A DNA stretch of 36,233 nucleotides from Elsinoe ampelina (Eukaryota). A model generated the notes under the pieces. That model made no database searches and was not told the origin of the DNA. It saw only the letters and a list, made by a program, of their open reading frames with translations. The translations under genes were made by a program, and so were the position numbers. The stretch spans positions 124,001-160,233 of the forward strand of contig ML992505.1 of NCBI GenBank assembly GCA_010093995.1, in the 5' to 3' direction. Positions within the stretch are counted from its first letter, which is position 1; each line of letters begins with the position of its first letter. Of the stretch, positions 1 through 36,233 are shown piece after piece.

Positions 1-160
1 GTTCTGCGATGTGTGCACGGAAGATGTCGATCTGGTTGTAGGTTGGGTACGACTTGCTCTCGGGTATTTGAGGCACCTTGTCCAGTCCTAGACCGGAGAG
101 TGTGGTAGTGATCTCTTCAATGCTCTGCCCGGACGAAGATTGTACGCCGTTGAGCGCCAT
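1..160 (-). CDS. 5' end of probable cytoplasmic arginyl-tRNA synthetase (continues off the window edge)
   Basis: ATG at 160 opens a stop-free frame MALNGVQSSSGQSIEEITTTLSGLGLDKVPQIPESKSYPTYNQIDIFRAHIAE. The 'LGL..VP....YP..N.IDIFRAHIAE' segment resembles fungal ArgRS N-termini as I recall them. Only 53 codons are visible. Confidence 0.6.
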   Translation of the reverse strand, partial: MALNGVQSSSGQSIEEITTTLSGLGLDKVPQIPESKSYPTYNQIDIFRAHIAE

Positions 161-636
161 GCTGTGTAATCGCTGTATTTGCTGTGAGAGTGGAGTGGTT
201 GTAGATTTTATGGACCTTGTGCCGCAGCAGTGACTCAAGCTCGAAAGACGTCGAGAACAGTCATACAGTCGTCGTATCGTTCGCTCACGGACTACTGCTC
301 GAAATACCGACTGCATCCACCGGACCGTGGAATGGCTTTTTGAGCGCGTTGAATGATTTGGATGTATATTACGCTCAAAGACAACTTGAACAATCTTTGA
401 ATGATTCACGTTCACAGAAAATATACAGGGTCTAGAGAAAAATTCTTGGCATGAGGAGGGGTCATCACTACTACTCTTGTTCACAGCAGCTATCTTCATT
501 ACCGATCCAACGACTAGTCCAGGTCTGGTTGCCTGTGTCTCTTTCATATTGTCCCCTACCTCATCGCCAGATCAAGTCGTATACCCATCCACGCCGGCGC
601 TATGCAACAAATGTAGCATTCATATCATGTTTCGAG

Positions 637-2445
637 TCATACCTTCGATGACCACCCCAGCTTCTCCCTATTATCGTCACAGAGCCGGGCATACTCCAAA
701 AGTAGGCGGAAGACGTAGATGACCATGTCTTCCCTCCTCAGCACCTTCTCAGCCCAATTCTTGCCGTCGGTGGCGATAGCTTTGGCAGCCTCGTCTCGTC
801 CACGGAGTTTGTCCGTCCCCATAAAGTACTCGAGGATACCGTATATGTCAATGAAGGTGTTATCCATGGGCACGAAGTGCACCCAAGGAATGATCCGTGT
901 ATCATGCCACTCGTCGTATATAGTGGCCTTGATTGGCAGGGAAGTCGAGCCCAGGAAGCCCCTATACCGACCAGAAAAGGAGTTGCCATCGATGTCAGGT
1001 AAATATTTGTAGTCGTATTGCTCTGCCATTGGTTTGGCTGGTTCCACCTTGTACCAAGGATCGGTGTATCTGCAGAAAGGCGGCGTTGGATCTGGGAAAC
1101 AGAGCAAATGCACAAAGGCCGTGTCCGCTACGTCCTTGAGCCAAGGTCCGAGGCCCTGACTCTTTGGCGCGGACAGTTGGTAGGCATCGGCGTCAGGAAG
1201 GACAAAGTTGGGTGCGATGATGTCCTTCTTGTCCACCTTCTCGACCGTCGTGCTGTTCATCATTGCCACGAAGCGATGTCGCTGGAACCGGGTCCAATTT
1301 TCCTCCTTGTTGCGCCCACCGGACGCCGCTCCTCGCCAGATAACCTTGCTCTGCTTGTCCGACCACGAGCCACCATGACCCGCTCCGCCAGAGTAGAAGG
1401 GGTCGTCTGTCCAGTACATCGCGGCCGGAAGAAGGATCTCATTGTTCATGGGAAGCTTTGATCCACCAAACATGGGTAGAAGCTTGCTGCTTGTGGAGAT
1501 GGAAATGGGTTCCACGAATGTACCATGTAGACCTTGCAAATTAGGGTGATCACACGGCGATTTAGTGTATGTCCAGTTCTTGACATATCCCTCGTAGCTT
1601 TGCTCTGGCCTGTTCGATGACAAGGGTGGAAGAGACCGATAATCCGTGGTCGGAACGTATCCGCTTCTCGCTGCAGAGTCGGGGTGACAGCCACGGACTG
1701 CTAGATCCCAGTATGGTCCTGATCCTACAAGCGCCCAATCAATCGGCGGGACTGCTTCTCCATCTGGTATGACAGTCGTGGAATAATTCCGAATCATCTC
1801 CCCGGCAGGCTGTATGCGACGACTCTTTCCTTCGACTTCCATGTAACCTTTGATATCCTCCCAGGGTACCACTATACGAGATTCGTCCATCTCGTTTATG
1901 GCGATGTCCATATCCGGCAGATGCTCCATGACCTGACTGATCTCATGTGCCCACAGATGCATCCATGGACGGTTCTCATCATTGCGCTTGGTGACGTTGC
2001 CGTTCCTCACGCTGATACGGAAAGGCCACTCGCTGGCAGATCGACGAATCTCGATAGGAGCTATAGCCCAGAACGGATTGAGGTCATCGTGTATCCGGTC
2101 AAAAAATTCTTCGACGATGACCGCATTGTTCTGCTGTGCGTAGCGGAACCATTTGTCGAAGCCAGGCGGAGGCCGTCGTCCTCTACGATTCAAATAAGCT
2201 TGTTCGGCTGCTTCCACAGTGTAGCTCTGCTTCGAGAGCAAAGTCGCAAGCTCTGTCTGGGCTTGATCTCGAAGGTCATCGATTGGATGCCGAGGTGGCT
2301 TGTCGGTGTCGCGAGTATTCGGCAGAGCTAGAGGAGCTGACTCGCGATGTGTAAAGAATGTGTATACAAGCCATGCTGCGATACTGGCACTGACCAGGAT
2401 CTGTAACAATCTCTGTAGGCGCAGAGAGCCAGGGATCATGAACAT
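637..2445 (-). CDS. Glycosyltransferase family 90 (CAP10/CXT1-like beta-1,2-xylosyltransferase family), type II membrane protein
   Basis: Intronless 602-aa ORF with an N-terminal hydrophobic anchor and the GT90 motifs 'GRRPPPGFDKWF', 'LPDMDIAINEMDE', 'WRGAASGG', 'YKYLPDIDGNSFSGRY', 'PWVHFVP' and 'LRREDM..Y.FRLLLEYARL'. Confidence 0.92.
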   Translation of the reverse strand: MFMIPGSLRLQRLLQILVSASIAAWLVYTFFTHRESAPLALPNTRDTDKPPRHPIDDLRDQAQTELATLLSKQSYTVEAAEQAYLNRRGRRPPPGFDKWFRYAQQNNAVIVEEFFDRIHDDLNPFWAIAPIEIRRSASEWPFRISVRNGNVTKRNDENRPWMHLWAHEISQVMEHLPDMDIAINEMDESRIVVPWEDIKGYMEVEGKSRRIQPAGEMIRNYSTTVIPDGEAVPPIDWALVGSGPYWDLAVRGCHPDSAARSGYVPTTDYRSLPPLSSNRPEQSYEGYVKNWTYTKSPCDHPNLQGLHGTFVEPISISTSSKLLPMFGGSKLPMNNEILLPAAMYWTDDPFYSGGAGHGGSWSDKQSKVIWRGAASGGRNKEENWTRFQRHRFVAMMNSTTVEKVDKKDIIAPNFVLPDADAYQLSAPKSQGLGPWLKDVADTAFVHLLCFPDPTPPFCRYTDPWYKVEPAKPMAEQYDYKYLPDIDGNSFSGRYRGFLGSTSLPIKATIYDEWHDTRIIPWVHFVPMDNTFIDIYGILEYFMGTDKLRGRDEAAKAIATDGKNWAEKVLRREDMVIYVFRLLLEYARLCDDNREKLGWSSKV

Positions 2446-3238
2446 CGGAGTCGTTCAGGGTCGTGATCGCGTTGGTATTGCTAAGGCGCACAGTCCGGAC
2501 CCACAATTCATGACAGCATAACCTGGTTGTTGTAGAGCAACCCTGTCGCAGAAAACCCCAGTAACATCGGTCGCACTGACGGTAATGATACGAATGTCAG
2601 GAGAATCCGTGCGAATTTGAGCGGAGGAGGATGTGGAGGTTGATGAAGGATGCAAAGAAAAGAACAAGCTATCGATTGCAAAGGCGGGAGATAGGGCGCG
2701 AGTTTTCGAGGAGCAAATGACACCCGTGCCACCTCCCCCCAGCGGCGTCATGGATCCGTTCTGGTGGTGTAGACCACCAAAATCACCAGACCATGGAGGA
2801 GCATATCGCAATAGCATGGAACGGCCTTTCGATCTGACAGAAGACACTACTGACATATTACCATCTGACATGATACCTGGATGATAGAGACCTGTCGGAC
2901 TACCAGCTGTGATTTTGTGGAGGGATCTGCCACGGCGGAAAGGCTAAAACTTGATAGAATGCGCCACATCCTTGCTCTAGCCGCTGCACTGGACCTGCTT
3001 CCGCCGGAGTTTTATGCACTTTTGACTACGTCCGTACAGCATGGAGTGACCAGCAAGAATTTCAAAACACAGGAATTCTTAAACTATTTAGTGACCATTG
3101 AACCGCCTCTACAGGCAGCAAAATACTGGTGGACTTTCCGGACCACGAACTCGCCTATTGGACTGCGAAAATCGAATCTTTGTCGGCAGTCATTTTTCGG
3201 TCTTGATTCCAGCTGGAGGTCACATCTGCACATCCACC

Positions 3239-3772
3239 ATGGCTTCTGACAAGGACCATCCAGTATCGGTCCTGTTTGTATGCCTAGGCAATATCTGCAG
3301 GTCCCCCATGGCCGAAGGGGTGTTCAGACACCTCACAAACTTCGAGCGTCCTAACCAGGATCCTCGCATCAAGCATGTTGACTCTTGCGGGACGGGAGCA
3401 TACCATACTGGAGATAGCCCTGATCCACGAACCGTGTCTGTGCTCGAAGATCATGGCATTACCGAGGACTACTATCAACACGCGGCGCGGAAATTCCATG
3501 CTTCTGACTTCAACAAGTTCGACTACATCTTTGCCATGGACAAGGAAAACCAGAGCTATCTTGATCGTGAGCGAGGGCGACTGATCCGAAAGGGAGATCT
3601 GGACGAGGCAAAGGCCGGCAAAGTAGAATTATGGGGCAAGTACGGCGGTAGGAACAACGAGGAAGTCATTGACCCTTACTATGGAGCTCGGAATGGGTTC
3701 GAGATTGCGTACGAGCAGATGGTCAGATTCACGAATGGTTTCATGAAGCAGTTGGGCAAAGAGGACTCATGA
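3239..3772 (+). CDS. LTP1: Low-molecular-weight phosphotyrosine protein phosphatase
   Basis: ATG at 3239 in a CACCATGG context. P-loop 'VLFVCLGNICRSPMAE', plus 'DSCGT', 'FDYIFAMD' and the catalytic 'DPYYG' loop. Confidence 0.95.
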   Translation: MASDKDHPVSVLFVCLGNICRSPMAEGVFRHLTNFERPNQDPRIKHVDSCGTGAYHTGDSPDPRTVSVLEDHGITEDYYQHAARKFHASDFNKFDYIFAMDKENQSYLDRERGRLIRKGDLDEAKAGKVELWGKYGGRNNEEVIDPYYGARNGFEIAYEQMVRFTNGFMKQLGKEDS

Positions 3773-4179
3773 CACCTCGGCCCAACGAGCAGTGCAAATG
3801 TGCAGCCTCAGTACGGGCGTAAGAAAAAAGATGTCTTTTCAGACCATTAGAATCAAAAGACATACAGATAATAGACATACATGCTCGCCTGATGATGGTA
3901 GTGTTGCTTAACGATGCCTTGATAATGAGAAAGTCATTTCACATTAATCTCCTTTTGGCTAGCGCCGAGCAGACCCTGGGCCGAGGCATGGAGAAGCGAA
4001 GCGAGAGGAGCACGAGCTCTAATTGACCTTGACCTTGAATAATGTCCCAGTACGGGCGTACACCATCGACAACGTCTCTCCGTCCGCCGGCAGTCCATAA
4101 GTAATCGCTCCATCTCACAGGTGTGAAAGTCTTCTCACCCCGCATCTCTTTCGTCTCGACCACATCCAATTGCGGAAAG

Positions 4180-5751
4180 ATGGAGCTCCCCGAATTCACC
4201 GCGATCAAAATGGGCGACATCCCCGCCGTCCACAACAAGTTGTACCAGACCTTCCACACCCAGCGCACGCGACCCATCTCATATCGTCTGACCCAGCTTC
4301 GGAAGCTGTGGTGGGCCCTCAAGGATTCCGAGAAGCTCATCATGGAAGCATGCTTGCGCGATCTGGGCAAGCCACACTTCGAGACCTACCTTACCGAGCT
4401 CGGCTGGTGCCTCAACGACATCATCTTCGTCTGCCAGAACCTCGAGAAGTGGGCCAAAGATGAGACACCTGCTGACATTGCCTTGATGCACTGGGCCATG
4501 AAGCCACGCATCCGCAAGGATCCTCTCGGTGTCGTTCTCATCCTCGGCGCATACAACTTCCCCATCCAGCTCAGCTTGGGACCCCTCATCGGAGCCATTG
4601 CTGCAGGATGTACTGCTGTACTCAAGCCCTCGGAGTCCTCTCCGTATGCTGCGGCAGTACTTCAGCACGTCGTGGAGAAGAGCTTGGACCCAGACTCATA
4701 CCAGGTCATCAATGGATCTATCCCTGAATCAACTGCCCTGCTTGAGCTCAAGTGGGACAAGATCTTCTACACGGGTGGTGCATCTGTTGGAAAGATCATC
4801 GCTAAGAAGGCGGCCGAGACATTGACACCAGTCACACTCGAGCTGGGCGGAAAGAACCCTGCCATCGTCACCGCAAGCGCAGATCCCAGAATCGCTGCGA
4901 GACGACTGCTCTGGGCCAAAGGACTCAATGCTGGTCAGGTATGTGTCAGCCAGAACTACATCCTGGTCGAACGAAATATCATGCCTGCTCTGGTCGAGGA
5001 GTTCAAGACTGCGCTCAAGACATTCTACCCCGACGGTGTCAAAGCCAGCGCCGACTACAGCCGCATCGTAAACGAACGTCAATTCCTCAAGCTCAAAAAG
5101 ATGCTGGACGGTAGCAGCGGGAAGATTCTCGCCGGTGGTATGATGGATCAGGCGACCAAGTACATTGAGCCCACGCTTATCGAGGTCATCGACCCCAACG
5201 ATACTCTCCTCCTCGACGAATCTTTCGGACCCCTGATTCCCATTCTCGCCTTTGACGATCTCAACTTGGCCATCAAAATTGCCAATCAGGTCGATCCAAC
5301 CCCTCTCGGAGTCTACCCATTCGGCTCCAACAACGAAATCGAGAAGATCCTCAAAGGCACCCGATCAGGAGGCGTCTCCATCAACGACGGCTTCTACCAC
5401 GCCTCGATCCCCACCCTTGAATTCGGTGGTGTCGGCTCATCGGGACAGGGCGCCTACCGCGGTAAAGCTTCTTTCGACTCCTTCACTCACCGTCGAGCCA
5501 TCACAAGAACACCCGGCTGGGCCGAGAAGCTGCTGGACATCAGATACCCACCCTACAAGGGCAAGATTGAGAAGTTGGCATCCTTCACAGATCTGAAGCC
5601 AGATTTTGATAGAGATGGCAAAGTCCGGTCAAGAGGCGTGATCAATTATATACTTGGACTCGGAGGGAAGACTATCACTGAGAGTGTCGTGAGATGGACG
5701 GTGGTGTTGGTTGCCGCTTTTGCAGCCAGGAAAGGTTGGGCGAAATTGTGA
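4180..5751 (+). CDS. ALDH3-family (fatty/apocarotenoid, Hfd1/YLO-1/CarD-like) aldehyde dehydrogenase with C-terminal membrane anchor
   Basis: Motifs 'GAYNFP', 'KPSE', 'IFYTGG', catalytic Glu in 'LELGGKNP', catalytic Cys in 'NAGQVCVS', 'ESFGP' and 'FGGVGSSG', with a hydrophobic C-terminal tail. Start taken at MELPEF. Confidence 0.92.
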   Translation: MELPEFTAIKMGDIPAVHNKLYQTFHTQRTRPISYRLTQLRKLWWALKDSEKLIMEACLRDLGKPHFETYLTELGWCLNDIIFVCQNLEKWAKDETPADIALMHWAMKPRIRKDPLGVVLILGAYNFPIQLSLGPLIGAIAAGCTAVLKPSESSPYAAAVLQHVVEKSLDPDSYQVINGSIPESTALLELKWDKIFYTGGASVGKIIAKKAAETLTPVTLELGGKNPAIVTASADPRIAARRLLWAKGLNAGQVCVSQNYILVERNIMPALVEEFKTALKTFYPDGVKASADYSRIVNERQFLKLKKMLDGSSGKILAGGMMDQATKYIEPTLIEVIDPNDTLLLDESFGPLIPILAFDDLNLAIKIANQVDPTPLGVYPFGSNNEIEKILKGTRSGGVSINDGFYHASIPTLEFGGVGSSGQGAYRGKASFDSFTHRRAITRTPGWAEKLLDIRYPPYKGKIEKLASFTDLKPDFDRDGKVRSRGVINYILGLGGKTITESVVRWTVVLVAAFAARKGWAKL

Positions 5752-7008
5752 GACCGGTAGGTAAGGTCTTCGCTGGCTTTGACCATGAGCGCTTTGAGCT
5801 CGTTTGAGATACCAAATAGGTTCGTGATAATTCGCGAATGTAATTGTATTTAATCAAGTGCCGACATCTACAGACTGGACGCGTGGTCGAGGGAATTGTA
5901 CGGCAAGCAGTCCGTATCACTTTCGTACCAAGCATTCAGGCAGCAGAATTACTCGCATCTAGCAGAACCGAGCTTTATCACATTGCACGTATCGAGAGAA
6001 GATCCGAGAAGCTGGGTTCAAGTTATCGCTGCGGCGTGGCGGCTCTCGCCACAGTTCTATATTTGGAGCATGTAGCGAGCAATGCGGGTAGGATGCGGCC
6101 ACTATGAATGCCGTGACATGCAAGTATATAGTTGACGGAGCGATTGTGTGAGCCGTAGACAAGCACTTGATGCATACCGACAAGAGCTGAGCGCTTCTCC
6201 GAAACAAAATCAAGAACCAGAAGCACCTCGCCCAGACGGACGGATATCGGATGTCTGTTCGATAGTTGTTCGATAGGATACAAGGAAAAAGAGCCGCGTC
6301 AAGAGATCAGCAGGAGTGGAATAGAGAGATCTACTGGCACAGCCATACAAAACGTAGCGAAAAGGGTACCTTAAGGTGGCTTTGCAGGTTGACGTACGCG
6401 CGTTTTTGTTTCTTGAAGGAAGCTTGCAAGGTTTAGTGCCCGTCAGATCCAGCGATGATCCTGCGATGAACCCTTGCCCTCCTTCAGGACTGCATCATGG
6501 CTGGTCTGTGTGTCTTCGTTGCGGCGGACGACCTGTGGATGATGTGGGGACTTTTCAGGACTTCTTGACAACTGGGATAGCATCGCCCTGGTAGCATCGG
6601 AAACTTGCCTTGCCTTGTTTCCAGACCGAGCTTGACTGCTTCATTACCACGTTTCGCTCTGCATCGCTCTATCGCCCGACTTTCGCGACCATCTTTTGCA
6701 GCATCATCCCCTGTCTATCCATCCTTCGCCGAGCCGTCGTTTGCGGAGATCACCCGACCACAGTAAACAACGTTGTCGGACCTGTAATTTATCTGATACC
6801 AGGGCAGCACTTCGAACGCTCGACGCCCACTCGTCATTGTCGCTGTCGTCTCAAGATCTACTCGACCTACACCACATCTGCAGCATCTGACGTTTCGGAC
6901 ATACTGACGGGAGCTTCAGCTTCGCTCGTTTCATCCGCAGCTCATTACAACCACTCTTCGATTCGAGGATAGAATAAACACGACAAAGAGCTTGGTGGCA
7001 TCCACAAC

Positions 7009-10000
7009 ATGGCGTACAATCGTTTGGGTAAGTCGCATGATCTTCGAAGTTACAAGGTCCGCCTGTGACACTACGCGCATTCACATTCCTTTTCACAAAT
7101 TGGCGCACAATCTGGGGCTTCACTAACTCGAAGACCAGGAAATAGCCATGGAGGGCAATATTCTCATGACGACGACGATCCATACACAGCACAGCCTCAG
7201 AACCCCTTCACAGACCATCAACATACATACCAATCACACGGAAGGACGCCGTCGCCGGGCCACCCATTGAGCAACATGAACAACGGATCATACCACCATG
7301 AACCTCTGGAGATGCCGATGGGTCCAGGAGCTGGGCATCTGCTCACACCAAGCGACAGGTTGGACCCTCAGCCAACGGTAGAGAAGAATGCAGAAGCACC
7401 ATGACCTCGCACTAACAAGACCAGTACTCTGTCGAGAACATCCCCAACACATACGGCCACAATGAGGGCTACGATGCATCGCACCCGTACAATCCAACCC
7501 AAGCTGGCAACGGCCTCGCGCTTGACCCGCAACAACACCACGACGCGTACTACAACCAACCATACGAGCCCACGACTCCTTACGATGAGCACGATGTAGG
7601 CCAGGGAAATGGATACTGGCAGGATGAGGTGGAGAACAAGCCAATGGTCCCACAAGCCGGAGCCTACGGGCCAGATCCGAGTCAAATAGACCCGGAGCCA
7701 GGATACGATCAGCCACCTCAACCCCCGGCTGCTCCCATCCGGCGGTGGAAGACGGTGAAGGAAGTGCAGCTGTTCAATGGCAACTTGGTACTGGATTGTC
7801 CTGTACCACCTCGGTTACTGAACCAGATCCAGCACGCACAGCCTCCCGAGCGCGACGAGTTCACCCACATGCGATACTCGGCAGCCACCTGCGACCCAGC
7901 ACACTTCTACGACGAGCGCTTCACCCTTCGGCAGCGCCTATTCGCCAAGCCGAGACACACTGAGCTCTTCATCGTCGTCACAATGTACAACGAAGAGGAA
8001 GAATTGTTTGCTAGGACCATGATGGGAGTCATCAAAAACATTGAGTTCATGAACTCGCGGACAAGCAGCAAAACCTGGGGCAAGGAAGCTTGGAAGAAGA
8101 TTGTTGTCTGTGTGGTCAGTGATGGACGTGCGAAGATCAATCCACGTACACGCGCCGTGCTTGCGGCGATGGGTGTCTACCAAGACGGTATCGCCAAGCA
8201 GCAAGTCAATGGCCGAGATGTCACCGCGCACATCTACGAATACACCACTCAGATGAACCTGGAGATCAAGAACCACGTGGTACAGGTCAAGAAAGGCAAC
8301 ACACCGGTACAGATGCTGTTCTGCTTGAAGGAAAAGAACCAGAAAAAGATCAACTCGCATCGTTGGTTCTTCCAAGCATTCGGTCAAGTATTGGACCCTA
8401 ACATCTGTGTCCTGATTGACGCCGGAACAAAGCCTGGACGAGATTCGATCTACAAGCTCTGGAAAGTCTTCGACGTCGAGCCAATGTGCGCCGGTGCATG
8501 TGGTGAGATCAAAGCCATGCTGGAACATGGCAAGAACCTCATCAATCCGCTTGTCGCAGCGCAAAACTTCGAGTACAAGATGAGCAACATTCTCGACAAA
8601 CCATTAGAATCGTCTTTCGGCTTCATCACTGTCTTGCCAGGTGCATTCTCGGCCTATCGATATGTGGCACTGCAGAATGATAAGACAGGTCAAGGACCCT
8701 TGGAGAAATACTTCAAGGGCGAGACTATGCACGGCGCCAACGCTGGAATCTTTACCGCCAACATGTATCTCGCCGAAGATCGTATCTTGTGTTTCGAGCT
8801 GGTCTCGAAGCGCAACTGCTCTTGGATTCTCCAATACGTCAAATCGGCCACAGGCGAGACTGATGTTCCAACCGAAATGGCCGACTTTATTCTGCAACGT
8901 CGTCGATGGCTGAACGGATCCTTCTTCGCCGCTGTCTATGCACTCACGCACTTCTATCAGATCTTCAGGAGCAAGCATTCGGCACTTCGCATGCTGGCCT
9001 TCCTCTTCGAGTTCTTCTACCAGTTTATCAGCATGTTGTTTGCTTGGTTTGCAATCGTGAGTGCCCACCTGCTTGACCATACATATCGTTCTGACCGTGC
9101 CCAGGGCAACTTCTTCCTCGTCTTCCGCATCCTCACAACCTCCCTTGGCGAACCTTCGCTAAATTTCGCTCCCGGTAATGTCTTGGCTGTCATCTTCGAG
9201 TTCCTCTACCTCGGCATTCTCATCACTTGTTTCGTCCTGGCGCTAGGCAACCGACCCCAAGGATCAAACAAGTTCTACATGTCGCAAGTGTACTTCTGGG
9301 CTATCCTTATGGCTTACCTTATCTTCGCTACAGTCTTCATCACTGTCAAGTCCGTTCAAGCCCAGGTTGCACTAGGTGGCTTTACGTTTACGACACTGTT
9401 CACCAACGCCCTCTTCAGGACTCTGATCCTGTCCATGTTGGCCACGTACGTCTTGTACTTCGTCGCCTCCATCCTCTTTCTCGATCCCTGGCACATGATC
9501 ACCTGCTTCGTGCAATACCTTCTCATGACGCCCACCTACATCAACATTCTCAATGTATACGCCTTCTGTAACACCCACGATATCACTTGGGGTACCAAAG
9601 GTGACGATAAGCCCGAGAAGCTCGGCTCGGCCACCACGAAACCTGGCGGCAAAGTCGACGTCACCATCCCCACCGACGACCATGATCTCAACAGCCAATA
9701 CGAATCCGAGCTCCGCGCCTTTGCCACCAAGTACGCCCCACCGAAGAAGGTTCCTTCACCGGAAGAGAAGCACGAGGACTATTACAAGGGCTTCAGATCC
9801 GCTGTCGTCATTGTTTGGATGTTCTGCAATTTGATTTTGGCGGCGGTTGTACTGAACGCAGGAGGCTTGGAACGGATCAATGTGGACAACAATGAGGAGA
9901 CGCAGCGGAGTACCATCTACATGAGCGTGGTCCTGTACAGCGTTGTTTTCCTCAGCGCCATCAGATGGGTAGGATGCATCTGGTTCTTGATTGTCAGAAT

Positions 10001-10016
10001 TTTCAGGGGCGTATGA
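7009..10016 (+). CDS. Chitin synthase, class I (division 1)
   Basis: Exon 1 MAYNRL(G). GT-AG introns at 7028-7138, 7378-7424 and 9057-9104. Motifs 'TMYNE', 'KKINSHRW', '[13 protein letters not shown]', 'LAEDRIL', 'QRRRW' and 'HDITWGTKG'. Confidence 0.95.
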
Positions 10017-10767
10017 GCGCGGATATAATACCTCGGCGAGAGAAAAGCATTGGATTGGCGCATGGGGATCGATCTGTGGGATTTGATGGATACTCAAGAT
10101 TGGTTGGACGGAGTTATGACAGAAAGATACCACGAAGAATGACCAGAGCCTTGAGGACTGGATGCACAGGGAGTATGACTTTTTCTGTTCTCCTTCATGA
10201 TCAAATGGCTACAAGAATATTACACTTCCCGCCTTTCAACGCGTGTTGTTTATGTGTTTCTTGCCCGCATGATCATATGCTTGCCTTTCCAATGCCCCGA
10301 CGACATGCACGCTTCGTGTGAGGAGGCTGAACATGCACAAAATAGTTTGCTGGTCAAGACATTTAATTCAGCCATGCAGCCTAAGTGCACCAGGGACGGG
10401 TTTGCTCTCAGTGTAAGTAGCTTTCACCCTCGTCGCCACCAGCAACGGTTTCGGCTTGCTGCTGATCTTCAGCACAAATACCTCAGAAGTGTTTGTTGCT
10501 AGGCAAACATGTGCAAAACGACGCGACCGGACGTCACTTGCTGTCCCAATCCGGCAATTTTGCACTGCGATACTGCTTGTTAAGGTGATGGAGCTGGTCA
10601 AAGCGCGGCTCGCCTGGTTTTGTGATTCCACTCCCTTCCACCTCTTCGGCACCGCCTCTCATAATCACACAACTTCGCCTTCTCCGACATACACCTCTAT
10701 TGGTCTCTTCACACTTGTGTCTCTCATCCTCAGCAGGCTTGCGATTCGATCAAAAGCTTCTTTAATC

Positions 10768-12968
10768 ATGAGTACGTATCCTCCACCCTCTCCTCCCTCA
10801 CCTGCCAAAGGTCCAAGTGCAGGCTCTGGTCACTCAAGCTTGGGCAGTCACAGACGGCCACTTGGGTGATCTCAAACTATCCCATACCTACACGAAGGCG
10901 CGAATCGCAAAAATTACTGACCCTAAATCAGGTTGGGACACAGGTCCCTCCGCCGCTCAATCCGGCTGGGATGACAACGCCCTCACCACAAACGGACACC
11001 ACAGTGCAAGCACCAACGGATTCGACGGCGGCAACACCAACGGCTTCGGTGGCGACGGCTTCGGCATCGACGACGACAATGTCTCGAAGCACGATCGTGG
11101 CTGCTTCAACTGCGGTCAGCCTGGGTGAGTGTCACGTATCGCAACATACTTGCATTGCAGCACTAATGATGCCAGACACAACAAGAGCGATTGTCCAGAG
11201 CCTCCAAAGAATAGTGGAGAGTGCTACAACTGCGGCGAGATCGGGTAGGTCATCTGAACAAGTTTAATTTCAAGCATCACTGATCATCATCCACAGCCAC
11301 AACAAGGCCGACTGCACCAACCCTCGCGTCGAGCGCGCCTTCACCGGGGACTGCAGGTCTTGTGGTCAGCCGGGTCATCGTGCTTCTGAGTGCGACCGTC
11401 GTCCACCCGAGGAGTGCAAGGCTTGCCGCCAGACTGGTCACAAGGCAGCCGACTGCACCAACCCGATGGCCATTTATGGCACTAACATTGACCTCTTCCC
11501 TCCTGACGAAGCGTGGTCCTTGCTCACCATTGCTGACAAAGGCAAGATTACGCCAGTATTCAAATACGTGAGTTCACTGCCGGGCCACAGGTTATCGGTC
11601 ACGTTCGCTAACATACCGCAGGCTCTCGACTGCTACACTCGCTCCATGCCTGACCTTGACTTCCCTCAAGTCGAGGAAGCACTCCGCGGCGCTGGCTTCA
11701 ACTTTCACCTGATCGCCAAAGAGCAGGAGGTTCCCGACACCAAGACTATCGTAAATCTTCAGGGTCAGAGGGACCAGACTTATGTCATCTCTTTCCAGTT
11801 CGGATACAAGCCGACTCGCCCCAAGTTCGCCAGTGGCTGGCCAACCTCTCCGGAAGACAACATGGAGCGTCTGAAAAAAGCTGGATACGTCATGGACACC
11901 GGCGTCCCCAAGTGTTCCAACTGCGATCAGCTCGGACACATCGCCAAGTCCTGCACAGAGGAGAAGGTTGAGCGTGAGAAGATTGAGATCAAGTGCTACA
12001 ACTGCAGCGAGATTGGGCACTATGGTCGCGACTGGTGAGTCTTCCAAGCTCCAACCTTTGTCTAATACCTCGCTGACCATCTCTCAGTACCAATCCCCGT
12101 CAGGATAGGAACGCCTGCCGCAACTGCAAGCAGCCCGGTCACAAGGCCGTCGACTGTACCGAGCCTCGTTCTATGGAGGGTGTCGAGTGTCGTTCCTGTG
12201 GTCAGAGTAAGATCAGAAAGAAGCTCGTACCTTAGTGAAGCTACTGACAACTCGCAGCTGGTCACTTCTCCAAGGATTGTCCCGACCGTCAGCCCATGCT
12301 CTGCCGCAACTGCAACCAGGAGGGCCACAAGGCTATGGACTGCACTGAGGAGCGCAAGATGACCTGTCGCAAGTGTAACGAAGATGGTCATATGGCTCGC
12401 GACTGCCCTTCAGCTCCAGTCTTGACCTGCTACAACTGCGGTCAAGAGGGTCACGGCAAGAGCCAGTGCCCCAACGAGCGTGTTTTCAAGTGCCGCAAGT
12501 AAGTCAACCACACCAGTCTCCTTTGTTCAAAACTGATATCCCTCCAGCTGCGACCAGGAGGGTCATTCCGCTCGCGAGTGCCCAGAGCCTCAGAACCCTG
12601 CCAACATGGTCTGCCGCAACTGCGATGAGAAGGGTCACATGTCTCGTGATTGCCCCAAGCCTCGCGACTACTCTCGTATTCAGTGCCGTAACTGTGGCGA
12701 AAGTGAGTACCTCATCCCCTTCATAACACGAACATCAAGTTGCTAATGATTCCCTCCAGTGGGTCATACCATCGTCCGCTGCAAGAAGGACCCCGCCGTC
12801 GATGACCTCAACGGAGGCTTTGCCGCCACTACTTTCGGAGGTGGTGGTGCTGCTGCTGAGACTGCTGGTGGAGCTGACGATTGGACCAACGGCAACGACA
12901 ACAATACTGGTGGAGGATGGGAGAGTGCTCCAACGACCTTCGCTGCCGATCACGGCTCAGGTTGGTAA
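10768..12968 (+). CDS. Multi-CCHC zinc-knuckle nucleic-acid-binding protein (CnjB/CNBP-like), 14 knuckles
   Basis: Exon 1 is ATGA. GT-AG introns at 10772-10931, 11125-11175, 11245-11296, 11568-11621, 12035-12087, 12207-12257, 12499-12547 and 12703-12759. The spliced product has 14 CX2CX4HX4C motifs and Gly/Trp-rich termini (MSWDTG... ...GSGW*). Confidence 0.9.
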
Positions 12969-13584
12969 GGAGACGGCAGCAGCCAGTGAGCTTGTTGACC
13001 TTGGTCGACAGCCCCAGCGCACAAGGAGTACATGGTCTGAGATGGAAAGACGAGTCTGCAGGGTTGACAACAGAATCCAGGCAGAGAAGATCCGGCACGA
13101 TCAGTAGTTAGTGCAAAGAATTGAAAAGGCTTTCTAGTTGAACATCACTTCACATCAATATTGGTGACTGCAAATATTACTTGGATTGACGTGTCTGGTC
13201 TGTAGGCTCCAAGCTGAGGTGCGCTATCATCTTCTTCAAGCCCTGTCCCTTTCCAGTCCTCTCATGCTACAAGCTCTTCCCGATCTCTGCAGAACACTCT
13301 GTTACCATCGGATTTGACGAGCGAGGATGCTCAGATCTTACCAGATACCAAAGCCGTAGGTGTTGATCCAGCACGCTCTATTAAGGTCCAATGACTACCA
13401 GATCTCACCCCAACTACCAGATTCGCTCATGCAGTCCAAGCAGTCCGGCGTGCTCCAGCATACCGTGCCCTGATATATCCTTCCAGTAGTACTGACCAAA
13501 CCCTCAACAGAGCTCTGCAAGTGAAGCAGCAACAAGTCGGCCCAGAGCCGATGGAAAGTATGACTCTTCGTGTCGCATACACCA

Positions 13585-14507
13585 CTACTTCGAAGATGGA
13601 CCACCCAGCAGTTCCGCAAGGTTCGCAGACTTCCTCGTCACTCTCCTAGCAGTACCTCTGCCAGTATCTGGCTCTGGTTCTTTCCCTTCCTCCTCCCCTG
13701 CACCCTCCCCGCTGAGCCTCTTGCTCCTCCTGACTGATTCGGATCTGTCTACTCCACGACCACGACCTTTCCCGCGGCCCCTACCACGACCACGACTGCC
13801 GCGCGGACGACCTGTGGTGGGACGTATTTGACTTTCGCTTCGGTCATCCTTGCTGGAGGCTTCGGATTCTTCCTTGGTGTTGGTACCGGCAGTAGGCGGC
13901 GCAGGTATGGCAGGCGGGATAGCGTCGTCTTCGTGTCCACGGTCTGGCAGTTGGCCCTCACAAACGATACCGTCCATGACATCCACTGCTTCGCCTTCTG
14001 CTTCGCCTTGCCCACATCTTCTCCTGCTCCACCTTCCATCTCCTCAGCCGCAGCTTCTCCGGTACCCTGCAACAACGCCCCTGCTTCCTCAACCAAGATA
14101 CCACCTCCCACGTCCCCTTCCTGCAGACTACCCTCGGCATCCCTTCCAGCCTTGTTCCCAATCACACTCCCATCCTCCGTCCCCTGCACCCCCTTTCTCC
14201 CCTCCAAATCTCCCTCAGCATCCCCTCCACCCTTTCCCTCCCTCCCGGCCTCCCGATGCTGAAGATGTGAAATCCCCTCCCTCACAGTCTTATCCTTCAT
14301 CCACCCCTCATCAGGCATACCATACTCGTCCATAATAGCGAGGACGCCTTCTTGCCATCTTGGGGAGCCGCGTTGGATGTAGTGCGAGAGACCGAGGGCT
14401 TGGATCTGGGCGAGCGGGTCGGGGTGATAGGATTTGTTGCTTGGTGTGCTGGGGTGTGGGGAGTGGGGAGGAGAAGGGGGCGGGGAGGTCATGGGGGTGT
14501 CTTCCAT
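13585..14507 (-). CDS. Hypothetical low-complexity (Gly/Glu-rich, RG-repeat/AT-hook-like) protein, split by an apparent frameshift near 14010
   Basis: ATG 14507 follows a C/A-rich leader. The acidic Gly-rich frame (13749-14507) hands over to a second frame (..QGEAEGEAVDVMDG.., ending 13585) that carries 'GRPRGSRGRGRGRG' and 'RRSKR'. No convincing intron was found. Confidence 0.45.
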
Positions 14508-14864
14508 TGTGGCGTGGGTTTTGGAGAGGTTGTAGAGGTTGTGGAAGGAGGTGGTGTGGGTAGCGGAGGGAGGGGTGATGATTGGAGGATGTGAAAAGGA
14601 GGTAGGAAAGACGGAAGAGAAAAGTGGATGTGACAGGGAGGATTTGAGATGGATGTGGTTTCACACAATCACATGTCAGGGTGTGAGAGGAGGGAGAATG
14701 GTTCAACAAGATCGCATTACTCGTTGTTGCATCCCCGATTGCTGGAGCACTTCCTGATCGCAACCATAACAACGCCGCGAAGACATCAAGGAAAGTTCCG
14801 GCCGTATTCGTCGTAGGATGTGATATCATTTCAGCCGTGAAGGATTCGAATCATGGTGGCGGCT

Positions 14865-15240
14865 TCATATCGGTATGGCATTGCTGATAGCGGCGGAAGT
14901 GTCTGCCGGTGTGGAGAGCATTCTGAGAGTCGTCAGTGATGTTTCCAATGGACGGACAAGGCTCTTACTTTTTGCCAGTATCTGTTGCACAGCAACCGCA
15001 CAGAAGAGATGCTGGCCAGCATACGACCTGATGGAAGTTAGCAAGAATCGGTCGAAGCGGAACCCTTTCTCACCGCCAGTACCACAGCAGTGAAGAAGCC
15101 GATGGTTGGTCCAACTACCTGCAAGAATTCAGCACTGCCCTTGACATTATTGTGCTGGTAAGAAATACCTTGCAGTGGCAGGGATTTTGATCAGTCCCGC
15201 ACTGGAAGCAAACAATGGGCAAGGGGATGCAGTCGCACAT
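14865..15240 (-). CDS. Small Cys-rich putative membrane protein, 77 aa, 4 exons
   Basis: Exons 15240-15169, 15118-15074, 15027-14969 and 14922-14865. Three 46-50 nt GT-AG introns, with branch sites GCTAAC and CTGAC in introns 2 and 3. Product: MCDCIPLPIVCFQCGTDQNPCHCKVVGPTIGFFTAVVLAVVCWPASLLCGCCATDTGKKMLSTPADTSAAISNAIPI*. Confidence 0.82.
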
Positions 15241-15949
15241 GTTTTCGGTCACTGGGCTGATAGGATGTTGTCGATGGCGTAGGAGTGGACAGAATGAGAG
15301 GGTAGGGTTGTAGGACGTGGCCAATGTCCTGTATAAATGTCGACGAGCTACCACAGCTGGATACCTGATAGGATGACGTCGATCATACCTTCTCCCCGTC
15401 TCCACTTGGCGCCAATGAGGATCAATATGGTTCAGTCTGGGAGTATCGCAATCGTGGTTGATGATGGATGTATTGGGCTCTTTGTATGCATTTGGGATTA
15501 GCGTGATGAGAGATGAATGCAAATCGCTCTTGCCATTGCTATCAAGAATGAATACCAAAACGTCTATCCGGAATGCCGGTGGTCTGGGTGGATCCGTGCG
15601 AGGCGCAATGCGGCTCTTTTTAAGCTCGGCAGATCTGCCGTACCAATCTCCGCTTTTGGACCTTGAAATGTCTCTGAACTCCTGTTCGTGGCCGTGACCA
15701 CCTCACCTCTTCCAACTTAGAGCATTTCTCCTTGCTGACGATCACGGCTAGCTATTCAACCTCTTGTTCTGGAACTAGAGCATACTCCAGAATCGCGAAC
15801 CCTGGGGCCCCAGTACCATCGATACTAACCTACCCCTCCTGCGCTGCCTGCGTCACAACAATTCATCTCCGCAACACCTCCGCAACATGACTTCGAGCTG
15901 ACAACAACTTCAAAGCGCAGTAAAGGCGTAGGACGAGACGCGAAGAGAT

Positions 15950-18900
15950 ATGTCGGAACTCGTACAATGGTCTTCAGCAGCACGCAGCAGGCCCAGTCTT
16001 GAAGATGACATAATCTCTCCGAGGACAGTCACGCCCAAGTCGTCCTTTAACCGCAAGACCAGACCGACCCATTCGAGATCCAATCCGTCACTGAGATACT
16101 CCCCGACACGGAAGGAAGCTTTCAACGAGGACTACGAGCGGAGACCGTCACCGCTACGAACAGAATTCAAGGCCAATGCAGACCACGACCGCGCGTCCGA
16201 TGCAGAGGGTCGCACGCCCACTTCCGTCGTCGCTTCCAGTGCTGGATCTGTCAACAGCTTTCGTCTTCAAGATGCGCCAAAAGGAAGGAAGAAGCCAAGC
16301 GGCTACTTCGCCTTGCAAAAGACACTACCGGAGACCGCCGAGACAAGCAACGATCCGGAAGTGCCACAGCTGCAACTGAGAAGAACAGTCTCAAGCCTCT
16401 CCGGAACCCACACCCCTCCCGGTCGCAGGAGTGTACAATTTGCGAGACCAAACGAGAACGATGGCATTGATCCGCCATTCCGGACTCCTCTTACTCCAAA
16501 CAGCAGACCAGACGAGCTTGACGAGAGCGGCAATAGACAAGTCTCCCTCTTTGCCCGATTAAAGGCCCTTGCCTCTCCGACCTCATCCGCTACGCCACAT
16601 GGTCGACATGCCAGCGCTGGCGAATCATCTCTCGGCACACCTTTCATGACTCCGAACTCAGAAAGAGAAGAACCGAGATACCCAACGAGTTTGCAATATG
16701 GTAGCGAAGCTGAAGGCGATGTCGACGAGAGCTCCGGCGGTGAGGAGGCAGGCAGGAGCAGGAGTAAGCCGCGGCGACGCAAGAAGAGATGGCTAGACCC
16801 AGGCGGTTCCTCCACAGCTCCAACCACACCTCGGAATGGCCGATTTCCCTCTTTCTTGCGCGACTCTTCCAATACACCCCGGGAAGAGACAGAGGCACGT
16901 CCCGGAGGATTTGTACGAAGATCGACCATGAACGACATACCCGAAGACACTACACGAGCAGGATACTCCGAGGATGAAGGAAGAGATCGCATAGCAAAGC
17001 GGTGGAAGCGTGGCATTGAGGGCGCTCGTGGCCTCAGCTACTCGAATGCTGTCAGGCGTAGAGACAGGTCAGAGTCGCCAGAAGGCCGTCGACCCACAGC
17101 TTTTAGGAGACTCACAGCCTTTACTGCTTTCGACGGCAGCAGCTCGCCATTCCGGACCCGTGCTGAGCGGCCTGGTAGTCTCAGTGCACAGAAATGGCGC
17201 CAGGTCAAAGCCGGTCTCAAAATGTTGGGTCAAAAGAAGAAGGACGCCCGCATAAAGGTCGACTACGAGAAATCAGCCGAGCTCATGGCCGAGCTTTTGG
17301 CTGGGGCTCCTGCAGCTCTCTTCCTAGCAAGCATGTACCAGCGCGATGAGCATGGCAAAAAGAAGATCCCCGCCCTCCTTGAACAGCTCAAGGTCTCTAT
17401 TCCGAGCAGCTCGACAAGAGAGGACAAGGCTGGTGACCGCCATCTAGTGTTTACCGTCAACCTGGAGTATGGAAACGGTCCCTCAAGGATGACTTGGACC
17501 ATCCATCGATCATTACGAGACTTTGGCAACCTGCATCTCAAGTACAAGCTGCAAAGTCAGACAGAGCGCTACATTCAACTCAAAGGAGACGACCGTCATC
17601 GTGCAAAGATCCCTCGATTCCCTCGAAGCGCTTTTCCCTACCTTCGAGGCTTCCGCGGTCTCGGTGACGAAGATTTCGAAGATGAAGACCCGGCAGGCGA
17701 CCAGGGCGGTGCTACTGAGGGCGAGCAGTCCGGCGCCGAAATGCCCATGAGTGCAAAGAAAAGACGGCAGTCTTCCACAGTCGGCCGCAAGGCATCTTTC
17801 CACAGGCGCAAGCCTAGTTCGCTTGCCCTTGGCGAGAATGCCAACCAAGAAGGCGCTGATGGAGAGAACAAAGGTCCATACCCCGATCGGCAACGAAAGA
17901 AGCTGGAAATCTATCTTCAACAGATGATCAGATGGTTGATCTTCCGTCCCGACAGCACCAGACTTTGCAAATTCCTCGAGCTGTCTGCCCTGTCCATGCG
18001 CTTATCTGTCGAAGGTGGCTATCATGGCAAGGAGGGTCTGTTGTCCATCACTTCCAAGCGCGCTGTCGAACGTGGTGGTCTTCGGGCTTTCAAAGCCTTC
18101 CCAACCCGCCTGAAGTCCTTCCCTGACAGACACAAGCCTAAATGGTTTATGGTAAGGGACAGCTACATCGCAGCTGTCGACTCGCCAGAGTCCCTCATTC
18201 CCACCGAAGTCTTCCTGGTCGACTCTGACTTTTCCACTGACAACAGGATGAAGCGACTACGAGATCAGACTGCTCAAGAAATAGCAAAGACCGCGAAGGC
18301 GTCGGCACAGCCGCAACATCACCTGCTCAAAGTATTCAACGCGGAACGGAAGCTCCGTCTTCTTGCTCGGAACGAACGTCAACTCATACAATTCAAAGAG
18401 TCAATCGACTACATGAAGGAGAAGACTATCTGGGCTCGTAAGCAGCGCTTCGACAGCTTCGCGCCTGTGCGCAAGAATGTATTTGCCCGTTGGCTGGTTG
18501 ATGGAAGAGATCACATGTGGCAAGTCTCCCGAGCCATCGATAATGCTCGCAACTTTGTCTACATTCATGACTGGTGGTTGAGTCCCGAGCTCTATCTACG
18601 GCGACCTCCGGCGATCAGTCAACGCTGGCGACTAGACAGGTTGCTACTGGAGAAGGCACAGCAAGGCGTCAAAATCTTTGTCATCGTGTATCGCAACATC
18701 GAATCGGCTATACCCATCGATTCCGATCACACCAAAGCACATCTTCTCGAGCTTCACCCAAATATCTGCGTACAGCGGTCACCCAACCAGTTCCGACAGA
18801 ACCAATTCTTTTGGGCTCATCACGAGAAATTGGTTGTCGTTGACAATGCCATGGCTTTTGTTGGCGGTGTCGATCTATGCTTCGGTCGATGGGACGATCC

Positions 18901-21900
18901 TCATCACGTATTGACTGACGACAAGTTGACCGGCTTTGAATCAGACTTCCCTGGTGTGCGCAATTCGCACACGTGCCAATCGTGGCCTGGGAAAGATTAC
19001 TCTAACCCAAGGGTGCAGGACTTCTTTTCTCTCGACCAACCGTACGAAGAGATGTACGATCGGACCAGGGTACCTCGTATGCCTTGGCATGACATCGCCA
19101 TGTGCATTGTAGGACAGCCTGCTCGCGACGTTGCCCGGCACTTTGTCCAGCGATGGAACTACATTCTTCGTCAGCGGACTCCGTCGCGCCCAACACCAGT
19201 CCTGCTCCCACCTCCCGAATTCGAGCAAGAAGAGCTCGACAAGATGGGCATGTCTGGTACTTGTCAGATCCAAATCCTGAGATCGTGCAGTTCTTGGTCT
19301 ATAGGCACACCAAACAAGACCGAGTGCAGCATCATGAACGCCTACGACCACCTGATCCGCAGCTCGGACCACTTTGTCTATATCGAGAATCAGTTCTTCA
19401 TCTCCAGTTGCACGGTAGAAGGTACAAAGATTCACAACAAGATTGGGGACGCTCTTGTCGACCGCATCGAGCAAGCGTACGAGCAGGGAGACAAGTGGAG
19501 AGCCTGCATCATCATCCCTCTCATGCCTGGTTTCCAAAGCAGCGTCGATTCCCAGGACGGGACCAGTGTTCGCCTCATCATGCAATGCCAGTATCGAAGT
19601 ATCTGCAGAGGCGACAGCTCCATCTTTGGACGGTTGAAGGCCAAGGGTATCGATCCGACCGAGTACATCGACTTCTATGCACTTCGTCAGTGGGGCAAGA
19701 TTGGTCCCAACCAGAGTTTGACAACCGAGCAGCTATACATCCATGCCAAGTGCATGATTGTTGACGATCGTGCCTGCATCATTGGATCTGCAAATATCAA
19801 CGAGAGATCCATGCTCGGCAACAGAGATTCTGAAGTTGCGGCCCTGGTTATCGACCAGGAGACCATGCCTTCTCGAATGGGTGGCAAGCCTTATGATGTC
19901 GGCATCTTCCCGCACACTCTCCGTATGCGTCTCATGCGTGAGCATCTTGGCATTGATGTTGACGAGCACTACCACCAAGAAGGTGATGCGGCTTCGGACA
20001 GCTCGTCGGTCATGGATCCTATTCAGATTGTGCAGGAAAACTATACCACCCCACCCGCCTCTCCTAGAAAACTCACCGAGCAGAATCTGGCTGCCGATCA
20101 AAGCAAACAGCAACAGCAAACGCAGCAGGATCCACGACTTTCGGCTGATTCGCTTAGACAGTGGATCACGAAGACTGGTAACGACGCATCGAGTCATACA
20201 CAGGCATCAGAGCCTGATGCCAACAATGCCAGCAAAGGCAAGACGTATGGCGAGAAACTCGACCTCGATGTTGCCGGGTTCGGCTTTGACAACGCACGTC
20301 GCCTGAGCGATGCTGGGGTGACTGCTGGGAGAGAATCCTTTGTCAACACACATGGTCATGAGGTCCTTGCTGCGCCAGCGGATGCGTACGAGCCCAGGCG
20401 TAATTCATCAGTAGTCAGATCACATGGTGCAGCCGTCGCCGATACCAGCATGAGTCCGACTCCTCCGTGGAGCTTTCCACGCCAGACAACTCAACAACTC
20501 GGCCTCACCCAGCTCTCCCAGCTCCCGGCGTTGCCTGTTAGTGATGACACCGATATCGGCGGTCCCCCTGTCACAAGAAACATGTCGACTACATCTGCAA
20601 CCTTTATCAAACCTTTGCTGTCCTCTCTACGCAGACCCATCGTCGAGGATGACTGCATGCAAGATCCTCTCGTCGATTCCTTCTTCAAGGACATCTGGCA
20701 CCGCGTTGCAGAAAACAACACGAAGCTGTACCGGCAGGTATTCAGGTGCATGCCAGATTCGGAAGTACAATCTTGGAAGGAATATCGGGAATACAACGCA
20801 TACAGCGAGAAATTCATGCAAAGCCAAGGTTTAGGTCAGAGTAAGCCGAAACAGCCACCTGGTCCGCATGCCTCTGGGCCTCCGGGCAGCGCAGCGGGCA
20901 CCGAGAGTATCGCTAGTGATCGAGCAGACGGCGAGGCCAAGGCCTCCAAGAACAGATTGAGCGGATTCGCGAGCAAGATTTTACGCCCCACAAGCAATGC
21001 TTCGGAGCTGAACAAGCGGCAGAGCATGCCGGACATGAGCGAGAAGGGCAAGGGACAAAATCCTGGCAATGTGGACCTAAGTCAGCAACTCGCTCAAGTG
21101 GACGGTAACGGTGACTTGAACGAGAAGTCAAATGGTCTGGTGGCTCCTGACACCGCCACCACCACCACGAATACCACAGAGACGAACAACGGGCTTGCCC
21201 AACATGAGACGAACACGTTGACGGTGCCGGCCAGCCCCAATCCGGACAAGCACAGCTCGGCGGATCCTGAGAAAGCTAATGGCACTACTTTGCAAGCGAG
21301 AAGGTCACGCACCATCACCTTCAGCGCCTCAAACAACCACAACGATCCTAATGATGCGCCAGAGACGACAGCGACGCAGAGTGCTCCTAACAAGGAAGCC
21401 GAAGCCAAGCGAAGGAGGCGAGCAACGACTAGGAGCAGCATGAGACCGACTATTCTGCCGGAGGAAGTGCTGGAAAAGGAGGATGCAGAGCAACTGCTCA
21501 AGCTAGTGCAAGGTCACCTGGTGTTATGGCCGTACGAATGGTTAGTATCCGCTTCCGACGCATGGCCCCTTTGGACTGGCGCACACCGAGCCGTATTCGG
21601 GGTCTGGACGTGATCGAGGCTCCAGGCGTGTTCTGAGCGCCATTTCATCCATCCCCTATTGATTGGCTTTTGCTGGCGATCGCCCATTGATTTATTGTTT
21701 GCGGTATACTTGATTTCTTGCTTCTGACCCAGCACTTCCATCAATTGCACGCATAGAAGTGGAATATAGGCTGACTTGATGACAGGCTTGAGCGAGAAGA
21801 GAGAGGCGGGAATTGGCTGTACAACATTGATCAGATCGCACCTCTGGAAATCTAGTAAGTCTAGACTTTGCAAGAAGGACGCTCCTGCAAGAGCCCTGCT

Positions 21901-21920
21901 GACCAAACTGCAGCGACTGA
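15950..21920 (+). CDS. SPO14: Phospholipase D1 (Spo14-type; PX/PH region and two HKD motifs)
   Basis: One very large first exon with 'HHEKLVVVD', 'RMPWHD', 'YIENQFF', 'YIHAKCMIVDD' and 'GSANINERS'. Introns at 21541-21785 and 21855-21913 restore the conserved C-terminus LWPYEWLEREERGGNWLYNIDQIAPLEIYD*. Confidence 0.95.
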
Positions 21921-22873
21921 TCCTCTGACTCTCAATCCTCTGGACAACGCATCGGAGTCGAAATAAGCATTCGAAAATTCTGCCCTAATTCATCAGCATC
22001 AGCGACGGCGTCTAGGATTCCCATCGCGGTGGTCGTTGTGTACCATTTGTACGTTAAACCGCTTTATTCATGGGCGGGATTGTACTACAAGTGGTAGATT
22101 TGGTGGTTGATGAGGATTGTACATAATCACACGAGCAATCGCAAATACACCAACCGATTCGCTGCCCGCCTCAATAATCAAGCGGCCATTAAAGTATTGA
22201 CATGGTTTTGGCTCGTGTGACGCTCATAACATCCTCCTTTGTGCGAAGATGCTGCGTGTCCAATGATAGAAGTGCTTGTGATCATTTATGCATCCAACTC
22301 CAGAAGCTTGCTCGGATGCTCTAGCCCATCGAACGCCCGTCACAGGCCCGTCGTATATGCGCTCCACTGTGTCAGATCGCATGCCACGTGCTCACGATCG
22401 CATTGGCAGAAATGCGGGATCATGTGTGACATGGTGCACATAAAAAAGCTTCGACTTTGATGCGATGGTGCGGCGGATTGATGTAAAACATTTGTCGAAA
22501 TTTTGGCACGTGACTCCAACGCCCCCACGCTTTTTCCCCGACTCAACATTCCGCCACTTGTACTTTCATCCTTCCATCCTCGCCCGTGACACCTTCCTTG
22601 CATGCACGGGTCGTCTCGCTCTGGAAAGGATACCATCTCATCGATCATCCCAGGACAGAAATATCCATCGCTCGCCTGCCTGCTGCTTCTCTGCTCTGCT
22701 CGCTGCCTTTGATCGCATTCTTCCATCACAGACAATTCAGCAACCTAATCTAATTGCGCAGTTCCAGTTCCACTCATCACCAGCAACTAAAAGCAACGGG
22801 AACTGCTCTTCTCATCGCATTTGGATATCCGCTTTCTCCGACCTTCAACTACCAGGAACCTTGCCCATCTGGC

Positions 22874-25610
22874 ATGAGCTTGCAGAAATCGGCGCCCCCA
22901 TCCTTGCATCCCCAATCTGCTCCACCCCATCTCGACGACCAGAAGACAGAGTCCTTCCCGGCCTATTCCGAAGAAAAAGCTGCTGAGCATCACGCCGCCC
23001 AGCATCACGACCAGCGTCCCCTGCACGACAGCCACAAGCGCCCGGAATTTCACACCGCTAGAAGCACCGAGAAAGTCAGAACCTTTTCCCTCGTAAGTCG
23101 CTGACCACGTTCGTCCCCGCTTCGCCGGCTGACACATGATAGCTCCTCTCGAACCTTAGAAAGCACGAAGATGGAGCGAAGTGGGCACCTCCGAGGAGGT
23201 TCAGCGCTGGTAAGGTAGTTTCGCAATATGAGTGGGACCCTATTGACGAAGAGCAGATCTTGAGCGCAGCCGCGAGCTCGAGTTCGAAGTCCACGTGGAA
23301 GAGACCCTGAAGCAGATTCTGGATCGCGAGGATACAGACAAGAACATTCAGATCACCATCGAGGATAAGGGGCCGAAAGTAAGCAGATCTCGAACGCTCC
23401 TACATTCATACTGACCGCAGACAGTGGATCAATCTTGGTACACTTCACTCCGACGGCTACGTCAAGCATGACATACGCACGACCTACCATATGTCCAACC
23501 TCCTACAGGAGTTGACTATTGCCAAGGAGAAGGGTCTTAAGTGTATCATCCTGTCCGAGTCACGTATCAACGAGAACCCTGTCGATCGCCTCGCCCGCCT
23601 TATCAAGGATGAATTCTGGTCAAACCTCACCCGTCAGATCGATGGTGGAAATGTAGCCAAGGTTGGTCTGGACACCAAGGACTGGAACGAGCACCCTCGG
23701 CCCAGGATCTACGTCCCACGCGGCGCTCCCGAACAGCACGAATACTACACAAGAATCGCTCATGAGCACCCGGAGGTCAACCTCGACGTTGTATGGCTTT
23801 CCGAAGATCCCAGCAACGAAGAGTACGTCCGTGACCTCAATGATGCTCCTGGCTTGCTGGCTCTGGAGATGGAGCGTGTGAAGGATACCAAGAAGGGTGA
23901 GCCTGACTTCAAAGGGCTCAAATTTGTCGTCCCAGGTGGCCGCTTCAACGAGTTGTACGGCTGGGACAGCTACATGGAGTCTCTCGGCCTCATCATACAT
24001 GACAAGGTTACTCTGGCAAAGAACATGGTCAAGCACTTCTGCTTCTGCATCAGGCATTACGGAAAGATCCTCAACGCCAATCGCACCTATTATCTCTGCC
24101 GCACCCAGCCACCCTTCCTCACGGACATGGCCTTGCGTGTGTACAGCAGGATCAAGCATCAGCCTGATGCGAAGGAGTTCCTCCGCGTGGCCACTCTTGC
24201 GGCTATCAAGGAGTACTACAATGTCTGGATGTCAGCTCCTCGCTACGATGCTGAATCTGGGCTGTCCCGTTACCGAGCCCAAGGTCTTGGAGTCCCGCCA
24301 GAGACAGAGGCAAGCCACTTTGAGCACGTGCTCAGTCCGTATGCGAAGAAGCACAACATGTCTTACAAGGAGTTCATTCGTGCCTACAATTTTGGCAAGG
24401 TTCACGAGCCTGAATTGGACAATTTCTTCCTGCACGACCGCGCTGTCCGCGAGTCGGGCCATGACACCTCCTATCGTTTGGAGAACGTGGCTGCGGACCT
24501 TGCCGTCGTTGACCTCAACTCCTGCCTGTACAAATATGAGACTGACATTGCCCACATCATTGAGACTGAATTTGATGGCCATCTCACCATTCCGTCCGGC
24601 TTTTGTGCCAAGCGCTATGCTCCTGGCTACGTGGAGATACCATCTACCTGGACCCAGCGTGCAGCACAGCGCAAGGAGACTATGACCAAGCTCATGTGGG
24701 ACGAGAAGACTGGCATGTTTTTTGACTACGACACCCACCTGAAGAAGCAGACCGGGTATGAGTCTGTCACCACCTTCTGGTCTCTATGGGCCGGTGTTGC
24801 TACCCAGGAACAAGCTCACGCATTGGTGAAACGGGCTCTCCCTCTATTTGAAGTGGGTGGTGGCCTCGTCTCTGGTACTGAAAAGTCTCGTGGCAGTATT
24901 TCCCTGTCCCGACCCAATCGTCAGTGGGATTACCCTTTCGGCTGGGCTCCGCAGCAGATTCTGGCGTGGCACGGTATGCTCAAGTACGGGTATGAGCAGG
25001 ACGCCAAGCGTCTCGCCTACAGATGGTGCCACATGGTCACTCGCGCCTTTGTCGACTTCAACGGTGTTGTGGTGGAGAAGTACAATGTGACTGATCCCAA
25101 GCGTCCGCACATAGTGGCTGCGGAGTATGGCAATCAGGGCTCTGACTTTAAGGGCAGGCCGACTGAAGGGTGAGTGCTTGCTTCATGGAGCAAGAGATGC
25201 GTACTAATTTGTTTGTTAGTTTCGGATGGGTCAATGCATCCTACATCGTCGGACTCAACATCCTCGACCGCAGCATGCGTCGCGGACTTGGTGCTCTCGC
25301 CACTTGGGAGGAGTATCGCAATGCCAAAGCACCCAAGCACCGCGCTTCTTCAACTTACGCCACCAAGATCGTGGAGGATTTGAAGCCTCATTTAGTCCCT
25401 ACCATCCCGGAGGTCGTTTCACCTGCCGCTATCGGCAGTCCATCCGGGCATGAACAAGAGCATCGCACCGATCAACCTCATGGCGCTGCCTCTCACGTCC
25501 CGGCCACTTCTGGTGCGGCTCATCCGAGACAGGCTGCTCTAGCTGCCATGCGCTTCGATGGAGCAGTGGACTGGCGTCACCAGAATGTCTTTACCGAAGT
25601 CGGCGAGTGA
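22874..25610 (+). CDS. NTH1: Neutral trehalase (GH37, Nth1-like)
   Basis: Introns at 23093-23142, 23210-23256, 23379-23424 and 25170-25219. Ca-binding motif '[12 protein letters not shown]', plus '[15 protein letters not shown]', 'RTQPPF', 'RESGHD', '[12 protein letters not shown]' and 'EGFGWVNAS'. Confidence 0.92.
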
Positions 25611-26074
25611 AGTTGGTCAAACAGCTACGGCACCGTTCGCGTGGCGAGGAAGAACGGGGCAAGCATGATAAGCAGAGCAATGTTACTTAGTTGGCATTGA
25701 TCGAGCTTGGATGATAGGAGTCCTAGTTGACGGGGGTCACTGCGTCGTCCTGACATGGTTACTGCTTCGTACCTAATGCATCCGATTTAAACCCAGTCTC
25801 TCCATCAGCTTTGATCTGCTTGCTCATGATTGACATTCGCTTCAACGCCTAGTAATTGAATCAGAATAGTGCTCGAGCTCGATCCGAAAAGAGGACGATG
25901 CTTTAGAAGTGAATGTATCGGATTCGTTACTAAGCAACATCGAGATCAGCTGGCTTAGGCCCGAAAAGGCTATATCTCCCGAAGTTAGATAGAGTTTCCC
26001 TACCTCTTGATACCCTTGCTGGGTCATGTTGCTGCATTCATTTCTTATCACCATGCCTCGGACGTCCTTCCAAG

Positions 26075-27952
26075 ATGAACAGAGGCCTCCGGTCGGCAAA
26101 CGGGTGCTCGCAGTGCAGGTTAGGAAGAGTATGACAGAATGCGACGGTATCGTGAGATCTTGTTAACAGAATTGGCCAGGTCAAATGCGATGAGCGACAC
26201 CCGAAATGCGGGCGATGCAATAAGAGAAATACCTCCTGCGCATACGTAAAGACACTGAAGTGGTGTACTACGCAGACGACTCCACGGCTTACCAAAAGGC
26301 GCAAGTCTGATGTCCCTCGTGGTGCTGATCAGCGGAATCGCCCCTCTCGTAGCGTCGCCTCTGGAGATGACCATACCAACGTCTCGGATCCGCAAGACTG
26401 GTGTCCTACAGAACCTATTGAGCCAACATTACCGGTATCTCTATCGAATGACCTGTTCGAGCAAAGCCTAGACTGGGACCCGAACGAGCTGTCAGAGTCA
26501 TACCCGTCCTTGTACCTGTCAAATCTGGATCAGGATGACAACGTCGTGTCCGATCTGACTTGGACACTGGAGCCATATGGCAGCGACTTTGAAATTGGAC
26601 TTGGCATGATCGATCAAGGTGCACTTCTCATGGAGGTGTATTTCGACAGAGTAGCTCCGATCTTCTGCTGCTACGACGGAGGCAAGAACCCTTTCTACCA
26701 TCTCATCGCGCAAGCGTGGAGGAGTGATCGCAGGTCTTCAGACTATGCTCCACTCATCAGTGCGACTCAAGGCCTCGCTGCGGTGTTCCTGATGCAGGAC
26801 TCAATTTCCATGAGATCCCTTGCGGAGGATCTGCTGGAGCGAACCCAACAGCAGCTCTGCCGTATCTCCAGCGTCGAGCGGTATGATGTGAAGCATATAC
26901 TGGCTCTGTCTTTTCTCGGGATCAGCAGAATGTACAGCCAAGATCTGACATCCTCGCTCAGCGTACTGAACCAATTGCGGGACATACTCCAGTCTGAGAC
27001 GGTGGCTCCAAGTCACGGTTCCAGAGACGCAGCCTTACGCCAACGTGATCGCCGGTTCTCTTGGGGCCTACAATTGCACTGCGAAATGGTGTTCGCATGT
27101 ACTGATGCAAGATACCGACTGCCCTCTCTCGAAGCTTTCCAGTCGATGGAATGGGAGAATGCAACATCAAACATATGTCCACATCCTTTCACAGGCGTCT
27201 CGAGCGAGATCACCCACAGATTCCTTCAGGCTGTCCTGCTCGTCAAGCGTCATCGCGACTTGTCAAGAAACCAGAATTTCTGTTCACAGAAACACATCGC
27301 GAAGATACAAGCACTCATGTTCGATGCAGCAGCCTTGGAAGCAAAAGTAACATCAGACTGCCTCCCAGACAGGAGCTGCATCAAAAGTCCTGAGGACCGC
27401 ACCACGCCTGTTGAACACCTGATCAAGCTGGCCGAATGCTATCGCCACTCGACGCTGCTACTCATCTATCGCGTTTTTCCCGACGTGCTTGCCAAACGTC
27501 TTGGACACGGAGAGGCAGATATGGATACCAGTGACACAGCACGTGCAGTCAACAGCCATCTGTTGAGCATGGTCCTTGGAATCATCGGCCAGCTTTCTAC
27601 GATCCCGACCGAGTCAAGCACGACGCCATTTCAATGGATCATCCTACTAGCGGCATCGAGTGAGCTGAGGCTTCGAAATGATTATGTCTCGCGACTTTCG
27701 GAGATGGAGCCATCTGGCACACAACATTCGATTTCAGCTACGGACCCTCAAGTACTAAATACTGCGCTACAACGTGGTCGGAAGGAGGACGTGATCAAAT
27801 CTCGTGAGTTCGTCATCGCCAGGACAGAGGCATCTCAGAAGCGCATACCTGGCGGGAGGTTGCCAAGGTTGTTACACTTGATGAAGAAAGCGTGGTCGTT
27901 GCTTGACAGTGGTCAGACGGGAACTCATTGGTTGGATTTAATAGCAGATTGA
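26075..27952 (+). CDS. Zn(II)2Cys6 transcription factor with fungal-specific C-terminal domain
   Basis: Splicing intron 26119-26169 gives MNRGLRSANGCSQCRIGQVKCDERHPKCGRCNKRNTSCAY (six Cys). This is in frame with the 480-aa ORF containing 'YDGGKNPF', 'HPFTGVS' and 'YR...LL.IYRVFP'. Confidence 0.88.
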
Positions 27953-28160
27953 TGCGGTACATATACTTTGGGCGCTCTATGTATATCACAGTTCAACTCA
28001 AGCAAATTCGTCACAAGTGATCCATGAAAGAGATCTCGTAGATCGTTCCCTCTGATAGTCAATTACATGACCTAAGAGTCTGGAATCATACCTCTCGTTC
28101 AAGGAAACTATCATATCATGGATATTCCACTGTCTTCCCCACCCACCCCTCATCCAAGTT

Positions 28161-29937
28161 TTAAGCAGCTTTCAACCCCTTCTTAAACCTCACAGCCTCC
28201 CTACACGACCGCCAAAACCCCGGCGCGTTCGGATCCAGCGTTGCCTCATACGCATCAATAGCATTCCTCTCCCACACCAAATCCGCCTCATGCGCCTTTA
28301 CAATCTTCGTCCTCTTCACCACCTTCCACCCAAAGTACAACACCGGCGAAACCAACACCATAGCATAATAAGAAAAAAACGTCCCCGTCGACCACCACCC
28401 CGGCAAAAACGTCGTGTACCCATACATACCCACCGTCCAGGCCATGGAGACCAACCCGAACCACCCGCAAAACGGTTGCAGCCAGCCTTTATACGGGAGC
28501 GTGTCGCGGGAGACACCCTGCGCCTTCAACGCGCGGTGGAAGAAGAGGTACACGACGCTCATGCCGATGTAGTCGATCAGCTGCGCCGCTTCGGTCAGGT
28601 TGGCCAGCCAAGTGATGACCGCCGCGCTGCCCGAGTGCACCTGGAGGAAAGAAAGCAGGGGGAAGAGCATGGTGACGCCCAGCGCGTAGATGGGGATGCC
28701 GGTCCGCGTGCAGGTGCTGAAGACGTGCGGCGCGTGGCCGTCGATGGCCATGGCGTAGAGGGTGCGCGAGGCGCAGTAGACGTAGGAATTGCCCGCGGAG
28801 AAAATGGCCGTGACGAGGAGGGCGTTGGTGATGTGGGGGAGGACGGCGACGCCGAGGTTGGTCATGGCGATGACGTAGGGGGAGGCAGCGCCGGTGCCGG
28901 AGTCGGATCCGTTGAGTTTGACGATGAGGTTGGCGTCGTCGGAGGGGACGACGATGCCGACGCAGAGGGCGCCGCCGACGAAGAAGAGGGCGTAGCGGAT
29001 GTAGGTCGCTTTGAAGGCGGCTTTGAGGTTTTTGCGGGGGTGTTTCACTTCGCCCGCGACCATGGAGAGGTATTCTGGACCGACGATGGTGAAGGCGGCT
29101 TGGAAGAGTGCGCCGAGGTAGCCTTGGAATCGCCCGAGTGAGCCGGTGGAGATGTATTCTGCGAATGCCCCTGGATGGCGCCAGTATCGGAAGCCGTATG
29201 CGTCGTGCTTTGGGTTGCCACCCACCACTTGGCTAGGTCAGCACACGAGCTCTACACGGTCAAGTGGAGGTACCTACTGGTCACGAAGGTGAAGCAGAAG
29301 ACGATCAATATCAGGAGTACTTTGCCGCTGGCCAGCCAGAACTCACTCTCACCATAATATCTGACGGCGACGAGGTTCAAAAGTCTGTACGCAGATGAGC
29401 CCCTGAGATACGATCCGGCCAGGAGGTTGCAACATACCCGTATAGCACGATACATGCCGCGCAGACCGCCCCAATGGGTATATCATCCCGCCAGAAGGTC
29501 AAGACAAGGTTCAGAGCGGCAATCTCCCAAGGGATAAGGAAGCCCTGGTAGAGGAAGAAGTTCCAGCCGAGGGTGAAACCAAAAGCCTCGTCGACCCATT
29601 TGCTCGCCATACGGATCCAGCCACCGCTGACTGGCATGAAGATTGCCATCTCGGCCATGCTGTTGTTGACGGTTGCCAAGAAGAGACTGTACATGGTGAA
29701 GGCGATGAGAAGACTACCAGGGCCACCCTCGATCAAACCGAACCCAATGCTGACGAAGAGCGCTGTGCCAATCGTGCCGCCAATGGCTATTAGCTGGATC
29801 TGGCGGTTGCCGAGGGACCTGTGGAGGCCATGGATGTCCTCCGACTCGCCCAAGTTGTGGTCTTCATGTCCAGAGGGCTCTTGAATGCCTTGCTTGAAGC
29901 CTTTTTCATCTTCCATACTTTTACGGTGAACGCTCAT
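28161..29937 (-). CDS. Amino-acid permease (APC superfamily, YAT family, Agp2-like)
   Basis: Motifs 'LGNRQIQLIAIGGTIGTALF', 'YYGESEFWLASGK', 'FTIVGPE' and 'SAGNSYVYCASRTLY'. Introns at 29385-29437 and 29229-29277. Confidence 0.92.
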
Positions 29938-30394
29938 TTCAAGAATGGACAAGGGTTGTGGGCAAAGATGAGGTTGCGGAGCATTTGTGGATAGCCAAGG
30001 GAATACGACGGAGAGCGGAGGGCAGAGGTCTCAGAAATCGGAAGAGATGTGATGGAGAAAGAACAGAAACTTACAGGGTCTTAACTCGAATACTTGTGAA
30101 CGACAGGAATCGCCTTCAAATTGTGTAAAACAGAGCAGAACTAATTGCCGGGTTCCGATGACACACTTTGAGGTGGAGTTGCGCCTTACCCGATTTGGGT
30201 ACCCGTGTCGAGAGACTCCATACTGGAATCTCATCCCATGTATCAATCATACTTCTTCCGGCAACAATCGAAAAGACAACTACCAGATTATCGCATACCA
30301 ATAGTGATGAATAGAGATATCGCTTCTGTCCTGCACCTTTTGCAGTCGACCTTGCCCGTACTGCTCAACGCACAAGCAGTGGCAACAACGGAAA

Positions 30395-31855
30395 ATGTCG
30401 AACTTGGATGAAGACGTCTTCGACCCGGCTGTCAGTAGTGATCCTAGAGCAGGTGAAATGTATTTCTGATGAACCCAGATACATCTGGCATACTCTCCGC
30501 CAAAAGATGTCTTCACGCTTGCAGACCTTGGCATCGAGGAGAATCGTTACACGACCCCTGTCGCTGGATGCAAACCCTTCAAGTTCCTGTCTAGAGAAGG
30601 GGTACTGGCTTACCGGAGAGCAATCTTGAGATGCCATGTATTCGATCAGTGCGGCGGACATCCTTTCCCAGGCACTGTCACCCTTCGTAATGTCGCGAGA
30701 GTGTCACCTTTCGTTCGTGATTTATGGACACATCCTCAAACCTTGGCTATCATGTCTGCAATCCTCGGCACCAAAATCGATGTGGTCATGCCAACGGAAA
30801 CCGGCCACACCAATATTCAGGTCACAGGGGCTGGAGATGTTCTAGAGCAATTGAGCGTCGAACCGACGATGGCGGCATTCTCAGCAGCCGGGCAGGAAGA
30901 AGAAACCTACGATCCACTCTCTGGTAGTTCAGTCATTCCTTGGCAGTAAGTTACACAGCGTTCTTGCCCTGGCCCCTGTCCAGAATTGACAATCATCAGT
31001 TACGACTCTTATCCTTACGTGTGCATAATCATGCTTAGCGATACCACAAACATGAGAGGCGGAGAGACATTCATCAGTGGACGAGAGATACAAGCTGTAA
31101 GGATATGACATGACATGGAACGCTCCCGACTCACACTGAGATCACAGGTTGAGGGACCCACTTTGGGGACAGCTGTGCTCCTCCAAGGAGGAAAAGTGAA
31201 GCATCTTGCAGCTCGCACGTTCGGAAGTGCCGAAAGGATCACGACCATCACGTCTTTCCGAGCCGATGTAGCAGGCACCTGGGACGACAGCTATTTGGCC
31301 AATCTTCGGGCCTATGATAACCTGCCTGTTCTCTATCAGCAATGGTCCCGATATCGTCTAGCCAAAATTCGCAACGAGATCGACCTGGCGTTGACGAAGA
31401 TTGAATCTGCCGAGGCAGCCGAAGCGGAGTTTCCTCGCGTCGAGCTCGAAGATCTGTGTGAGAGGCTATCCGAGTATGCCAGAAGGACGGCCAGTCAAAT
31501 CGTGGATCCTCGAATCCGCGACCGTCTTGCTGCAAAGTATGGCTCGGACGGTATCGCCAAAGCGGGGAGCATGTGGCAAAAACTCAGATCTCGAAACCAT
31601 ACCGCCGCTGCTATCACAGGGGCGACCAAGTATGCAGAGGACAACATGCCGGAGATGCGCAAGTATATCCTGGACTGGTGTCAGACTAGGGCGCGATTGC
31701 TTCGGGGATCGAAAGAAACTGGGACTCAAGGCAGCGTTGAGTACGATGCAACGGTGGAGTACCTGTTGGGAGACGAGCTGTTGCGGCAAGGACTTGTGGA
31801 GATTCTGCTTCCTTGGATGGATACTACGAAGCTTTTGTCTTTGCTAGATGAGTGA
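30395..31855 (+). CDS. Uncharacterised fungal Fe(II)/2-oxoglutarate dioxygenase-fold protein
   Basis: Introns at 30431-30478, 30946-30999 and 31097-31147 give MSNLDEDVFDPAIHLAY...IPWHYDSYPYVCIIMLSD..GGET...LLQGGKVKHLA....ERITTITSF. This has an HxD...H facial triad and a candidate 2OG-binding Arg. Confidence 0.8.
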
Positions 31856-31948
31856 GATGAGCGCGCATCAACGGTGCGATATTGCTGTAGATTGGTACAC
31901 GAACGCAATCTGGAAGACTAAGCTGCAATAATCTGCTTATCTCATATG

Positions 31949-32609
31949 TCAACCATCGCTATTCTTTATATACATTTTCAACCCTTTCAGCCTCGACATC
32001 GCTTCATCCAAGACGCCGTCTTCTTTGCAAACCGCGAAACGCAACCAATCACCAACTCCTGCTGCATTCTCGTCGGTAAAGAACTCGGATGCAGGAATCG
32101 CCGCAACGCCCAACTCTTGGATCAGGAACGACGGCAAATGGAAATCTCGACGTCGTGTGCTGACATGTTCTGGGAACGAATAGCCTTCTGGTAATCGTAC
32201 CCTTGAAAAATCGACTAACACAAAATATCCTCCTTGAGGAGAGGAGAACTGCAACCAAACATCAGACTCATCGCCAAAGGATTCGCCGTGGGATGGATGG
32301 ACATACCTGCAAGCCCAGCTCGATCCAGATCTGATTGAAGTAATCAATCTTGCCCCTTATCAGCTCCCTTGACCGATCCCAAAACCCAAGCTCACCAGCC
32401 TTCTCCAGCCCGATAGCAACTGCTTCTTGAAGTGGGCTGACAGTGCTAAAGCATATACGCGTATGTGCCGTGCTGACATGCTGGATCAGCTCCGCAGGCC
32501 CGATCAACCACCCGACGCGCCAGCCTGTGCAGTAGAAGCATTTCCCTGCCGACCTGACGGTGAGCGTTCGACGTGCGAGCTGTAGAGAGAGGGTGGCGAA
32601 GCGGGTGAA
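31949..32609 (-). pseudogene. 3' half of a class I PLP aminotransferase (kynurenine aminotransferase, Bna3/KAT-like); 5' half missing
   Basis: Reads FTRFATLS...TLTVRSAGKCFYCTGWRVGWLIGP...HTRICFSTVSPLQEA, intron 32249-32306, then PQGGYFVLVDF...GVAAIPASEF...LRFAVCK. There is an in-frame TGA just upstream of FTR, and no N-terminal domain, SDEVY motif or start codon. Confidence 0.85.
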
Positions 32610-33224
32610 TTTTCATCTACGGCATCACCTCACAGTCCGTGTTCCCCTCGGGCGTCATCTACAAAGACCAACTCGGAGACGCACCCCAAGCCTTCCGCGG
32701 CGAGTCCGGCGCCAACGACTCCATCATCCCTTTGCTGGACCACCTCTGCGAAATCCCCATGCCGGAGAACCCGCTCACGCAGATCCTGAGGGAGTTTTCG
32801 CGAGTACAGACCGCGACCGCATCGGGAGTTTCTCAAGCTGATACGGGAGTCTGCGGAACGTCTCGGCACGAGGGAGTTTCTCACTGGCGATATAGGGCTG
32901 GCAGTGCTGTGTATTCGGGTGCTGGACCATGTGAGGAGTTTTCGTTGGCGGCATTGGCAGTTTACGAGGGAGTATATCATCAAGCGGACGAGTCATCCGG
33001 TGGCGACGGGGGGGAGTCCGATTATTACGTGGTTGCCGAATCAGTTGAGCGCGGTGATGCAGTTGATGGATGATGTGGCGATGACGAGGGGGGTTTAGGA
33101 TATGATCAGGGGTGGGAAGGCATCTGAGCTAGCCGTGATTAGGGATATCATAGAAAATGTAGTGAGTCAGAAGGAGAAGCTCGCAAAGGAGGTGGCCAAG
33201 TATTGTCAGGATAGAGGTGTGTGA
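32609..33224 (+). pseudogene. 3' part of an indoleamine 2,3-dioxygenase (fungal IDO-gamma/IdoC-like), with frameshift and premature stop
   Basis: Reads IFIYGITSQSVFP...FRGESGANDSIIP...LREF, +1 frameshift in TTTT at about 32795-32798, then REYRPRPHREFL...RWRHWQFTREYII...ATGGSPIITWLPNQL. Premature TAG at 33096-33098; native-looking end KEVAKYCQDRGV* at 33224. Confidence 0.88.
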
Positions 33225-33273
33225 TGTAATGGGTAAGCTTGGGTGAGGTAGATACCAGACCAGAGCAGTCCTT

Positions 33274-34540
33274 TCAAGAGATGACGAGATCCTCCGTCTG
33301 TTTGGCTAGCCATGCACCTTGATCCAATTGTGGTGGGTGCACCCATGTAGTCTGCTGGTGTGAGACTCCATTCTCGTCTTGATAGGCACGGTAGTCGCCT
33401 TCACTACCGGTGAAGGTGCGAGCCGTGAATGGTCGTCGACCTTTGAGGGGAGTTGACGACGAAGTCTGACCAGAGAATGCGTCTTTGATGAGACGATCAA
33501 TATTCTTTTGTGTACTTGGGGTGGTTGGGTGATTGAACTCGACAAGATTTCCGTCCGGAGAAGGATAGAAATGGCGTGCAGGTAGGACTTCGACATCCAT
33601 GATGGGCAGGACGCGATGGAAGATATCATGGGTATGTATCTCACGCTGTATGTGTTCTTGTCGCACGTGTTCGACATGCTGGTTCACCTTCTCATGCGTG
33701 ACAGCTATGTGGCAAGTCAGCATAGCATTCGCGAGGACTTTCACAGTACTTACCCGGTGCCCAAGTTTCGTGAATCGATGTGTCTACAGTGTTGGTAAGG
33801 TCGAGCTCATGCGGCTTGATTTCGATCCCTGGCGGTTCGATGATCGCTGCCTGAGCTCCGGTGACAGACTGGTCCTCAAATCTTTGCACCGCTGGCACCT
33901 GAGGTGACTCTTTCGGCGACTCCCCAGCTACCGGTTTTCTGAGAATGGTATGCACAGACTTGTCATCGCCATGGCAAACCTCAGGCTCCGTCTCGGCTGC
34001 CCTGACCAGAGTAGGGGAAGATCTGGCCTGGCGCTTCTCACGATGTGTGACAGCCGGTCCTTCTGGTGCTCCGTGGCGAGTCCCTGATGAAGAAGTCTTG
34101 CGGCCGGGATCCGATGATTTTGTTTGCCTTTCATGGGAGTCCTTCGCATTTTCACGTATGTACGAGCCGACATCGATACTGTGACAATTTGGTCTGATCA
34201 CTGTGACTTGTCAGTGGTCAGCTTTGCATACACATCTACGGACCCCCATACCATCCCTATTCAATACAGACCGGTCGATCCTATGGAGGTCCTCCAGTAT
34301 GACTGACCGGCGAGCGCTGGACTGTTTTCGGACTTTGGCAGTATCAGTATCGAGTACATCCCGTGGAGTTTTGCGAATGACATGGTAGCCTTTAGGATCA
34401 TTGGGATCTACCAAGGCCGGAAGGATGAGCACGCTTCCACGATTGCCCTCTGATGACTGGCGAGATGTGACAGGATTTGTATTTCCGGAAATGTCGTTCT
34501 CGCGTGCTCGGGGTGAGAACAGATTCTTGAATTTGCGCAT
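33274..34540 (-). CDS. Hypothetical protein with a His-rich 'EIHTHDIFHRVLPIMDVEVLPARHF' segment
   Basis: ATG 34540 (MRKFKNLF). GT-AG introns at 34201-34251 and 33705-33753 join three ORF-track frames in phase. Confidence 0.65.
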
Positions 34541-35049
34541 ATCAGTTGAGGGTAGAAGCCGTCCTAGACCAACATCAATCTGATTGCAGACGCGGTCCAG
34601 TATATCTGAGATGCAGCAGATGATCCATCTCGGAGGCCCGGACGCGGTGACTTTCTCCACAGATGGAGTCAGTCAATGTGGCTAAGAATGATGGCATCGA
34701 TGTCATGGCACAGTCTCCAATTCCGTGTGAGGTGCTGACAGCGGAGACGGCCTAGCCAATGTTGACCGTTTCAGCCACGGTGCGCCTCTGACTGAGCATT
34801 TCCAGCATCATGGAGAGCTCAAGATTGAAGGATGGGGAGAAGATCAGCAATGCAAACGGTCTGGAAGCCATCGTTCCCCCTTCGCGTCAGATAGGCTTCA
34901 CGAAATCGGACGTGGGCCCCAGTCTTCGGGTGCGGCGACGTGTGTTTTTGGGTTTTGGATCGACAGCGGCATTGGCGATCGTTTTGTTGTAACTGGCAAA
35001 TCGGATCGAGAGACGTGTATTTCATTCAGAGAGTTACAATAACCGATTT

Positions 35050-36233
35050 ATCGACTATGTATGTGCTAACTTATTAGTACTAGTTCTTTAGTACTAGAGA
35101 AGCTATACTAGCCTTCTATTATAACACTTCCTCTCTAGTATAGATTATTAAAGCTAAAGAACTATCCTATTACATATAAGTAAAGTAATTAGCTTATTAC
35201 TTTATCTCTTTATAATTGCTTATAATTGTTAGTATTAGCTAATTATTAGTAAGAATTTACTATTAGTTTAGCTTATAATTGCTAGTAATAATAGTAACTA
35301 TTAATAATAGCTAGGTAGCTATTATTTATATAAATAGACTAGCTTATAAGTCTTAATTAAAGAGATATAAGTATCTAACTAGCCTCTTTATAATTTCTCC
35401 TTTCTTTATTATACTTATAGTAGTAGCCTTTTCTTTTATATAACACTTTTACCTTCTTACTATACTATATTAATAATACTTATAATATAAGTACTATAGT
35501 ATAGTAATAGCTAGGTATTAGTAGTATTACTACTAGTGCTAGTACTCTAAGTAGTCTACTAGGTAGCAGAGGTAGTAGTAAGAAGAGAAATTCTCTATTA
35601 AGGTTACCTAGTACTTCTAATATTAATTATAATACTACTATAAGACTAATTACTTATCTTAATACTCTTAGTAAGTAGCTATAAAGCATTAATAGTATAA
35701 GCTAACATTAATAGCCTAATTAACTTAGACTTTGACTTAATAGTTAGCCGACATAATCTAGAATACTCTCCTTAGGCTTAGGATAATTAGTTATTATAAC
35801 TATACTAACTTATATCCTATCTAGAGGTCTATAGTAGTCTAAGCCTTTAGTACCTATAGTATACACCTAGTAGTTACTAATCCTATTCTAGTTAAAGATC
35901 TAACTAAGTAAGTTAACCTTACTAGATCTACTAACTACTCTACTACTTTAATAGCTTCTAGTACTACTAGTAGAGTAGTCTACTATAGTACTAATCGCTA
36001 TACTAAGTGTTAGAGATCTAACCCTAGTAATAATTAAAGCAAGAGTAGGGGTAGTAAGTTTAGTAAGTATATTACTTTACCTAGTTAGCTTAATAAGGCC
36101 TATACTTGCTATACTTATAGCAACTAATATGCTAGATATTCCTTAGCTAACTATACTCTAACTCTAAGGCCTATTAGCTCTCCTAAACCTATAAGGACTC
36201 TAAGTAGCTTAAGAGTTATTACCTAGCCTATTC
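35050..36233. repeat. AT-rich RIP-mutated repeat, probably a transposon relic (class not identifiable)
   Basis: Abrupt switch to AT-rich sequence dense in TpA (TAG/CTA/TAA/TAT), with CpA/TpG almost absent. The ORF track lists nothing beyond 35025. Confidence 0.88.

Follow-up and report, generated by a model that had tools for sequence, protein, structure and literature searches.

The minus strand at positions 14865–15240 of the window, which is the whole 36,233-nucleotide stretch of Elsinoe ampelina DNA analysed here, was originally predicted to hold a hidden four-exon gene for a small membrane protein resembling plant peptides. The locus therefore raises the questions of whether the gene is real, to which family its product belongs, how that family came to be shared with plants, and what the protein may do. 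The spliced product is 234 nt in length, i.e., 77 codons and a stop, and contains 10 Cys residues. Exon 1 (15169–15240, 72 nt) encodes residues 1–24, a Cys-rich N-terminal module (C11-x2-C14 ... C21-x-C23) predicted to form a β-hairpin; exon 2 (15074–15118, 45 nt) encodes residues 25–39, with the invariant G27-P28 and the first half of a hydrophobic helix; exon 3 (14969–15027, 59 nt) encodes residues 40–59, with the W43-P44 kink, a fungal Cys cluster (C49/C51/C52) and a basic G-K-K; and the coding part of exon 4 (14865–14922, 58 nt) encodes residues 59–77 and the stop, with an amphipathic helix, the invariant P64 and P76, and a hydrophobic-Pro-hydrophobic C-terminus. Intron 1 (15119–15168, 50 nt, phase 0), intron 2 (15028–15073, 46 nt, phase 0) and intron 3 (14923–14968, 46 nt, phase 2), all on the same strand, were delimited by joining of the exons and by spliced contigs. 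All three are GT..AG introns; introns 2 and 3 match the branch-point pattern used at a site 15 nt upstream of the acceptor, and intron 1 does not match it. A three-intron path of at least 70 aa was also found in 3 out of 30 shuffles of the region, so that in-phase splicing alone is weak evidence.

External evidence decided whether the gene is real. In the contigs of all four runs examined, which came from four studies and from a list of 11 runs, the three introns are skipped at the predicted junctions. That these runs are RNA is a guess, none being recorded as such, and the evidence consists of contigs rather than reads, carrying no expression level, condition or transcript ends. The spliced contig of run X1 (14713–15539) outlines a 5′ leader at 15241–15539, the true start of which it does not show, and the 3′ untranslated region at 14704–14864 is covered by spliced contigs of runs X1 (to 14713) and X2 (to 14704), again short of showing the end; both regions are on the minus strand. 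Run X6 represents a related organism, with substitutions but the same introns. Against all 13 fungal loci compared, pS was 0.75–0.95 (i.e., saturated) and pN 0.10–0.21. Splicing of the gene, its conservation and purifying selection on it are shown, and the spliced contigs, the pS/pN values and an identical deposited protein together bear out the predicted four exons, 77 aa and 10 Cys. Upstream of exon 1, the longer ORF that surrounds it offers no in-frame Met. In runs X2 and X8 a 5-nt deletion at 15388 shifts the frame of this ORF, which is accordingly not coding.

The deposited protein, identical over 77/77 residues (100%), is KAF2223975.1 (P0004), a hypothetical protein from Elsinoe ampelina, and the gene thus escapes an ORF track but had not escaped annotation. 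With exon 1 as the query, all 60 candidate proteins were returned, and identity to full-length Pezizomycotina members was 62–89%, e.g., those of Aplosporella (P0011) and Aureobasidium (P0018 and P0019). These deposited ascomycete hypothetical proteins share introns 2 and 3 with the Elsinoe gene, and no function is attached to them. The notion that annotation easily misses such genes fails for the Elsinoe gene itself, yet it holds for the family, since many relatives were deposited with wrong splicing, mostly from Penicillium and some from Aureobasidium, and a curated profile would repair such mis-spliced fungal models. The gene is single-copy, with no paralogue in its own 28.3-Mb genome by DNA or protein (3/3 candidates scored). 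The product names given to several members (polyol transporter 2, COP9 subunit 1, CWF19-like, OB-fold; P0080, P0088, P0065, P0007, P0026) have nothing to do with the family, and were probably inherited from gene models that had been fused. P0169 (661 aa) and P0276 (578 aa) have the appearance of such fusions, and the 3240-aa repeat protein P0163, found among the profile matches, was judged false and left out.

Of 3466 candidates, 285 proteins passed E ≤ 0.01 with a profile of 19 fungal sequences (best 120 of 285 listed), the same profile found 177 of 1.84 billion representatives at E ≤ 0.001 (best 150 of 177 listed), and a profile of distant members gave 217 matches among 2354 candidates (best 120 of 217 listed). 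Among the matches listed, ascomycete members came from Dothideomycetes, Eurotiomycetes, Leotiomycetes, Sordariomycetes, Lecanoromycetes and Saitoella; early-diverging fungi were represented by Caulochytrium, Geranomyces and Gonapodya, the last as a fused model; green algae by Chlamydomonas, Monoraphidium, Raphidocelis, Botryococcus and Coccomyxa; red algae by Pyropia; and streptophytes by Spirogloea, Closterium, mosses, liverworts, lycophytes, a fern, a conifer and many angiosperms. The records from chytrids and the red alga, taken as deposited, are single entries and may be contaminants. No oomycete, basidiomycete, budding-yeast or animal name was found among the matches listed (best 120 of 285, best 120 of 217, and 20 of 150 representatives named). 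Viral and prokaryotic collections gave no match to the core pattern in exact-pattern scans, which distant relatives could escape.

The original prediction pointed to a family of land-plant proteins of about 75 aa, and this match proved correct. An HMM built from 22 streptophyte sequences only scored the Elsinoe product at 77.6 bits (E 1.7e-16), while shuffled sequences scored at most 8.3 bits (1998 reported of 2000) and the reversed sequence −4.8, far below the real product, so that the cross-kingdom homology is not an effect of composition. HHalign of the fungal against the plant profile gave a probability of 99.8% (E 2.3e-29) over 76 columns, and the Elsinoe product is 41–45% identical to four streptophyte members. 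The family is therefore shared between plants and fungi as proposed, but this description is too narrow, as green algae, a red alga and chytrids carry it too. Pfam gave no significant family for the exon pieces, 11 fungal members or 52 members (best E 0.011, from single rows). The PDB, searched by sequence, yielded one chance match (E 0.59) and none with 125 rows, and the ESM Atlas held no more than three clusters, all unnamed, of which one was ascomycete and two were streptophyte. Three loci (L039, L042 and L065) are intronless members on contigs of 64–66% GC, of neither ascomycete nor streptophyte type and lacking the second Cys. In another, L063 (match from 3001 onward), the Cys cluster is interrupted by an in-frame stop and a number of substitutions are unusual; the modelled copy reads as either a pseudogene or an assembly error.

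Intron positions were compared in a metagenome scan, in which 80 of 168 confirmed loci were kept and 52 modelled, apparent duplicates being skipped to leave 47 distinct products; the spliced aligner recovered the structure of the Elsinoe gene itself as a control. The position of intron 2 recurs in 33/47 distinct modelled relatives and that of intron 3 in 31/47. Intron 1 was absent from all 47, and is probably a lineage-specific gain. All seven streptophyte-type loci are intronless. Three unnamed plant- or alga-like proteins (P0236, P0256 and P0268) contain, immediately behind the C-x-C-K motif, an insert in frame that runs from Val to Gln. It looks like a retained phase-0 intron at the place of intron 1, where parallel gain is likely because this is a typical insertion site. 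In run X6, two further and more divergent contigs (records 11 and 12) match the gene, and the divergent contigs of this run indicate that several related fungi in it carry the gene.

Three origins had been offered for a protein shared between a fungus and plants, i.e., an ancient family, horizontal transfer and host mimicry. Phylogenetic analysis of 67 rows, from which 9 unnamed environmental rows were left out and long N-terminal extensions trimmed, recovered Pezizomycotina as one clade (98/93), with the deep branches unsettled. Under a mixture model with 32 rows, Saitoella joined Pezizomycotina to make Ascomycota one clade (94/80), and because of this placement the gene most likely predates the ascomycete radiation. 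A grouping of Elsinoe with seed plants was rejected (p-AU 0.001). The one-residue insertion near the C-terminus is also informative, as the spacing from P64 to the terminal motif is 11 residues in 23/23 streptophytes and 10 in 37/37 fungi, 6/6 chlorophytes and the red alga; similarly, Glu-Trp-Pro occurs in 22/23 streptophytes and in none of the 37 fungi. Fungi thus share the algal state, and a land-plant donor is disfavoured unless both changes reverted.

These results bear most directly on the proposal that the protein was acquired from plants recently, as an effector-like copy of a plant peptide in a pathogen. The identical record does come from a plant-pathogenic species, and groupings of Ascomycota with seed plants (p-AU 0.078) or of Pezizomycotina with vascular plants (p-AU 0.13) were not rejected, nor was that of Pezizomycotina with all streptophytes (p-AU 0.32). 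However, the rejection of Elsinoe with seed plants, the single Pezizomycotina clade and the two streptophyte characters, missing from all 37 fungi, argue against it, as do the intron positions, two of which are common across Pezizomycotina while the streptophyte-type loci have no introns. The fungal members also include saprotrophs, lichen fungi, thermophiles and animal-associated fungi, and the gene is single-copy. Recent transfer or mimicry is accordingly considered extremely unlikely, and of the origins offered it is the ancient family that fits.

An ancient transfer from algae to fungi, or the reverse, before Ascomycota and perhaps before chytrids diverged, is possible, if doubtful. It would account for named matches listed being confined to Archaeplastida and Fungi, two distant supergroups, and for a cross-group identity of 41–49%, which is high for so deep a split; moreover, the two chytrid rows grouped neither with Ascomycota nor with each other in either tree. 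Yet monophyly of all fungi was not rejected (p-AU 0.40 and 0.215), and 77 columns are too few to resolve deep branches. The apparent range rests on the best 120 of 285 and the best 120 of 217 matches, and tiny multi-intron genes often go unannotated, so that gaps in the range may be artefacts. Deep eukaryotic inheritance with losses and ancient transfer between algae and fungi both remain compatible with the data, and the Elsinoe gene is best explained as an ascomycete member, inherited vertically, of an old eukaryotic family.

Alignment of 125 members showed that G27, P28, P44, P64 and P76 are invariant (125/125), that C11 (123/125) and C21 (124/125) are nearly so, and that every member ends in a hydrophobic-Pro-hydrophobic triplet. 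AlphaFold2 with 125 rows predicted a hairpin (11–14/23–26) and helices at residues 30–48 and 55–74, with a pLDDT of 74 and a pTM of only 0.52; with 52 rows the pLDDT was 66. The hydrophobic helix of the original prediction was recovered throughout, a 19-residue window of mean hydropathy ≥1.78 being present in all 76 aligned members examined for it. Residues 1–22 have a mean hydropathy of 0.1–0.4 across groups, and the hydrophobic stretch starts at residue 25. Basic residues (K+R) are more numerous behind the helix than ahead of it in all five groups (2.1 vs. 1.3 in Pezizomycotina, 4.1 vs. 2.3 in streptophytes), although Pezizomycotina show a weak bias in charge (0.45 vs. 0.33 net). The hydrophobic moment is 0.33–0.44 for residues 54–75, compared to 0.15–0.18 for residues 30–48. 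The first helix may either cross the membrane, with the N-terminus outside, or be re-entrant. In fold searches with both models, the matches were all to generic helices (best Z 3.9 and 4.2); the strongest (Z 4.2) had an rmsd of 4.9 over 61 aligned residues, with none at Z ≥ 5, and Foldseek gave no match at E ≤ 0.001; such absence of a fold match does not show a new fold.

The CGCC patch had been put forward as a site of palmitoylation. It is not a family-wide feature, since C49 is replaced by Val and C52 by Phe, each in 19/23 streptophytes; the cluster at 49–52 belongs to fungi and algae, land plants have mostly lost it, and its palmitoylation, if any, is therefore not the family core. The N-terminal Cys residues suggest another function, in which the C-x2-C ... 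C-x-C hairpin would be a membrane-tethered module that binds metal (Zn/Cu/Cd) or senses redox state and serves metal or oxidative homeostasis in the way of CYSTM-type peptides. Indeed, the four Cys are conserved from the red alga to fungi, with C14 and C23 both kept in 103/125 members, and the predicted hairpin sets C14 opposite C23, the strand register coming from the AlphaFold2 model. Against this, C14 or C23 is missing from 22/125 members, the replacement being nearly always Ile, Val, Phe, Leu or Met and not His or Asp, which a four-Cys metal site should not tolerate, and position 22 is Arg in 84/125. Covariation expected of a C14–C23 disulfide was sought as well and was not supportive, both residues being lost in only 2/125 members compared to 20 single losses. 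CYSTM peptides are small, Cys-rich, membrane-attached and stress-linked; their Cys cluster is C-terminal, whereas that of the Elsinoe protein is internal and followed by a 20-residue helix, and no CYSTM or zinc-finger Pfam profile matched any of 52 members. A metal or redox role is thus regarded as unlikely.

A loose likeness to TAXIMIN peptides had also been noted, which would make the protein a signalling peptide routed through the secretory pathway and active at the cell surface. In PMC4526920, TAXIMIN is described from land plants as a peptide of 73–75 aa with an N-terminal signal peptide and a mature form of 46 aa, with six conserved Cys, three conserved Pro and as many as 29 hydrophobic residues. 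The TAXIMINs TbTAX, At2g31090 and At2g20562 and the Elsinoe protein are alike in length, hydrophobicity, Cys richness, membrane location and the three Pro of the C-terminal half; the last 46 residues of the latter hold 3 Pro (the invariant P44, P64 and P76) and 27 hydrophobic residues, close to the TAXIMIN values, and the exact C-terminus is fixed across the family. Nevertheless, the same 46 residues hold 4 Cys instead of six, mostly lost in the land-plant members, and the N-terminus of the family is not signal-like, judged by the hydropathy of residues 1–22. No match named TAXIMIN was found among the matches listed in the exon 1, fungal-profile and distant-member searches, and the TAXIMIN motifs scanned for occurred in 0 of 370 retrieved proteins. 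The resemblance, compared by description only, was not upheld, and a TAXIMIN-like signalling role appears very unlikely.

Plant members are named in UniRef as ‘Little protein 1’ or ‘Cold-regulated protein,’ and that of Oryza meyeriana bears the former label. These labels lead to a small literature. ‘Little protein 1 (SALP1)’ is described as a plasma-membrane protein, possibly involved in osmoregulation, three linked copies of which are induced in drying Syntrichia (PMC8558194); ‘Little protein 1’ is drought-induced in Physcomitrella (PMC5054160); and OsSALP1 improves salt tolerance via OsP5CS and proline (PMC12819948, citing Yuan et al. 2016). The available parts of PMC11978549, PMC10669554 and PMC6267037 merely name the gene, with no SALP locus in the supplements of the last (12 of 31 files searched), and that of PMC9904508 was irrelevant to the family. 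The tie of the family to SALP1 and OsSALP1 is by label only, not by sequence. No paper on fungal or algal members was found in the literature searched, the coverage of which leaves out most subscription journals, and the idea of a relation to BLT14/WLT10 was dropped after the same search gave no link. The Elsinoe gene, although on deposit as hypothetical, adds a so far unstudied member to this labelled plant family.

Plant ‘Little protein 1’ and the Elsinoe protein are alike in the Cys hairpin, the G-P-T and W-P motifs, P64, the C-terminus and a length of about 75 aa. The plant protein alone has Glu for Cys42 and the insertion near the C-terminus; it also lacks the Cys cluster 49–52, has more basic residues after the helix, and is encoded by intronless loci, often in tandem copies, compared to the single-copy fungal gene. 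The tandem arrangement is suggested by neighbouring locus numbers among the plant matches (Beta, Cryptomeria, Dipteronia and Aquilegia).

The function tentatively favoured here, at a little short of an even chance, is that of a Pmp3-like, stress-related accessory protein of the plasma membrane, vertically inherited as a member of a SALP1-like family. The product would be a small plasma-membrane protein lacking a cleavable signal peptide and held in the membrane by one Pro-kinked hydrophobic helix (about residues 25–52), with a basic amphipathic C-terminal helix on the cytosolic face and, in fungi, additional anchoring by putative S-acylation of the Cys cluster at the helix end. An accessory-subunit role seems the most likely one because the protein has no catalytic or channel-sized domain. 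Through invariant surfaces formed by G27-P28-T29, W43-P44, P64, the terminal x-Pro-x and the C11/C21 hairpin, it may bind a conserved membrane partner or lipid domain, and under salt, drying or cold stress it could thereby tune the potential, ion leak or order of the membrane. Pmp3/RCI2 proteins are small hydrophobic plasma-membrane proteins of plants and fungi linked to salt and cold, and deletion in yeast hyperpolarises the membrane, as described in PMC4428271. The likeness is a functional analogy only, as Pmp3 has 55 aa compared to 77 aa, and the Pmp3/RCI2 Pfam profile matched none of 52 members at E ≤ 1 and none of 11 fungal members in a separate test. A Cys hairpin and a C-terminal amphipathic helix are not known from Pmp3.

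A bolder and quite unlikely reading is that the family was passed between early algae and early fungi and kept, over hundreds of millions of years, only in walled, turgor-bearing lineages, as a small regulatory subunit of a shared plasma-membrane machine, e.g., the proton pump or glucan synthase. If this were true, the single-copy fungal and algal members would make the partner directly findable. The Elsinoe gene itself is ordinary, being single-copy and on record, and its value lies in a family that has no Pfam model, structure or mechanism and whose plant members are tied to salt, drought and cold. Tandem copies hamper the plant genetics of the ‘little protein,’ whereas the harmless, haploid Aureobasidium pullulans, Aspergillus luchuensis, Penicillium roqueforti and Chlamydomonas reinhardtii carry members open to deletion and tagging, which makes the mechanism testable.

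The surroundings of the gene were also considered. A frame of 1893 codons (15932–21613, plus strand), which its motifs suggest is phospholipase D-like, is arranged head to head with the gene at a distance of about 690 nt. This arrangement recurs in 2 out of 28 fungal loci tested (L007 and L023), and functional coupling with the phospholipase D gene is not inferred because adjacency is limited to these. The 690-nt upstream region contains one STRE-type site, about the background rate of the window. A low-complexity gene with acidic and G/R-rich stretches (13585–14660, minus strand) begins about 200 nt behind the 3′ end; it had no match in related loci, and low-depth contigs cover part of it. 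The leader holds three short out-of-frame upstream ORFs, with ATGs at 15536, 15491 and 15386 and lengths of 12, 19 and 12 codons, respectively, for which translational control is possible. Strain differences, listed for runs X2 and X8, cluster in this leader of about 300 nt.

Follow-up and report, generated by a model that had tools for sequence, protein, structure and literature searches.

The analysed window, a stretch of 36,233 nucleotides from Elsinoe ampelina, very probably contains two neighbours: a working three-gene module, comprising a Zn2Cys6 transcription factor, an amino-acid permease and a 2-oxoglutarate (2OG)/Fe(II) dioxygenase, and a decayed IDO-gamma/KAT pair. Taking the locus as a whole, our best explanation, which we hold with a fair degree of confidence, is that a hitherto undescribed module for importing and hydroxylating an amino-acid-like compound adjoins the decayed IDO–KAT pair. 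The preliminary description had proposed a cluster of five genes in two divergent pairs, with its own regulator, for the uptake and conversion of tryptophan or an analogue. The order and strands given there hold for five recognisable gene families (Pfam PF00172 with PF11951, PF00324, PF00155 and PF01231, the dioxygenase lying outside Pfam), but only the transcription factor, permease and dioxygenase are whole genes (3/5), as KAT and IDO are half genes. Likewise, the permease and dioxygenase do form a divergent pair around 457 bp, but the aminotransferase/IDO pair is a deletion junction. The region is bounded by a neutral-trehalase-like ORF on one side and an AT-rich block with an elevated composite RIP index on the other (−0.5 to −0.9 in the genes), as had been described, except that a hypothetical gene intervenes between the IDO remnant and the block. 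Coordinates are collected in the table.

Table. Features of the E. ampelina locus, in window coordinates.
Feature	Position	Strand	Details
Zn(2)Cys6 transcription factor, 608 aa, intact	26075..27952	+	intron 26129-26179; Pfam PF00172, PF11951
Amino-acid permease (YAT/APC type), 557 aa, intact	28161..29937	-	introns 29385-29437, 29228-29277; PF00324
Divergent intergenic region, 457 bp, common to permease and dioxygenase	29938..30394		from sequence; head-to-head likewise in L012, L013, L014, L016, L017
Orphan-family Fe(II)/2-oxoglutarate dioxygenase, 435 aa, intact	30395..31855	+	introns 30431-30478, 30946-30999, 31097-31147; H168-x-D170...H219, R230
Bna3/KAT-type aminotransferase 3' remnant, 200 codons	31949..32609	-	intron 32249-32306; without start, without N-terminal ~250 aa
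Deletion junction, KAT/IDO remnants joined head to head	32609..32612		homology ends meet, 2 bases between
FgIDOC-clade IDO-gamma 3' remnant, residues 293-505	32612..33224	+	+1 frameshift near 32795, stop 33096-33098, 10-codon gap; tblastn with P0029
Flanking hypothetical gene	33274..34540	-	introns 33705-33753, 34201-34251; start approximate
AT-rich RIP-type repeat block, start	35050..36233		GC 0.28, composite RIP index 2.08; ~20 kb in genome, runs on into L042-L043

The three whole genes are supported by spliced transcripts. Contig sets X3, X4 and X5 were taken as RNA by their spliced joints, and the support consists of assembled contigs, whose depth does not rank expression. The spliced transcription factor model is identical to database protein P0010 and its intron is skipped in X3; the dioxygenase model is identical to P0158, with all three introns skipped in X3. 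The permease, which we take to resemble yeast Agp2, is free of internal stops and both of its introns are skipped in X3, X4 and X5; when single exons were searched, its best NCBIfam match was TIGR00913, under the cut-off. The introns of the hypothetical gene are both skipped in X3 and X5 contigs. This gene has no above-cut-off Pfam match, is missing from Aureobasidium-like loci, and is the likely source of minus-strand read-through over the KAT and IDO remnants.

The KAT sequence aligns only from residue 252 of yeast Bna3 (447 aa), covers positions 211–299 of the 361 in the PF00155 profile, and has its first Met at remnant residue 185, which leaves no usable Met; the IDO sequence begins at residue 293 of the 505-aa orthologue in Elsinoe batatas. 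These limits rule out an intact five-gene cluster: the N-terminal 56–58% of both KAT and IDO is gone, together with the promoters. Only 2 bases separate the two homologies, leaving no start codons, promoter or intergenic DNA. The tight packing reported for this pair is, to judge from the sequence, a deletion scar. The junction is crossed with 0 differences by a 17-kb X1 DNA contig, which may come from the source sample, and by one contig of X3, which is another study. An X4 contig over the IDO remnant (349 nt, depth 4.9) begins at the junction and shows no loose end there; it lacks the frameshift and has a different one-base gap. The KAT remnant is almost uncovered in X4 and X5, and this carries no weight. 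The IDO stop replaces a Trp of the E. batatas orthologue, and among 15 differences 7 window-derived changes and 0 E. batatas-derived changes fall in conserved columns. The IDO remnant is thus under relaxed selection.

RIP was rejected as the cause of this decay, as both remnants have negative composite indices and the single stop is the only RIP-type transition. Genome searches for IDO and KAT gave 5 and 6 matches, none of them containing the missing 5' halves, which did not turn up in the next 40 kb either; the assembly is possibly incomplete. A reciprocal inversion was rejected on the same searches, though unassembled or unreadable DNA could hide the halves. Intact paralogues of both genes lie elsewhere in the genome, that of KAT (G000:C7) being 62–64% identical to the remnant. 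We propose that one deletion took the 5' halves of KAT and IDO along with the DNA separating them, and that the IDO half decayed afterwards; the remnant pair would then be unable to make kynurenine or kynurenate, with the intact paralogues covering those steps. A divergent IDO–KAT pair was likely ancestral at the locus. Because both kynurenine-pathway genes here are half-gene remnants, with neither a full-length IDO nor a full-length KAT, the tryptophan/kynurenine reading is unsupported in this genome.

The remaining three genes stay together in other fungi. The permease lies head-to-head with the dioxygenase in five of six close metagenome loci, the sixth holding only 694 bp upstream, and the transcription factor follows the dioxygenase in all three that have downstream DNA. 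Transcription factor and dioxygenase carry consecutive locus tags in 12/12 Aureobasidium strains showing both, these strains being close kin and not independent observations. Linkage of all three genes is therefore kept in Aureobasidium, with the transcription factor placed differently than in the window. A 7-mer repeated in two Aureobasidium-like promoters has no exact match in the window. At 11 more distant loci (34–50% identity, several of them short) neither permease nor transcription factor was seen (0/11), which suggests that the module may be confined to Dothideales and Myriangiales; a more distant homologue, in L026, lies head-to-head with an Atg22-like transporter. These data support regulator, permease and dioxygenase as a self-contained module linked across two fungal orders, and to this extent the proposed uptake-and-conversion module with its own regulator stands, shorn of its tryptophan part. 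The module includes no downstream catabolic enzyme, and no description of it was found in the literature searched.

In a quick IQ-TREE analysis of C-terminal parts, the IDO remnant is placed in a clade of 25 rows (SH-aLRT 98) that includes the cluster with FGSG_09040 (FgIDOC); the intact IDO-gamma of the genome lies outside it, beside two Pleosporales proteins. Linkage in other fungi, which the preliminary description had made decisive, fails for IDO: the FgIDOC-clade gene is unlinked from the dioxygenase in all ten strains with both locus tags (4/4 Aureobasidium, 6/6 Fusarium solani-complex). KAT linkage was examined in three flanks (L012, L016 and L017), and L017 has no KAT or IDO within 10 kb on either side of the dioxygenase.

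This distribution bears on the possibility that an ancestral Elsinoe tryptophan cluster arose when the module recruited the IDO-gamma/KAT pair, and that it is intact in E. batatas and half lost here. We consider this unlikely, and equally so the route it would imply, in which tryptophan is taken up, its ring is opened, and hydroxylation with transamination gives a product like hydroxy-kynurenate. In its favour, E. batatas has a full-length IDO orthologue (505 aa, 93%) on a 1,885,361-bp contig that also carries a dioxygenase orthologue and those of three further window genes. A junction between two consecutive kynurenine-pathway genes would also fit an adjacent ancestral pair better than chance, and there is precedent in fungal idoB/kynureninase pairs, which have a bidirectional promoter in common (PMC11530996); such a pair is present in this genome (L002). 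Against this, Aureobasidium has the module without IDO/KAT and Fusarium has the IDO clade without a nearby dioxygenase. The three genes are moreover intact and expressed after the loss of IDO and KAT, which indicates that the module does not need the pair. Nor is the IDO–dioxygenase distance in E. batatas readable: tags 7012 and 6682 might be read as 330 genes apart, but this was rejected, as three adjacent window genes are tagged 6714, 7180 and 7227. No E. batatas transcription factor orthologue is among the 20 matches listed. The fuller version, in which an ancestral fusion yielded a pathway of five genes that turned tryptophan into a hydroxylated product of the kynurenate type with a eukaryotic BesD-fold hydroxylase, kept in E. 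batatas and recently collapsed here, seems to us improbable, as does a five-gene tryptophan cluster still intact in other Elsinoe species.

The dioxygenase matches neither Pfam nor NCBIfam, and one query found no second family copy in the genome. Its family (779 representatives at 50% identity, E ≤ 0.001) is mainly ascomycete and uncharacterised. The structure was predicted for P0001, an orthologue 91% identical to the window protein, from 119 sequences (pLDDT 94.7), and this model was used instead of an earlier one from 8 sequences (pLDDT 45.9). It has a double-stranded beta-helix fold and its top fold matches are 2OG oxygenases. HalB (Z 15.7, rmsd 3.1, 203 residues) scores ahead of HalD (Z 14.8), BesD (14.5) and Hydrox (14.3), and also ranks first among 48,161 chains; viral and human lysyl hydroxylases (14.9–14.1) and an unnamed Burkholderia oxygenase (14.6) lie within 1 of HalB, and sequence identity across the structural matches is only 12–16%. 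The Atlas structure comparison gave HalD as the nearest named family (row 5, TM 0.40/0.67). PF23169 is matched by 9/119 family members at E ≤ 0.1 (best 1e-7), with no Pfam match for P0001 itself, and sequence searches of solved structures returned no oxygenase and no link to BesD-family chains. The model thus points to a fold that is BesD/HalB-like or lysyl-hydroxylase-like, with nothing indole-specific.

Among aligned family rows, the predicted iron ligands are conserved at H168 (103/104), D170 (101/103) and H219 (101/109), and other conserved positions are R230 (103/110), R82 (81/93) and E119 (94/106). The first three and R230 are thus kept in 93–99% of rows, and with ligand roles assigned by inference the model shows a predicted H-x-D...H iron triad with a conserved 2OG-binding Arg. 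In halogenase-type triads Gly or Ala replaces the Asp, and the retention of Asp170 suggests a hydroxylase type, not a halogenase. In HalB, Arg83 holds the substrate alpha-carboxylate (PMC10041140), and R82 would be its equivalent by colinear numbering rather than by residue-level superposition.

We therefore lean, by a narrow preference, towards free-amino-acid hydroxylation as the activity of the dioxygenase. The module substrate is probably an amino acid, and an aliphatic or non-proteinogenic one is more likely than tryptophan. The Zn2Cys6 factor may sense an amino-acid-like compound of the plant surface or tissue and turn on permease and dioxygenase through one divergent promoter. The permease would take the compound in and the dioxygenase would hydroxylate an unactivated C–H bond, Arg82 perhaps gripping the alpha-carboxylate in the manner of HalB Arg83, and hydroxylation could open the compound to catabolism or detoxification. 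The module could instead be real but act on a betaine, a modified histidine (hercynine, or an ergothioneine/ovothiol-related compound) or another non-amino-acid. Among 5 loci found for cyanobacterial relatives, L046, L047 and L049 have egtD close to the relative, with an ovoA-type sulfoxide synthase adjoining it in L047 and L049; the presumed Agp2-like permease and the tie in fold with non-BesD enzymes would also be consistent with such a substrate. However, identity to the cyanobacterial proteins is only 27% and all of these belong to a single lineage, the context in L050 is different, and the fungal genes have no methyltransferase or sulfoxide synthase nearby, so that we give this alternative a low probability. 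Very unlikely is an assembly error, or the breakpoint of a larger rearrangement uniting unrelated KAT and IDO loci that were never a pair: the assembly comprises 161 contigs and is perhaps incomplete, a repeat block of 20 kb begins 2 kb off, and ancestral KAT–IDO adjacency was directly observed in no genome, but read-derived X1 and X3 contigs span the junction unchanged, no reciprocal 5'-5' junction was found, and the frameshift, stop and excess substitutions reflect true decay.

For annotation, what looks here like a five-gene 'kynurenine cluster' consists in part of a deletion scar. The dioxygenase family is large, uncharacterised and without a solved relative by sequence, and its Aureobasidium linkage with an amino-acid permease and a regulator offers a direct route to the substrate. 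If our preferred reading of the module is true, a fungal free-amino-acid C–H hydroxylase of BesD-like fold would be of interest both to biocatalysis and to work on phyllosphere nutrition. An IDO-gamma/KAT unit is also hinted at by the broken pair, and no description of such a unit was found in the literature searched; were the ancestral five-gene reading true, it would define what IDO-gamma does and supply a first substrate for the orphan dioxygenase family.

Small fungal utilisation clusters of regulator, transporter and enzyme exist, e.g. those for proline and quinate, and the module resembles them in having a Zn2Cys6 factor beside a divergent permease/enzyme pair; it differs in having a single enzyme, of an uncharacterised family. 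For that enzyme, the best structural matches (over residues ~6–260, Z 14.3–15.7) are the BesD/HalB/HalD halogenases and Hydrox (PF23169; PDB 6NIE, 7U6J, 7U6H, 7JSD), with which it has in common a beta-hairpin bearing a colinear conserved Arg and, around the first iron ligand, a W-H-x motif. It differs in being eukaryotic, in keeping the triad Asp, as hydroxylases and not halogenases do, and in having ~175 additional C-terminal helical residues; it also ties in Z with lysyl hydroxylases, and the window orthologue is unmatched by PF23169. The KAT remnant has as its best solved-structure match yeast Bna3, a kynurenine aminotransferase (PDB 3B46, E 1.6e-24), and keeps the PLP-lysine motif, but it retains only residue 252 onward without a start codon, the intact paralogue being on another contig. 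For the IDO remnant the nearest known enzymes are FgIDOC (FGSG_09040) and Aspergillus IdoC; its clade has proteins of E. batatas, Aureobasidium, Fusarium, Clonostachys and Microdochium, but here it is a 5'-less, frameshifted pseudogene and the genome's second IDO-gamma. The idoB–kynureninase pair and the IDO-containing NRPS clusters for terreazepine, nanangelenin and aspcandine provide precedent for a divergent two-gene IDO unit and for duplicated IDOs in special pathways (PMC11530996, PMC7448278). Those systems have an IDO-alpha/beta-type enzyme with kynureninase or an NRPS, whereas the pair described here combines IDO-gamma with KAT, has no backbone enzyme and is broken in both genes.

The locus is an undescribed, conventional-looking regulator-permease-enzyme module with an orphan 2OG/Fe(II) dioxygenase, accompanied by a decayed IDO-KAT pair. 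The three linked module genes, encoding a Zn2Cys6 transcription factor (TF), an amino-acid permease and the dioxygenase, are intact, and contigs of run X3 lack all of their predicted introns through splicing. Two samples of divergent sequence from separate studies, X4 and X5, show the same splicing for the permease. These three runs were taken as RNA on the strength of spliced joints, and the depth of their contigs is uninformative on expression level or co-regulation. X4 and X5 carry a second sequence type across 26000–33000 of the window, which diverges by 0.1–4% over the intact genes and by ~6% over the IDO remnant, and the IDO allele of this type may be less decayed.

Coordinates of the intact module genes and of cyanobacterial dioxygenase relatives near egtD
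Feature	Locus	Position	Strand	Description
Zn2Cys6 TF	window	26075-27952	+	open model, 608 aa
Permease	window	29937-28161	-	open model, 557 aa
Dioxygenase	window	30395-31855	+	open model, 435 aa
Region of cyanobacterial relative	L049	2668-8612		egtD (TIGR03438) above cut-off
Region of cyanobacterial relative	L047	811-5823		egtD (TIGR03438) above cut-off
Region of cyanobacterial relative	L046	2356-5997		egtD (TIGR03438) above cut-off

Within the 28.3 Mb assembly (window at G000:C5:124001-160233), the TF and dioxygenase are identical to Elsinoe ampelina proteins P0010 and P0158. The setting between housekeeping genes and a RIP block, proposed in the preliminary description, held: left-flank translations are housekeeping-like (aldehyde dehydrogenase, protein phosphatase and CAP10 glycosyltransferase, so named in the protein collection, and what we take to be phospholipase D, chitin synthase and trehalase), and AT-rich DNA with RIP indices begins at 35050, in a block of ~20 kb. 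His/Glu-rich hypothetical genes, similar by eye only, lie on both sides of this block (window 33274-34540 and L044:956-2014). The locus, the module and the IDO-gamma/KAT pair are undescribed in the available portions of the literature covered, including PMC7844877, PMC11509934, PMC11611013, PMC7448278, PMC12972913, PMC3703260, PMC7530617, PMC10041140 and PMC11530996, with most subscription papers outside this scope; the cluster figures of PMC7448278 may list IDO-gamma clusters.

The aminotransferase and IDO-gamma genes, previously read as a divergent pair, are both 5'-truncated pseudogenes whose homologies abut at 32609|32612, leaving no functional kynurenine cluster in the window. The KAT remnant covers only positions 211-299 of a 361-position Pfam model, begins at residue 252 of the 447-aa Bna3, and has its first Met at residue 185 of 200. 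The IDO remnant corresponds to residues 293-505 of its full-length, 93%-identical E. batatas orthologue, P0029, and bears a frameshift near 32795, a stop at a P0029 Trp position and a 10-codon gap. Orthologous 5' halves were not found in a whole-assembly search with P0029 and an intact KAT exon: the only match to the IDO N-terminus was a paralogue (49%), and other aminotransferases were at most 33% identical to the KAT query. Contigs of X3 and of the DNA run X1, possibly the source sample, cross the junction without difference, which argues against an assembly slip. Fifteen amino-acid differences separate P0029 from the window's IDO; at conserved columns (shared by at least four of seven other homologues) seven are window-specific and none E. 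batatas-specific, which shows that the remnant has been released from selection. The KAT-remnant intron is spliced in X3, which probably stems from minus-strand read-through of the flanking gene. A single X3 contig (window 30275-34851) carries spliced introns of the dioxygenase (+), KAT remnant (-) and flanking gene (-); it suggests read-through over the remnants, overlapping the dioxygenase 3' end, and is no proof of one transcript.

Elsewhere the genome retains an intact Bna3-type gene and four further members of the IDO family, of which one is an intact IDO-gamma and another forms a pair with a kynureninase-like ORF. The fourth, divergent member (L003, G000:C1:2262550-2263926) lies beside two ORFs whose translations look MOSC-like and patatin-like. 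An ancestral IDO-gamma/KAT pair would have converted Trp towards kynurenate, a single deletion would have removed its function here, and the paralogues would have met the need. We infer this pair from the junction. According to PMC7448278, work in A. oryzae suggests that IDO-alpha and -beta alone take part in Trp catabolism, whereas PMC11530996 describes A. nidulans idoC as Trp-induced and complementing yeast bna2, and thus the view of IDO-gamma as a poor Trp oxidiser is not settled.

When 124 C-terminal IDO sequences were placed in a quick maximum-likelihood tree, the remnant, which fills 41% of columns, fell in a 25-row clade (SH-aLRT 98) of E. batatas, Aureobasidium, Fusarium, Clonostachys and Microdochium proteins, with the genome's intact IDO-gamma outside. 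This clade includes FGSG_09040, named FgIDOC in PMC11509934. Its Elsinoe and Aureobasidium members group with Sordariomycete FgIDOC-type proteins and not with the genome's other IDO-gamma, a pattern for which old duplication or transfer are candidate readings.

The proposed five-gene linkage survived for the permease, dioxygenase and TF, which are linked in Aureobasidium, but not for the IDO, whose clade tags lie far from the module in 4/4 Aureobasidium strains (KCU61, KCU95, E4T50, D6C79). They are likewise far from a sister-subfamily dioxygenase (P0159 cluster, ~45% identity) in all six Fusarium solani-complex strains (NCS52, NCS54, NCS55, NCS57, LCI18, NW754); these calls follow records of single contigs that differ in length in 6 of the 10 strains and tag order in the other 4. 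IDO and dioxygenase share one contig in E. batatas, where locus tags are not positional. Among 17 metagenome loci (6 close, 58-66%; 11 distant), the permease is head-to-head with the dioxygenase in five of the close loci, the sixth having just 694 bp upstream, and a TF orthologue lies downstream in all three close loci having downstream DNA; neither gene was seen in the distant loci, several of them short. No KAT or IDO match was found within 10 kb each side in L017 (bearing the A. pullulans-type dioxygenase P0007), in the downstream flank of L012 (5.3 kb) or in the upstream flank of L016 (7 kb). TF and dioxygenase tags are consecutive in 12/12 Aureobasidium strains displaying both (E4T43, KCU61, KCU81, KCU85, KCU95, D6C77, D6C91, D6C92, D6C95, D6D12, D6D13, D6D15), and two annotations (P0003, P0027) fuse them into one gene model. 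Since these strains are close kin, the linkage evidence comes in effect from a single genus and from Elsinoe, and the TF sits on a different side in each. The heptamer GTCTCGA, chosen by eye, occurs three times in the permease/dioxygenase promoter of L017 (9311-9900) and five times in that of L016 (6441-6960), against 0.15-0.19 expected and with 0/200 shuffles reaching the count; it is a candidate TF binding site, and the exact motif is absent from the window's promoter. In the Aureobasidium-like contig L016 the next gene downstream of the permease (826-4404) is NRPS-like (AMP-binding + PP-binding), which is not the case in L017.

The dioxygenase sequence had no Pfam, NCBIfam or solved-structure match; its family is large, with 779 representatives, most of them from ascomycetes and a few clusters from bacteria. 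Nothing about the enzyme points to tryptophan in particular. A free amino acid is the likeliest substrate, given the modelled fold, the linked permease and an Atg22-like transporter head-to-head with a more distant homologue (L026:890-4146, acyl-CoA dehydrogenase further downstream). A competing lead comes from gene neighbourhoods of five cyanobacterial loci with relatives at 27% identity: three lie near egtD, and in two of those (L047, L049) the relative has an ovoA-type sulfoxide synthase (TIGR04344) on one side and a radical-SAM-like ORF that carries no annotation on the other. These neighbourhoods may represent an undescribed thiohistidine operon. With a free amino acid as substrate, the TF would sense an inducer, the permease would import the compound, the dioxygenase would carry out 2OG-coupled C-H hydroxylation, and unlinked enzymes would then break down the product.

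The model of P0001, a 91%-identical orthologue (119 sequences; pLDDT 94.7, pTM 0.91), has an oxygenase fold, with a predicted helical C-terminus of ~175 residues barely covered by the comparison. Its near-invariant residues are the triad H168-x-D170...H219 and R230, with strong conservation at R82, E119, N124, D246 and R270. In the 2OG oxygenase superfamily, an Asp retained in the triad marks hydroxylation rather than halogenation; Asp170 is kept, and the enzyme should therefore be a hydroxylase rather than a halogenase. The top fold match is HalB (Z 15.7, rmsd 3.1, 203 aligned), ahead of viral lysyl hydroxylase (14.9), HalD (14.8), BesD (14.5) and Hydrox (14.3); an unbiased structure search also placed HalB first, with the next entries within ~1 Z unit. 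According to PMC10041140, a HalB hairpin holds the substrate carboxylate via Arg83; in the P0001 model, R82 comes after a hairpin at 71-81. The structural ranges of the two are colinear, with a hairpin and an Arg in both, a likeness by position and not by residue superposition.
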